Shown here: one piece after another, positions 1-51,592 of the stretch
Layout of the letters: each line of letters begins with the position of its first letter
Numbering within the stretch: position 1 is the first letter of the stretch
From: a virus
Taxonomy: Duplodnaviria; Caudoviricetes
Virus record (IMG/VR): IMGVR_UViG_3300043764_000039
Location: 1-51,592 of that record
Length of the DNA: 51,592 nucleotides
Direction: 5' to 3' (one strand)
Position numbers and translations under genes: made by a program
The notes under the pieces: generated by a model
What the model saw: the letters and a program-made list of their open reading frames with translations, nothing else
What the model was told of the DNA's origin: nothing
Database searches by the model: none

Positions 1-50
1 CCCCGGCGTGCGTGCACGCCGGGGCGTTCTAATGTGTACGCCAGAGAGCC
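1..50 (+). repeat. Imperfect terminal direct repeat, copy 1 (47/50 identical to 51543-51592); contains CCCCGGCGTGC-gt-GCACGCCGGGG hairpin
   Basis: Direct comparison of window ends; mismatches at repeat positions 27, 34, 44. Confidence 0.95.
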
Positions 51-78
51 CCCGTCGACTAGAACGACGGGGGCTCTC
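44..78. other. Perfect 14-bp inverted repeat (stem-loop)
   Basis: GAGAGCCCCCGTCG-actagaa-CGACGGGGGCTCTC. Confidence 0.8.
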
Positions 79-246
79 CCGTGGAAGACCCGGGTCGTCC
101 TCCCCGGTCTTCCACGGCACGCGAAGGGGGCGTATCCGGCCGCGCCAACATGGCCGCCCCTACAGCAGCAACTCTACGGTATGAGCCTGACTTGACCAGG
201 GGTGTTATCAAATCCCCAGGAGGGCGTTCGACTGCGACCCCGGGGG

Positions 247-267
247 TTGTGGACTTTATGCGGACCC
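247..267 (+). promoter_or_regulatory. Putative integrase arm-type sites, left of core
   Basis: TTGTGGACTT (247-256) and ATGCGGACCC (258-267), 11-bp period, same motif as 498-518. Confidence 0.65.
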
Positions 268-275
268 TCAAGATC

Positions 276-312
276 AAAAGGAGCCTCGAACCAAGATCTC
301 GTTCGAGGCTCC
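276..312 (-). terminator. Intrinsic terminator downstream of the tRNA 3' half
   Basis: 12-bp stem GGAGCCTCGAAC/GTTCGAGGCTCC followed by TTTT on the minus strand. Confidence 0.8.
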
Positions 313-330
313 ACCGCACGTCAGATACGT

Positions 331-373
331 GAGCCCCCTGTCGGGTTCGAACCGACGACCCCCGCTTTACAAG
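331..373 (-). other. att core: 3' half of tRNA-Thr(TGT), not a complete tRNA
   Basis: Minus strand CTTGTAA-AGCGG-GGGTC-GTCGG-TTCGAAC-CCGAC-AGGGGGCTC = anticodon loop, T arm, acceptor 3' strand; no D arm/5' half; next to integrase 3' end. Confidence 0.9.
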
Positions 374-399
374 AACAGGAAAGCGATGGTGCGAGGTTT

Positions 400-479
400 T
401 GAGAGCCCGAGAGAGGCTCAGAGTGCCTAGTGGAAGCGGCTCAGCCTCCCTCGACTGAGAGTTCGAGAGAGGCTGAGAG
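400..479 (+). repeat. Two 24-bp GAGAG-rich direct repeats in the att arm (candidate Xis/accessory factor sites)
   Basis: TGAGAGCCCGAGAGAGGCTCAGAG (400-423) vs TGAGAGTTCGAGAGAGGCTGAGAG (456-479), 3 mismatches. Confidence 0.65.
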
Positions 480-497
480 AGGATCAGCGATCGGGGT

Positions 498-518
498 TTG
501 TGGACTCGTTGTGGACTC
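498..518 (+). promoter_or_regulatory. Putative integrase arm-type sites, right of core
   Basis: TTGTGGACTC twice (498-507, 509-518). Confidence 0.7.
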
Positions 519-1772
519 TCACGACACAGCTCGAAGCTGCGGCTGACCAGCAGCAACGAGAGCCGACCGCACCGACTCCACCACCTCCGGGCCAGCGTGC
601 TGGTACAGCCACGTGACCGTCGAACCACGGTCGTGCCCCATGATCACCTGAACGTCCTTCTCCGGCACCCCGGCGTCCTTCAGCCGCGTCGCGAACCGGT
701 GACGCAGGTCATGAGGCGTCGGCCACCACTCCATGCGTCCCGTCTCCTGGTTGAGCACCTTCCGCGCGACACCCGCATCCTGGATCGCCTTGATCCACAC
801 CCGCCGGAAGTTGTGCCGCGACAGCACACCCTTGCGCGGCCCGACGAACAGCAGTTCCTCGGGACGCAGGTCCGTACCGTCGCCGACTTCCGACTGCGTC
901 GCCACCGGATGCCACCGCTCAACCATCGCATGCACGGCCGCCATCGCTGTCGGCGTCAGCGGCACCGTGCGGAAGCCGGCGTTCGTCTTCGGCGCCGCCT
1001 GCCGGAACAGCTTGCTGTCGTCCTCGGAGATGATCTCCTTGACGCTGGCGGTCGCCCCCTCCCGGTCGACGTTGCACAGCCGCAGGCCCGTGTACTCGCC
1101 CCAGCGCATCCCCGTCTCGTCCGCGAAGTCGAACAGCGGCTGGTAGTACTCCGGCAGGTTGGCGCGGATCAGCGTGGCCTGCTCATCGGTCGGCGGGGCC
1201 AGCTCCTCGGAGTGCCTCGCGGGCGGTGCTTCCAGCTCGATGCCGAAGGTCGGGTTGCTGCTGATGCGCTTGTCGAGGATCGCGGCCTGGCACATCTTCC
1301 GCATGAACTCCAGCACCTTCTTGCGGGTGTGGTAGCCCTTCACCTCGTTCTGCAGCCAGTCGTCGAGGTCGATGAAGCCGATGCTCGCCAGGGGCCACGC
1401 GCCCCACTTCGGCTGGACGTGGACACTCCAGATCGACTCCTTGCGGCCGCGCGTGGTCGGCCGGCCCTTCTTCTGCTGGGTCTTCCACCACGTCGCGTGG
1501 AAGTCCGCGATCGTCATCTGTCCGCGCTTCGGGTCCAGGTAGGTGCCCTGTCGGACCGTCGTGCGGACCTGGTCGAGGAAGGCGTCCGCCTCCCCCTTCT
1601 TCTCGAAGTTCCGCGCCTTCTGCTTGCCGTCCGGCCCGCGGTACCGGGCCTGCCAGGCTCCGATGCAGTCACGGCGCTTCTTGCGGTCGCCCGGGAACTC
1701 CTCCAGGCAGAGCTTGCAGCCGCACGACTTCGAACGGATCTGGCGCGGGTTGTTGAGCGCCCTACGAGGCAA
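519..1772 (-). CDS. int: Tyrosine integrase
   Basis: TGMRWGE, HDLRH, MGH and Tyr catalytic motifs; N-terminal WQARYR arm-binding region; TTG start at 1772 chosen (ORF open to 1883). Confidence 0.95.
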   Translation of the reverse strand: MPRRALNNPRQIRSKSCGCKLCLEEFPGDRKKRRDCIGAWQARYRGPDGKQKARNFEKKGEADAFLDQVRTTVRQGTYLDPKRGQMTIADFHATWWKTQQKKGRPTTRGRKESIWSVHVQPKWGAWPLASIGFIDLDDWLQNEVKGYHTRKKVLEFMRKMCQAAILDKRISSNPTFGIELEAPPARHSEELAPPTDEQATLIRANLPEYYQPLFDFADETGMRWGEYTGLRLCNVDREGATASVKEIISEDDSKLFRQAAPKTNAGFRTVPLTPTAMAAVHAMVERWHPVATQSEVGDGTDLRPEELLFVGPRKGVLSRHNFRRVWIKAIQDAGVARKVLNQETGRMEWWPTPHDLRHRFATRLKDAGVPEKDVQVIMGHDRGSTVTWLYQHAGPEVVESVRSALVAAGQPQLRAVS

Positions 1773-2025
1773 CGTAGGCCCCTTCGCTGGTGTGCCGTTG
1801 AACGGGCACCCCAAAGACACGAACAGGCGCCCCACAGAAGCAGCTTGCCCCATCGCGGGGCTGCGGGATGCCAAGTTCGGCAAGGATCATCCGGACCAGC
1901 GCGAGGCTGCTGGCATAGCTGAGGCCGGCCGGGATGGTGACGATGAAGAGGTCGTGCGGCTCGACAGTGACGCGCCTGTAGGGCCTGACGATTGGCTTGA
2001 CGGTCTGGTGGACGATGGTGCACAT
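1762..2025 (-). CDS. Small hypothetical protein between repressor and integrase (CFCG motif)
   Basis: ORF overlapping int start; start uncertain (2025 or 2055). Confidence 0.65.
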   Translation of the reverse strand: MCTIVHQTVKPIVRPYRRVTVEPHDLFIVTIPAGLSYASSLALVRMILAELGIPQPRDGASCFCGAPVRVFGVPVQRHTSEGAYVAS

Positions 2026-2205
2026 GCGGAACGTCCCCCTCTGGGCATGGGGCATGCGGTGCCGTCAGGGCCGCTGGGGGAGGACGGTGCAGCGGCGTCT
2101 CGTGGTGTGTCTGGGCACACGAACATAGCGCCAACAGAGCGTCAGCGCGAGCGTTCAACGGCTATCAATAAGCCCAGGTTGTGAGACTTTTTGTCATATG
2201 CCAGG

Positions 2206-2574
2206 TCAGTCGATGTCCCGGGCGGCGAGTGCGCCCATCTGGAGCTCGACGATGCGCTGTTCCTCTGCGGAGAGCTTGCGGTAGAGCTCGAGGATGCGCT
2301 GCTCGGCGTCGGGGCTGAGCTGGCCAGGGGTGCGCCGGTTGGCGGCTGCGAAGACCCGGTCGCGCGGCTCGGAGAGCGCATCGGCGAGCTTGTCGCAGGA
2401 TCGCCGAGAGGGGACGCGGATCCCGTTCGCCCAGGCATTGACGGCGGAGATGGACACGCCGGCTCGGCGCGCGATCTCGGTCTGAGTCAGCTCGGGACGT
2501 GCGTCCTGGACTCGCCGGATCAGCTGCGGGAGCGTCTCGCTACTCGCGTCAACCGTGTCCATGTCGGCAAGCAT
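2206..2574 (-). CDS. XRE-family HTH immunity repressor (no S24 protease domain)
   Basis: LTQTEIARRAGVSISAVNAWANG HTH; divergent from Cro-like gene. Confidence 0.88.
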   Translation of the reverse strand: MLADMDTVDASSETLPQLIRRVQDARPELTQTEIARRAGVSISAVNAWANGIRVPSRRSCDKLADALSEPRDRVFAAANRRTPGQLSPDAEQRILELYRKLSAEEQRIVELQMGALAARDID

Positions 2575-2636
2575 GCCGGACGCCCTTCCACATACACAAG
2601 CCGAACGTGGAAGGGTGGCGAGTTCTCGCCCCAGCT

Positions 2637-2652
2637 TAGAACATCTGTTCGC
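2637..2652. promoter_or_regulatory. Putative LexA (SOS) box
   Basis: TAGAAC-ATCT-GTTCGC vs actinobacterial consensus TCGAAC-N4-GTTCGA; perfect GAAC-N4-GTTC core. Confidence 0.65.
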
Positions 2653-2698
2653 ACCGGGCGACCCATCGAAGATCTACCCAGTTCTCACCACTTCTACC

Positions 2699-2733
2699 TT
2701 GACCACCTTCCACATTCCATGTAGAAATGTGGA
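2699..2733 (+). promoter_or_regulatory. Early rightward promoter with overlapping operator
   Basis: TTGACC-17bp-TAGAAA; inverted repeat TCCACATT-N9-AATGTGGA (2709-2733); related CCCTTCCAC/GTGGAAGGG repeat at 2583-2615. Confidence 0.65.
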
Positions 2734-2778
2734 TGTCGGCAGCAACCAGCCGCCGACCTCGAAGACCGCGAGGTAGCC

Positions 2779-3066
2779 ATGTCCCTCCTGCACCGCAAGA
2801 GCAACGGCAAGCCGATCCGCGAGGCCATCGAGGCATCCGGGAAGACGCTGCACGAGCTCGCCGCGGCCACCCGGGAGGCCGACGAAACCGGCCGAGGCAT
2901 AAGCAAATCGGCCATCGGCATGCTGGCCGCCGAGAGCGAGTCCGCCAGGGAGCGATGCCGCCTCCGGACGGCGTGGCTACTGGCCACCGTCCTGAACGAG
3001 CCGCTCCAGGACTTGTTCAGCATGCCCCCAGCTTCCACTTCCACAAAGGAAAGGGCAATAGCATGA
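2779..3066 (+). CDS. Cro-like HTH protein
   Basis: First early gene, SD GAGG, ISKSAIGMLA helix, LQDLF end. Confidence 0.8.
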   Translation: MSLLHRKSNGKPIREAIEASGKTLHELAAATREADETGRGISKSAIGMLAAESESARERCRLRTAWLLATVLNEPLQDLFSMPPASTSTKERAIA

Positions 3067-3311
3067 GCGTCGCCGCCACGCTCCCCGTCCCCCTGCTCAC
3101 GCAGTCGGAGCTTGAGACGTACTACCGCGTCTCGGACTGGACCGTGAACAAGTGGGTCCGCGAGGGCTGCCCCGTCGAGCGACTCCGGAGCGGCAGCCGC
3201 CGCTTCGACCTGGACAAGGTCCGGGCGTGGCACGCCGGCGAGGACGGCGGGGCGGCCAAGCAGGCCATGGCCGCCCGATCCCAGCGCGCGCTGTCGCGCC
3301 GCTCCGCCTGA
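3063..3311 (+). CDS. xis: Excisionase-like winged-helix protein
   Basis: LLTQSELETYYRVSDWTVNKW...RRFDLDKV pattern; ATGA overlap. Confidence 0.75.
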   Translation: MSVAATLPVPLLTQSELETYYRVSDWTVNKWVREGCPVERLRSGSRRFDLDKVRAWHAGEDGGAAKQAMAARSQRALSRRSA

Positions 3312-3403
3312 CCCACCCCCAATGCGTGGGCGGGCCGCCCCGGATTGCGACCCCGGGGGCGACCCAGAGCCCACCACCCCACCCAAGAAGGAGGAGGCAG
3401 GCC

Positions 3404-3742
3404 ATGAGCCAGCCTATCCACCGCGGCGCCCCGACGGCGCCCGTGGTGCACAACATCCCCGCCCCGGCCGCGATCGTGGCCGCGAGCATCCACGAGCTGA
3501 ACGAGCTCTGGGTGTCGGCGCCCGGCCGGCGTTCGATGGCCGTCAGCGGCCGGTACGAGACCCGCGGCGGCGCCCGGTACTGCCTGGGCGGCCTGCGCTG
3601 GCGGGTCTGGGTCGGCGACCTGGCGATGGTCCTGGTCACGAGCATGCCGGAGTGCGACGCGCTGCCGGACCTGCCGGTGGTGCGCGCCGCCGGGTCGATC
3701 GCCCGCCCGTCCGTCACGGCCGAGAGTGCGGTGGCGGCGTGA
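3404..3742 (+). CDS. Hypothetical protein
   Basis: SD GGAGG, GC3-biased ORF. Confidence 0.7.
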   Translation: MSQPIHRGAPTAPVVHNIPAPAAIVAASIHELNELWVSAPGRRSMAVSGRYETRGGARYCLGGLRWRVWVGDLAMVLVTSMPECDALPDLPVVRAAGSIARPSVTAESAVAA

Positions 3743-3966
3743 ACGCTGACCAGTTCTTCATCTCGGCGCAGGAGGGCGACACGGTCACCGTGGTGACGCC
3801 GGGCCGGCCGGAGCTGTACGGCTACGTGCACAGCATCAACTCCCGGCGGACCAGCGCCCTCCTCGACAACCTGCCGGACGCGCGTCCGTACGTGCTGCTG
3901 CTGGAGTTCGACGGCCGCCGCGGCGCGGAGATCACCATCCACCCGCGGATCGGTGGTGACTGGTGA
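3739..3966 (+). CDS. Hypothetical protein
   Basis: GTGA overlaps both sides. Confidence 0.7.
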   Translation: MNADQFFISAQEGDTVTVVTPGRPELYGYVHSINSRRTSALLDNLPDARPYVLLLEFDGRRGAEITIHPRIGGDW

Positions 3967-4151
3967 CCGCCTCCGACGTCGTCTGCTTCGTGGCCGCCGG
4001 CGCCGTGTTCGCGCTGATCATCCCCGCCGCACGCGCCGATCAGGTCCGGCAGGCCCGGCGAGAGGGCCCGAAGTGCCCGTGTGGCTGCGGTCGGACGCCG
4101 GGCGCGCACAACGAACCGCTGACGCCGCCCCAGGTGCGGAGGCTGCCGTGA
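3963..4151 (+). CDS. Small membrane protein with CPCGC motif
   Basis: Coupled ORF, hydrophobic N-terminus. Confidence 0.6.
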   Translation: MTASDVVCFVAAGAVFALIIPAARADQVRQARREGPKCPCGCGRTPGAHNEPLTPPQVRRLP

Positions 4152-4291
4152 TCTTCGCCGTGATCTGCCTGGGCGCCATGTGCATCGTCATCCAGGCCGT
4201 GCTGCGCGGCCTGTTCGCCGCCGCCCGGTGCGTGTGCACCGCCCTCGGCCTCCCCCTCGCCACCGACGACCGCACGAAGGAGCGCTCCTGA
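4148..4291 (+). CDS. Small membrane protein
   Basis: Coupled hydrophobic ORF. Confidence 0.55.
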   Translation: MIFAVICLGAMCIVIQAVLRGLFAAARCVCTALGLPLATDDRTKERS

Positions 4292-4716
4292 TGTTCCACC
4301 TGCCCACCGTCCCGTTCCTGCCCGCGTCGCTGCGCCGCCGGCCGGTCGCCGAGCCCGCGCCGAAGCCGGAGCCGTGGCCCGCCAACCCCCGCACCTACGG
4401 CGACGACCTGCGCGCCTCGCAGGCCAACGAGGCCCGGCTGTCCGCGCTGCTGGTGAAGGCCCGGCAGGAAGCCGACGTGCAGGCCGCGCGGGCCGCCGCG
4501 TTCGAGCAGCGCGCCGAGCGCGCCGAGGCCGCCCTGGGGCTCGCTCGGACGCAGGGAGCAAACCTGCACCGAGACCTGCGCGAGGTGGCCGACGAGTGCG
4601 ACCGGCTGGAGACCGCGAACGCCCGGCTGCGCCAGCAGCTCGACAAGTCCTTCGGTTACAGCGAGGCCGAGATCGCCGCGATCGAGTCCGGCACCGGCCA
4701 GCCCCGCAAGGCCTGA
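4291..4716 (+). CDS. Coiled-coil hypothetical protein
   Basis: SD AAGGAG, TGATG overlap. Confidence 0.7.
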   Translation: MFHLPTVPFLPASLRRRPVAEPAPKPEPWPANPRTYGDDLRASQANEARLSALLVKARQEADVQAARAAAFEQRAERAEAALGLARTQGANLHRDLREVADECDRLETANARLRQQLDKSFGYSEAEIAAIESGTGQPRKA

Positions 4717-4774
4717 CACCCCCCCGTACTTCCGCCGGGCGCCCCACGCGCCCGGCCCACCACGGAGACACCCG

Positions 4775-5875
4775 ATGAGCACTGAGATCGTCCAGGCCGG
4801 CGGCGCCCTCGCCATCCGGCCCGACCAGACCGAGTGGACCCCCGCGCAGTCCGCTGTCCTGCGGCAGTCCGGGATCAGCGACGACGTAACCCCCGCCGAG
4901 CTGTCCGGGTTCCTGCACCTGTGCCAGCGCACCCAGCTCGACCCGTTCTCCCGCCAGATCTACCTGATCGGCCGCAAGGACAAGCGCGCCGGCCGGACCG
5001 TGTTCACGCCGCAGACCGGCATCGACGGGTACCGCGTCATCGCGCACCGCGTCATCGCCGAGGCCCGACAGCAGTTCGGCTACGAGGACACCCAGTGGTG
5101 CGACCAGTCCGGCCGCTGGCGTGACGTGTGGCTGGCCAACGAGCCGCCCGCCGCCGCCCGGGTCACGGTCATCCGCAACGGGCACCGGTTCCCCGCGATC
5201 GCCCTGTACCGCGAGTACGTGCAGACCGGGTGGGAGAACAAGCCCACCGGCCTGTGGGGCAAGATGCCGGCCAGCCAGCTCGCGAAGTGCGCCGAGGCGC
5301 TGGCGCTGCGGAAGGCGTTCCCGCACGACCTGGCGGGCGTCTACACGGCCGAGGAGATGGCGCAGGCCGACAACCCGGCCCCGGAGAACCGGGGGCCCGC
5401 GACCGTGCGGCAGCTGCGTCCCACGCAGCCCAGCGAGCCGAACTCGCAGACCGACGGGCCCGCGGTGGACGGTCCGGGCGCGGCTCAGCCGGAGCCCGGC
5501 GCCGCTCTGCGTGAGTTCCTGCGCGAGGCGCTCGACGCGCCCGACGCGGCGGCGGTCCGCCAGATCTGGCGGGACGCGCAGGCGTTCGGCTCTCACCCGG
5601 ACTACCTGGGGCAGATTGCCGAGGTCGGCCGCCAGAAGGCCGCGGAGGCGGCGGAGGCTGCGACGCCGGACGCCGCCGTGGTGGACGCCGAGATCGTCGT
5701 CGAGCCGGACGAGCACGCGACCGCGCTGGGCGACCTGCGGGCCGCCGCGCTCGCCGCCGGCATCGCCCCGACGCTGGACGCCGACTTCAAGCAGTCGTAC
5801 GGCGTCCCGCCGGCCGAGGCCAGCGTCGAGCAGCTGCGCGAGATGACCGGGCTCCTGACGGGGGCCGCCGCGTGA
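4775..5875 (+). CDS. bet: Single-strand annealing protein, Bet/RecT family
   Basis: LDPFSRQIY, TGIDGYR, WGKMPASQLAKCAEALALRKAFP motifs. Confidence 0.92.
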   Translation: MSTEIVQAGGALAIRPDQTEWTPAQSAVLRQSGISDDVTPAELSGFLHLCQRTQLDPFSRQIYLIGRKDKRAGRTVFTPQTGIDGYRVIAHRVIAEARQQFGYEDTQWCDQSGRWRDVWLANEPPAAARVTVIRNGHRFPAIALYREYVQTGWENKPTGLWGKMPASQLAKCAEALALRKAFPHDLAGVYTAEEMAQADNPAPENRGPATVRQLRPTQPSEPNSQTDGPAVDGPGAAQPEPGAALREFLREALDAPDAAAVRQIWRDAQAFGSHPDYLGQIAEVGRQKAAEAAEAATPDAAVVDAEIVVEPDEHATALGDLRAAALAAGIAPTLDADFKQSYGVPPAEASVEQLREMTGLLTGAAA

Positions 5876-6417
5876 GCCTCAAGGACGCCGCCATCCGGGC
5901 CGCCGTACTGGGCGCGCTCGCGGACCGCATCAACGACGAGCTCGTGACCGCGAAGTCCGAGCTCCAGGCTGAGCTGAAGAAGGCCAAGGCGGAAACGGGG
6001 ACGCGTCAGGTCGGCGCCGAGCTCCCCGACGGCCGCACGGTCGCCAAGGTCACCCTGGTCACGCCGGATCCGGCCGCGAAGGTCACCGACCCGGAGGCGT
6101 TCCTGGCCTGGGTGCGGGACAACCGGCCCGACCACATCGAGCGGAAATTCGTCACGGAGGTCCGGCCCGCGTTCGTGAAAGCGCTGCTGGCCGAGATGAC
6201 CGCCGCTGGCGTCGCGCAGTGGTGCGACAAGGAAACCGGCGAAGTGCACTCGGTCCCCGGGGTTCAGCTCCAAGGACGAGCCGCGTACCACCGGGTGACG
6301 TTCGAGAAGGACGCCGCGGACCTGGTGGCGGAGGCGTGGGCTTCCGGCCAGTTGGCCGGCCTGGTCCTGCCGCAGATCACCGCCGCACCCGCTGACACCA
6401 CCAACACCACCAACTGA
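5872..6417 (+). CDS. Hypothetical protein coupled to bet
   Basis: GTGA overlap, GC3 bias. Confidence 0.8.
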   Translation: MSLKDAAIRAAVLGALADRINDELVTAKSELQAELKKAKAETGTRQVGAELPDGRTVAKVTLVTPDPAAKVTDPEAFLAWVRDNRPDHIERKFVTEVRPAFVKALLAEMTAAGVAQWCDKETGEVHSVPGVQLQGRAAYHRVTFEKDAADLVAEAWASGQLAGLVLPQITAAPADTTNTTN

Positions 6418-6433
6418 CTCAAGGAGAGCCGCC

Positions 6434-7060
6434 ATGGGCTACGACATGTACACCGTGCAGGGCGCGGACCAGGCCGAGAACGAGGCCGTCGCTGCTGCCC
6501 GCCGATTCATCGACAACCTGCCCAAGCCGTGGGACCAGCCCGAGGGCACCGAGCGGGACGCCGCCCAGAAGCAGTGGGACGACGCCTGGCGCGCCTTCGA
6601 CCGAGCCCAGACCTCGTACTTCCGGCTCAACATCTGGGGCATGTCGGCCTGCGTCGACCTGATGGCCGACCTCGGCATGATGACCGACGAGGACGCCCCG
6701 AAGTTCCCGTCCCCGGCCGACTACGGGCTGACGGAGTACCCCGACGACCCGGCCGACTACGAGGGCGACGAGCGCGCCGCGATCGAGGCGAAGCTGACCG
6801 ACGCCGACCGGCAGTTCCTCGCCGCGTGCCGGGCCGTCGTGGACTACGAGCCGGAGCCCGTCGGCGGCATCCCGGTCGGCAAGTTCAGCAGCAACGACGG
6901 CTGGTTGGTGACCCCCCGCCAGATCGCCGCCGCCCTGGAGGCGTACGCCGCCGCGACCGAGGGCGCCCGCGCGGCCGCCACGGCCAAGCGCGAGTGGTTC
7001 GCGGACTGGATCGCCTGGCTGGGCCACGCGAAGGACCGCGGTGGCTTCCGCGTCCGCTGA
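6434..7060 (+). CDS. Hypothetical protein
   Basis: SD AAGGAG; MGYDMY...GGFRVR. Confidence 0.8.
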   Translation: MGYDMYTVQGADQAENEAVAAARRFIDNLPKPWDQPEGTERDAAQKQWDDAWRAFDRAQTSYFRLNIWGMSACVDLMADLGMMTDEDAPKFPSPADYGLTEYPDDPADYEGDERAAIEAKLTDADRQFLAACRAVVDYEPEPVGGIPVGKFSSNDGWLVTPRQIAAALEAYAAATEGARAAATAKREWFADWIAWLGHAKDRGGFRVR

Positions 7061-7066
7061 CCAGCT

Positions 7067-7097
7067 TGGGGCCGCCCGCGGGTATCGGGCGGCCCCA
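7067..7097 (+). terminator. 12-bp GC stem-loop after stop codon
   Basis: TGGGGCCGCCCG/CGGGCGGCCCCA. Confidence 0.55.
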
Positions 7098-7133
7098 CCC
7101 CCAGCAGACCACACACCGAACGGAGACATCACC

Positions 7134-7442
7134 TTGGACGCCGACCTGGAGCGCGCCCGCGCCGTCGCGGTCGCCCTGGAGCAGGAGCTGGCGCGCGTGC
7201 GCGAACTGGCCGCCACCGTCGCGGACCGGTGGGCGGAGATCGCGGAGGGCATGCGAGTGCTCGCCGCTGTCGCCGAACCCGACGACCTGATCGGACACAT
7301 CCGCGCCGACCGCGCCCGCCTCCTCCACGGCGCTGCCCGGGACCTGCGCTGGGTCCTCGCCAACGACACCATCCCGCACTGGCTGATGACCAACGAGGAG
7401 CTCGGCGAGCCCGAGTCCGAGCCCGCTGGCGGTGCGTCATGA
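7134..7442 (+). CDS. Hypothetical protein
   Basis: SD GGAG, TTG start. Confidence 0.65.
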   Translation: MDADLERARAVAVALEQELARVRELAATVADRWAEIAEGMRVLAAVAEPDDLIGHIRADRARLLHGAARDLRWVLANDTIPHWLMTNEELGEPESEPAGGAS

Positions 7443-7975
7443 CGGCTCTGACGCCCGAGGAGCGCGGCGCCCTCGCCGAGCGGCTGCTGCCCGTCGCCGC
7501 GCGGCTCGCCTGTGTGGTGCACGGCGATGGTGACCATCACGACATCACCCACCACACGCAGCGGCTCGACCGGGCCGAGCTGGTCGCGCTGATCGTGGTC
7601 CTGGCCGGCCTGGTCGACCCCGAGCAGCGCGTGTCCGACGCCCTCGGCTACGTCACCTGGGACGAGCACGGCCGTCCCGCGCCGGCCGCCGACGCGGGGA
7701 CGGGCACCATCCGCGGCCTCGCCGCCCAGATCCGCGGCCCCGAGACGCTCGGCGCCGACATGGTCACCCACTCGGAGCGGGTCCAGCGCGCCCGGCACCT
7801 GTACCTGCACGACGGCCTGACCGTGGCCGAGGTCGCCCGCCAGCTCGGGGCCGCGCCCCGGACGGTGCGGGAGTGGTGCGCCGCGGGTGGCTGGCGGCAG
7901 GCGCCCGCGATCACGGAGGCCGACGTACGGCCGAGCAAGCGGCGGCCCGCGCAGGTGCAGGCGGTGGCGTCATGA
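7439..7975 (+). CDS. Protein with C-terminal HTH
   Basis: GLTVAEVARQLGAAPRTVREW. Confidence 0.75.
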   Translation: MTALTPEERGALAERLLPVAARLACVVHGDGDHHDITHHTQRLDRAELVALIVVLAGLVDPEQRVSDALGYVTWDEHGRPAPAADAGTGTIRGLAAQIRGPETLGADMVTHSERVQRARHLYLHDGLTVAEVARQLGAAPRTVREWCAAGGWRQAPAITEADVRPSKRRPAQVQAVAS

Positions 7976-8316
7976 CGGCCGTCATCGCCAACCCGGCGCG
8001 CTGGACGCGCCGCGCCGTCTGCCGCGGCTACGAGGACGTGTTCTTCCCCGAGGGCAAGGGGCAGCACCTCCGGCACCGGACGGAGCGCGCCAAGCGCTTC
8101 TGCGCCGTCTGCCCGGTCCGCCGCGAGTGCCTGGAGCTGGCGCTGGCCGAGGAGGGCAACGCGGCGGCTGGCGCCCGGTACGGCGTGTGGGGTGGCTGCA
8201 CCCCCGCGGAGCGCCGCCGGATCTGGGAGCAGCGCCAACGCCGCGCCGCTCTCGGCCTCGACGGCCAGACCGAGATGACCACCCAACTCGCCCACCGCCA
8301 GGGAGACGCAGCATGA
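7972..8316 (+). CDS. WhiB-family Fe-S transcription factor
   Basis: C...FFP...CAVCPVRREC...GVWGG. Confidence 0.93.
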   Translation: MTAVIANPARWTRRAVCRGYEDVFFPEGKGQHLRHRTERAKRFCAVCPVRRECLELALAEEGNAAAGARYGVWGGCTPAERRRIWEQRQRRAALGLDGQTEMTTQLAHRQGDAA

Positions 8317-8738
8317 CCACCGTCGCCTACACCGTCCTCGCCGAGGACGGCCCGGTCACCGTCCAGGCCCAGCCCGCCACGCCCGGCCTCTACGTCTACG
8401 AGCAGGCGGACACGGTCGACGTTGGCGCCCCCTGCCGCTGGCGCCTCGGCCACCACTCCGGCCTGCAGATCGCCCGCTTCCGCAGCGCCGAAGACGCGCA
8501 CCGCGGAGCCGCCATGCTCGCCGACTGGACCACCTGGACCGACGACGCCGACAACCTCCGGGGCAGCATCGCCAGCCGCCAGGACCGAACCGAGTTCCTG
8601 CTGATCATCCAGGACATGGGCGGCCACCTGGGGAACTGCGCCCACCCGGCGCCCGACCCGGGCTGGCCGATCCGCGGTGGCCACGGCGAATCCTGCGCAC
8701 ACGCGGCGGGCATCAGCTGCCGCTGCACCTGCGACTGA
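8313..8738 (+). CDS. Hypothetical protein
   Basis: ATGA overlap, SD GGAG. Confidence 0.7.
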   Translation: MTTVAYTVLAEDGPVTVQAQPATPGLYVYEQADTVDVGAPCRWRLGHHSGLQIARFRSAEDAHRGAAMLADWTTWTDDADNLRGSIASRQDRTEFLLIIQDMGGHLGNCAHPAPDPGWPIRGGHGESCAHAAGISCRCTCD

Positions 8739-8840
8739 CCGCACCGCCCTGTACGGCCCGTGGCGGGGCCGGCCGCGATCCCCCCGCCACGGGCGCACCA
8801 CCCCCACCCGCACCAGCAGCACCCCGGAGAGAAGTCGCAC

Positions 8841-9785
8841 ATGGCCGAGAAGGACCGGCGCACCTACGTCCGTGTCCACGACGGGCTGACGGACCACCCG
8901 AAGATCATCGAGGTGGGCGGAGAGGCCGCGTGGCTGTACATCAGCGCGCTCTGCTACTCGTCCCGTCAGCTGACCGACGGCCTGGTTCCGAAGCGGCTGA
9001 TCCGCCGACTGACCGACCTAAGCAACCCTGAAGCACTTGCTTCGGCACTGCTTCGCGTTGGCTTGCTTCACGAGGGCGAGCACGACTGCCCGCGATGCCC
9101 CGTCGGAGGGCCCGACGTGTACGTCGTGCACGACTATTTGGAGCACCAGCGGTCCGCCTCGGAGGTTGCGGAGCTCCGCGAGAAGCGTTCCGCCGCAGGT
9201 CAACGCGGCGGGAAGCGCTCCGGCGAGTCCCGCCGGGCCTCCTCGAAGCGCGAAGCAAACGACGAAGCACTTGCTTCGGATTTGCTGAACCAAACGCGAA
9301 GCAAAACCGAAGCAGAGACAGAGACAGAGACAGAGACAGAGACAGAGAGAGAAGAAGTACTACGTACTTCTTCACGCGCGCGCAGCGGAAGCGGCCCCGA
9401 CGCGCCACCGAGGGCCGACGTTGAGCGCGTCTGCCGGGCCCTCGCCGACGCCGTCGAAGCCAACGGCAGCAAGCGGCCCACGATCACCAAGAAGTGGCGC
9501 GACGCCGCCCGGCTGCTGATCGACAAGGACGGCCGCACCGTCGAGCAAGTCCTGGGCGCCATCGAGTGGTCCCAGAACAACGACTTCTGGCGCTCCAACG
9601 TCCGCTCCATGCCGACCCTGCGCCAGCAGTACGACCAGATGCGCCTCCAAGCGATGCGCAACCAGCCCCACAGCAACCTGCCGGCCACCGCCGGCGCGCA
9701 GGGCCACCTGCCCGGCACCGACAGCCGCGTCGCCGATCACTACGACCTCATGAACGAACTCCTCGCCGAAGGGAGCAGCAGCTGA
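8841..9785 (+). CDS. Replication initiator protein
   Basis: DHPKI...TDG...VHDYLEHQ N-domain, ETET linker, FWRSNVRS C-domain, internal iterons. Confidence 0.8.
   Translation: MAEKDRRTYVRVHDGLTDHPKIIEVGGEAAWLYISALCYSSRQLTDGLVPKRLIRRLTDLSNPEALASALLRVGLLHEGEHDCPRCPVGGPDVYVVHDYLEHQRSASEVAELREKRSAAGQRGGKRSGESRRASSKREANDEALASDLLNQTRSKTEAETETETETETEREEVLRTSSRARSGSGPDAPPRADVERVCRALADAVEANGSKRPTITKKWRDAARLLIDKDGRTVEQVLGAIEWSQNNDFWRSNVRSMPTLRQQYDQMRLQAMRNQPHSNLPATAGAQGHLPGTDSRVADHYDLMNELLAEGSSS
9030..9373. repeat. Probable replication origin: GAAGCA iterons, (CAGAGA)6, palindrome
   Basis: GAAGCACTTGCTTCGG at 9030 and 9264; (CAGAGA)6 at 9313-9348; GAAGAAGTAC-tac-GTACTTCTTC at 9351-9373. Confidence 0.75.
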
Positions 9786-10435
9786 TGGACGCCGTCGAAG
9801 CGACCAAGCTCCTCGCCCACTGCGCCGCGTTCGACAACCGCAAGCCGTCCAAGGCCGCCAGCGTCGCCTGGGCCGAAGCCCTCAAGGACGTCCCCGCCGA
9901 TGTCGACGCCTTCGCCGCAGTTGCCCGCTTCTACTCCAAGCCCAGCCGTGACGGCGACCTCGACGCCACCCGCTGGATCCAGCCCCACCACGTCAAGGCC
10001 CTCCGCAAGGAGATCCGCAACGAACGGGTCCCCGAGGCCGACAGCATCATCTACACCGCCGTCCCGGGCGAGACCGGCGGCCAGTACGTCCAGCGCCGCC
10101 GTGAGCTCGTCACCGCGATCGCCGACGGCCGCGTCGAACCCGCCGTCAACCGGCAGCTCACCGGCGGCCCGCACCCCACCGTCGCCGAAGCGCTCCGGCA
10201 GGTCGGCCAGATGCCCGCCCACCTCCGCGAAGAACTCGCCGACAACGGGATCACCACCCCCCGCGGCCGCTTCCCCGAGATCGCCACCCCCTGCACGAAG
10301 TGCGGCGCCCCGGCCGGCAAGCCCTGCCGCACCCCCAGCGGCAGCGAGATCAAGACCGACACGCACGGCAGCCGCCGCGACGACCACGTCGCCGCCCAGC
10401 GGAACGCCGCCGCCCAGCCCGGAGCCCTCCAGTGA
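9785..10435 (+). CDS. Replication accessory protein with C-terminal Zn finger (helicase-loader position)
   Basis: AAFDNR N-terminus; CTKCGA...C...H. Confidence 0.7.
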   Translation: MDAVEATKLLAHCAAFDNRKPSKAASVAWAEALKDVPADVDAFAAVARFYSKPSRDGDLDATRWIQPHHVKALRKEIRNERVPEADSIIYTAVPGETGGQYVQRRRELVTAIADGRVEPAVNRQLTGGPHPTVAEALRQVGQMPAHLREELADNGITTPRGRFPEIATPCTKCGAPAGKPCRTPSGSEIKTDTHGSRRDDHVAAQRNAAAQPGALQ

Positions 10436-11061
10436 CCACACCCGAGCAGCCCGCCCGGCCGGCCATCGAGGCCAAGCCCACGACGTACGGCGACATCACC
10501 TTCCGGTCCGTCCTCGAAGCGACCTGGGCCGCCAACCTCGACCACTACAAGATCCGCTGGGAGTACGAGCCCGAAACGATCACCCTGCCCTCGGGCACCC
10601 TGTACCTGCCCGACTTCCGGCTGCCGGAGCTCGGCATCTGGCTGGAAGTCAAAGGCACCGGCGTGCCCCGGGTCGAGAAGGCCATCGAGCTCGGCCGGCA
10701 CCTCGCCTGCAAGTGCACCCACCGCTGCACCTGCGAGCGCCCGGGTGGCTACCTGGTGCTCATCGGCCACCCGCCCGAGCGGCACACCCCCGACCCCGAC
10801 GAGCTCGCCACCATGAACTACGCGAGGTGGCGCAACCTCGTCCGCCGCACTCCCGCCAGCCTGACTTGGTCCACCTCGCACGGCCGAAGCGCATGGTTCA
10901 TCCGCTCCTGTCCCGGCTGCGGCCGTGCCGGCTGGATGCAAGGCCGCTGCCGGGCCTGCGGCAACCGCTGCGCCGGGGTCCACGCCTACAACTCCGGCGA
11001 CCCCGAGCTCACGTTCCACCGCGGCGCGGACCTCGCCGGCGGCCTGGTGCTGGACATCTGA
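10432..11061 (+). CDS. PD-(D/E)XK nuclease
   Basis: FRSVLEATWA, WEYEP, YLPDF, WLEVKG. Confidence 0.8.
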   Translation: MTTPEQPARPAIEAKPTTYGDITFRSVLEATWAANLDHYKIRWEYEPETITLPSGTLYLPDFRLPELGIWLEVKGTGVPRVEKAIELGRHLACKCTHRCTCERPGGYLVLIGHPPERHTPDPDELATMNYARWRNLVRRTPASLTWSTSHGRSAWFIRSCPGCGRAGWMQGRCRACGNRCAGVHAYNSGDPELTFHRGADLAGGLVLDI

Positions 11062-11210
11062 CCGCGTCACAGCTGCCCCGGCCGCAACGCCTGGCCACGG
11101 CAACGAGCCCGCTGCCGCCGCTGACGCCCGCTGACGGCCGTCACCCGCCCGCACGCCCCGCACGCCGCCCGGGGCGCCCACAGGCCGCCACACACACCAC
11201 AGGAGCGATC

Positions 11211-11744
11211 GTGACCGACACCACCGCCTGCGCTATCTGCCAGCAGCCAATCCGCCGGGTCGACTGCCCGACCGGCGGATGGTGGAGCCACGAGCAGCAC
11301 CCGGCCGACGACCATGACGCCGAACCGACTGCCCGCGGCCGCTTGCTCGCCGAGCTGGCCGAACCGACCGAGTGGGACGCCGACGTGATCGGCCTGCCCG
11401 AAGCGGAGGCCGCCGAGCTGCTCGACGCCTACCGGGACCAGGTCCTCACCGAGACGATCCGCAGCTTCGCGAGCCTCGCCAACCTCGCGCCGGACAGCTT
11501 GCGGGCGCCGGGCCTCAATTTCGCGATCGGTGTGCTGATGGGCCTGCGCGACTACCCCGCCGCCCGTACCGCCGCCAGTGAGGCGCAGCCGGCGCCGGAG
11601 TGCCGTGCCCCGCACCCGGTCGCGGACCACGCCCGCTGCGGCCTGGCGCCTGGCCACGACGGCTGGCACGCAACCGACGTCGGTGCCTGGCCGAACACCC
11701 AGCTCCCGCCCGCCGTCAACGCGACCCCCGGAGACCCCCGATGA
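11211..11744 (+). CDS. Hypothetical protein
   Basis: SD AGGAG, GTG start. Confidence 0.65.
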   Translation: MTDTTACAICQQPIRRVDCPTGGWWSHEQHPADDHDAEPTARGRLLAELAEPTEWDADVIGLPEAEAAELLDAYRDQVLTETIRSFASLANLAPDSLRAPGLNFAIGVLMGLRDYPAARTAASEAQPAPECRAPHPVADHARCGLAPGHDGWHATDVGAWPNTQLPPAVNATPGDPR

Positions 11745-12280
11745 CCGCCACCCCGCCGCTCACCGACGAGCAGCACGCCGACCTGCGCGCCCGCATCGCC
11801 GAAGCCCTCGCCGCCCGCCCTAACGGTCTCGCGTCCGACGGGCGCGGCTGGTTCCGCGACGACGAGGAGCGCGAGCGCTTCCACGCCGAAGCTGACGCCG
11901 TCCTCGCCGTGGCGCAACCCGAGCTGGACCGGCTGCGCGCCGAGCTGGCCGCCGCCCGTGCCCAGGCCTTCACCGACGGCGCCGCCGAGCTGGACAGCAT
12001 CGCCGACGAGACCGAGGCCCGGGTCGCCGCCTACTACGGCGCGGCGTCCGGGATCGGCCCCGGCAGCGCGGACATGGTCCGCGAGTGCGCCCGCACCCTA
12101 CGCGGCCTCGCCGCCGCCCCGACCGCAACCGTCACCCAGTGCGGCCCCGCCTGCTCCGAACAGCACACCTACGACGGCTGCTGCCAGCTCGGCCCCCACG
12201 CAGGCCGCGAGTGCCCCAACTCGCCCAGCGTGTGCCAGACGCGACGCTGCACCGCCGCCGCCCCGACCGCGACCACCTGA
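11741..12280 (+). CDS. Hypothetical protein, Cys-rich C-terminus
   Basis: ATGA overlap. Confidence 0.65.
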   Translation: MTATPPLTDEQHADLRARIAEALAARPNGLASDGRGWFRDDEERERFHAEADAVLAVAQPELDRLRAELAAARAQAFTDGAAELDSIADETEARVAAYYGAASGIGPGSADMVRECARTLRGLAAAPTATVTQCGPACSEQHTYDGCCQLGPHAGRECPNSPSVCQTRRCTAAAPTATT

Positions 12281-12292
12281 CCGGAGACCACG

Positions 12293-13003
12293 ATGCCCCA
12301 CCCGAAGGCGGACGCCGTGCGCGAGCTGATCGCCGCCGGCCTCACCAACACCGCGATCGGCCGACAGCTCCACATGGAGCGGCAGACCGTCGGCCAGATT
12401 CGCCGCGAACTCGGACTGCCCGACGTGCCCCGGCAGCCGTTGACGGTCGAGGAGAAGTGGCGTCAGCGAACCCGCGAGCTTCCCGGCGGCCACCTGGAGT
12501 GGACCGGCGACCGGTCCACCGGCCCCAGCCACACCCCCGTCCTGCGCCACTCCGGCGCCACCTACACCGCCAGCCGGATCGCCTTCCGGATCCAACACGG
12601 TACCGACCCGTCCGGCCACGCCAAACCCGACTGCGGGCACCCGCAGTGCATCGCCCCCGCCCACCAGTACGACACCGCAAACCGGCAGCCCGTCCACGAG
12701 CCGCGCGCCCGCTACGACAGCGCCGAAGCGAAGCTCGCCGCGCTCACCGAGCCGACCGACGACGGCCACCTCCAGTGGACCGGGCCGACGACCGCCGACG
12801 GCCGGCAACTGCTCGCCTTCGGGGGCGCCAACCACATGGCGGCCCGGGTCGCGTTCGGCACCCGCTGGGGCCGCGAACCCGTCGGCCCCGTCCTGCCGGC
12901 CTGCGACTACCCGCACTGCCTGCTCGGCGACCACCTCGACGACAAGCAGGCCCGCGACGCGTTCCGGGCGATGTTCAGCGGCGTGTTCGGCAGCGCAGCC
13001 TGA
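12293..13003 (+). CDS. HTH protein with two degenerate HNH-like repeats
   Basis: GHLxWTG...RxAF...CxxPxC...H twice. Confidence 0.7.
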   Translation: MPHPKADAVRELIAAGLTNTAIGRQLHMERQTVGQIRRELGLPDVPRQPLTVEEKWRQRTRELPGGHLEWTGDRSTGPSHTPVLRHSGATYTASRIAFRIQHGTDPSGHAKPDCGHPQCIAPAHQYDTANRQPVHEPRARYDSAEAKLAALTEPTDDGHLQWTGPTTADGRQLLAFGGANHMAARVAFGTRWGREPVGPVLPACDYPHCLLGDHLDDKQARDAFRAMFSGVFGSAA

Positions 13004-13060
13004 CGCCCGTCACCGGCCGCCGCACCCCGCGGCGGCCGGCCCAACCACCAAGGAGCCACC

Positions 13061-13321
13061 GTGCCCCGCTTCCGCAAACTCCCCGTGGAGATCAACGCCG
13101 TCCAGCTCACCCGCGAGACCTTTCGCGCAGCCGTCCGCTTCGTGCCCATCGAGCAGTTCGTCGCCGGCGGCGAAGACCAGAACGGCGTCTTCATGGAGAT
13201 CCGCACTCTCGAAGGCACCATGCGGGCCAGCGAGGGCGACTGGATCATCCGGGGTGTCAAGGGCGAGCACTACCCGTGCCGAGACGACATTTTCCGCGAG
13301 ACCTATGAGGCCGCCGAGTGA
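13061..13321 (+). CDS. Conserved small phage protein
   Basis: FRKLPVEINA...TLEG...GDWIIRGVKGE. Confidence 0.85.
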   Translation: MPRFRKLPVEINAVQLTRETFRAAVRFVPIEQFVAGGEDQNGVFMEIRTLEGTMRASEGDWIIRGVKGEHYPCRDDIFRETYEAAE

Positions 13322-13379
13322 CCGCGCCCGAGCCGCCGGCTCCTGACGAGCCCCCGATCCCCTGCTGAGGAGCAGCACC

Positions 13380-13670
13380 ATGCCGCAGAACCCGACCGAC
13401 CAGCTCATGACCGACGCCATCGAGCACGCCCTCTGGCAGGACCTCGCCGACGCCCTCGACCGGATCGAGGCCTGGGGTCTCGACCCGATCGCCGGCCTCG
13501 CCGAAAAGCTCGGCGTCGCCGCGATCCGCGAGATCGACGCCGGCCCGGTCATCCACGGCGGCGGCCGCCGCGAGGGCGGCTACCTGCTGCGCTACCAGCC
13601 GCCGTTCACGCCGGACCCCGAGCGACCCGGAAGCGACTTGCCGTTCGGCTGGCGCGTCACCGCCCGCTGA
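13380..13670 (+). CDS. Hypothetical protein
   Basis: SD GAGGAG. Confidence 0.65.
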   Translation: MPQNPTDQLMTDAIEHALWQDLADALDRIEAWGLDPIAGLAEKLGVAAIREIDAGPVIHGGGRREGGYLLRYQPPFTPDPERPGSDLPFGWRVTAR

Positions 13671-13726
13671 CCACCCACCACCGCCGCCCGGCCGCGTGCC
13701 GGGCGGCCCACCTTCAGGAGACACCG

Positions 13727-14083
13727 ATGACCGACCAGCCCAGCCTCCTCGGCCCGATCACCGACCAGGACGTCACCCGCTGGCAGAACCGGGGCGCCAG
13801 GGCGCTGACCGACCTGCTCGCCGAGGCGTTCCGCGAGAAACTGCCCCCGCTCGTCTGGCGCCTCGGCAGCGGCAGCAGCCTCCACGGCACCGCCGACAGC
13901 CCCACGCTCGACCCGGCCGGCCGCCGGGCCGCCTTCGACCGCTGGGCCCGCCACCTCGCCGCCGTCGTCTGGCCCGAGACCACCGACCCGGCCGGCGGCA
14001 CCCGCCTCCGCGCCAGGGTCGACGACTACCACGGCGTGCACGTCACCATCGCCGCCGACCTGTACGACAGCGACCCGTCATGA
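13727..14083 (+). CDS. Hypothetical protein
   Basis: SD AGGAG. Confidence 0.7.
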   Translation: MTDQPSLLGPITDQDVTRWQNRGARALTDLLAEAFREKLPPLVWRLGSGSSLHGTADSPTLDPAGRRAAFDRWARHLAAVVWPETTDPAGGTRLRARVDDYHGVHVTIAADLYDSDPS

Positions 14084-14262
14084 CGGGCGACCTGGGCGGC
14101 TGGATCGCCCTGCTCACCGTGCCCGCCGTCGTGCTGATTGGCATCGTCCGGGCGGACAAGTGGCTCGACTGGCGCCGCGACCGCAAAGCCATGCGCCGCG
14201 AAGTTGAGCAGGTTCTCGCCGACGCCGAGACCCAGCGTCGCGCCGCCGACGACCCGTCATGA
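14080..14262 (+). CDS. Small single-TM protein
   Basis: ATGA overlaps; flanked by 18-bp direct repeat. Confidence 0.6.
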   Translation: MTGDLGGWIALLTVPAVVLIGIVRADKWLDWRRDRKAMRREVEQVLADAETQRRAADDPS

Positions 14263-14480
14263 CGGGCCGCCAGCCCGCGCAGCTCCATGGCTGGGAGCAG
14301 CGCGCACCCGTCGCCCGCGAGCTCGCCGCCCGCTACCGCAACGGCGAATCCATCCGCACCATCGCCGCCAGCATCGGCCGCTCCTACTGCTACGTCTGGC
14401 ACATGCTCAACCAGGCCGGCGTGCAGTTCCGCGGCCGAGGCGGCGCCCACCCCCGACGCCCGAAAGAGAGCAACCGATGA
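14259..14480 (+). CDS. Small HTH protein
   Basis: YRNGESIRTIAASIGRSYCYV...AGVQFR. Confidence 0.8.
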   Translation: MTGRQPAQLHGWEQRAPVARELAARYRNGESIRTIAASIGRSYCYVWHMLNQAGVQFRGRGGAHPRRPKESNR

Positions 14481-15166
14481 CCGACGCGTACGGGGCGCAG
14501 CTCCGCGCCCAACTCGCCGAAGCCCGGGAACAGCTGGCCGCCGCCGAGGCGGAGCGGGATGGCGCCTACCGGGAGCGCGCCTACCTGCTGGCGTGGCTGG
14601 CCGCCCTGTACCCGGCCGTCCTCGTCCCGGCGCTCGACGTCGACGAGGACGGCTGGCAGATCCTGTACCTCACCGCTGGCGGCCAGCAGCTGTCGTGGCA
14701 CATCCACCCGTCCGAGGCCGAGCTGTTCAAGCGCGTCCCGCGCATTGCGGCCGACGACCCGCGGGCGCAGTGGGACGGCCACAGCACGCCCGAGAAGTAC
14801 GGACGGATCCGGCGCCAGACGACAGCGCTCAACCTGATGACCGGCGGCCACGCGGTCGACCCCGCCACCCGGGCCGGCATCGCCGAGGCCCGCATAGCCG
14901 CCGTCCGGGCGCTCCACTCGCCGGTTCAGCACCAGACCCTGACGATCTGCGACGCGTGCTCGACCAAGCGGTCGACCGGTCCCCGCGGAGCCTGGACCCG
15001 GCACGTCATCGCCCCGTGGCCCTGCGAGACGCTCGCCGCCCTCGACGGCCCCACCGCGGACGGCGAGCCCGAGCAGCCGGCCGCAGTGCCGCCGCCGGCC
15101 CGCGCGTGCCGGCCCGGGTTCTGCCGCCCGTGCCGCACCATCCACGCCCCTGACGGCCCGTCATGA
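14477..15166 (+). CDS. Hypothetical protein
   Basis: AYRER...QLSWH...WDGHST motif set. Confidence 0.75.
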   Translation: MTDAYGAQLRAQLAEAREQLAAAEAERDGAYRERAYLLAWLAALYPAVLVPALDVDEDGWQILYLTAGGQQLSWHIHPSEAELFKRVPRIAADDPRAQWDGHSTPEKYGRIRRQTTALNLMTGGHAVDPATRAGIAEARIAAVRALHSPVQHQTLTICDACSTKRSTGPRGAWTRHVIAPWPCETLAALDGPTADGEPEQPAAVPPPARACRPGFCRPCRTIHAPDGPS

Positions 15167-15285
15167 CGGTCGCCGGCGCCTGGTGGGACGCCTACCGGCC
15201 CGACGAACCCGAGCCGGAGCCAGAGCCCGAGCCCTACCGCCTCATCCGCAACCTGCCCGACATCGCTCGCTACCAGCCCAGCTGA
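15163..15285 (+). CDS. 40-aa protein with (EP)n run
   Basis: MTVAGAWWDAYRPDEPEPEPEPEPY...; ATGA overlap; below ORF-track cutoff. Confidence 0.5.
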   Translation: MTVAGAWWDAYRPDEPEPEPEPEPYRLIRNLPDIARYQPS

Positions 15286-15297
15286 ACGGAACAGCAC

Positions 15298-15552
15298 ATG
15301 CCCCACCCGTCCCGCCGCCCGCGCCTCTACGGCATGCCACTCACCGACCGCGAACTCCAGGTCCTACGGCTCGTCGCCAACGGCCGCGGGAATCCCGCCA
15401 TCGCCGCCGAGCTGTACCTGTCCACGGCCACCGTCAAGAGCCACCTGCAGCGGATCCGGGCCAAGCTCGGCGCCCGTGACCGGGCGCACGCCGCAGCACT
15501 CGGCATGGCACACGGGCTGCTCGAGCGCGGGGACGTCCAGCGGGCCGCGTGA
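15298..15552 (+). CDS. Stand-alone LuxR-type HTH regulator
   Basis: LTDRELQVL...IAAELYLSTATVKSH...KLGARDR. Confidence 0.9.
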   Translation: MPHPSRRPRLYGMPLTDRELQVLRLVANGRGNPAIAAELYLSTATVKSHLQRIRAKLGARDRAHAAALGMAHGLLERGDVQRAA

Positions 15553-15571
15553 CCAACACGAGGAGAGAACC

Positions 15572-15856
15572 ATGTACTTCGCCGACAGACTGAACGCCGA
15601 ACTGCACCGGCTGATCATCGGCGACCGGCCGATCCCCGACGACGAGGAGCCCCAGTTCACCGGGATAGATGGCCTGCTGAATGCTGACGCACCGCAGCAG
15701 AACGCCGACGCCGACGGGCGCCTTGCGGCGGCGGTGGAGCGGCTGTACGCACTCCGTTGGGGGGACCTGCTGCCGCCAGCCTGCCCGGGCCCGTCGTGCC
15801 TGCTGCACGGCATGGAGCACCAGCACACGGGACGGGTGCGCCGTGACGGGCGCTGA
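15572..15856 (+). CDS. Hypothetical protein
   Basis: SD GAGGAG. Confidence 0.6.
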   Translation: MYFADRLNAELHRLIIGDRPIPDDEEPQFTGIDGLLNADAPQQNADADGRLAAAVERLYALRWGDLLPPACPGPSCLLHGMEHQHTGRVRRDGR

Positions 15857-15862
15857 CGGCCG

Positions 15863-16054
15863 TCACAGGCCAGGCAGGGCGTCCTGGTCGACGTCGTAGC
15901 GGCGCGGCGGGTCCTGGTGCTGGCAGCCGGGCCCGCGCCCGACCGCCCGGGACGCGGCGTCACGCAGCGGCCGGTGGCAGTCGGCGCAGCGCACCACCCG
16001 CGGCTCTCCGGCGGGCGGCTCGGGGAGCAGCGCGGGCGCGTCGGGGCCGGTCAT
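15863..16054 (-). CDS. DUF6011-like Zn-binding protein
   Basis: CADCHRPL...S...GRGPGC. Confidence 0.7.
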   Translation of the reverse strand: MTGPDAPALLPEPPAGEPRVVRCADCHRPLRDAASRAVGRGPGCQHQDPPRRYDVDQDALPGL

Positions 16055-16278
16055 CAGGCGTTCTTCGGGCCCTTGCCGTCGCGGATCCGGGCGACGTACT
16101 CGCGGGTCCAGCCGGAGGCGGCCACGACCTCGTTGAGCCGGCCGCGGACGGGGTCTTCGCCGCGCTTCTCGGGGAACACCTGCGGGATCAGCTCGAGGAT
16201 GCGGGCCTTGTCGTCCGCGATCCGCTTGGCGCGCTCCCGGATTTCCTCGATCTTCTCGGCGTCGGTGGGCTCAGTCAT
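16054..16278 (-). CDS. Small putative HTH repressor, probably leaderless
   Basis: LNEVVAASGWTREYVARIR; CATACT 6 nt upstream of ATG. Confidence 0.7.
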   Translation of the reverse strand: MTEPTDAEKIEEIRERAKRIADDKARILELIPQVFPEKRGEDPVRGRLNEVVAASGWTREYVARIRDGKGPKNA

Positions 16279-16302
16279 ACGGCCAGTATGCCATGCGGGT
16301 TT

Positions 16303-16360
16303 GCCAACTCAATGGGCCAACTCTGTTGACATGAGAACTGAGTAGGCCTACTTTATTGGC
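16303..16360. promoter_or_regulatory. Rightward promoter covered by four GCCAAC-N3-GTTGGC-like operators
   Basis: TTGACA (16326-16331)-17bp-TACTTT (16349-16354); operators at 16303, 16316, 16333, 16346. Confidence 0.75.
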
Positions 16361-16399
16361 ATAAAGCCGCGCAGGGCGGCCCCAAGCAAGGAGCACGAG

Positions 16400-16744
16400 A
16401 TGACCGCCGCAGCCCACACCCACTGCCTCCGCTGCGGCCGCGCCCTGAAGAGCGCCAAGTCCACCACCACCGGCTACGGCCCCACCTGCACCCGCAAGGT
16501 CAAGGCCGCCGCCAAGGCCAAGGTCATCGCCGCCCACAAGCCCGCCTTGGTTGCCAAGGCCGAGGAGCTCATCGAGCAGGGCGGCATCGTCCCGATCCGT
16601 GGCCACCGGGTCTTCACCGTCGTCTCCAGCGACGGCAGCACCACCTACAAGACCGCGCCGCAGGGCTGTACCTGCCCGGCCGGCATCAAGGGCCGGTTCG
16701 TCTGCTACCACCGCATCGCCGCCGAGATCGTCGCCGCTGCCTGA
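16400..16744 (+). CDS. DUF6011-like + SWIM Zn-finger protein
   Basis: CLRCGRAL...GYGPTC; CTC...CYH. Confidence 0.8.
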   Translation: MTAAAHTHCLRCGRALKSAKSTTTGYGPTCTRKVKAAAKAKVIAAHKPALVAKAEELIEQGGIVPIRGHRVFTVVSSDGSTTYKTAPQGCTCPAGIKGRFVCYHRIAAEIVAAA

Positions 16745-16790
16745 GCCGCCCGGACCACCCGACCGCCAATCACCCCGCCTGGAGCCCGTC

Positions 16791-16976
16791 ATGACGCCCC
16801 CCGCCACCGCCGAGCAGCTCGTCTGCGAGGCCTGCGACCGCACCGCCGACACCGACGCGTTCCAGGCGTACGAGTTCGGCGAGGTCGACGACTGCGTGTG
16901 TGACGAGTGCCTCGCCGTCCAGGCCGACACCGCGCAGTGGGACCGGTACAACGCCGCCGCCTACTACCACCGCTGA
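16791..16976 (+). CDS. Small Cys4 protein
   Basis: CEAC...CDEC, SD GGAG. Confidence 0.6.
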   Translation: MTPPATAEQLVCEACDRTADTDAFQAYEFGEVDDCVCDECLAVQADTAQWDRYNAAAYYHR

Positions 16977-17000
16977 CCACCAGCGAACAGGGAGAACACC

Positions 17001-17201
17001 ATGCTCAACACCACCATCACCGTCGCGGCCCTCGCCGCCGAACTCCACGTCACCACGCCGGAGATCGCCCGCCGCGTCAGCGTCCTGTGTCGCGAGCTCG
17101 GCCCGCAGCAGGTCGTCCACACCGCCAAGTCCACCGCGCGCACCGTGCTGCACGGCTCGGCCGCCGACCTGATCCGCCTCGACCTCGTCGCCGCCCAGTG
17201 A
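17001..17201 (+). CDS. Small winged-helix-like protein
   Basis: TVAALAAELHVTTPEI; SD GGGAG. Confidence 0.65.
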   Translation: MLNTTITVAALAAELHVTTPEIARRVSVLCRELGPQQVVHTAKSTARTVLHGSAADLIRLDLVAAQ

Positions 17202-17371
17202 CCGGCACCCGGGCCAACGCCGAGCCGTCCGCCTGTGGCCGCTGCGGCATCCCCAAGGGGGAGCACTGGCTGCAGGTCACGGCAACCGGCGTCCACGCGT
17301 ACGAGCAGCCCACGCAGCAGCAGATCAAGGACCGCATGCGGGCCCGACGCGCCGACCGCGGCAACCGCTGA
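17198..17371 (+). CDS. Small CxxC/His protein
   Basis: CGRCGI...H...H...RMRARR. Confidence 0.65.
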   Translation: MTGTRANAEPSACGRCGIPKGEHWLQVTATGVHAYEQPTQQQIKDRMRARRADRGNR

Positions 17372-17426
17372 CGGCCGTCAACGACCGCCGACCGCCCCGA
17401 CCGCCACCAACCCAAGGAGCAGCACC

Positions 17427-17735
17427 ATGACCGACCACCGCGCCGAAGCCCTGCGCCTCATCGCCGAATCCCACGAGATCATCCGCCCGAACGACGAAGG
17501 GCACTGCGAGGCCGACCGACTGCTCGCCGAAGCCCAGGTCCACGCCACCCTCGCGCTCTCCGCCCCGACCGTGGAGACGCCGAAGGGCGATGACCTGCTC
17601 GTCGTCCTGCTCGACTCCATCGCCTCCTTCCAGCAGACGGCACGGCTCGCCAGCCTGCAGCACGCGCAGATGCGCCGCTACCTCGCCGAGCACCTCCTCA
17701 ACTCGCTGACCGCGGCTGGTGTCAGCGGCTACTGA
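17427..17735 (+). CDS. Hypothetical protein
   Basis: SD AAGGAG; EAQVHATLAL. Confidence 0.7.
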   Translation: MTDHRAEALRLIAESHEIIRPNDEGHCEADRLLAEAQVHATLALSAPTVETPKGDDLLVVLLDSIASFQQTARLASLQHAQMRRYLAEHLLNSLTAAGVSGY

Positions 17736-17910
17736 CCCCGACGTGACGCCCGTCAACGCCCGCTGAGCTGCGGCGACTTGACCGTCACGCAATCCCCTGA
17801 CGTACCGTCGCAAACCCTGCTATTCTGCCCAAACAACCGCAAAAAGAACGGGCCCACCAAGGAGACTCGAACTCTCCCGGCGGGCCCTGACCACAGGAGA
17901 CCTACCTCCC

Positions 17911-18834
17911 ATGGCTGTCGCACAGACTACTGCGACCAGCGGCGTGACGGCGCACAGGCCCGTCATGACGCCCGCTGGCCGCCCCCGCAAGCGGAAGCGC
18001 CCGGCCAGCTACTGGCTCGCCGTCATCGCCGCCAGCTCCACCATCGCCCTCACCAGCGTGACGTTCTGGCTCTCGTACGAGGCGCTCCACGACCTCGCAG
18101 CCGGCCACCACCTCACCAATGCCCGCGCCTGGGCATGGCCCGCCACCATCGACGCGTTCATCGTCGTCGGTGAAGTCCTGATCCTGCGCGCCTCGTTGCT
18201 GCGCCGGATCGACTGGCTCGCGGTCGCCCTGGTCGCGCTCGGCTCCCTCGGCTCGATCATCCTGAACATCGTGTCTGTCGGCGCGCACGTCGACGGCACG
18301 ACCCGGGTGGTCGCCGCCGTCCCGCCGGTCGCCGCGCTGCTCGCGTTCACGGCGCTGATGCGGCAGATCTACCGGGCGCTCGCCAGCGACGAGGAGGCCC
18401 CGCGCGGCGATGAGGCCCTGACGCCCGTCAACGGCCCGTCCGATCAGGCGATTCCGCCGGCCGTGGAGCCCCGGCCGACGGCCGTCACCGCGCCGCCGCT
18501 GCCCCCGATGCCGCCCGCGCCGCCGGTCCTGCCGCCGGTCGCCCCGCAGACCACGGCGCAGCAGCCGCCCGCCGTCGCGCCCACCCAGGCCCCGGCCGCC
18601 CCGGCGCCGATCGTCTACGGCGACCCGCGGTGCGCCGTCATCCGCCCGCTGTACCGCGACGGCACCCCGCACGCCTCCCGCCCCGGCACCGCCACCATGC
18701 GGCAAGCGCTCATCGACGCCGGCTACGGCCCCGTCAGCGACGGCATGATCCGCGGCACCCTGCGCGCCGAGATCGAGCGCCACGAGCCACACCTGGCCGC
18801 CCTGCCGTCCGCCGTTCCGGCCCGCACCGCCTAA
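17911..18834 (+). CDS. DUF2637/SpdA-like membrane protein with Pro-rich linker and C-terminal putative DNA-binding domain
   Basis: FWLSYEALHDLA...AWAWPATID...VPPVAAL; four TM segments. Confidence 0.8.
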   Translation: MAVAQTTATSGVTAHRPVMTPAGRPRKRKRPASYWLAVIAASSTIALTSVTFWLSYEALHDLAAGHHLTNARAWAWPATIDAFIVVGEVLILRASLLRRIDWLAVALVALGSLGSIILNIVSVGAHVDGTTRVVAAVPPVAALLAFTALMRQIYRALASDEEAPRGDEALTPVNGPSDQAIPPAVEPRPTAVTAPPLPPMPPAPPVLPPVAPQTTAQQPPAVAPTQAPAAPAPIVYGDPRCAVIRPLYRDGTPHASRPGTATMRQALIDAGYGPVSDGMIRGTLRAEIERHEPHLAALPSAVPARTA

Positions 18835-18843
18835 CCCGCCGCC

Positions 18844-19005
18844 GTGGACGCCCTCCTGTGGGCGATCCCCGCTGTGCTGGCGCTCGCCGCACTCACCCTC
18901 GCCGTCCTGCCCCGCCAGGACGCGGTGCTGATGCTGCGCGCCTTCGCCGGCCTGTGGATCGCCGCCCTCGTGCTCGTCATCCCGCTGCTGCTCTCCAGGA
19001 GCTGA
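18844..19005 (+). CDS. 53-aa two-TM protein
   Basis: MDALLWAIPAVLALAAL...; below ORF-track cutoff. Confidence 0.6.
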   Translation: MDALLWAIPAVLALAALTLAVLPRQDAVLMLRAFAGLWIAALVLVIPLLLSRS

Positions 19006-19011
19006 CCCGCC

Positions 19012-19338
19012 ATGCCTCTCGACCTCGCGGCGCTGCGCCCTGCCTACAACGGCACCGCCCTGGCCGCTGCTGCCGCCATCACCACGCCCTACTGGGCGCA
19101 CGACGTCCTCGCCAGCATCGCCGCCAGCGGCGACGGGTCCGGTCCGCTCGGCGCCACCGCCTTCGGTCTCGCCATCGCCGCCATCGCCGACCGGACCATG
19201 CGCTTCCCGGATCGCGACGGCCGCGTCCACGACCTGTGGCTGCCCCGCGTCGCCCTGTTCACCGTCGCCCTCGGCCCGCTGTACAGCCCGCACACCGCCG
19301 CCCTGATGCTCAACTTCCTCGCCGGAGTCGTCTCGTGA
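19012..19338 (+). CDS. Membrane protein
   Basis: Hydrophobic segments, SD AGGAG. Confidence 0.7.
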   Translation: MPLDLAALRPAYNGTALAAAAAITTPYWAHDVLASIAASGDGSGPLGATAFGLAIAAIADRTMRFPDRDGRVHDLWLPRVALFTVALGPLYSPHTAALMLNFLAGVVS

Positions 19339-19892
19339 ACGTCACCATCACCCTGGGCGGCGTGGCCGTCGGCCTGATCCTGATCATGCGCCAGTTCCTC
19401 CCCGCAACCTGGGCGCTCCTCAAGCTCAAGGCCGGCAACCGCGGCCACGGCCACCACCACGAGGGCGACGCCCCGGCCCCGGCCCGGTTCAACATCCGCG
19501 AGCACGTGCCGTTCCTCCTCGGCGCGACCGTCGGCATGCTCGCCATCGCCTGCCCGGGCGGGTTCATCGGCATCGCCGCCGCGAAGATCGTCGGCTTCAG
19601 CAACACCGCCGGCGACAAGGTCCTCGCCGCCGGAGCCGGAGGCACCACCACCGCCGTCACCCGGCACGCCGCCGCCACCATGACCCAGTACGGCGCCCTC
19701 GTCACCGTCCTGCTCGTCTCCGCCGTCATCATCCTGCGCAAGCTCCTCGACAAGAAGGCCCGCGGCCAGCTCGGCTCCGGCATCTGGTGCGGCTCCACCC
19801 TCGGCCTCTCGGCGGGCGCGGCCGGGCTGCTCGGCTCCGTGCTCATCCCCGCGGCCAACCAGCTCGGTCACCTGATCGGCGGCCAGGCGTGA
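19335..19892 (+). CDS. Multi-TM protein (spread-protein-like)
   Basis: About four TM segments, GTGA overlaps. Confidence 0.75.
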   Translation: MNVTITLGGVAVGLILIMRQFLPATWALLKLKAGNRGHGHHHEGDAPAPARFNIREHVPFLLGATVGMLAIACPGGFIGIAAAKIVGFSNTAGDKVLAAGAGGTTTAVTRHAAATMTQYGALVTVLLVSAVIILRKLLDKKARGQLGSGIWCGSTLGLSAGAAGLLGSVLIPAANQLGHLIGGQA

Positions 19893-20455
19893 AGGCCGGC
19901 TGGCGGATCCGGCGCCTGTCCGACGGCTCCGCGCTCGTCGCCCGCCGCGTCGGCCGGGCGTTCGCCCCAGTCGACGCCGACGGCGAACTGCGGCTGCTCG
20001 CCACCGCCGCCCGGTCCGGTACCGCCCTGTGGGTCGGCAACGGCATCCTCGGCAGCGCGCACCCCTCGCCGCTGTGGCTCGTCGGCGGCACCTGCGCCTG
20101 GTGCGTCGCCGCGTGGCGGGCCGAGCCCGACGCCGAGGAGCAGCCCGCGAAGCAGGCCGCCGCCGGGTCGGTGCACACCGACGCCGAGATCTATGCCTCC
20201 GCCGTCGAGCACCTGCGCGAGCTGATCGGCGACCGTCGCGCGGTGCTCCTCGGCGAAGTGCTGGCCGACTGGCAGGCGCACGGCTGGGTCGGCCAGGTGC
20301 CGGCTGCCGAGCTCGGCCGCCAGCTCCAGCGCCGCGGCATCCCCGTGCGCCCGTCCGTGAAGGTCGCCGGATCGGTCGGGCCGGGCGTGCACCGGGACGA
20401 CCTGCCGGTCGTCGCCGAGCCCCTCCCCGAGGCCCCTGCCGTGGCCGCCGGGTAG
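19889..20455 (+). CDS. Membrane-anchored protein with C-terminal winged-helix-like domain, no ATPase
   Basis: Two TM-like segments then VLLGEVLADW...LQRRGIPVRPSVKV...GVHRDDL. Confidence 0.65.
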   Translation: MKAGWRIRRLSDGSALVARRVGRAFAPVDADGELRLLATAARSGTALWVGNGILGSAHPSPLWLVGGTCAWCVAAWRAEPDAEEQPAKQAAAGSVHTDAEIYASAVEHLRELIGDRRAVLLGEVLADWQAHGWVGQVPAAELGRQLQRRGIPVRPSVKVAGSVGPGVHRDDLPVVAEPLPEAPAVAAG

Positions 20456-20516
20456 CAGGTAGAGCCGCAGGTCACAGCGCCTCTACCTACCCCGGCTACC
20501 TACCTGACTACCTACC
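20451..20516. repeat. CTACCTACC x3 plus inverted GGTAG copies
   Basis: Copies at 20483, 20496, 20508; AGGTAGAG (20457) pairs with CTCTACCT (20481). Confidence 0.85.
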
Positions 20517-20529
20517 CCTGGAGACCCCG

Positions 20530-20628
20530 ATGCGCCGTCTGACCGCCGTCCTGACCGTCTGGTCCACCTGCCCGGACTGTGGCTGGTGGGCGCAGGAGGG
20601 CCACGTCTGCCACCCCGCCGACCGCTGA
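20530..20628 (+). CDS. 32-aa Zn-ribbon-like peptide
   Basis: SD GGAG; CPDCGW...HVC. Confidence 0.45.
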   Translation: MRRLTAVLTVWSTCPDCGWWAQEGHVCHPADR

Positions 20629-20677
20629 CCAACCCGCCGCCCCGGACCACTGCCCGGGGCGGCGCGCTTGCGAGAGG

Positions 20678-21052
20678 ATGAGCAGCATGAGCAGCAACTT
20701 CGGTGAGGCTATGCACCGCCTGCACACCGCCCCAGGCGTTGCGCGGGAGGAACTCGACGAGATCAAGGCTGGCATCATGCGCCTCGCTGGGGCGCAGGCC
20801 GCCGCCCTGGTGGGCGCATCCACGGCCGCGGCCGGGCTGGCGCAGGAAATGGCACGGCGCCGGGAGGAGGACGCGCGCCAGCGCCGCTGGTTCTTCGCCG
20901 ACGCACGCGACCAGGGCGTGTCGAAGGAGGACGCGGAGAAGATCCTCGCGGTGGCCTTCAGCGACGACGTCCTCTACGACCGGTCCTTCGCCGGCCCGTG
21001 GGACTTCGCCCACGCTGCGCTAAAGATCGTGGAGGCTCGCGGTGCCCGATGA
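20678..21052 (+). CDS. Hypothetical protein
   Basis: ORF with GC3 bias; start uncertain. Confidence 0.6.
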   Translation: MSSMSSNFGEAMHRLHTAPGVAREELDEIKAGIMRLAGAQAAALVGASTAAAGLAQEMARRREEDARQRRWFFADARDQGVSKEDAEKILAVAFSDDVLYDRSFAGPWDFAHAALKIVEARGAR

Positions 21053-21359
21053 TCTGTTGGCTTTTACCATCGCCAACCTGCAACGCGAGCTCGATGACAT
21101 GCTGTCCTTCAAGGACTTCATGGTGCAGAACGACGGCATCCCCGACCTGGGGATCACCGGAGAAGCCTACGCCCGAGCCGACCAGCCTCGAATCCGCCGG
21201 GCCGAACTTCGGCTGACGTTCCTCAACGACACGGTGCGGCCGTACCTGGGTACCGCTGGCCCAACCGGCCGAATCGCCGAGCAGCAACTGCGCCTTCTTG
21301 GAGCAGAGTTCGCAGACCGACCCGGCTACCGGCCCGAGTGGTCACCCGAGGAGAGCTGA
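21042..21359 (+). CDS. DUF6221-like protein
   Basis: C-terminal LRLLGAEFADRPGYRPEW. Confidence 0.7.
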   Translation: MPDDLLAFTIANLQRELDDMLSFKDFMVQNDGIPDLGITGEAYARADQPRIRRAELRLTFLNDTVRPYLGTAGPTGRIAEQQLRLLGAEFADRPGYRPEWSPEES

Positions 21360-21361
21360 CT

Positions 21362-21673
21362 GTGCGCTTCTTCCGCCGCCGCAGGCAGGCGCCCGCGCCC
21401 AGCCCGCTGGCCATCCAGGTGCTGGAGCACGACGTCTACGGCGAGGAGCCGCCAGCAGGCAGCGCAGCCGCTCTCGTGCTCGGCCTCCGCGCGTTGAGCG
21501 GCGCTGGCGTCACCAGCCGCGAGATGATGCACCGCATGACCTACTGCACCGCCGAGGGAACCATCCGAATCGGCACCGAGGCCATCGCCGTGATCTGCAA
21601 CCTCGAACCGCACGACGGCGACCAGCACCACGACATTGTCCACGGCGACTGGAGCACCGAACCCGAGGAGTGA
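21362..21673 (+). CDS. Hypothetical protein
   Basis: SD GAGGAG; IQVLEHDVYG. Confidence 0.65.
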   Translation: MRFFRRRRQAPAPSPLAIQVLEHDVYGEEPPAGSAAALVLGLRALSGAGVTSREMMHRMTYCTAEGTIRIGTEAIAVICNLEPHDGDQHHDIVHGDWSTEPEE

Positions 21674-21678
21674 GCGGC

Positions 21679-21828
21679 ATGGACCGCGCGATAGCCGGCC
21701 TCATCGTGGTCGGCTTCATCGCGGTCTACGTCGCGGGCATGCTCCTGCTCGACTGGATCGTCGAGCGGATGACTGGCCTGGCGGTCAGGCTGCACCGCCG
21801 GTGCCGCGCTGCCCGCGCCAGCCGATGA
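21679..21828 (+). CDS. Small single-TM protein
   Basis: SD GAGGAG, hydrophobic helix. Confidence 0.55.
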   Translation: MDRAIAGLIVVGFIAVYVAGMLLLDWIVERMTGLAVRLHRRCRAARASR

Positions 21829-22054
21829 CCTGACCGGCGATCATCGCCACCACGCCCAACCCGCCCAGCAGAAGAGCCGTCTGCAGCTGGTCCGCACGCG
21901 CGGCCACGCACATCACCGAGTCGTAGCTCTCCAGGGCGCCGCTGTGCGGGAAGAACGCGCTGCCGCAGTCCCCTTGCGGCGCCACCCCGTTGACCGCGCC
22001 GGCCACCACCAGCAGCCGGCCACCCCACCGCAGCACCGTTGACGCCTGAGCCAT
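21785..22054 (-). CDS. Two-TM protein with Cys pair, reverse-oriented moron
   Basis: SD GGGAG; TM-CGSAF...C-TM. Confidence 0.65.
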   Translation of the reverse strand: MAQASTVLRWGGRLLVVAGAVNGVAPQGDCGSAFFPHSGALESYDSVMCVAARADQLQTALLLGGLGVVAMIAGQVIGWRGQRGTGGAA

Positions 22055-22197
22055 CGCAACTCCCTTCAACGGCGCACACGGTAGCGGTGCAGTGCCTGTC
22101 ACGGCTACCCGCACGTCACAGCAGCTCCCAGCCTCTGACACCTGCGCACCTCCGGATTACCACCTACGCTGAATATCTGCGCGAGGAGGTAATTCAC

Positions 22198-22740
22198 GTG
22201 AGCAACGATCCCCCAACACCGCCCGGGCCAACGCGCGGCGGCGGCGGCCAGTTCGTCCGCACCGTCGAAACCGCCGAACAGGACGCCGAAGCAGCACGGC
22301 TGCGCTCCCGAGGCATGACCTACCGCCAGATCGCAGCCCAGCTCGGCGTGGACGTGTCCACCGCGCACCGGGCCGTCCAGCGGGCGCTCGCGGAGATCGT
22401 GGCCGAGCCGGCCGCCGACGCAGTCGCCTTCGAACTGCAGCGCCTCGACGAGGAACTTCAGCGCCTGGACGACCTGTACGCGCGGGTCATCGAGGTGTTG
22501 GAGCGCGAGCACGTCACTGTGTCGCAGGGCCGCGTCGTCACCATGGACGACGGCAGCCCGGTGCCCGACGACGACTGGATTCTCCGCGCCGTCGACCGGC
22601 TCGTGAAGATCGACGATTCCCGGCGGAAGAACGGGGAGTCCCGGCGGAAGTTGCTCGGCCTCGACTCACCCTTGAAGACCCAGCTGTCCGGCGGGTTGAC
22701 GTACGAGATCGTCGGCATCGACGCGGAGGCGCTGCGGTGA
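22198..22740 (+). CDS. terS: Terminase small subunit (HTH type)
   Basis: GMTYRQIAAQLG...RRKLLGLDSP; SD GAGGAGG; upstream of terL. Confidence 0.8.
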   Translation: MSNDPPTPPGPTRGGGGQFVRTVETAEQDAEAARLRSRGMTYRQIAAQLGVDVSTAHRAVQRALAEIVAEPAADAVAFELQRLDEELQRLDDLYARVIEVLEREHVTVSQGRVVTMDDGSPVPDDDWILRAVDRLVKIDDSRRKNGESRRKLLGLDSPLKTQLSGGLTYEIVGIDAEALR

Positions 22741-23144
22741 GCGGAGACCTGCCCGAGAGCCTGCTCAACGGGCTGGCCGAGGTCGGCGACGTCAGGCGGC
22801 TCGACGTGCTGCCGGGCGATCTGTTCGTGCTCGGGTTGTCCCAATACCCGAGCGAGGCAGAGATCGAGCACCTCCACGAGCAGTGGCGCTCGGTGGCGGG
22901 TGACGCGCGGCTCCTCGTCCTGACCCCCGGCATGGAGCTGACCGTCTATCGGCCGGTCGAACCGGCGAAGGTGCCGGCCCCGGCCGAGTTCCGTTGGCAC
23001 TACGGGCCCACCGACTGGGACCCGGACCCCGGCAAGGCGTGGCACTACGACTGCCCCAGCGGTCGCGGCGAGGTGCTGGTCTTCGAGGAGGGCGCGAGCT
23101 GTCGCGGCTGCGGCGCCGACGACGCTCCCAAGGAGGGCGAATGA
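22737..23144 (+). CDS. Hypothetical protein between terS and terL
   Basis: GTGA overlap. Confidence 0.65.
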   Translation: MSGDLPESLLNGLAEVGDVRRLDVLPGDLFVLGLSQYPSEAEIEHLHEQWRSVAGDARLLVLTPGMELTVYRPVEPAKVPAPAEFRWHYGPTDWDPDPGKAWHYDCPSGRGEVLVFEEGASCRGCGADDAPKEGE

Positions 23145-23545
23145 GCGAGCATCCGGCGGTGGTGTTCCTGCGGCAGGCGCACGAGCAGGCAGAGGAGTTG
23201 GCGCGGGTGGCGACGCCCGGGCCGTGGATGCTGAACCTCGACGACGAGACGATCACGTCCGAGTTCGGCACGGTGGCGCGCCTGCGCGACTTCGTGCGCC
23301 TCATGACGAACGCGCAGGTCGAGGCCGACGCGCGCCTGATCACCGGCATGGCCGACCCGGCGGCGGTGTTGCGCCGGGTCGCGGCCGACCGGGAGCAGCT
23401 GGCCGAGCACGCCGATCGGCAGGGCGAGTGCCGGGTCTGCGCCGCGGAGGGCGAGTTCGGAGGGATCGCGTTCCTCGGGAACGTGCCGTGGCCGTGCGGT
23501 GTGTGGCTGCGACTCGCCGAGGGCTGGGGCTGGACGGTGCCGTGA
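23141..23545 (+). CDS. DUF6221-like protein
   Basis: ATPGPW, DPAAVLRRVAADR, WPC. Confidence 0.7.
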   Translation: MSEHPAVVFLRQAHEQAEELARVATPGPWMLNLDDETITSEFGTVARLRDFVRLMTNAQVEADARLITGMADPAAVLRRVAADREQLAEHADRQGECRVCAAEGEFGGIAFLGNVPWPCGVWLRLAEGWGWTVP

Positions 23546-24867
23546 CGACAGCGGCGACGGTCGTCCGGTACGAGCCGCGCGGCGCGACCCTCGAACTCTT
23601 CCGTCGCAAAGACACCGAGATCCTGCTGTCAGGCGCAGCAGGCACCGGCAAGAGCGTCGGCGCCCTGATGAAGCTGCACCTCGCCTGCCTGTCCACGCCG
23701 AAGGTCCGGGCGCTCATCGTCCGCAAGACCCACGCCTCGCTCACCGCCTCCACGCTGGTGACCTTCCGCCAGAAGGTCGCCGCCGAAGCCCTCGCGGCCG
23801 GGCACGTGCACTTCTACGGCGGATCAGCCCAGGAGCCGGCCAGCTTCCGGTACACCAACGGGTCGGTCATCGTCGTGGGCGGCCTCGACCGGGCAAGCCG
23901 ACTGCTGAGCACGGAGTTCGACCTGGTCTTCGTGGACGAGGCCGTCGAGGTGACAGAGGAAGACCTCGACACCATCGTCACCCGCCTCCGCAACGGCCGG
24001 ATGACCTATCAGCAGCTCATCATGGCCACCAACCCCGGGCCGCCGACGCACCATCTGAAGCTGCGCGCAGACTCGGGCCGCTGCCAGATCCTGTACAGCA
24101 AGCACGAGGACAACCCCCGCATGTACCAGGACGGGGAGTGGACCGAGTACGGGAAGTCGTACCTCGCACGCCTCGACAGCCTCGTCGGGGCCCGGTACGA
24201 GCGGATGCGCTGGGGCCGGTGGGTGGCCGCCGAGGGCCTGGTCTACGAGGGCTGGGACCCGGCCGTGCACCTCGTCGACCGGTCCGTCGTCCAGGCCGGG
24301 TGGTCAAGGTGGTGGACAGTCGACTTCGGGTACAGCAATCCGCTGGTCCTTCAGTGCTGGGCCGAGGACCCCGACGGCCGCCTGTACCTCTACAGGGAGA
24401 TCTACAAGACGAAGACGCTGGTCGAGGACCACGCCAAGCAGATCCTCGGCATCGTCGCGCCCAACGGCCAGTGGATCGAGCCCCGGCCACGCGCGGTGAT
24501 CTGCGACCACGACGCCGAGGACCGCGCCACCCTGGAGCGGCACCTCGGCATGGGCACCACGGCAGCAAAGAAGACCGTCAGCGACGGCATCCAAGCCGTG
24601 CAAGCCCGGCTACGGGCCGCCGGTGACGGCAAGCCACGACTGTTCATCTGCCGGGACGCCCTTGTGAGGCGCGATCAGGAGCTGGCGGACGCCAAGAAGC
24701 CGTGCAGCACGGTCGAGGAGGTCACCGGCTACGTGTGGGATGCGCAGCCCGGCAAGCAGCCGAAGGAAGCCCCGGTGAAGCAGGACGACCACGGCATGGA
24801 CGCGCTGCGGTACATGGTGGCCGAGCGGGACCTGGGCGGCCGGCCGAGCGTGCGCTGGGTGGGCTGA
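23542..24867 (+). CDS. terL: Terminase large subunit
   Basis: GAAGTGKS Walker A, FVDEA Walker B, TNP, DFGYSNP, DHGMDALRY. Confidence 0.95.
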   Translation: MTTAATVVRYEPRGATLELFRRKDTEILLSGAAGTGKSVGALMKLHLACLSTPKVRALIVRKTHASLTASTLVTFRQKVAAEALAAGHVHFYGGSAQEPASFRYTNGSVIVVGGLDRASRLLSTEFDLVFVDEAVEVTEEDLDTIVTRLRNGRMTYQQLIMATNPGPPTHHLKLRADSGRCQILYSKHEDNPRMYQDGEWTEYGKSYLARLDSLVGARYERMRWGRWVAAEGLVYEGWDPAVHLVDRSVVQAGWSRWWTVDFGYSNPLVLQCWAEDPDGRLYLYREIYKTKTLVEDHAKQILGIVAPNGQWIEPRPRAVICDHDAEDRATLERHLGMGTTAAKKTVSDGIQAVQARLRAAGDGKPRLFICRDALVRRDQELADAKKPCSTVEEVTGYVWDAQPGKQPKEAPVKQDDHGMDALRYMVAERDLGGRPSVRWVG

Positions 24868-24924
24868 CCCGACCACCAGCGCAGGAGATTCTTCCGTTTT
24901 GACGCTGCCAAACAGGAAGATTTC

Positions 24925-24952
24925 TTGCCACGGGGCTGGATTTGCGTACTAT
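24925..24952 (+). promoter_or_regulatory. Putative head-operon promoter, leaderless to GTG 24960
   Basis: TTGCCA-16bp-TACTAT in a low-GC gap. Confidence 0.5.
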
Positions 24953-24959
24953 TTTCAGC

Positions 24960-25220
24960 GTGGCGGCAGTGACAGGGTGGGTTCCCGCGCGACGCCCCCG
25001 GACCCCGGGGGCCGTCGCTGCGGCCGCCCGCCGCGTCGCAGATAGCGCCAAGACCGCCGCCAACCGCCTGTCCGGCAGCCTCCTGACCGCCGCCGGCCTC
25101 GGCTGCATCGACGTTGGCGCCTTCGAAGCCCACCCCATCGCCGGATGGGTCGTCACCGGTGTGACCGTGCTGGCGCTCGACTTCAAGATCCAAGGCGACA
25201 AGCCCGGTGCACGGCCGTGA
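24960..25220 (+). CDS. Small two-TM protein preceding portal
   Basis: Hydrophobic C-terminal pair; overlaps portal start. Confidence 0.7.
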   Translation: MAAVTGWVPARRPRTPGAVAAAARRVADSAKTAANRLSGSLLTAAGLGCIDVGAFEAHPIAGWVVTGVTVLALDFKIQGDKPGARP

Positions 25221-26593
25221 GCAGCCTCATCGGCATGATCCTCGCCCGCACCGCCGGCCAGGCCGAGGCGCCCGTCGCCTACTCGGCGCCCGGCTACGCC
25301 TCCATGCCGTCCGGCTACGGCGGATCGGACCCCGCGGGCTACATGCGCGCCTACGCCAGCAGCGGCACGGTCTTTTCGATCGTCAGCATGCTGGCCCGCC
25401 AGACCGCCAAGCACCAGTGGCACCTGTACCGGTGCCAGCCGCAGGACGGCCGGCGCCGCTACACCACCGCCGACAAGGGCTCGGACCAGCGCGTCGAGGT
25501 CATCAAGCACCAGGCCATCGCGCTGTGGAACCGGCCGAACGACTTCATGTCCGGCTTCCAGGTGCGCGAGTTGGCCCAGACCTACCTCGACTTGACAGGC
25601 GAGGCCTATCTGATCGTTCAGCGGGACGGCCGCGCGACGTTCCCCACCGGGCTGTGGCCGGTGCGGCCGGACCGGATGGACCCGGTGCCGCACCGTGACA
25701 AGTTCCTGGCGGGCTACGTCTACACGGGCCCGTCGGGTGAGCGGGTTCCGCTGCAGCCCGACGAGGTTCTGATGATCCGGTATCCGAACCCGTTCGACAT
25801 CTACCACGGGCTCGGGCCGATCCAGTCGATCCTCATCGATATCGACGCCGCCAAGTACAGCGCCCAGTGGAACCGGAACTTCTTCCTCAACTCGGCGCAG
25901 CCCGGCGGCGTGATCCAGATGGACAAGCGGCTGTCCGACGACGAGTGGAACGAGTTCACGAACCGCTGGAGGGAGAGCCACCGCGGCGTCGGCGCAGCAC
26001 ACCGCGTCGCCGTGCTGGAGCAGGGTGCCGTGTGGGTGCCGAACGCACACACGATGGCCGACATGGATTTCGCGAACCTCCGCGGTGTCAGCAGGGACGT
26101 GATCCGCGAGGCGTTCGCCATGCACAAGAGCATTCTGGGCACCGCCGACGACGTGAACCGCGCCAACGCGGTCACGGCTCAGGAGCACTTCGAGGCGTTC
26201 CTCCTGCGGGACCGGCTCGACCGGTGGCGCGACGTCCTCAACTGCGCCTACCTGCCCATGTTCGGCAGCACCGGCGAGGGCGTCGAGATGGACCACGACG
26301 ACCCGGTCACCAGCAACCGCGAAGCCGACGCCTTGGAATTGAAGAGCAAGGCCGGCGCGGCGCAGGCCCTGGTCATGGCGGGCTACGACCCGGCCGACGT
26401 GCTGGAAACCGTCGGGCTCCCGGCCATGGGCGTCGCCGAGCGGGCCACGCAGACCCCGGCGGTCCCGCCGAACTGGGTGCTGGCCACGCCCGAGGGCCCA
26501 GACCAGCAGGACGACGACGGAGCAGCACTGGAGGCGCTGATGGCGCAGCAACTGCCCACCTGGAACCAGGCCGGGAAGGTAGGGGCACGGTGA
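25217..26593 (+). CDS. Portal protein (HK97 family)
   Basis: NRPNDFMS, LTGEAY, HGLGPI, FFLNSAQPGG. Confidence 0.93.
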   Translation: MSSLIGMILARTAGQAEAPVAYSAPGYASMPSGYGGSDPAGYMRAYASSGTVFSIVSMLARQTAKHQWHLYRCQPQDGRRRYTTADKGSDQRVEVIKHQAIALWNRPNDFMSGFQVRELAQTYLDLTGEAYLIVQRDGRATFPTGLWPVRPDRMDPVPHRDKFLAGYVYTGPSGERVPLQPDEVLMIRYPNPFDIYHGLGPIQSILIDIDAAKYSAQWNRNFFLNSAQPGGVIQMDKRLSDDEWNEFTNRWRESHRGVGAAHRVAVLEQGAVWVPNAHTMADMDFANLRGVSRDVIREAFAMHKSILGTADDVNRANAVTAQEHFEAFLLRDRLDRWRDVLNCAYLPMFGSTGEGVEMDHDDPVTSNREADALELKSKAGAAQALVMAGYDPADVLETVGLPAMGVAERATQTPAVPPNWVLATPEGPDQQDDDGAALEALMAQQLPTWNQAGKVGAR

Positions 26594-27891
26594 ACCTCGA
26601 CGCGATGCGACGCTCCGCGCGCCGCCTCACCAACCTCGTGCAGCAGCCGAAGGCCGCGAGCTGGTACCGGATCAGCAACGACGCCAGCGGGCCGACGCGG
26701 GTGGACATCTACGACGAGATCGGCGGCGGCGGCTGGTTCTCCACCGGCGTGACGGCGGTCGACTTCATCGCCGAGCTGGCGCAGATCACCGGCGACATCG
26801 AGGTACACCTCAACAGCCCGGGCGGGGACGTCTTCGACGGCCTGGCGATCTACAACAGCCTGGCGCAGCGGCCCGGCAAGGTGACCACGATCGTGGACGG
26901 TCTCGCCGCGTCCGCCGCCTCGTTCATCGCCATGGCTGGCACGACCCGGGTGATCTCTCCGGGCGCGATGATGATGATCCACGAGGCGTCCGGCCTGTGT
27001 GTCGGCAACGCCGGCGACATGCGCGAGACCGCCGAACTCCTCGACAAGGTCAGCGAGAACATCGCCAGCATCTACTCGGCGCACTCGGGCCGCGCGGACG
27101 GCTGGCGCGACGCCATGAAGGCCGAGACCTGGTACACCGCCGACGAGGCAGTCGCGGCCGGCCTCGCCCACCGGGTCGCGGAGCGCCCGGCAGAAGGCGC
27201 GCTGACCGCGGCGGCCGCCTGGGACCTGACGGCGTTCGCCCGGGTGCCGGAGCGACTGCGGAACGCGGCGCAGCAGAAGCCCCAGGCGCCGGCCGGCGAC
27301 GGCGAATCGGCCGAGGGCATGCAGTGCCCGGCCTGCCAGGAGCCCAACGAGGCGGACGCCAACTACTGCGACCAGTGCGGCGCCAAGATGGCCAGCGGCG
27401 ACGGCGCAGCGGCCCGCGTCGGCGCCACGGTGCTCGGCGTCGAGTCGACGCCGATCGTGGCCCGGGCCCTGCCGGTGCACCACACGGCCACCGTGGACGA
27501 GCCGTGGGACGGCCCGGCCGCGGTGGCGGCGATGCCGAACGACGACGAGGTGCTGGAGTACTGCCACGCCTGGCAGTCCGCCGAGGCCGCCGCGATGCCG
27601 CACCGCGAGCACGACGACGACGCCGACGACCAGAAGGCCAACTACAAGTTCCCCCACCACAAGGGCAAGGGCGCCCCGGCGAACCTGCCCGCGTGCCGCA
27701 ACGGGCTCGCTCGGCTGGCCAACGCCGACATCCCCGACCTCGATCGGGCCGGCGTCAAGGCGCACCTTCAGGCGCACCTCGACGACGCCAAGAGCACCGA
27801 CGACAGCACCCAGGACCACGCCGGGCTGCCCGGCTGGCTCCACGACACCGCGCCGGTCCCGGCGTGGCTCAACTCCGTCAAGGAGGCGTAG
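26590..27891 (+). CDS. ClpP-type prohead protease with Zn ribbon and extra C-terminal domain
   Basis: NSPGGDVFDG, GLAASAAS, MMIH, ETWYTADEA; CPAC...CDQC. Confidence 0.93.
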   Translation: MNLDAMRRSARRLTNLVQQPKAASWYRISNDASGPTRVDIYDEIGGGGWFSTGVTAVDFIAELAQITGDIEVHLNSPGGDVFDGLAIYNSLAQRPGKVTTIVDGLAASAASFIAMAGTTRVISPGAMMMIHEASGLCVGNAGDMRETAELLDKVSENIASIYSAHSGRADGWRDAMKAETWYTADEAVAAGLAHRVAERPAEGALTAAAAWDLTAFARVPERLRNAAQQKPQAPAGDGESAEGMQCPACQEPNEADANYCDQCGAKMASGDGAAARVGATVLGVESTPIVARALPVHHTATVDEPWDGPAAVAAMPNDDEVLEYCHAWQSAEAAAMPHREHDDDADDQKANYKFPHHKGKGAPANLPACRNGLARLANADIPDLDRAGVKAHLQAHLDDAKSTDDSTQDHAGLPGWLHDTAPVPAWLNSVKEA

Positions 27892-29292
27892 ATGACGATT
27901 ACGATCCCGGACAGCCCGGCCGCCCTGGCGGAGACCCTGGCCGACGCCAGCAAGATGAAGGAGCTGTGGGCCAGCAAGGAAGCCCTCGGCGAGTTCATCG
28001 AGGGCTACGCGCAGGCCGTCGACAAGGCACAGCGCGGCGAGATCAACGCCGAGGCCCGCGAGCAGATGCAGCTCGTCCTCGCCGAGTACCTCAAGAGCAA
28101 CGGCGGCGACGCCAAGCCGCCGGTCGACATGGCCGGTGACCGCGCCCACGCCATGCGCCCCGAGATCCAGGGCCTGCCCGCCGGCGCCCGCAAGAGCCTC
28201 TACAACAAGCGCGCCCCCGGCGCCGCCGCCGACGGGATCTTCGACGACCCGGCCGAGTTCTTCCGGGCGACCTGGTACAAGGCGCCGACCCTGCGCGACT
28301 TCGATCAGCTGCGGCCGAAGCTCAGCCGGCTCATGGAGGTCCAGAACGCCTACAGCAGCGAGACGCCCGGTGACGGTGGCTTCCTGATCCCCGAGACGCT
28401 TCGGGACGCGATCCTCCGCGTCGCGCTGGAGACCGCCGTCGTGCGGCCGCGCGCCACGGTGATCCCGATGAACAGCCTGCGGGTGCCGATCCCGATGATC
28501 GACGACACCAGCCACCAGTCCAGCATCCTCGGCGGCGTTCAGGCGTTCTGGACTGAGGAGGCCGCGGGTCTCACCCAGTCCTCGGCGTCGTTCGGCCGGG
28601 TCGTCCTGGACGCCCGGAAATTGACGGCGTATGCGGAGGTGCCGAACGAACTGTTGCAGGACGCCCCGGCGTTCGCGGCGTTCTTCGACACCACGTTCCC
28701 GCTCGCCATCTCCTGGTACGAGGACGTGGCGTTCCTCACCGGCACCGGCGTCGGCGAGCCGCAGGGCTTCATCAACAGCCCGGTGGCCGTGCAGGTCGCG
28801 GCCGAAAGCGGACAACCGACCCAGACCATCGTGTGGGAGAACATCGTCAAGATGTACTCCCGCATGCTGCCGTCCAGCCTGGGCCGGGCGGTGTGGATCG
28901 TGTCGCCCGACACGTTCCCGCAGCTCGCCACCATGGCTCTGTCAGTTGGAACCGGCGGCGGACCCATTTGGATCGGCAACTACTCCGGCGGCCAGGGCGG
29001 CATGGACACCCCGCCGGCCACGATCCTCGGCCGCCCGGTGATCATCTCCGAGAAGGTCAACGCCCTCGGCACCAGCGGTGACATCAACTTCGTCGACCTG
29101 TCGTACTACCTGGTGGGCGACCGGATGGCGATGGAGACCTCGACCTCCGAGCACTACCAGTTCGCCACCGACAAGACGGCCTACCGCGTGATCGAGCGTG
29201 TCGACGGCCGGCCGTGGCTGCAGTCCCCGATCACCCCGCGCAACGGCAGCGCGAACACCCTGAGCCCCGTCGTCCAGCTCGCGTCTCGCTAA
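27892..29292 (+). CDS. Major capsid protein (HK97 fold)
   Basis: GGFLIPE, GTGVGEPQG, TILGRPV, RVDG. Confidence 0.93.
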   Translation: MTITIPDSPAALAETLADASKMKELWASKEALGEFIEGYAQAVDKAQRGEINAEAREQMQLVLAEYLKSNGGDAKPPVDMAGDRAHAMRPEIQGLPAGARKSLYNKRAPGAAADGIFDDPAEFFRATWYKAPTLRDFDQLRPKLSRLMEVQNAYSSETPGDGGFLIPETLRDAILRVALETAVVRPRATVIPMNSLRVPIPMIDDTSHQSSILGGVQAFWTEEAAGLTQSSASFGRVVLDARKLTAYAEVPNELLQDAPAFAAFFDTTFPLAISWYEDVAFLTGTGVGEPQGFINSPVAVQVAAESGQPTQTIVWENIVKMYSRMLPSSLGRAVWIVSPDTFPQLATMALSVGTGGGPIWIGNYSGGQGGMDTPPATILGRPVIISEKVNALGTSGDINFVDLSYYLVGDRMAMETSTSEHYQFATDKTAYRVIERVDGRPWLQSPITPRNGSANTLSPVVQLASR

Positions 29293-29345
29293 CCGCAGCG
29301 GCAGTGACGCCCCGCTAACAGTCCCAGTCTCAGGAGGTACAGCAG

Positions 29346-29771
29346 ATGGCAGGCATGGAAGGACTCGGCCGGGTCCTGGACGTGATCCCGATCGCGGCCG
29401 GGCAGGCGTTCAAGTTCCGCGGCGCCTCGGCGATCACCGTCGTGTGCACCGGCAACGACACGTTCACCATCACCGCGTCGTCCACCTACGGCGGCTCGTA
29501 CACCAGCCCCGGCAACCTCATCAACCACTACTACCAGCGCGCGGACACCAACGGTACGCACGCGTGGACCAAGCAGACGCAGACCGCCAGCAACGCCGTC
29601 GTGCAGGCCAACTCCGGCTACACCACCGTCGCCGAGATCCTGACCTCGACGATCTCCGACCCCAACGCCTACATCAAGGTGTCGGCGGCCGCCTCGGGCC
29701 TGGTCACGGTGATCCTCCACGACCTGACGGTCCAGCGGAAGCCGGCGAACCTCGAGATCCTGGGGAGCTGA
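29346..29771 (+). CDS. Putative head decoration protein
   Basis: Follows capsid, beta-rich, ends DLTVQRKPANL. Confidence 0.7.
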   Translation: MAGMEGLGRVLDVIPIAAGQAFKFRGASAITVVCTGNDTFTITASSTYGGSYTSPGNLINHYYQRADTNGTHAWTKQTQTASNAVVQANSGYTTVAEILTSTISDPNAYIKVSAAASGLVTVILHDLTVQRKPANLEILGS

Positions 29772-29773
29772 TC

Positions 29774-30253
29774 ATGGCGTCGCTCGTCAAGAACGTGGAC
29801 GTCCGCACGATCGCGGCCGGGATCATGGTCACCCGCACAGCGGCTCTGCTGCCGCAGACGACGACGGGGAACATCTACACGATCAGCGGCGGCCGAATCA
29901 TGGTCGTGTCGCTGACCGGCCTCGTCGTCGCTGCGACTCCGGCCACGGTAAACACCCTTGCGATCGGCATCACGCCCGCCTCGGGCACCGCGGTGAACAA
30001 CTCCATGGCCGCCGCCGTGTCCACGGCGTCGCTGGAGGCCGGAACGATGCTCAGCATCGGCTCCACCCCCGGCGCGAACCTGCAGGTCGGGACGAACGCG
30101 GGCAAGCCAGTCCAGACCACCGGTCATGCGGCGTGGGCGATCCAGGCCGGCACGATCACGCTGACCACCACGGGCAGCGCCGCCACCGGGACGATCCAGT
30201 GGGACCTGATCTACATCCCGCTCGACAACGGCGCGCAGGTCACGGCGGCCTGA
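29774..30253 (+). CDS. Putative virion structural protein
   Basis: Thr/Gly/Ala-rich, ends YIPLDNGA. Confidence 0.7.
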   Translation: MASLVKNVDVRTIAAGIMVTRTAALLPQTTTGNIYTISGGRIMVVSLTGLVVAATPATVNTLAIGITPASGTAVNNSMAAAVSTASLEAGTMLSIGSTPGANLQVGTNAGKPVQTTGHAAWAIQAGTITLTTTGSAATGTIQWDLIYIPLDNGAQVTAA

Positions 30254-30254
30254 C

Positions 30255-30734
30255 GTGGCACTCGAAGTCTGCCCTGCCTGTACCTGCCAGTTCGCGGTGG
30301 GGCTGTTCCGCTGCCCGCAGTGCGGCACCGTCGCCCCACTGTTCGCCGACCATCCGAACGAGGAGGAACCCATGGCGCGGATCACGGTCGCCGACGGCCC
30401 GTCCAACGCCGCCGCGCAGCCCGGCGAACCCGGCTACATCGAGCCGACCCCGGAAGGGAGTGAACCGCCATCTCCTGGTACCAGCTCCTCGACATCCGCC
30501 GACAAGCCCGCGCCGAGTGGGAACGAGACCCCAGTGTCGTCGGCCCCCCAACCGCCTGCCCCCAGTGCGGAGAGCCCCTCCTCCCCGGCCCCCCTTCCGA
30601 CGCCGGCATCTGGTTCTGCCGGTTCGACGGATGGGCCTACCCCCGCGACTGGATCCGGCCCGAGCCTCCCGCAGGCCTCTTCGACGGCGTCGCCGAAGGC
30701 CCCGGCTCCTACAGCGGACTCCCCTAGCGCGTGA
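30255..30734 (+). CDS. Zn-ribbon protein with Ser/Pro low-complexity tail; in-frame internal start at 30372
   Basis: CPAC...CPQC; GAGGAGG SD before ATG 30372. Confidence 0.65.
   Translation: MALEVCPACTCQFAVGLFRCPQCGTVAPLFADHPNEEEPMARITVADGPSNAAAQPGEPGYIEPTPEGSEPPSPGTSSSTSADKPAPSGNETPVSSAPQPPAPSAESPSSPAPLPTPASGSAGSTDGPTPATGSGPSLPQASSTASPKAPAPTADSPSA
30470..30727 (+). CDS. Hidden 85-aa overlapping gene, putative ATC start
   Basis: (I)SWYQLLDIRRQARAEWE...ACPQCGEPL...WFCRFDGWAYPRDW...; GC3 bias in this frame; SD GGGAGTGA upstream. Confidence 0.65.
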   Translation: MSWYQLLDIRRQARAEWERDPSVVGPPTACPQCGEPLLPGPPSDAGIWFCRFDGWAYPRDWIRPEPPAGLFDGVAEGPGSYSGLP

Positions 30735-30740
30735 CCCACA

Positions 30741-30760
30741 CCCCCGGCTTCGGCCGGGGG
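30741..30760 (+). terminator. Stem-loop with cUUCGg tetraloop
   Basis: CCCCCGGC-TTCG-GCCGGGGG. Confidence 0.6.
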
Positions 30761-30784
30761 CTCGACTGAACGAGGAGGTGCCCG

Positions 30785-31066
30785 GTGCCCACCCAGACGA
30801 CGACCACGACGTCCGCCCAGGTGTCCGTCACCAACGCGGCGACCGCCCTGGACCAGAACACTGCGGGCGCTCGGTCCCTCCTGGTCCGCAACCGCGGCTC
30901 GGTCGCGGTGTACGTGGGCGGCGCAGCGGTGACCACCAGCACGGGTTTCCAGCTCGACCCCGGGGAGTCCGCGACTGCCGACTTCCCGACCTTCGGCGGG
31001 GGCCTGTGGGGCATCACCGCGTCCTCGACTGCCCGGGTTGACGTGCTGGAGGTGGGGCGGCAGTGA
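30785..31066 (+). CDS. Small beta-rich virion accessory protein
   Basis: SD GAGGAGG; VRNRGSVAVYVG...TGFQLDPG. Confidence 0.75.
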   Translation: MPTQTTTTTSAQVSVTNAATALDQNTAGARSLLVRNRGSVAVYVGGAAVTTSTGFQLDPGESATADFPTFGGGLWGITASSTARVDVLEVGRQ

Positions 31067-31617
31067 CCGTGCGTCTCACCCCGGCGAAGCCGCTCGTCGT
31101 CCCGCCCAAGAGCGGCTGGTTCTACCCGGTCGACGGGCAGGGCGGCAGCCGGACGATGGTTTACCAGCAGCTGTGGCTGTTCCCCTATGACCTGCTGCGC
31201 GCGAGCACCGCGGCCAGCATCGCGTGCAACGTCACCACCGGTGGCACGGCGGGCAGCACCATCCGGCTCGGCGTCTACAACTCGGACGGGGCGGGCGGTG
31301 TCGGTGGGCTGCTGGTCGACGCGGGAACAGTGGATGGCAGCACGACCGGCGTGAAGACCGTCAGCTCGCTCACGTCAGCCACCGCGGCGGACCGGCTGTG
31401 GCTCGGCGCAGTGTGGCAGGGCGTCAACACCACCGCGCCGGTGCTGCAGGCCTACAGCAAGGCGCTCGCGGGCGTCGGCTGGTCGAGCTTTGTCCAGTTC
31501 CCGCCAATCATCGGCTGGACCTGGACCGGCATCAGCGGGGCCCTGCCCGCCACCCTCGGCGCGCCGGCCGGCATGGAGAACAACAACACCCCCTCCGTCC
31601 AGATCACCTTTGCCTGA
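31063..31617 (+). CDS. Beta-sandwich virion accessory protein
   Basis: IRLGVYNSDG...LLVDAG; GTGA overlap. Confidence 0.7.
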   Translation: MTVRLTPAKPLVVPPKSGWFYPVDGQGGSRTMVYQQLWLFPYDLLRASTAASIACNVTTGGTAGSTIRLGVYNSDGAGGVGGLLVDAGTVDGSTTGVKTVSSLTSATAADRLWLGAVWQGVNTTAPVLQAYSKALAGVGWSSFVQFPPIIGWTWTGISGALPATLGAPAGMENNNTPSVQITFA

Positions 31618-31654
31618 CCCCACCACCAGCGGCACCGCGCCAGGAAGGAGCGAC

Positions 31655-32209
31655 ATGAAGGGCAACGCCGGCCACACGGCCAAGCACGCAGGCAGCACCA
31701 AGCACGTGGGCACCGGCAAGCACCGGCCGTCGTCCAAGGCGCAGCAGGCTGCCGCGAAGAAGTGGCAGTCCGCGGGCGCCCACGCGTCGCACGTGCACGC
31801 CGTGGCGCGCCACCAGAGCCACGCGAAGCCGGCGAAGTGGTCCCCGAACTTGGACATCGCGTGCTGCGCTGCGGAGGCGCTGGCCGCGTCGCTCCGGCTG
31901 GCCGGGCGCGCCGTCAGCGACCGGGATGTGCTGGACCTGTACTGGCTGACCGCGGGCGACGCGGACGCGGGCGCTGGCCTGTGGGCGACGATCGAGGCCG
32001 CCGCCGAGCATGGGCTGGCCGGCGTGCGCCCGCTTGACGCCCGCCCCGCCACCGAGCTGGCCGCGGGCGTGGTGCTGGGCCTGGAGCTGGTGGAGCGGCA
32101 TGCGGTCACCGTGGACGGGCACGGCGTGTGGACGTGGGGCGAGTGGCGGCCGGTGTCCTGCGGGCTGCTGGCGGCCGCTGACGAGGCGTGGGTGATCACA
32201 TGGCCGTGA
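31655..32209 (+). CDS. His/Lys-rich N-terminus plus possible papain-fold (C39-like) domain
   Basis: SD GGAAGGAG; CCAAEALA...HAVTVDG...TWG. Confidence 0.6.
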   Translation: MKGNAGHTAKHAGSTKHVGTGKHRPSSKAQQAAAKKWQSAGAHASHVHAVARHQSHAKPAKWSPNLDIACCAAEALAASLRLAGRAVSDRDVLDLYWLTAGDADAGAGLWATIEAAAEHGLAGVRPLDARPATELAAGVVLGLELVERHAVTVDGHGVWTWGEWRPVSCGLLAAADEAWVITWP

Positions 32210-33261
32210 CGACCCCTTGCTACTGCACCCGTGAGGACGTCAAGCGGGCCATCGACGTGCACGAGACCGCCCGCGCCAACTGGCAGATCGACCGGGCGAT
32301 CCAGTCAGCCGCTCGGAACATCGAGGGGTTCCTGCACAGGCGCTTCTACCCCGAGGACACCACCCGCTACTTCGACTGGCCCAACTTCCAGTACGCCTAC
32401 CCCTGGCGGCTCTGGTTCGACCAGTGGGACCTGGCCGCGATCCCGACCTCGGTGACCACGGGCGGCGTCAGCATCCCGCTGACCGCGTGCAACTTCGAGC
32501 CGGTCAACAGCGGGCCCCCGTACACGTATCTCGAGCTGCGCCGGGACCAGCCATACAGCTTCGGGGTCAGTTCAACCCCGCAGCGGGACGTGGCGATCAC
32601 CGGCACCTGGGGCTACACGGCCGCAACCGACCCAGCCGGGCAGCTCGCGTCCACGATCTCCTCGACGACATCGCCCATCGTGATTGTCTCCGACGGCAGC
32701 GCGGTTGGCGTCGGAGACCTGCTGATCGTCGACAGCGAGCGGATGCTCGTCTCCGACCGGTCCACCCTCGACACCGGCCAGACCAACCTGTCTGGCGCGA
32801 CCACCGCTTCGGCGGCCGACGTCGCGATCACCGTCACCGACGGTACCCAGCTGCACGTCAACGAGGTCATCCAGGTCGACTCCGAGCGGATGCTCATCGT
32901 CGACATCACCGGCAACACCGTGACCGTGAAGCGGGCGTGGGACGGCACCGTCTTGTCCACGCACTCCACCGGGGCGCACATCTACGCGTTCCGGACCCTG
33001 ACCGTGGCCCGCGGCCAGCTCGGCACCGTCGCGGCAACGCACGCCAACGGCGCGCCGGCCAGCATCCACCGCGTGCCGTCCCTGATCCGCGACCTGGCCA
33101 TCGCGGAGGCGACCAACCGCGTGCTGCAGGAGACCGGCGGCTACCGGGACCCGCAGGCCGAGGGCGCAGCGTCGGTCAACAACCTCGGCGCCGCCCTGGC
33201 GGACCTGTGGGACGAGGCCGAGACGGCTTTCGGCCGCAAGACAAGGCTTCGGGTGATCTGA
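32200..33261 (+). CDS. Head-tail adaptor with inserted duplicated beta domains
   Basis: YCTREDVK...RRFYP; VAITGTWGY; DSERML twice. Confidence 0.75.
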   Translation: MAVTTPCYCTREDVKRAIDVHETARANWQIDRAIQSAARNIEGFLHRRFYPEDTTRYFDWPNFQYAYPWRLWFDQWDLAAIPTSVTTGGVSIPLTACNFEPVNSGPPYTYLELRRDQPYSFGVSSTPQRDVAITGTWGYTAATDPAGQLASTISSTTSPIVIVSDGSAVGVGDLLIVDSERMLVSDRSTLDTGQTNLSGATTASAADVAITVTDGTQLHVNEVIQVDSERMLIVDITGNTVTVKRAWDGTVLSTHSTGAHIYAFRTLTVARGQLGTVAATHANGAPASIHRVPSLIRDLAIAEATNRVLQETGGYRDPQAEGAASVNNLGAALADLWDEAETAFGRKTRLRVI

Positions 33262-33654
33262 ATGGCCAACAACGTCTACGTCACCGTGGAGAAGCTCGGC
33301 CCGACCGTGAACGGCATGGCCGAGCCGCTAGTCGGGCTGATGCTGGAGGGCGCGATCGCCGAGGTCGCGTCCTATACGAAGCACGAGGTCAGCATGGAGC
33401 TGATCAAGGTGCTGAAGCACCCGACGGGCTACTACGAGTCGAAGATCGTGGCGGACCCGGTCAGCGCCGAGATGTGGTCGATCAACGACTCGAACGTGAT
33501 CTACGGGCCGTGGCTGGAAGGCATCGGCTCCCGCAACAGCCCCGTGACCAAGTTCGCGGGTTACGCCACGTTCCGTCGCGTGCAGGGCCGCATGAGCCAG
33601 AAGGCCACGTCGATCGTGCAGGCCTGGGTCGACCGCACCATCGGGAGGCTCTGA
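33262..33654 (+). CDS. Neck/tail completion protein
   Basis: IYGPWLEG; position. Confidence 0.7.
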   Translation: MANNVYVTVEKLGPTVNGMAEPLVGLMLEGAIAEVASYTKHEVSMELIKVLKHPTGYYESKIVADPVSAEMWSINDSNVIYGPWLEGIGSRNSPVTKFAGYATFRRVQGRMSQKATSIVQAWVDRTIGRL

Positions 33655-34109
33655 TGACGATCAACATCAGCGGCATCCTCGACGGCCTCCAGTCGCACGC
33701 CATGGCTACCGGCCTGTTCGATCGGGTGTCCGGCCACGAGCCCAAGAACCCGCCCGGGTCGGGCCTGTCGTGCGCGTTCTGGGTGCAGGCCATCGCGCCT
33801 GTCCAGGCCGCCTCGGGCCTGGCCATCACGTCCGGGCGCCTGGAGTTCAATGCGCGGCTGTACAGCTCGTTCATTCAGCAGCCTGAGGACGCGATCGACC
33901 CGAACCTGGTCTCCGCGGTCGATGTGCTCCTGTCGGCGTACAGCGGTGACTTCGAGCTCGGCGGCAACGTCAGGAACGTGGACCTCCTCGGCCAGGCCGG
34001 GCCCGCGCTCAGCGCGCAGGCCGGCTACCTGACGCAGGGCGGCAAGACCTACCGCGTCTTCACGATCGTGATCCCGGTCATCGTCAACGATCTTTGGGGG
34101 CAGAGCTGA
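33654..34109 (+). CDS. Tail terminator-like protein
   Basis: HEPKNPP, DFELGGNV; position. Confidence 0.7.
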   Translation: MTINISGILDGLQSHAMATGLFDRVSGHEPKNPPGSGLSCAFWVQAIAPVQAASGLAITSGRLEFNARLYSSFIQQPEDAIDPNLVSAVDVLLSAYSGDFELGGNVRNVDLLGQAGPALSAQAGYLTQGGKTYRVFTIVIPVIVNDLWGQS

Positions 34110-35059
34110 TGGCAAAGACAAGCGGTCTCGGCGACGCCTTCTACCTGGGCGGCTACGACCTCAGTGGGGACATCAACAGCCTCCAGAAGATCAGCGGCAC
34201 GCTCGCGACACTCGACGTCACCTCAATCAACGACAGCGCCATGGAGCGGCTCGGCGGCAAGCGGGACGGCGCGGTGGACTTCACTGCGTACTTCAACCCA
34301 ACCGGGGCGCACCCGGTGCTGTCCGCGCTGCCCACGGCGGACGTGCAGGCCAGCTACCGGCGCGGCACCGTCCTGGGCAACCCGGCCGCGGAGATCGTCG
34401 CCCGGCAGATCGACTACAACGGGACCCGCGGGACCGACGGCTCCTACACGTTTCAGGTGGGTCTGCAGGGCGACGGCTTCGGCCTGGAGTGGGGCGTCCA
34501 GCTCACCCCGGGGCTGCGCACCGACACCGCCGCCACCGCCGGGACCGGTATCGACCAGGCCAACGGCCTCGTTACGCCCGCCGTCCCGGCGTCCGGGACA
34601 CCGCAGGCCAACGCCTCGCCGCTGCCGGTCCAGGTCGTCATCACCGGTGGCACGATGACGAACGTCGTCATCAACGGTGTGAGCGTGGGCACCGGCGCCG
34701 GAACGTACACGCTGCCCGCCGGGCAGTCGATCACGCTGACGTACACGGTGGCGCCGACCTGGACGTGGGCGGCACAGACCACGTCCGGCGCACAGGCCTA
34801 CCTACAGGTGACCGCGTTCACCGGCACCGACGTGACCGTGGCGATCCAGGACAGTGCGGACGGTGTCACGTTCGCCAACGTGTCCGGGCTGTCGTTCGCG
34901 CAGACCACCAGCGCGCCCGGGACGCAGCGCGTCGCCACCGCCAACAACGCGACGCTGCGCCGGTACGTGCGCGCCGTCACCAGCACGGTCGGCGGGTTTA
35001 CCAGCGCGACGTTCGCGGTGACTCTCGTGCGCAACCAGATCGCGGGGGTGGTCTTCTGA
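34109..35059 (+). CDS. Tail tube-like protein with C-terminal extra domain
   Basis: MAKTSGLG, LDVTSIN...ERLGG; IQDSADG...YVR C-domain. Confidence 0.65.
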   Translation: MAKTSGLGDAFYLGGYDLSGDINSLQKISGTLATLDVTSINDSAMERLGGKRDGAVDFTAYFNPTGAHPVLSALPTADVQASYRRGTVLGNPAAEIVARQIDYNGTRGTDGSYTFQVGLQGDGFGLEWGVQLTPGLRTDTAATAGTGIDQANGLVTPAVPASGTPQANASPLPVQVVITGGTMTNVVINGVSVGTGAGTYTLPAGQSITLTYTVAPTWTWAAQTTSGAQAYLQVTAFTGTDVTVAIQDSADGVTFANVSGLSFAQTTSAPGTQRVATANNATLRRYVRAVTSTVGGFTSATFAVTLVRNQIAGVVF

Positions 35060-35484
35060 TGTTCCGGATCCAGCCGGCGCTCGGCGTGGGCGCGTACCAG
35101 ACGTACAGCATCACGGCCCCGCACGACCGGACCGTCAAGGCCGCGTGCGAGGAAGTCGGCTGCGCAGCCTGGCTGAACGGCTGGCAGTCGACCGTGGATG
35201 AGTCGACCGAGCTTGGCCAGCGTCAGGCGGCGTACATCCGACAGCAGTCCGGCCGCACGTTCCACGAGCAGCGCACCGCCGCCGGCCTGACGGTCTTCAC
35301 GTTCGACAGCCACCAGCGCTGCTTCGCCGACCACCGCACCCGGCCGGAGATCTACGCGGTGCGGGATGGCGACTGGCGCGGCAACCCGACCGGGCGCACC
35401 CGGATGCACGCCAACGCCCGGGACTGGACTGAGGACTTCGGCGAGCACCAGCAGCGCATTGCCGACCAACACGAGAAGGGCTGA
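35059..35484 (+). CDS. Hypothetical tail-region protein
   Basis: TGATG overlap; CEEVGC...GDWRGNP. Confidence 0.75.
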   Translation: MFRIQPALGVGAYQTYSITAPHDRTVKAACEEVGCAAWLNGWQSTVDESTELGQRQAAYIRQQSGRTFHEQRTAAGLTVFTFDSHQRCFADHRTRPEIYAVRDGDWRGNPTGRTRMHANARDWTEDFGEHQQRIADQHEKG

Positions 35485-35486
35485 CC

Positions 35487-35894
35487 ATGGCCAAGAGCAC
35501 TGGCCTCGGGTGGACGACGCTGTCGGTCGACGACGCGACCAACACCCAGCAAGCGATCAAGAACGACATCACCAACCTCCAGTTCGCGACGCCGCGCGCC
35601 GTCCAGGACGTCACCGGTATCGACAAGTCGGCGATCGAGAGGCTCCTGCTCCTCGCCGACTTCTCGATCACCCTCACCGGGGTTTTCAACCCGGCGACCA
35701 ACGCAGAGCACGACGTCTTCAAGACCGTGCCGTCCACCAGCGTCAACAGGCTCGTGACGATCGTCACGAACGGCAAGACGTTGGCGCCCACGGTGCTGTT
35801 CACCGACTACTCGATCACCCGCGCCGCCGCCGGTGAGCTGACCTTCTCTGCGCCCGGCGTCCTCGCCAACGGCGTCGTCCCCACCTGGAGCTGA
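35487..35894 (+). CDS. Major tail (tube) protein
   Basis: MAKSTGLG, QDVTGIDKSAIERL; directly before chaperone. Confidence 0.75.
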   Translation: MAKSTGLGWTTLSVDDATNTQQAIKNDITNLQFATPRAVQDVTGIDKSAIERLLLLADFSITLTGVFNPATNAEHDVFKTVPSTSVNRLVTIVTNGKTLAPTVLFTDYSITRAAAGELTFSAPGVLANGVVPTWS

Positions 35895-35897
35895 CCG

Positions 35898-36302
35898 ATG
35901 GGATTCAAGGTCCAGCGCAAGACGTACCTGCTCAAGTTCCAGGGCACCGACCTGGACGGCCTGGAGGTGACGGCCCGCTCTCTGACCACCGGTCAGCAGC
36001 TGGAGTTGGAGGCGGCCCGGATCGCCCGCGCCGCCGGCGGCGCGGACAGCGACGCCGGGACGGAGCGCATGATCCGGCTGTTCTCCGGTGCCCTGCAGTC
36101 GTGGAATGCCGAGGACGAGGACACGGGCGAGCCGATCCCGACCACCTACGAGGGCGTGCTCGGGCAGGACGTTGACTTCGTCCTGGCGATCATCCGCGCC
36201 TGGAACTCGGCAATGAACGGCGTGCCGGCCCCTTTGTCCGAGACCTCCAGCGGTGGCGAGCCGTCGGCCCTGGAGGCGTCGATTCCGATGGAAACCCCCT
36301 AA
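35898..36302 (+). CDS. Tail assembly chaperone (gpG-like)
   Basis: Between tail tube and TMP; WNAED...PIP. Confidence 0.8.
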   Translation: MGFKVQRKTYLLKFQGTDLDGLEVTARSLTTGQQLELEAARIARAAGGADSDAGTERMIRLFSGALQSWNAEDEDTGEPIPTTYEGVLGQDVDFVLAIIRAWNSAMNGVPAPLSETSSGGEPSALEASIPMETP

Positions 36303-36457
36303 TCGAGCCGATCGAGTTGCGGCACGCCCGGTACGTGATCGGACTGTGCGACCGCTGGAAAAAGCTGCCGTCCGAGGTTCTGGCTGAGCCTGCCGAGATG
36401 TGGCGGCTCCTGAAGATCGTCGAGCTTGGTGGAGCTGCTGGAGAGGAGGTGTCGTAA
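36299..36457 (+). CDS. gpT-like -1 frame extension of chaperone
   Basis: Startless frame LIEPIELRHARYVIGLCDRWKKLPSEVLAE...VS ending TAATG on TMP start. Confidence 0.7.
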   Translation, partial: LIEPIELRHARYVIGLCDRWKKLPSEVLAEPAEMWRLLKIVELGGAAGEEVS

Positions 36458-39261
36458 TGCCCAACGTCGTCGAAATCCTGGTGAGCGCAAAAAATCTGAC
36501 CGGACCGGCCTTCGCCGAAGTTAAGGCCTCCGGCGAGGAGATGAACGGCACCTTCTCCAAGCTCTCCTCGATGGCTGGCCTCGCGGCCGGCGCCCTGGTT
36601 GGCTTCGTCGGCGAGTCCGTGAAGATGGCCACCGAGTTCGACGCCAAGATGTCGTTGCTCCAGACCCAGGCAGGTGTCAGCCAGGACAAGATAGCCGGGC
36701 TGAAGTCTGGTGTCCTCCAGCTGGCTGGGGAAGTCGGCCAGAACCCTGACAGCCTCGCCGAGTCGCTGTATCACGTGGAATCGAATTTCGAGTCCATGGG
36801 CATCACCTCGCAGAAGGCACTGGAAATCACCAAGGTCGCCGCCGAGGGCGCAGCGGTCGGCCACGCCAACCTGGTCGACGTCACCAACGCGTTGACGGCG
36901 GCGGTCGCGTCGGGAATTCCCGGCGTTCAGGACATGAGCCAAGCAATGGGCATTCTGAACGCGACCGTTGGCGTCGGTGATATGTCGATGCAGGACCTGG
37001 CGAAAGCGTTCGGCAGCGGCATGGTTGCGACCGTCAAGGGATACGGTCTGAATATCCAGGACGTCGCGGCCGCACTCGCGACGTTCGGCGACAACAACAT
37101 CCGGGGCGCCAATGCCGGCACCCAGCTCCGCATGACCGTGCAGGCGCTGGCCACCCCGGTCGCCAGCGCTGGCGACGCGCTGAAGCGGCTAGGTCTGACC
37201 CAGACCACACTCGCGGATGACATGCAGAAGGGCGGCCTGAAGCTCGCACTGGAGGATCTGCAGGACCGCATGATTCATGCGGGGATCAGTGCGGACCAGC
37301 AGGGCCAAATCATCACGGAAGCGTTCGGCCGCAAGGCTGGCGCCGGCCTGAACGTGCTGCTGTCTCAGATGGATCGCCTTGAAAGCAAGTACCCGGCCCT
37401 GGAAGCTGGCGCCAACGGCTTCGGCGACGCCTGGAAAGCGACCCAGGCGACGTTTTCGCAGCAGATGAAGGAGCTTCAGGGCTCCTTGGACGCGATGATG
37501 ATTTCCCTGGGCGAGAAGCTGCTGCCGGTCCTGTCGAGCTGGACTCAGACGGTGCTGACGCACAAGCAGGCCGTCGTTCAGGTGGCCGAGGCGGTCGGCA
37601 TTCTGGCGGGCGCCCTGACTGGCTTGTACGTGTTCAACAAGATCCTCAACCTGGTCATCAACGTTGGCACTGCATTCAAGGACCTCGGCCTCGCAATGGT
37701 GGCCTACCGGGACCGGATGATCGAGATCCAGGCGCAGTCGGAACTGTCGGGCGGCAGCATTACCAGGTTGGGTGCGGCGTTCGAGGCGTTGGGCACAAAG
37801 GCCAAACTGGCTGTCGGGGCGACCGCTGTCGGGCTTGTCGCCATGGTGCTGATTCAGCTTCAGCAGAGCTCGGAGAAGGCCGCTCCGGACGTCGACAAGA
37901 TGACGACCTCCCTGGGCAACCTCGGCGAGAAGAGCAAGCTCACCGGCGAGTTGACGACGCAGTTCGGCTCCAACCTGGACAAGCTTGGCTATGCGGTCGA
38001 CCGTGTGGCCGGCAAGTCCACGGGCATGGACGCGTTTAACGACACCATGAACAAGATCTTTTCCTTGGGCATGGCGAAGTCCAACTCGCTGACCCAGGCG
38101 AAGAGCCAGATCGACGCCCTGGACCAGGGCCTGGCCAACCTGGTGCAGCAGAATCACGCGGACCTCGCCGCGGCCGCGCTGAAGCGCCTCACAGACCAGC
38201 TGGCAGCGCATGGTGGCGACCCGTCCAAGCTCACCGGTGAGCTGACCAAGTACAGCGCCGCCTTGCAGGGGACAGCCCTGCAGCAGAACCTGGCTGCGGA
38301 CGCCATGGGCCCGCTCGGGCAGCAGGCCATCCAGGCCAGCAACGACCTGCAGCAGGAGGCCAACACAGCGGCTGGCCTGAAGCAAGCGATCATCGACTTG
38401 AACGACACGGCGCGCGGCAGCCTGGACTCGCAGGCCGCGTTCCAGCAGTCCATTGCCGACGCCACGAAGGCGATGCAGGACAACGGACGGGCGCTCAGCT
38501 ACACCGGCGACCAGATGAACCTGACGACGGACGCGTCCCGCGCCGAGGAGAAGGCGCTCACCGATCTCGCCTCGAAGACGGACGCCGCCGCCGAGGCTGC
38601 GCTGAACAACGGCGAGTCCATGGACACCGTCAACCAGATCTACGGCCAGGGCCGGGACAAGCTGATCCAGCTAGCGCAGCAGATGGGCCTGACGAAGGAC
38701 CAAGCCAAGGACCTCGCGGATCAGATCCTCGCGACGCCGGACAAGACAGCCATGCTGCGCGGCAACATGTCCGACCTCCAGGACAAGCTCAACCAGGCGC
38801 AGCAGGAACTGGCCAACGCCCCGTCCAGCAAGCAGGTTGATCTTCGCGCGGAGATCTCGGGCCTGGAGTCCGACATCCAGTCCGCACAGGACGCGATCGA
38901 CAGCCTGACCGGCAAGACAGTCACTGTCACCACCCAGCTCGTGACGATCAACGGCGACCAGTACGCGCACGGCATGGCGCACGGCGGGATCGTCGGCGCG
39001 GCCGGCGGCGGCCCGCGCAGCGGCTTGACCTGGGTGGGCGAGCAGGGCCCGGAGCTGGTGCGGCTGCCGTACGGCTCCACGGTCTACCCAGCCGGCCAGA
39101 GCGCCAACATGGCCGCGGCCGCGGCGCATGGGGGGCCTGCACAGGTGCAGTTGGAGATCAACTCGGGCGGGGCCCGGCTGGATGACCTGCTGCTGGAGAT
39201 CCTCCGCAAGGCCGTTCGCATCCGCGGCGGCAACGTCCAAACCGTCCTCGGGCAGGGATAG
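36457..39261 (+). CDS. Tape measure protein
   Basis: 934 aa, Ala-rich helical, SD GAGGAGG, WVGEQGPEL C-terminal motif. Confidence 0.93.
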   Translation: MPNVVEILVSAKNLTGPAFAEVKASGEEMNGTFSKLSSMAGLAAGALVGFVGESVKMATEFDAKMSLLQTQAGVSQDKIAGLKSGVLQLAGEVGQNPDSLAESLYHVESNFESMGITSQKALEITKVAAEGAAVGHANLVDVTNALTAAVASGIPGVQDMSQAMGILNATVGVGDMSMQDLAKAFGSGMVATVKGYGLNIQDVAAALATFGDNNIRGANAGTQLRMTVQALATPVASAGDALKRLGLTQTTLADDMQKGGLKLALEDLQDRMIHAGISADQQGQIITEAFGRKAGAGLNVLLSQMDRLESKYPALEAGANGFGDAWKATQATFSQQMKELQGSLDAMMISLGEKLLPVLSSWTQTVLTHKQAVVQVAEAVGILAGALTGLYVFNKILNLVINVGTAFKDLGLAMVAYRDRMIEIQAQSELSGGSITRLGAAFEALGTKAKLAVGATAVGLVAMVLIQLQQSSEKAAPDVDKMTTSLGNLGEKSKLTGELTTQFGSNLDKLGYAVDRVAGKSTGMDAFNDTMNKIFSLGMAKSNSLTQAKSQIDALDQGLANLVQQNHADLAAAALKRLTDQLAAHGGDPSKLTGELTKYSAALQGTALQQNLAADAMGPLGQQAIQASNDLQQEANTAAGLKQAIIDLNDTARGSLDSQAAFQQSIADATKAMQDNGRALSYTGDQMNLTTDASRAEEKALTDLASKTDAAAEAALNNGESMDTVNQIYGQGRDKLIQLAQQMGLTKDQAKDLADQILATPDKTAMLRGNMSDLQDKLNQAQQELANAPSSKQVDLRAEISGLESDIQSAQDAIDSLTGKTVTVTTQLVTINGDQYAHGMAHGGIVGAAGGGPRSGLTWVGEQGPELVRLPYGSTVYPAGQSANMAAAAAHGGPAQVQLEINSGGARLDDLLLEILRKAVRIRGGNVQTVLGQG

Positions 39262-39768
39262 ATGCACCGGTTCAAGGCATATAACGCGGCGATGCCGACC
39301 ACGGCGGCCATCGCGAAGGTCAGCACCGGCACGACGATCAAGACGATGCTGCAGATCGCCACACCGTCGACGCGGCAGTGCCAGCTGATCAGCTGGGGGT
39401 ACTCACTGGACGCGGTGCCTGGGTCGACGGGCGGGATCGTCGAGCTGATCCAGACGGACGTGGCGGCCACGGTGACCGCACACGTCTCAAGTGGCGTACA
39501 GCCCTTGGACCCCAACGCGCCCGCCAGTCTGATGACCCTGGGCACGACCGCGACGGGCTACACGGCCAGCGCCGAGGGCACGCCGACGGCGGTCCGAACG
39601 TTCGACACGAACCAAGTTCCGCCCACGGCCGGCGCGGTGAACTGCAACTACGAGTACCAGTTCATGCCGGACGAGCGGCCGATCCTCGCCGTCTCCAAGT
39701 TTCTCAGGGTCCGGGCAACGTTCTCGGCCACGGTCAACATGCTCTGCTGGGTCTGCTGGGACGAGTGA
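39262..39768 (+). CDS. Minor tail protein
   Basis: Abuts TMP stop. Confidence 0.7.
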   Translation: MHRFKAYNAAMPTTAAIAKVSTGTTIKTMLQIATPSTRQCQLISWGYSLDAVPGSTGGIVELIQTDVAATVTAHVSSGVQPLDPNAPASLMTLGTTATGYTASAEGTPTAVRTFDTNQVPPTAGAVNCNYEYQFMPDERPILAVSKFLRVRATFSATVNMLCWVCWDE

Positions 39769-39771
39769 GTC

Positions 39772-42000
39772 ATGGGTAGCGTCGCGGCACAGGTGATGGC
39801 GTGGCAGCGCCGTGCCCGCAACCTGGCCGGCCCGCTCACCAAGACGACCGCGCCGACCGGCGACAGCCCAAGCGGCGCGGTCCTCCAGGTCGAGCTGCTC
39901 GTCGACGGGCTGTGGACGGACATCACGTCCCGCGTCATGACGCGGTCCGGCAACGGTACTGTGGCGATCACGCGTGGGGAGCCGAACGAGGGTGCGGCGA
40001 CTCAGCCAGCCAGCTGCCAGCTGGAGTTGCAGAACAGGGACGGCCTGTTCAGCACCAGGAATCCGGCCAGCCCGTACTTCGGCAAGCTGGCCCGCAACCA
40101 GCCGCTGAGGGTCAGCGTGCCGTCCGGCAACGCCAAGAGCTACAGGTTCTGGGGCGAGGTCGCGGCGTGGCCGCAAAGCTGGGACCCGACCGGCACGGAC
40201 GTCGGCATCGCAATCGAGGCGGCTGGCATCCTGCGTCGCCTCGGGCAGGGCACGGCGAACACCGGCTCGACGCTGTACACCGCGATCACGTCAGGTGCGC
40301 TATCGAACCCGCTGATCGCGTACTGGCCCTGTGAGGACGCCACCAACGCCACGTCGCTCGCAGCCGGGATCCCGGGCGTGCTGCCGATGAGGATCAACGG
40401 CACCATCACCCTGGCCAGCAACAGCTCGTTCGTCTGTTCGCTACCGCTGCCCAACCTCGGCACCCAGGGCAACGTGACCGGGTTCGTGCCCGCCTACACG
40501 CCGCAGATGAGCACGATGGTTCGCTTCCTGGTGGCGATCCCGTCGTCGGGGGCGACGGATGGCCAGGTCCTTTGCTCCATCTACGCCACCGGTTCGATCC
40601 CGCGATGGGACCTCTATTACAGCGCGGCCGCCGGCGGCCTGGTCGGCCTGCGCGGGCGCAACAGCTCCGGCACAACCGTGTTCGACACAGGCACCGGCGG
40701 GTTCAGCCTGAATGGGCAACTGGCGCAGCTATCGGCTGAGCTGGTTCAGACCGGCCCGGACATCCAGGTTACGTTGTACACGATGCTCGTCGGGTCGAAT
40801 ACGGCTGGTGGGCCGTTCGGGACGGCGTCGTCGCAGACCGTGGGCGCCGTCACGTCGCTGCTGGTCGGCGGAGCACTCTCGAATACTGCGATCGGGCACA
40901 TCCGTGTGCAGATCGCGTCGGCGCAGCCGACGGATCAGTTCGACCTCCAACAGCAGCTGATCGCGTATGCCGGCGAATCGGCGGCAGCGCGAGTCGCGCG
41001 GCTCTGCGCCACGATCGGCGTGGCCTACGAGCAGATCGGCAACACGACGGACGGCGTCGCCATGGGAACGCAGCTCCCGGCGACGCCTCTCAGTCTGATC
41101 GACGACTGCCAGGTCGCTGATGACGGGATCCTGTACGAGAGCACCTCGATGCTCGGGCTCGGCTACCGCACGCGCGTCAGCATGGAGAACCAGGCGCCCG
41201 CGCTCACGCTGGACTACCGCCAGTTCGAGCTGGCGGCCGTGCCCAGCCCGGTGGATGACGACCGGTACGCCAGAAACGACATCACCGTGAAGCGGAGCGG
41301 CGGCAGCTCGGCGCGCGCCGTCCAAGCCACGGGCCCCCTGTCCATACTCCCGCCGCCCGCGGGCGTGGGCCTGTACCCGGACTCGGTCACCGTCAACATC
41401 GTGGACGACAGCACGCTCACATCACAGGCCGGCTGGCGCCTGCACCTCGGCACCGTGGACGAGGCCCGGTATCCGCAAATCGCAGTCAACCTCGCGCATC
41501 AGGCGTTCGTGTCGAACCCGGCGCTGCGCCAGCAGGTTCTCGCCGTGCGGCCGGGCGACCGGATCACGATCGCCAACCCGCCCGCTTGGCTCCCGCCTGA
41601 CCAGATCAGCCAGATCGTGATCGGCTTCTCGGAGCAGCTCGACCGGTTCCAGCACCGCATCACGTTCAACACGATTCCCGAATCGCCGTATCACACAGCG
41701 CTGCTCGAGGATCCGGTGCTCTCGCGGCTCGACACTGGCGGCAGCCAGCTTGCTTCCAGCGCCCTGGCGACTGACACCACGCTGCTCGTCGCGACGACGT
41801 ACGGCCCGCTGTGGACGACGAGCGCCGCCGACTGGCCCTTCGACATCCGCATCTCCGGCGAGCAGATCACGGTGACGGCCGTCAGCGGCTCCAGCAGCCC
41901 GCAGACGCTCACCGTCACGCGGGGCGTCAACGGCGTCACCAAGCCTCTGCCGATCGGCGCTGACGTGCGCCTCAACCAGCCCATGACCCTGGCCCTGTGA
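39772..42000 (+). CDS. Tail tip/hub protein with lectin-like insert
   Basis: WTDIT...LQNRDG, AYWPCED, NDITVKR, VTRGVNG. Confidence 0.8.
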   Translation: MGSVAAQVMAWQRRARNLAGPLTKTTAPTGDSPSGAVLQVELLVDGLWTDITSRVMTRSGNGTVAITRGEPNEGAATQPASCQLELQNRDGLFSTRNPASPYFGKLARNQPLRVSVPSGNAKSYRFWGEVAAWPQSWDPTGTDVGIAIEAAGILRRLGQGTANTGSTLYTAITSGALSNPLIAYWPCEDATNATSLAAGIPGVLPMRINGTITLASNSSFVCSLPLPNLGTQGNVTGFVPAYTPQMSTMVRFLVAIPSSGATDGQVLCSIYATGSIPRWDLYYSAAAGGLVGLRGRNSSGTTVFDTGTGGFSLNGQLAQLSAELVQTGPDIQVTLYTMLVGSNTAGGPFGTASSQTVGAVTSLLVGGALSNTAIGHIRVQIASAQPTDQFDLQQQLIAYAGESAAARVARLCATIGVAYEQIGNTTDGVAMGTQLPATPLSLIDDCQVADDGILYESTSMLGLGYRTRVSMENQAPALTLDYRQFELAAVPSPVDDDRYARNDITVKRSGGSSARAVQATGPLSILPPPAGVGLYPDSVTVNIVDDSTLTSQAGWRLHLGTVDEARYPQIAVNLAHQAFVSNPALRQQVLAVRPGDRITIANPPAWLPPDQISQIVIGFSEQLDRFQHRITFNTIPESPYHTALLEDPVLSRLDTGGSQLASSALATDTTLLVATTYGPLWTTSAADWPFDIRISGEQITVTAVSGSSSPQTLTVTRGVNGVTKPLPIGADVRLNQPMTLAL

Positions 42001-42010
42001 GGAGAAACCC

Positions 42011-42544
42011 TTGGCCCGCATAGTTCCCACGCCGCCGATCCGGGCAGCCGGATCGCGCGTCACCGCGGCCACCTACGAGGCCGACATCACCGACCCGGTA
42101 ACCTTCATCGCCAACCTGCCGCAGTTCTACGGCTATCAGACGGTTGCACAGTCCATCGCGTCCGGGCCCTACACGGCGGTGACGCTCGATACGGGCGTCT
42201 TCGACCCGGACGGGTGCCATTCCAACGTCACGAACAGCACCAGGTTCACACCGAAATTTCCCGGCCTGTACCTGGTGATCGGCATAGCCACGGTGGCGGC
42301 CAACGCCTCGGGCGTCCGGGGTCTCCGTCTCGCGCTGAACGGGACTACGCAGATTGCGTCGTCGCAGCAGACGCCCCCCACGAACGCCTCGTTCTGGGGT
42401 CAGCTCACCCTCGCGGCGATCCGCATGAACGGTGTCACGGACTACGTCGAGGTGCAGGTCGCCCAGACGTCCGGCGGTGCCCTGAACACGTACGTCGGCT
42501 CGGATGGTGGGTGCGCGATGCTCTGCTACTGGATTTCCTCGTGA
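42011..42544 (+). CDS. Putative receptor-binding/minor tail protein
   Basis: SD GAGGAG; TRFTP..PGLY, DYVEV beta-sandwich. Confidence 0.7.
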   Translation: MARIVPTPPIRAAGSRVTAATYEADITDPVTFIANLPQFYGYQTVAQSIASGPYTAVTLDTGVFDPDGCHSNVTNSTRFTPKFPGLYLVIGIATVAANASGVRGLRLALNGTTQIASSQQTPPTNASFWGQLTLAAIRMNGVTDYVEVQVAQTSGGALNTYVGSDGGCAMLCYWISS

Positions 42545-42828
42545 TGACGCCCGCCTGTGGGGCATGTGGTGTGCCGCCGATGGTGCAGTGGCGGCGCCGG
42601 TCTGCGGCAGATCCGACACACACAGACGCCGTGTACGCGTGTGCAAACCATGCGATCAGCCTGGACCTGGCCGCGCACGTCCACCAGCCCGCGTGCATGG
42701 CCCCGGACCCGGCGAGCGTGCCGGGTTGTGACTGCACGCCGGAGCCTCTGCCGCTCCAGGACCTACTGCCGGGTGATCCAACAGTCACCCTCCCGACGGG
42801 CTGGGTTGTCCCTGCCCCTACCTCCTGA
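42544..42828 (+). CDS. Cys/His-rich small protein
   Basis: CGAC...YACANH...CDCTPE. Confidence 0.65.
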   Translation: MTPACGACGVPPMVQWRRRSAADPTHTDAVYACANHAISLDLAAHVHQPACMAPDPASVPGCDCTPEPLPLQDLLPGDPTVTLPTGWVVPAPTS

Positions 42829-42837
42829 GAGGTCTCC

Positions 42838-43680
42838 ATGGAGTACACCCCGATCCTCGGCCGGCTCGTCGAACACGACCCGCGGTCCCTTGCGTACGCG
42901 CACGGCGTGCTGCCCAACTCGGCGATTCAGTCGGTCGACTGGCAGCGCCGGATACCGATCCTGGACCAGGGCCAGCTCGGCTCATGCACCGGCAACGCTG
43001 CGACCGGCTGCCTGGGCACGGACTCGGCAGGCCGCACCGCGGCGACGAGCGTCACCATCTCGGCGGCCGGCGCGGCAGCGTCGAACGGCCTGTTCGCCCC
43101 GGGCACCGTGGCCCTGGACGAGGTGTTCGCGGTGCAGCTGTACAGCCTCGCCACCACGCTGGACAGCATCCCGGGGTCCTATCCGCCGGACGACACCGGC
43201 AGCAGCGGTCTCGGCGTGGCGAAGGCGCTCCAGGCGCTGGGCTTGGCGACCGGCTACACGCACGGGTTCAGCATGGCCGCGCTCGACTCGGCGCTCCAGT
43301 CCGGCCCGGTGCTAATTGGCATCCCGTGGCTCCAGAGCATGTTCACTCCGGACGCGGACGGCCGGGTCCAGGTCGACCAGACCAGCCCGGTCGCTGGTGG
43401 CCACGAGCTGGAGCTGTGCAAGTACGACGCTGCCACCGGCGAGTACTGGGTGGCCAACTCCTGGGGCACCTCGTGGGGCGCCAACGGCTACGGCTACTTC
43501 GCCGCGGCGGACCTGCAGTGGCTGCTGTCGCAGCAGGGTGACGTGACGGTGCCCGCGTGGGCAGCGGCCCCGGCGCCTGTCCCGGTGCCCCCGCAGCCGA
43601 CCCCGGCGCCGACGCCCGATCTGGCGGACGTCACGCTCGCGGCCGCGGCCCGGGCCTGGCTGACCGAGAAGGGGCTCTGA
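42838..43680 (+). CDS. Papain-like (C1) cysteine peptidase
   Basis: [23 protein letters not shown]. Confidence 0.88.
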
Positions 43681-44108
43681 TGGCCGTACCCGACCTGGCG
43701 TCGACCGACGCCCAGCCGCCCCACCAGCACCCGGCGAACGTGGCCCGACACGACGACCTGTCGTGGCAGGACCGCATCCCCGACCAGCTCACCGCCGTCA
43801 TCGGGACGATGAAGTTCATCTACTGGTCGACGGTCGTGATCGGCCTGTGGATCGCACTCAACTCCCTCGGCATGTTCGTGTGGCGCTGGGACCCGTACCC
43901 GTTCGTCTTCCTGAACTTGGGGTTCAGCGCGTTCGCGTATTACAGCGCGCCGCTGATCCTCATGAGCCAGAACCGGCAGACCGAACACGACCGGGTCCGG
44001 GCCGAGCACGACTTCGAGGTCAACGAGGAGTCCCTGGCCTGGGGTCGGGCGATCGGCGCGCGCCTGGGCGTCGAAGTTTCCGTCTCGCACGAAGGCGAGG
44101 GTTGCTGA
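43680..44108 (+). CDS. DUF1003-like membrane protein
   Basis: DPYPFVFLNL...APLILMSQNRQ. Confidence 0.85.
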   Translation: MAVPDLASTDAQPPHQHPANVARHDDLSWQDRIPDQLTAVIGTMKFIYWSTVVIGLWIALNSLGMFVWRWDPYPFVFLNLGFSAFAYYSAPLILMSQNRQTEHDRVRAEHDFEVNEESLAWGRAIGARLGVEVSVSHEGEGC

Positions 44109-44647
44109 TGACCCGCACGATGTACGACGGCATCACCGCCGCCGACCTGCCCGCGGACGCGACGATGGTCGCCGGGTACGTGGACGGCCTGTACGCCAAC
44201 ATGCCTGCCCTGGCCGCCCGGTTCCCGAGCGCCAGCCGGATCGGGATCGCCGTCTTCGCGCACACCGACGACGGCATCGTGCTGGACGTCGAGACCGGCG
44301 ACGCTACCCCGGCGCAGGCACCCGGCTGGGTGGTGATGCGCCGCTCGCATGGCCTGGACCCGACCGTGTACTGCAACACCGACACGTGGCCGGCGGTCCG
44401 GCAGGCGTTCGCTGCGGCCGGCGTGCCGGAGCCTCACTACTGGATCGCCCAGTACGACGGGGTGGCCACCATCCCGGCTGGCGCGGTCGCCAAGCAGTAC
44501 GAGTCCGCGGGTCCGTGGGACGTGTCCGTTGTGGCCGACTACTGGCCGGGCGTCGATCCGCTCCCCCCTCCGCCGCCTCCCCCTGCCCCCGCACCAGTAC
44601 CCCCGCCGGTGGCCGATCGGCGCCGGCTCGACGAAGAAGTGAGGTAG
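44108..44647 (+). CDS. Endolysin catalytic domain, GH25-like
   Basis: LDVETGDA, PTVYC, YWIAQY, AKQY, DVS; Pro-rich tail. Confidence 0.75.
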   Translation: MTRTMYDGITAADLPADATMVAGYVDGLYANMPALAARFPSASRIGIAVFAHTDDGIVLDVETGDATPAQAPGWVVMRRSHGLDPTVYCNTDTWPAVRQAFAAAGVPEPHYWIAQYDGVATIPAGAVAKQYESAGPWDVSVVADYWPGVDPLPPPPPPPAPAPVPPPVADRRRLDEEVR

Positions 44648-44649
44648 CC

Positions 44650-45000
44650 ATGGCTCTGGCGATAGGCGAGATCAAGCCCGGGTTTCTGGCGGACGACACT
44701 GCCCACGGCACCCTGATCCCGATCCCACCGCCCGACGGCGGGGCGGCCGGCTGGGGCCAGGTGTGGCTCAGCTTCGGCGCCGACTTCGGGGACGTGACCC
44801 TCAGGGTGGCGATCTACAACAGCGGCACGAAGGCGTGGCGCATCACGGAGCAGCTGCCGGTGCCCGCACTCGGCGACCGGGTGCCGGTCAGCCTCGTGGC
44901 CGGCGACCAGAAGGTTTCCGTCGGGCGCGTCCGGAACGGCGCCGCCGACACCGGCGCGTGGCCCTGCAGCTACATGGTCGAGGCGCTCCTCCACTCCTGA
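44650..45000 (+). CDS. Hypothetical beta-rich protein (possible separate cell-wall-binding subunit)
   Basis: SD GAGG; directly after endolysin. Confidence 0.65.
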   Translation: MALAIGEIKPGFLADDTAHGTLIPIPPPDGGAAGWGQVWLSFGADFGDVTLRVAIYNSGTKAWRITEQLPVPALGDRVPVSLVAGDQKVSVGRVRNGAADTGAWPCSYMVEALLHS

Positions 45001-45027
45001 CGTCACCTCATAGAACGGAGAACGATC

Positions 45028-45333
45028 ATGTCTGACGCAATCCGCCGTACCGTCCGCACCGCCCTGCAGGTGGTCCTCGGCCTCGCCGCCGGCCTGCCTG
45101 CACTGGTGCACACCACGGGGCTGCCGAGCACGCTGCCGGGCCTCGGCGTGGTGCTGGCGGTGGCGGCTGCGGTGACGCGGCTGATGTCGCTGCCGCTGGT
45201 GGAGCAGCTACTGCCGTCGTGGCTGCGCACCCCGGTGCCGGTGTCGGCCGCGCCCGCTCCGCTCACGGTCGTTCCGCCGACCGTCGCCCCGCTGGCCGAG
45301 GCCGCCCCGGCGCCCCCGGTGACCGGCGCGTGA
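45028..45333 (+). CDS. Holin-like protein
   Basis: RRTVRTALQ, two TM, VTRLM...LPSWL. Confidence 0.75.
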   Translation: MSDAIRRTVRTALQVVLGLAAGLPALVHTTGLPSTLPGLGVVLAVAAAVTRLMSLPLVEQLLPSWLRTPVPVSAAPAPLTVVPPTVAPLAEAAPAPPVTGA

Positions 45334-45671
45334 ACAATGGCACGGGGGTGGCCGGCATCGACCAGGCGGTGGTCTGGTCCGTGACTGTAGCCGCGCTGGC
45401 AGGGGGGATGGGTGTGATGTGGCGCGCGACCCGGAGCCTCCGCAGGCTCCTTGGCCGTCTGGACGAGTTCGCCGACGACTGGCAGGGCGTCAGCTCGCGG
45501 CCCGGCGTGCCGGGGCATGAGGGGGTGATGGCCCGGTTGGGTTCGATCGAGGCCCGGTTGACGGCGGTGGAGCATGAGTTGCGGCCGAACAGCGGTGGCA
45601 GCATGCGCGACGCCATCGATCGCGTCGACGCCCGCCTCAGCGCCGCGCCCGGGCCGTCGGCCCGGCCCTGA
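45330..45671 (+). CDS. Lysis-cassette membrane protein
   Basis: TM, DWQG...RPGV, PNSGGSMRD. Confidence 0.75.
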   Translation: MNNGTGVAGIDQAVVWSVTVAALAGGMGVMWRATRSLRRLLGRLDEFADDWQGVSSRPGVPGHEGVMARLGSIEARLTAVEHELRPNSGGSMRDAIDRVDARLSAAPGPSARP

Positions 45672-45684
45672 GGAGAAACGATTC

Positions 45685-45721
45685 GCCCCCGCCCTGGCCT
45701 TTTCGTGGCCGGGTCGGGGGC
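45685..45721. terminator. Stem-loop between convergent genes
   Basis: GCCCCCGCCCTGGCC/GGCCGGGTCGGGGGC. Confidence 0.65.
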
Positions 45722-45728
45722 GGCTTCG

Positions 45729-45887
45729 TCATGTCTCGTCGCGGTGCTGGGGGCAGTCGCAGTCGGGCCAGCGCATCCTGATGGCCGTGTCGAGGGGTGG
45801 CTGGCCCTCGCACTGCACGGTGCGCGCTTCGGAGCGTTGGCCGGTCTCGGGGTTGACCGTGTAGATGCGGATGGTGATGGCGGACAT
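45729..45887 (-). CDS. 52-aa protein ending WPDCDCPQHR
   Basis: MSAITIRIYTVNPETGQRS...; SD GGAG; paralogue of 48105-48299; absent from ORF track. Confidence 0.7.
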   Translation of the reverse strand: MSAITIRIYTVNPETGQRSEARTVQCEGQPPLDTAIRMRWPDCDCPQHRDET

Positions 45888-45938
45888 GACTCTCTCCGGG
45901 TGATACGTATGCGAATATCAACCGGTTGCAGAGCCCAT

Positions 45939-46247
45939 CTATTCCCGTGCGGCGGATTGGAGGGCGTCCCAGGTCTGCGGCCAGCAGCGGTCGGCGTGGG
46001 CCTGGACGATGGTGGGGTGCTGGCGGACAGCGGCGGCGAGCCGGTCACGCTCCACCTGGAGGCGCCCGTGCTCGGCGTTCTCCTCCGTGCTCCAGGTGCG
46101 GCGCTCGACGATCTGCTCAGGCGACGGGAACCGCTCGCGGCGGTCCCGCTCGACGCGGTTGGTGAACTCGGCGAGCGCGGCCTCGGCGGCGAGGCGCTCG
46201 GCCTGGAGCTGGACGAGGTCGGGCGGCAGGGGCAGGGCGTCGGGCAC
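45939..46247 (-). CDS. Hypothetical helical protein
   Basis: LPPDLVQLQ...HP...L; GC3 bias. Confidence 0.7.
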   Translation of the reverse strand: MPDALPLPPDLVQLQAERLAAEAALAEFTNRVERDRRERFPSPEQIVERRTWSTEENAEHGRLQVERDRLAAAVRQHPTIVQAHADRCWPQTWDALQSAARE

Positions 46248-46286
46248 GGGCAGATCCTAGGGTGCGGGTCGGACAGGGTGGTCGGA

Positions 46287-46586
46287 TCACTCGCCGCCGA
46301 GGCCTGCGGATTCCAGGCCTTCGACGGTGAGGGGCCGGATGGTGGCGGGGTCGTGCCGGAACCAGCCCCAGCCCTTGGCGGGGTCTGGGTCCATGCGCCA
46401 GCGGACGTAGGCGGCCCAGTAGCCGGGGCAGCGGCGCCAGATGGTGAGGAGCCCGGGTTGCCAGCGGCCCTCCACCCTGATGATCACGATCTGCCAGGTT
46501 TCGCGGCACTGGTGCGGGCCGGGGGCCCCGAGGTCGCGCGGGTCCGCGGGCTCGGCGTCGCGGTGATCGTGGGGCTGGTGGTGCAC
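46287..46586 (-). CDS. Hypothetical protein, probably leaderless and SOS-controlled
   Basis: GTG 6 nt after GATACT; Trp-rich. Confidence 0.65.
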   Translation of the reverse strand: MHHQPHDHRDAEPADPRDLGAPGPHQCRETWQIVIIRVEGRWQPGLLTIWRRCPGYWAAYVRWRMDPDPAKGWGWFRHDPATIRPLTVEGLESAGLGGE

Positions 46587-46588
46587 GA

Positions 46589-46634
46589 GACCAGTATCGC
46601 TCACATGTTCGACCAGTATCGCTCACATGTTCGA
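46589..46634. repeat. Perfect 22-bp tandem duplication, each copy carrying a LexA-box-like site
   Basis: GACCAGTATCGCTCACATGTTC x2; TCGCTC-ACAT-GTTCGA at 46597 and 46619. Confidence 0.85.
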
Positions 46635-46737
46635 TTCAGCGCCGGCGGGGCTCCCACATCACATGCCTGCGCCCCGCCCGGCAACGGCCGAGCGGGGCGC
46701 TTTCCTGGTTACGGCTTGCGGTGCTGTTCGGTGCCCG

Positions 46738-47787
46738 TCAGTTCACTGGCTGCCCGGGGTCGTCCAGCCACGCGGTCTGGTGGCCGTCCGGGGTGACCGT
46801 GAGCCCAAACCGCTCGATCCCGGGGCGCCCGGCGGCGTCCCACCACCGGTACGCGCCGCTCAGCTCGGACCACAGGTCACGTGGCCCCGACTCGACCACC
46901 GCGTGAGGGGCGTCCCAGTCGGCGTAGCGGCAGTGCGCGTAGCTGGTCCCGTCCCACACTTCGGATCGGCCGGTGCCCCACCGGGCGTGTTCCGCCCACA
47001 CCTCCATCGACGTCACGCCGGGCAGGCGCAGGCCGATGGCGAACGCTGCGGCGTGGGTCTGCTGGACGTCGCAGGGATCGACGGTAGACGGCGAGTACCG
47101 CACGTCGTCCACGTCGAACGGCTTGGAGTCCGGCCGCTGCGAGCGGACCCACATGAAGGCGACGTCTTCCACGAAGGTGCCGGCCGCCGACCCGTCCTCA
47201 CCGACCACCAGTTTCAGCAGCGCTCCGTTGCAGTACGGCGTGCCGAACGGAACCAGGATGATGCCGCCGGGTCGGGTCTGCTCGATCCATGCCCGGGGCA
47301 CGCGCTGCACGGCCGCGGTGGCGTGGACGCGGTCGTACGGTGCCCCGTCCGGGTGGCCGGCGTAGCCGTCCCCGATGACCGTCCGGGGGTGCAGCCCGGA
47401 CCGCTTCAGCCGCTCGTGCGCCTGAGCGGCCACGGTGGGGTCAACCTCGATGGTGGTGACGTTCCCGTCGCCCAGGCCGTGGGCGAGCAGTGCGGCCGTC
47501 CATCCAGTGCCGGTGCCGACGTCCAGCACCCGCATCCCGCGCTCCGCCCCCAGGTGGTGGAGCATGAACCGCACCACCTTGGGCTGCGAGCTGGAACTGG
47601 TGGGTGTTCCGTTGCCGTTGCCGCCGTCGTCCAGCTGCGTCGTCAGCGCGATGTCCGAGGCCACCAGCTCTGCCCACCGCTGCGGCTGTTCGCTGCGGTC
47701 GATCCACTCACCGTCGTGGAAGAGCCGGTCCGGCGCGAAGGCACCGCGCGGTACCGCCTCGAATGTGCTGTCCCAGTCCACGCGCAT
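46738..47787 (-). CDS. PIMT/PCMT-family SAM methyltransferase, RiPP-associated type
   Basis: VPRGAF, TSSSSQP, VLDVGTGTGWTAALL, GDG, YDRVHAT, RPGG; long C-terminus ending FGLTV...WLDDP. Confidence 0.9.
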   Translation of the reverse strand: MRVDWDSTFEAVPRGAFAPDRLFHDGEWIDRSEQPQRWAELVASDIALTTQLDDGGNGNGTPTSSSSQPKVVRFMLHHLGAERGMRVLDVGTGTGWTAALLAHGLGDGNVTTIEVDPTVAAQAHERLKRSGLHPRTVIGDGYAGHPDGAPYDRVHATAAVQRVPRAWIEQTRPGGIILVPFGTPYCNGALLKLVVGEDGSAAGTFVEDVAFMWVRSQRPDSKPFDVDDVRYSPSTVDPCDVQQTHAAAFAIGLRLPGVTSMEVWAEHARWGTGRSEVWDGTSYAHCRYADWDAPHAVVESGPRDLWSELSGAYRWWDAAGRPGIERFGLTVTPDGHQTAWLDDPGQPVN

Positions 47788-47897
47788 CACTTGCTCGGCG
47801 CGGGCGGGACGGGCTTGCTCCACTGACCGTCGTTGGTCTTCGGCGAGCCGTTCTTGTCTCCGGACGATCCGCCCTTGCCGTCTCCGTGCTTGCCCAT
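47787..47897 (-). CDS. 36-aa Gly/Lys/Asp-rich peptide, candidate RiPP precursor
   Basis: MGKHGDGKGGSSGDKNGSPKTNDGQWSKPVPPAPSK; SD AGGAG; TGATG-coupled to the methyltransferase. Confidence 0.8.
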   Translation of the reverse strand: MGKHGDGKGGSSGDKNGSPKTNDGQWSKPVPPAPSK

Positions 47898-47906
47898 GAT
47901 GGTCTC

Positions 47907-47987
47907 CTACTTGCTCGCGCTGGTGGTGGTCTTGGCGGGGGGCGTCGGCCCCGGCCCCGGCGGCCTCATCGGCCCGGGTGTCGTCAT
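47907..47987 (-). CDS. 26-aa Pro/Thr-rich peptide
   Basis: MTTPGPMRPPGPGPTPPAKTTTSASK; SD GGAGG; stop overlaps next SD. Confidence 0.55.
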   Translation of the reverse strand: MTTPGPMRPPGPGPTPPAKTTTSASK

Positions 47988-48104
47988 CGTGTTCCCTCCG
48001 TAGTGCGGTTGGAACGGCGGCGGGAGCAGCCTCGGGGGATGCCGGCCCCCGCCGCCGGCTGTGCGCCTCCCGATGCGCTTGCATGCCCGGGAGGAGTCGG
48101 TGTG

Positions 48105-48299
48105 TCAGCTGCGGTGCTGCGGGCACTCGCAGGCCGGCCATCTGGCTGAGGGGTGCCGGTCGTAGATGCTGACGGAGTCCGGATCGACGGTGGTCGTTCC
48201 GCTGTCGCGAGACCGGGTGCCGTCCTCGGCGACGCGGTACGTGCGGATGCTGAGGCCCTGGCGGCGCTTCTCCGGCGGGACGAAGTCGCGGCCAGTCAC
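48105..48299 (-). CDS. 64-aa protein ending WPACECPQHR
   Basis: GTGA overlap; paralogue of 45729-45887. Confidence 0.7.
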   Translation of the reverse strand: MTGRDFVPPEKRRQGLSIRTYRVAEDGTRSRDSGTTTVDPDSVSIYDRHPSARWPACECPQHRS

Positions 48300-48487
48300 C
48301 GCAGCCTCCGGGCGCGATGTGTGCGGCTGGCGGCGAGCTGGGACAGCACGGAGCGACTGCGCGCGGCCCGGTCCAGGTTCTCGATGATGAGCTCGTTGGT
48401 GCCGTGGTCGGAGGGCCAGATCCCCGAGCCTGACGCGGTCTCGGCGAGTTCGCGTCGCCGGTGCAGGTTGTCGGTGGATCGTCTCAA
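48296..48487 (-). CDS. 63-aa hypothetical protein
   Basis: SD AAGGAGG before TTG. Confidence 0.6.
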   Translation of the reverse strand: MRRSTDNLHRRRELAETASGSGIWPSDHGTNELIIENLDRAARSRSVLSQLAASRTHRARRLR

Positions 48488-48764
48488 GGTGGCCTCCTTG
48501 GTGGGGCCGCCCGGCGCTGCTTCCACAGGTTGCCGAGGGGGATCGGTACACCTCGCGCCGGGCGGCTGTTCGTGGCTGCCCCGCAGGCCCAGGGCGGGGG
48601 ACGCCCGGCTCGTTCCTGCGGAGAAGCATGACCAGTGAACGACCGTCAGGCCGCTGCCGGTAAGGAAGAAGTCCGGTCGTTCCGCTCGCGCGGGACCGGA
48701 AATTTTGGTCTGCGCTTTACCTGTCCGACTGCCCTTTCCGTAGTCGCAGCGCTACCGTGCGCTC

Positions 48765-50033
48765 ATGGGTGACAATGTCACGCTCCGCCACGCCATCGCC
48801 GAACTCGGTGTCTCGCACGCTGAGTTAGCTCATCGCGTCAACGATCACACGCAGTCGCTGACGGGCCGGTACGGGACCTGCACCGAACGCACAGTGCACA
48901 ACTGGGTGACTGGCAAGACCGGTTGGCCCAATGCCCGGCAGCGTGCCGCCTTGCAGGCAGTATTCGGCTGTCCGGCCCAGGAACTAGGCTTCACCCCTCG
49001 GGGCGCCCAGCGTCCCGACGCGCCACCGGAGGATCAACCTGTGCGGCGCCGCACCTTCATGATGTCCGGGCCGACCGCAGCAGCAGCGGCCGCCATCCCA
49101 CTGCTCGCCACCCGCCACACCATCGGCTTGTCCGATATCGACCGGATGCGGGCTGGCCTGACGACCCTTGACGCGCTGGACGACCACCAGGGCGGCCACG
49201 GCGCCCTTGAACGCGCCGCACTGGCTGGCGCCCGGCAGGTCCTCGACCTGCAGCAGAGCGGCAGCGCCAGCGAACGCGTGCGCCGCCGGCTGTTCGCGCT
49301 CGCGGCCGACTTCACGGCCGTGGCCGCCTGGTCGTGCATCGACGCGCGGGAACCCGACCGGGCTGCGCAGCATCTCGACCGGTGCGCGACGCTGGCCGGC
49401 CTTGCGCAGGACTCGACCGCGCAGTTGCGGGTGTGGAACTCGATCGCGATCCTGGCGAACCAGGAGAAGCGGCACGGGGACGCGGTGGCCGCCGGTCGGG
49501 CCGCGCAGCGGACGGGCATCACCCGCCGGGACCCGCTGTTCGCATCGCTGGCGCACGCCCGCACAGCTGTGGGCCTGGCGAACCTCGGGGATCGTCAGGG
49601 CGCACTGCGGTCGCTCGGGCTCGCCGGCGACGCCCTCAACCGCGCCGGCGACCAGCCACGCTCGACGTGGATGGCGTTCTACGGGCCGGCCGAGCTGCAC
49701 GCCCTCACCGCGATCGCCCACGACCGGCTCGGCGACGCCGAACAGACCGAATCGGCCTCACACCGCGCGCTGGCCATCCTCCCGCCCCGGTTCCGCCGCA
49801 ACCGGGCACTGACCACAGCCCGGCTCGCCCTCGCGCAGCTCCACCAGGGCGACGCCGAGCACGCCACCGCCACGGCCAGCGCAGTGTTCGACCTGATGTC
49901 CGATGCCCCGCTGCCCGCCCGGATCCGGACACTGCTCGGCGACTTCTACCGCGACCTGTTGACCCTTTCGGCGACGGCCCCCGCTGCGCGAGAGTGGGCG
50001 GACCGCTTCCGTACCGAATGGAGTCGATCTTGA
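48765..50033 (+). CDS. XRE-HTH + TPR-like helical-repeat regulator
   Basis: SHAELAHRVN...ERTVHNWVTG..WP HTH; Ala/Leu-rich helical repeats; TACCGT 6 nt upstream of ATG (leaderless). Confidence 0.85.
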   Translation: MGDNVTLRHAIAELGVSHAELAHRVNDHTQSLTGRYGTCTERTVHNWVTGKTGWPNARQRAALQAVFGCPAQELGFTPRGAQRPDAPPEDQPVRRRTFMMSGPTAAAAAAIPLLATRHTIGLSDIDRMRAGLTTLDALDDHQGGHGALERAALAGARQVLDLQQSGSASERVRRRLFALAADFTAVAAWSCIDAREPDRAAQHLDRCATLAGLAQDSTAQLRVWNSIAILANQEKRHGDAVAAGRAAQRTGITRRDPLFASLAHARTAVGLANLGDRQGALRSLGLAGDALNRAGDQPRSTWMAFYGPAELHALTAIAHDRLGDAEQTESASHRALAILPPRFRRNRALTTARLALAQLHQGDAEHATATASAVFDLMSDAPLPARIRTLLGDFYRDLLTLSATAPAAREWADRFRTEWSRS

Positions 50034-50542
50034 TTGAGCTGCGGCACTACCACCACGGCGACTTGCCGGCCGACTTCCGCGACATGCTGCTCAGTGTCCA
50101 CGCGGACGCCTACGCGGACCAGATGGACGACCCGTTCGTACAGCGCTTCCCCTGGTTCGTGGATCACTGGTCGGGGATTCCCGGCTTCGCGTGCGTGGTC
50201 GGCTTCGACGCTGACGAACCGGTCGGCTTCGCCTACGGGGCGCCGGCGCGGACCGGACGGGAGTGGTGGCGCGAGCACGTTGCGCCCGCGCCGGCGCGTG
50301 ATTCGACCTTCTCGGTGTCGGAGCTGATGGTGCGCCCGAAGTGGCGCAAGACCGGCACGTCCGAGCGGCTGCACGCGGCGCTGATAGCCGACCGCCCCGA
50401 GGCGCTGGCCGTGCTACTGGTGGACCCGGACCACCCGAAGGTTCAGGCCCTGTACGAGACGTGGGGGTATCGCAAGGTTGGCGATCGGCAGCCGTTCCCG
50501 GACTCGCCCCGGTATGCGGTGATGCTCCGCGATCTGCCCTGA
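50030..50542 (+). CDS. GNAT acetyltransferase
   Basis: VGFAYG, ELMVRPKWRKTG, ALYETWGY; TTGA overlap. Confidence 0.88.
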   Translation: MIELRHYHHGDLPADFRDMLLSVHADAYADQMDDPFVQRFPWFVDHWSGIPGFACVVGFDADEPVGFAYGAPARTGREWWREHVAPAPARDSTFSVSELMVRPKWRKTGTSERLHAALIADRPEALAVLLVDPDHPKVQALYETWGYRKVGDRQPFPDSPRYAVMLRDLP

Positions 50543-50554
50543 GAGGAGACGGTC

Positions 50555-50713
50555 ATGGAACTGCCCTGGGTTGACCCGCGGTACGCCGCACTGGTCGAGC
50601 ACTACGAGCGGCAGCAGGACAGCGACACGGATGTGCCGCCGCTCGCACTGGGCCCGGAGGACGCTCCGGGCTCGGTCGGCCGTGGGTTCATCCTCGAGCG
50701 GCTCGACGGCTGA
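50555..50713 (+). CDS. 52-aa hypothetical protein
   Basis: SD GAGGAG; MELPWVDPRYAALVE... Confidence 0.55.
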   Translation: MELPWVDPRYAALVEHYERQQDSDTDVPPLALGPEDAPGSVGRGFILERLDG

Positions 50714-51111
50714 GTCGCCCGGCGGCCGGCCCGCTCGGGTGAGCGGTCCGGCCGCCTCAGCGGCGCGATCCACCAGGTCACGCGGCCAGCTGAGAGTTCA
50801 CCGGGCCGTCGGTACCCGGTGGTAGTCGCGTGGATTGGTAGGACGTATGCTCCCGTCTGGCGGGATCTCCCGCCGGCCGGGGGAGCACGCAGAGGAGAGC
50901 GCTACCCCGATGACCGTCACCCTGCCGTCCGCGCGGCGATCGCCGCTGAGCCCGGGCGCCTGTTTACTCACCACGCGCTGAGCCGCAGCGGCCGGAGTCT
51001 TGCCTGCCAGGCACGGGGTTGGACAATTCGGGCGCGCATGTTGACCATCTGACAAGTCGACGCCCCGCCGCCGAAGTCGACCCCCGCCCTGCCGTAGCGG
51101 ACATCGGCCAC

Positions 51112-51348
51112 CTACTCGTCCCGCAGCAGCCGCCAGCTGGGCACTCCGAGTGCATGAGCGATCATCACGATGGCGTCGAGGCTCGCGGAGTGGGTGCCGA
51201 GCTCGGTGCGGTAAATGCTGTGCCGGCCGAGGCCTGCCGCCTCGGCGAGCCGTTCCTGAGACCATCCGCGCTGGGTCCGTAGAGCTCGGATTCGGCGTCC
51301 GACCTGCTGTCGGTGGTCGAGCACCCAGGGAGGCAGTTCGGTCGGCAC
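51112..51348 (-). CDS. Small XRE-family HTH protein
   Basis: IRALRTQRGWSQERLAEAAGL...IYRTELG. Confidence 0.9.
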   Translation of the reverse strand: MPTELPPWVLDHRQQVGRRIRALRTQRGWSQERLAEAAGLGRHSIYRTELGTHSASLDAIVMIAHALGVPSWRLLRDE

Positions 51349-51542
51349 CTAGCCACGCTGACCGGTTCATGATCGAATGTCAGCCGCAAATATGCGGCAA
51401 AATGCCTGGTCACTCGGCGTTCATCGCCGACTGCCGCGCATCACAGAGACTGCTCCCCGGCGTGCGCCGGCGGAGTGCAGGAGCGGGTTCGGGAGGTTGC
51501 GTATCCCCTCGGGCCCGTTAGATGCCACCATGTGGCATCCCG

Positions 51543-51592
51543 CCCCGGCGTGCGTGCACGCCGGGGCGGTCTAATTTGTACGCCACAGAGCC
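51543..51592 (+). repeat. Imperfect terminal direct repeat, copy 2
   Basis: 47/50 identical to 1-50. Confidence 0.95.

Follow-up and report, generated by a model that had tools for sequence, protein, structure and literature searches.

A phage membrane-protein cassette ending in a predicted winged-helix protein gene and a phased repeat array: a candidate for tethering phage DNA at the membrane

Why does a temperate phage carry a run of small membrane-protein genes resembling the spread genes of Streptomyces plasmids, and what reads the short repeats that close this run? The locus lies in the window, i.e. the whole stretch of 51,592 bp analysed here, at the end of the early-gene block of a temperate Streptomyces/Kitasatospora-type phage. 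Genes for integrase, repressor and RecT are upstream, and terminase is downstream. ORFs A–E follow one another head to tail on the + strand with GC3 of 0.93–0.98. A sequence-only reading had described them as a reduced plasmid-type transfer module of five membrane-protein genes, the first SpdA-like and the last a TraB-like protein without a motor. The features are as follows.

17911..18834, + strand: ORF A, 307 aa, DUF2637 membrane protein
18004–18387, + strand: four long helices of ORF A, residues 32–159 (AF2 helices 32–65, 71–97, 102–122, 129–159)
18625–18801, + strand: C-terminal three-helix domain of ORF A, residues 239–297 (AF2, block pLDDT 89–97)
18844..19005, + strand: ORF B, 53 aa, two hydrophobic helices, GC3 0.96
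19012..19338, + strand: ORF C, 108 aa, Ala-rich, weakly hydrophobic
19335..19892, + strand: ORF D, 185 aa, four-TM protein
19889..20455, + strand: ORF E, 188 aa, N-terminal helices, linker and predicted winged helix
19901–20119, + strand: three N-terminal helices of ORF E, residues 5–77, a weakly hydrophobic hairpin with conserved AWCVAAWRA at its end
20180–20392, + strand: predicted winged helix of ORF E, residues 98–168 (AF2), with conserved IPVR...GVHRDDL
20451..20464, + strand: two inverted core copies, GGTAG and GGTAGAG (sequence scan)
20465..20474, − strand: central word CCGCAGGTCA (TGACCTGCGG on the − strand), conserved among loci
20483..20516, + strand: three exact direct copies of CTACCTACC at 20483, 20496 and 20508 (sequence scan)
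20530..20628, + strand: ORF F, 32 aa, Cys/His-rich (CPDC...C.H)

Hydrophobicity was scanned with a 19-residue Kyte-Doolittle window, for which the usual membrane-segment threshold is 1.5–1.6. ORF A has four hydrophobic segments (1.76–2.35), ORF B two maxima (2.48 and 2.46) and ORF D four segments (1.68–2.21), whereas ORF C (maxima 1.06–1.23) and ORF E (0.99) fall below the threshold. The description of five membrane-protein genes thus holds clearly for A, B and D; C and E are weakly hydrophobic. The Walker-type pattern GxxxxGK[ST] is absent from each of ORFs A–F, as had been stated for E. PF01580 was found neither anywhere in the 97%-complete record nor in five further viral records with E homologues. 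NCBIfam and PADLOC searches of ORFs A–F gave no match, and a known defence system is therefore without support. Databases annotate the cassette genes only as "hypothetical" or "membrane protein".

ORF A matches DUF2637 (Pfam PF10935, residues 50–156) with 52.8 bits against the gathering cut-off of 22.8, and phrog_733 at 1.2e-44; it has 444 homologues, and PF10935 is present in all 120 of those listed. A Pro-rich linker joins its four-helix part to the small C-terminal domain. The best Foldseek match in the PDB has an E-value of 2.7. The database gene call uses a later start and gives 289 aa. On 7–8-kb Streptomyces plasmids, relatives of A are encoded two genes beyond an FtsK/SpoIIIE (TraB-type) gene (tblastn hits on three plasmids, two of them inspected). 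Judging from the four predicted TM helices and these relatives beside traB, A is of the SpdB/SpdB2 kind. It shares with these proteins the DUF2637 domain and four long helices, and has a C-terminal three-helix domain of its own. SpdB2-type spread proteins act in intramycelial spreading and pock formation and bind double-stranded DNA non-specifically. We know of no phage DUF2637 copy with a pock or spread function.

The DUF2637 part of the earlier description of A thus stands, and the likeness to SpdA does not. SpdA, as the accessible part of PMC4170104 describes it, is a DNA-binding protein of 117–163 aa with a conserved N-terminal DNA-binding region, tied to sps, a 12-bp palindrome CGTCACGTGACG in or beside its gene. 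ORF A, with 307 aa, four membrane helices and no sps nearby, was rejected as SpdA; the whole window contains one match to sps, with 2 mismatches (8.38 expected), at 43537, far from A. Among related loci the first gene of the cassette is not uniformly recognisable, given the mixed outcome of a Pfam search with 20 ORFs taken as the first large membrane protein. DUF2637 cleared the cut-off in 4 and stayed below it in 1, MerR_1 was found in 1, only sub-threshold HTH-type matches in 6 (one also with DUF2637), and no match in 7; one glycosyltransferase and one T5orf172 protein represent wrong or other ORFs. A jackhmmer search with the N-terminal domain of A recovered 5 loci. The C-terminal HTH-type domains vary among A-like proteins (MerR_1 with 26.9 bits in locus L021). 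In phiSASD1 and Dubu, A-like proteins are present alone.

Further comparisons used 64 loci with an E homologue. An ORF of about 50 aa with two TM segments occupies the position of ORF B in many related loci. The ORF C family, without a Pfam match, is present in 33 of the 64 loci (jackhmmer), its members having 0–3 hydrophobic segments. ORF D overlaps both of its neighbours, with its start on the stop of ORF C and with its stop on the start of ORF E (GTGA). D matches phrog_16379 (1.2e-24), and its homologue is located immediately 5' of the E homologue in 28 (tblastn) or 29 (jackhmmer) of the 64 loci. With tblastn, D found nothing in phages at 1e-3, and neither D nor E had a match in 72,556 plasmids. 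Complex prediction for D with residues 1–95 of E scored 0.00, which carries no weight for or against binding. Cultivable phages with the cassette are VWB (gp24–26) and Kromp (gp82–85).

The AF2 model of ORF E (33-row alignment) has a mean pLDDT of 79.6, with 93–98 in the C-terminal blocks. DSSP assigns helices 98–113, 121–130 and 139–148 and strands 118–120, 154–159 and 162–168, so that the winged helix-turn-helix topology H1-S1-H2-H3-S2-wing-S3 is confidently predicted. The winged helix read earlier from the letters is therefore retained; the TM segments claimed along with it are only weakly hydrophobic in this copy. Among the Foldseek PDB neighbours listed, most are winged helices (ScpB, AhrC/ArgR, HlyU, MexR). 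None reaches an E-value of 0.001 (best 0.34), hence the winged-helix subfamily of E cannot be named. In BFVD the sole match is VWB gp26 (5e-8). In the sequence search of the PDB, no match of the E profile fell below 0.049, and Pfam, including FtsK_gamma and Trans_reg_C, gave no match at E-values up to 1. A protein Atlas search with the winged-helix part led to actinobacterial clusters alone, none of them named (0.76).

E belongs to phrog_5650, a large family of stand-alone proteins with 694 cluster representatives, of which the best 150 are nearly all 180–290 aa long. Of 201 genomes sampled from the Streptomycetaceae family, to which Kitasatospora humi (G001, carrying locus L004) belongs, 56 have a homologue. 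None of 8,000 candidates proved to be a longer, fused relative, a negative of little weight. Seven long open frames near weak genome matches were fetched, and six of them match the domain HMM. These six were rejected as motor fusions, being ordinary 250–350-aa TM-plus-winged-helix members in GC-rich stop-free frames. A Kyte-Doolittle segment of at least 1.6 is present in 74 of 171 family members, and of at least 1.2 in 153 of 171. By these counts membrane anchoring of E is plausible for the family, and the case for it is weak for the window copy.

The repeats themselves were as described from the letters. Exact CTACCTACC occurs three times in the entire 51,592-bp record, always on the + strand, with spacings of 13 and 12; a control word has zero copies. 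Allowing at most one mismatch, 7 copies were found against 2.79 expected. The inverted copies are also confirmed: GGTAG (20451–20455) overlaps the TAG stop of E, GGTAGAG follows at 20458–20464, and the layout is the same in loci L004, L011–L015 and L018. The core in the window is CTACC in both orientations. Right behind the last repeat is the RBS of ORF F (GGAGA, 20521–20525; ATG at 20530). Homologues of F lie immediately 3' of the array in six loci (L011–L014, L017, L044), and it is uncertain whether F belongs to the module. The segment 20440–20535 folds into an RNA hairpin no better than shuffled sequences do (z −1.18; 26 of 200 shuffles fold equally well), and no Rfam family scored above gathering over the locus. 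A cos or pac site was considered and rejected, given that the Kromp array is about 4.2 kb from the end of a record annotated as linear.

In the 64 loci a phased array with a mean spacing of 11.5 bp accompanies the 3' end of the E gene; where it does not lie downstream, it sits within the last part of the ORF. Homologous modules lacking the repeats would have spoken against the earlier description, and the repeats are present at the same place. The arrays consist of a 5–7-bp core around the conserved word TGACCTGCG. Chains of identical 5-mers spaced by 9–15 bp were counted in the 100 nt after the E stop. At least four were found in 17 of 64 such windows against 201 of 26,158 control windows, and at least three in 32 of 64 against 1,848 of 26,158. 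Exact CTAC chains of at least four occur in 19 loci, all within −126 to +43 of the E stop and, on both strands, nowhere else in them. A one-mismatch repeat scan was discarded because codon periodicity swamped the signal. Of the 64 loci, 54 have a variant of the central word between −200 and +130 relative to the E stop; 0.20 are expected per 330 bp. Its 49 distinct sequences give T42 G40 A C C T42/A7 G C46 G43, positions 0–6 being partly dictated by the search pattern.

The array cores are, on this comparison of sequences, under purifying selection. Pairwise differences among eight related arrays number 55 of 980 (5.6%) in the cores versus 592 of 1,652 (35.8%) in other columns; beside these, third codon positions of E differ in 813 of 2,800 comparisons. 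The core sequence differs by lineage, with CAACA, CTACA and TCTCCC among the cores of other lineages, and every copy in one array switches together. Co-variation of repeat and winged helix, asked for at the outset, is likewise seen: on the winged-helix tree the 10 core classes can be placed with 10 changes, where 9 is the minimum; shuffling gave a mean of 32.4, and none of 200 shuffles came as low. Every class other than CTACC has a single origin on this tree, so plain co-inheritance of the gene and the adjacent DNA gives the pattern too. In OnionKnight, gp60 stands in the place of E and has the hairpin; the winged helix and the repeat array are both missing (a single example), and the central word is retained. 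Since this word is also constant while the recognition helix of E varies, the site likely has a second reader besides E, which could be a host factor or the C-terminal domain of A.

The layout resembles that of plasmid clt loci. Such clt sites are required in cis for DNA transfer and are bound by the cognate protein. As far as the available portions of PMC3583192 and PMC4447253 describe it, clt consists of short direct and inverted repeats that adjoin, or lie within, the 3' end of the gene for a membrane-anchored winged-helix translocase; TraA of pWTY27 has two TM segments, and its clt starts 16 bp inside traA (PMC3583192). Direct and inverted short repeats likewise close the E gene, and E is the candidate binder. 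As in the TraB/clt systems (pSVH1, pWTY27, pJV1, pIJ101), where the repeats are 5–9 bp, a C-terminal winged helix is combined with neighbouring Spd membrane proteins, including one with DUF2637, at least in the source portions available. In contrast, E lacks the FtsK/SpoIIIE ATPase domain and detectable sequence similarity, its locus is in a phage with terminase and tail genes, and its repeats are phased by about 11.5 bp about a conserved central word. On sequence grounds, membership of E in the TraB family is not supported: hhalign against two plasmid TraB proteins gave a probability of 0.1%, and FtsK is not named in any of the 49 Foldseek PDB rows shown for E. What survives of the TraB-like description is the analogy of layout.

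Other small proteins with DNA-binding domains, phi29 p16.7 and ToxR, act on DNA at the membrane, and TubR and ParR coat phased 11–12-bp repeats adjoining their own genes with a cytomotive NTPase as partner. E has no sequence match or significant structural match to any of the four (Foldseek, PDB sequence search). It also differs from p16.7, which binds DNA without sequence specificity, and from ToxR, which has the opposite topology.

We propose that E binds the array and, with the membrane cassette, tethers phage DNA at the membrane; resting as it does on sequences and models, this explanation is in our estimate about evenly poised between right and wrong. In the cassette, A would be followed by small hydrophobic proteins, two or three in number (B, C, D), and then by E, in the layout of TraB-clt minus the ATPase. 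E, rather than another protein, would assemble as a phased multimer on the array that closes its own gene. There TGACCTGCG would serve as the nucleating word with lineage-specific 5–7-bp cores about 11.5 bp apart on either side. E would be membrane-bound, its hairpin and/or the four-TM protein D holding the nucleoprotein complex at the membrane together with A. The tether might serve to hand phage DNA over to a Spd-like passage, or in membrane-attached replication or segregation. This proposal is favoured by the predicted fold of E and the position of the array by its stop, by selection on the cores and their co-diversification with the winged helix, and by the joint loss of winged helix and array in OnionKnight. 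It is further favoured by the overlap and adjacency of D with E, by family hydrophobicity and, as an analogy, by the clt precedent in those portions of the plasmid literature. It is weakened by the low hydrophobicity of the window copy of E and by the array abutting the RBS of the next gene, which fits regulation too.

The main rival, which we consider doubtful yet worth weighing, is transcription control at the early/late junction. E would then be an ordinary, possibly membrane-sequestered factor binding phased repeats in the manner of OmpR/PhoP, for autoregulation, for blocking read-through or for switching on genes toward terminase. The distance from the array to the next downstream gene never exceeds about 150 bp, the array closes the early block, a putative small terminase gene begins 1.7 kb beyond it, and Streptomyces PhoP binds 11-nt direct-repeat units according to the available part of PMC2275107. 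However, the next RBS and start codon come so soon after the last repeat in the window, as in most lineages (within some 5–15 nt), that a promoter would find no room between array and gene. A scan of 17600–21400 revealed neither a sigma-70-like promoter nor a terminator-like site, and E has no match to Trans_reg_C, the OmpR/PhoB-type domain. The translationally coupled, tight linkage to four membrane proteins is left unexplained.

A stronger form of the tether proposal is that E docks the phage genome via the array on a SpdB-like passage, DNA crossing hyphal cross-walls without virions. The moved DNA would be a prophage-to-be or a replicating genome, and the motor would come from the host or a resident plasmid, or be unneeded. 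By analogy a plasmid-like spreading role for the cassette is possible; this particular version of it we hold to be unlikely.

Less probable still is a centromere or iteron, with the array as partition site or replication origin and E as a ParR/TubR-like or Rep-like adaptor. Phased 11–12-bp repeats that flank a central element as two blocks, beside the gene for a small winged-helix protein, do recall parC/tubC and iterons, and in one plasmid an AAA-ATPase gene is followed by an array of about 10 ACCTGCC(C) units, beginning with TGACCTGCCC. However, the phage has an integrase and a repressor, so plasmid maintenance is unneeded. No cytomotive or other partner NTPase was seen among the 18 window proteins scanned, and E has a single winged helix as opposed to two in iteron initiators.

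Equally improbable is a reading in which E does something else and the protein that recognises the array is a plasmid TraB, a host protein or the C-terminal helical domain of A. The unchanged TGACCTGCG in lineages with differing recognition helices, OnionKnight with its word and A, and the varied HTH-type domains on A-like proteins all suit such a reader. Against it, the array follows the end of the E gene in every lineage, at times inside the ORF, A-like proteins stand alone in phiSASD1 and Dubu, and core classes match the winged-helix tree of E. That E is a true TraB/FtsK derivative after loss of the ATPase domain is very improbable: the order of N-terminal membrane hairpin, C-terminal winged helix and gene-end repeats is alike, as in pWTY27, but hhalign, Pfam and Foldseek, the lengths of the best 150 representatives and the nature of the long frames all argue against it.

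The literature search found no paper that describes the E family or the array; the sole related mention found is a passing remark on SpdB2 homologues in the available text of PMC4447253. The cassette is common, as seen from the 56 of 201 family genomes, the 694 cluster representatives and its presence in cultivable phages. With their visibly diversified, putative specificity, E and the array offer a directly testable pair, in which each protein can be set against the arrays of other lineages. Streptomyces grow as multi-compartment hyphae, and to our knowledge the spread of phage infection or lysogeny inside the mycelium is poorly understood. If phage DNA is tethered or moved by this cassette, phage biology would be linked to the unusual double-stranded DNA transfer of Streptomyces plasmids. 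If the docking on a SpdB-like passage is true, it would give a bacterial virus a way from cell to cell that does not depend on virions.

Five ORFs, A–E, follow one another head to tail on the plus strand, with overlapping stop and start codons between C, D and E and GC3 of 0.93–0.98. Their surroundings in the IMG/VR record (51,592 bp; estimated completeness 97%; G+C content of the window 64–76%) were annotated by a PHROG scan.

519–1883, minus strand: integrase
2206–2562, minus strand: repressor
right of the repressor, plus strand: RecT-like protein and other early genes
15298–15552: 84-aa LuxR/sigma-region-4-type HTH protein (phrog_3282 'sigma factor', 6e-11)
17911–20455, plus strand: cassette of ORFs A–E
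23488–24867: large terminase

Given that the integrase and repressor lie on the left, the early genes next and the terminase on the right, the cassette is the last early-region block of a temperate Streptomyces/Kitasatospora-type phage. The probable small terminase gene is located about 1.7 kb downstream of it. The gene of the 84-aa HTH protein, 2.4 kb upstream, could encode a phage regulator.

The sequence-only reading had described five membrane-protein genes, the last one lacking Walker motifs and followed by three repeats with inverted GGTAG copies. Most of this description was confirmed: the gene order is as stated, a motif scan revealed no Walker A motif in any cassette protein, and the record contains exactly three copies of CTACCTACC, at 20483, 20496 and 20508. 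By hydropathy, however, only A (four segments), B (two) and D (four) are clear membrane proteins, whereas C (maximum 1.23) and E (0.99) are not at the usual threshold. The region around the E stop contains the following elements.

20451–20455: GGTAG, overlapping the E stop, shortly before the direct repeats
20458–20464: GGTAGAG, between the E stop and the direct repeats
20465–20474: CCGCAGGTCA, shortly before the direct repeats
20530–20628: 32-aa CPDC...C.H peptide, the gene after the array in this lineage

In the lineage of the window, the element is turned round as a whole with respect to the gene, which explains why the GGTAG copies (inverted) come before the CTACC copies (direct). CGCAGGTCA is found four times in the window, on the plus strand only (703, 9194, 20466 and 30234; the copy studied is at 20466), and its 8-mer, counted in both orientations, ten times; 200 shuffles gave 3.5 copies on average and at most 10. 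A copy of the repeat with one mismatch, CTACCTCCC, at 17902–17910, directly before the ATG of ORF A and overlapping the likely RBS region, may be due to chance.

ORF E had no match in Pfam, NCBIfam or PADLOC. Its PHROG family, phrog_5650, is the E family itself; the profile matches VWB gp26 and Kromp gp85 over the first 200–260 positions. In the AF2 model (33-row alignment), three helices at the N-terminus are followed by a canonical winged helix (98–168, pLDDT 93–98); winged helices are frequent among the listed Foldseek PDB neighbours, although no E-value is better than 0.34. This large family consists of stand-alone proteins: it has 694 cluster representatives, nearly all of the 150 listed being 180–290 aa long, and the search for relatives of E yielded 35 of near equal length and none longer. 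A strongly hydrophobic segment is present in 74 of 171 members, and a moderate one in 153. Of 201 genomes sampled from the family to which G001 belongs (the genome holding L004, titled Kitasatospora humi), 56 contain matches to E. As a family assignment, the label 'TraB-like' is wrong for E, since profile comparison with two plasmid TraB proteins gave a probability of 0.1%, tblastn of D and E against 72,556 plasmids produced no match, and the FtsK/SpoIIIE domain is absent from this record and from five other viral records with E. The likeness to TraB is one of layout.

ORF A matches DUF2637 (52.8 bits) and also phrog_733, labelled 'excisionase'. It has 444 homologues at E ≤ 0.001, and all 120 among the matches listed carry PF10935. 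In its AF2 model, four long helices (32–159) are joined by a disordered, Pro-rich linker to a small C-terminal domain of three helices (239–297), which is predicted with confidence; Foldseek returned no significant neighbour of A. Searched against the plasmid collection, the protein matches DUF2637 genes on three 7–8-kb Streptomyces plasmids, and both inspected plasmids have the order FtsK/SpoIIIE gene, small gene, DUF2637 gene. SpdA is described as a 117–163-aa DNA-binding protein tied to a palindrome (PMC4170104), and SpdB2 as an oligomeric DNA-binding membrane protein with four TM segments (PMC4447253). The palindrome is absent near A in the window. A is thus of the SpdB kind rather than 'SpdA-like', as it had been called. 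The link between SpdB2 and phages is already in print as a remark: putative homologues are stated to occur on actinophages, with the phiC31 and VWB genome papers cited (PMC4447253).

We collected E homologues from 64 sources (the window, 57 viral contigs, four genome contigs, VWB and Kromp), some of them near-duplicates, e.g. L023/L024, L042/L043 and L045/L046. According to crude gene maps, most loci share the order of a 270–480-aa protein with 3–5 hydrophobic segments, a two-TM protein of about 50 aa, a C-family protein, four-TM D, and E. The first protein is recognisable as DUF2637 in some loci only, and its C-terminal HTH-type domains vary; phiSASD1 and Dubu have A-like proteins without the rest of the cassette. 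A small Cys-rich protein is often encoded right after the array, such as the 82–86-aa protein starting MPYEYxCxxC in L042 (6510–6761) and relatives (Zn_ribbon_8 below threshold, 13.8 bits against a cut-off of 34.4).

Within 100 nt after the E stop, at least four identical 5-mers spaced by 9–15 bp occur in 17 of 64 loci and 201 of 26,158 control windows; for at least three, the numbers are 32 of 64 and 1,848 of 26,158. The mean spacing over 80 intervals is 11.5 bp (range 9–13). Exact CTAC chains of at least four units were found in 19 loci, in every case within −126 to +43 of the E stop, and elsewhere on neither strand. VWB has seven TCTCCC-type units and Kromp five TCTAC(C/G) units. Loci seemingly lacking an array have it within the E ORF itself, at the 3' end and irrespective of reading frame. 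Near the E stop, 54 of 64 loci have the word TGACC(T/A)GCG, with 0.20 expected per locus. Anchoring the loci on this word reveals a common plan: the first core copy stands at a fixed distance, and lineage-specific cores (CTACC, TCTCCC, CTACA/CCACA, GCTAC/GTAGC, CAACA/GTTG, GCAACA/TGTTGC, CCTAG, GTAGA, tandem GCTACA) flank this central word as direct copies, inverted copies or both. In L021, L029, L033, L042 and L056, the E ORF extends beyond the array and includes a conserved tail (…REGMTIINDPADRHRAHSLKK), and a resembling peptide ends OnionKnight gp60 (L002 5435–5818) and proteins of L007, L055 and L057. Kromp (L003), L034, L050, L058, L062 and L002 share a conserved hairpin rich in G+C (GGGACGGCCGCC...GGCGGCCG...) 60–150 nt past the array or gene end, after which come CCCATCCCG-N-CACGAGACAGGAG and a small gene; this stretch may be a terminator with a translation start region. 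Plasmid CP146840.1 (L069; 7.9 kb) has about ten ACCTGCC(C) copies at roughly 10–11-bp spacing and inverted GGGCAGGCAGGCAGGTCA at 3140–3340, starting at the stop codon of a gene annotated as 'AAA family ATPase' (TGACCTGCCC). The plasmid as a whole contains seven copies of the 8-mer GCAGGTCA/TGACCTGC, and the repeat core is similar to TGACCTGCG, the central word of the phages.

In eight related arrays, pairwise differences amount to 5.6% in core columns, 35.8% in other columns and, in the E gene alongside, 29% at third codon positions. A quick IQ-TREE tree of the winged-helix domain, built from 63 rows and 80 columns and with many forks unresolved, requires 10 changes for the ten core classes (minimum 9), the shuffled mean being 32.4 and none of 200 shuffles being as low. 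Several lineages have CTACC; all other classes form a single group each. This is the pattern that a protein–site pair would show. Co-inheritance alone could also account for it, because each core switch happened once; the fact that all copies in an array switch together favours a trans-acting reader. OnionKnight, which has A, a small TM protein and D, but in place of E a hairpin protein of 127 aa that lacks the winged helix, keeps TGCAGGTCA and has no repeat array, a single presence/absence case agreeing with such pairing. The idea of clt-like repeats thus withstood comparison of homologous modules, where repeats occur at the same place and the core tracks the winged-helix lineage. The constant central word beside a variable recognition helix suggests a second reader.

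The main rival explanation, transcriptional control by E and the array at the early/late junction, is opposed by the array adjoining the RBS of the next gene, which leaves no space for a promoter, and by simple scans that detected neither promoter nor terminator. In the reading with the best support, E would bind the array as a phased multimer and, together with D and A, hold this DNA segment at the membrane. Plasmid clt loci have the same anatomy, being described as short repeats, direct as well as inverted, some of which lie within the 3' end of the gene for a two-TM winged-helix translocase; binding is through helix 3 of the winged helix (PMC3583192). The E family with its array appears to be undescribed in the literature searched. 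Such a tether may promote spread between compartments in the manner of plasmids, a role on which PMC4447253 speculates for SpdB2 homologues, or it may support replication or segregation attached to the membrane.
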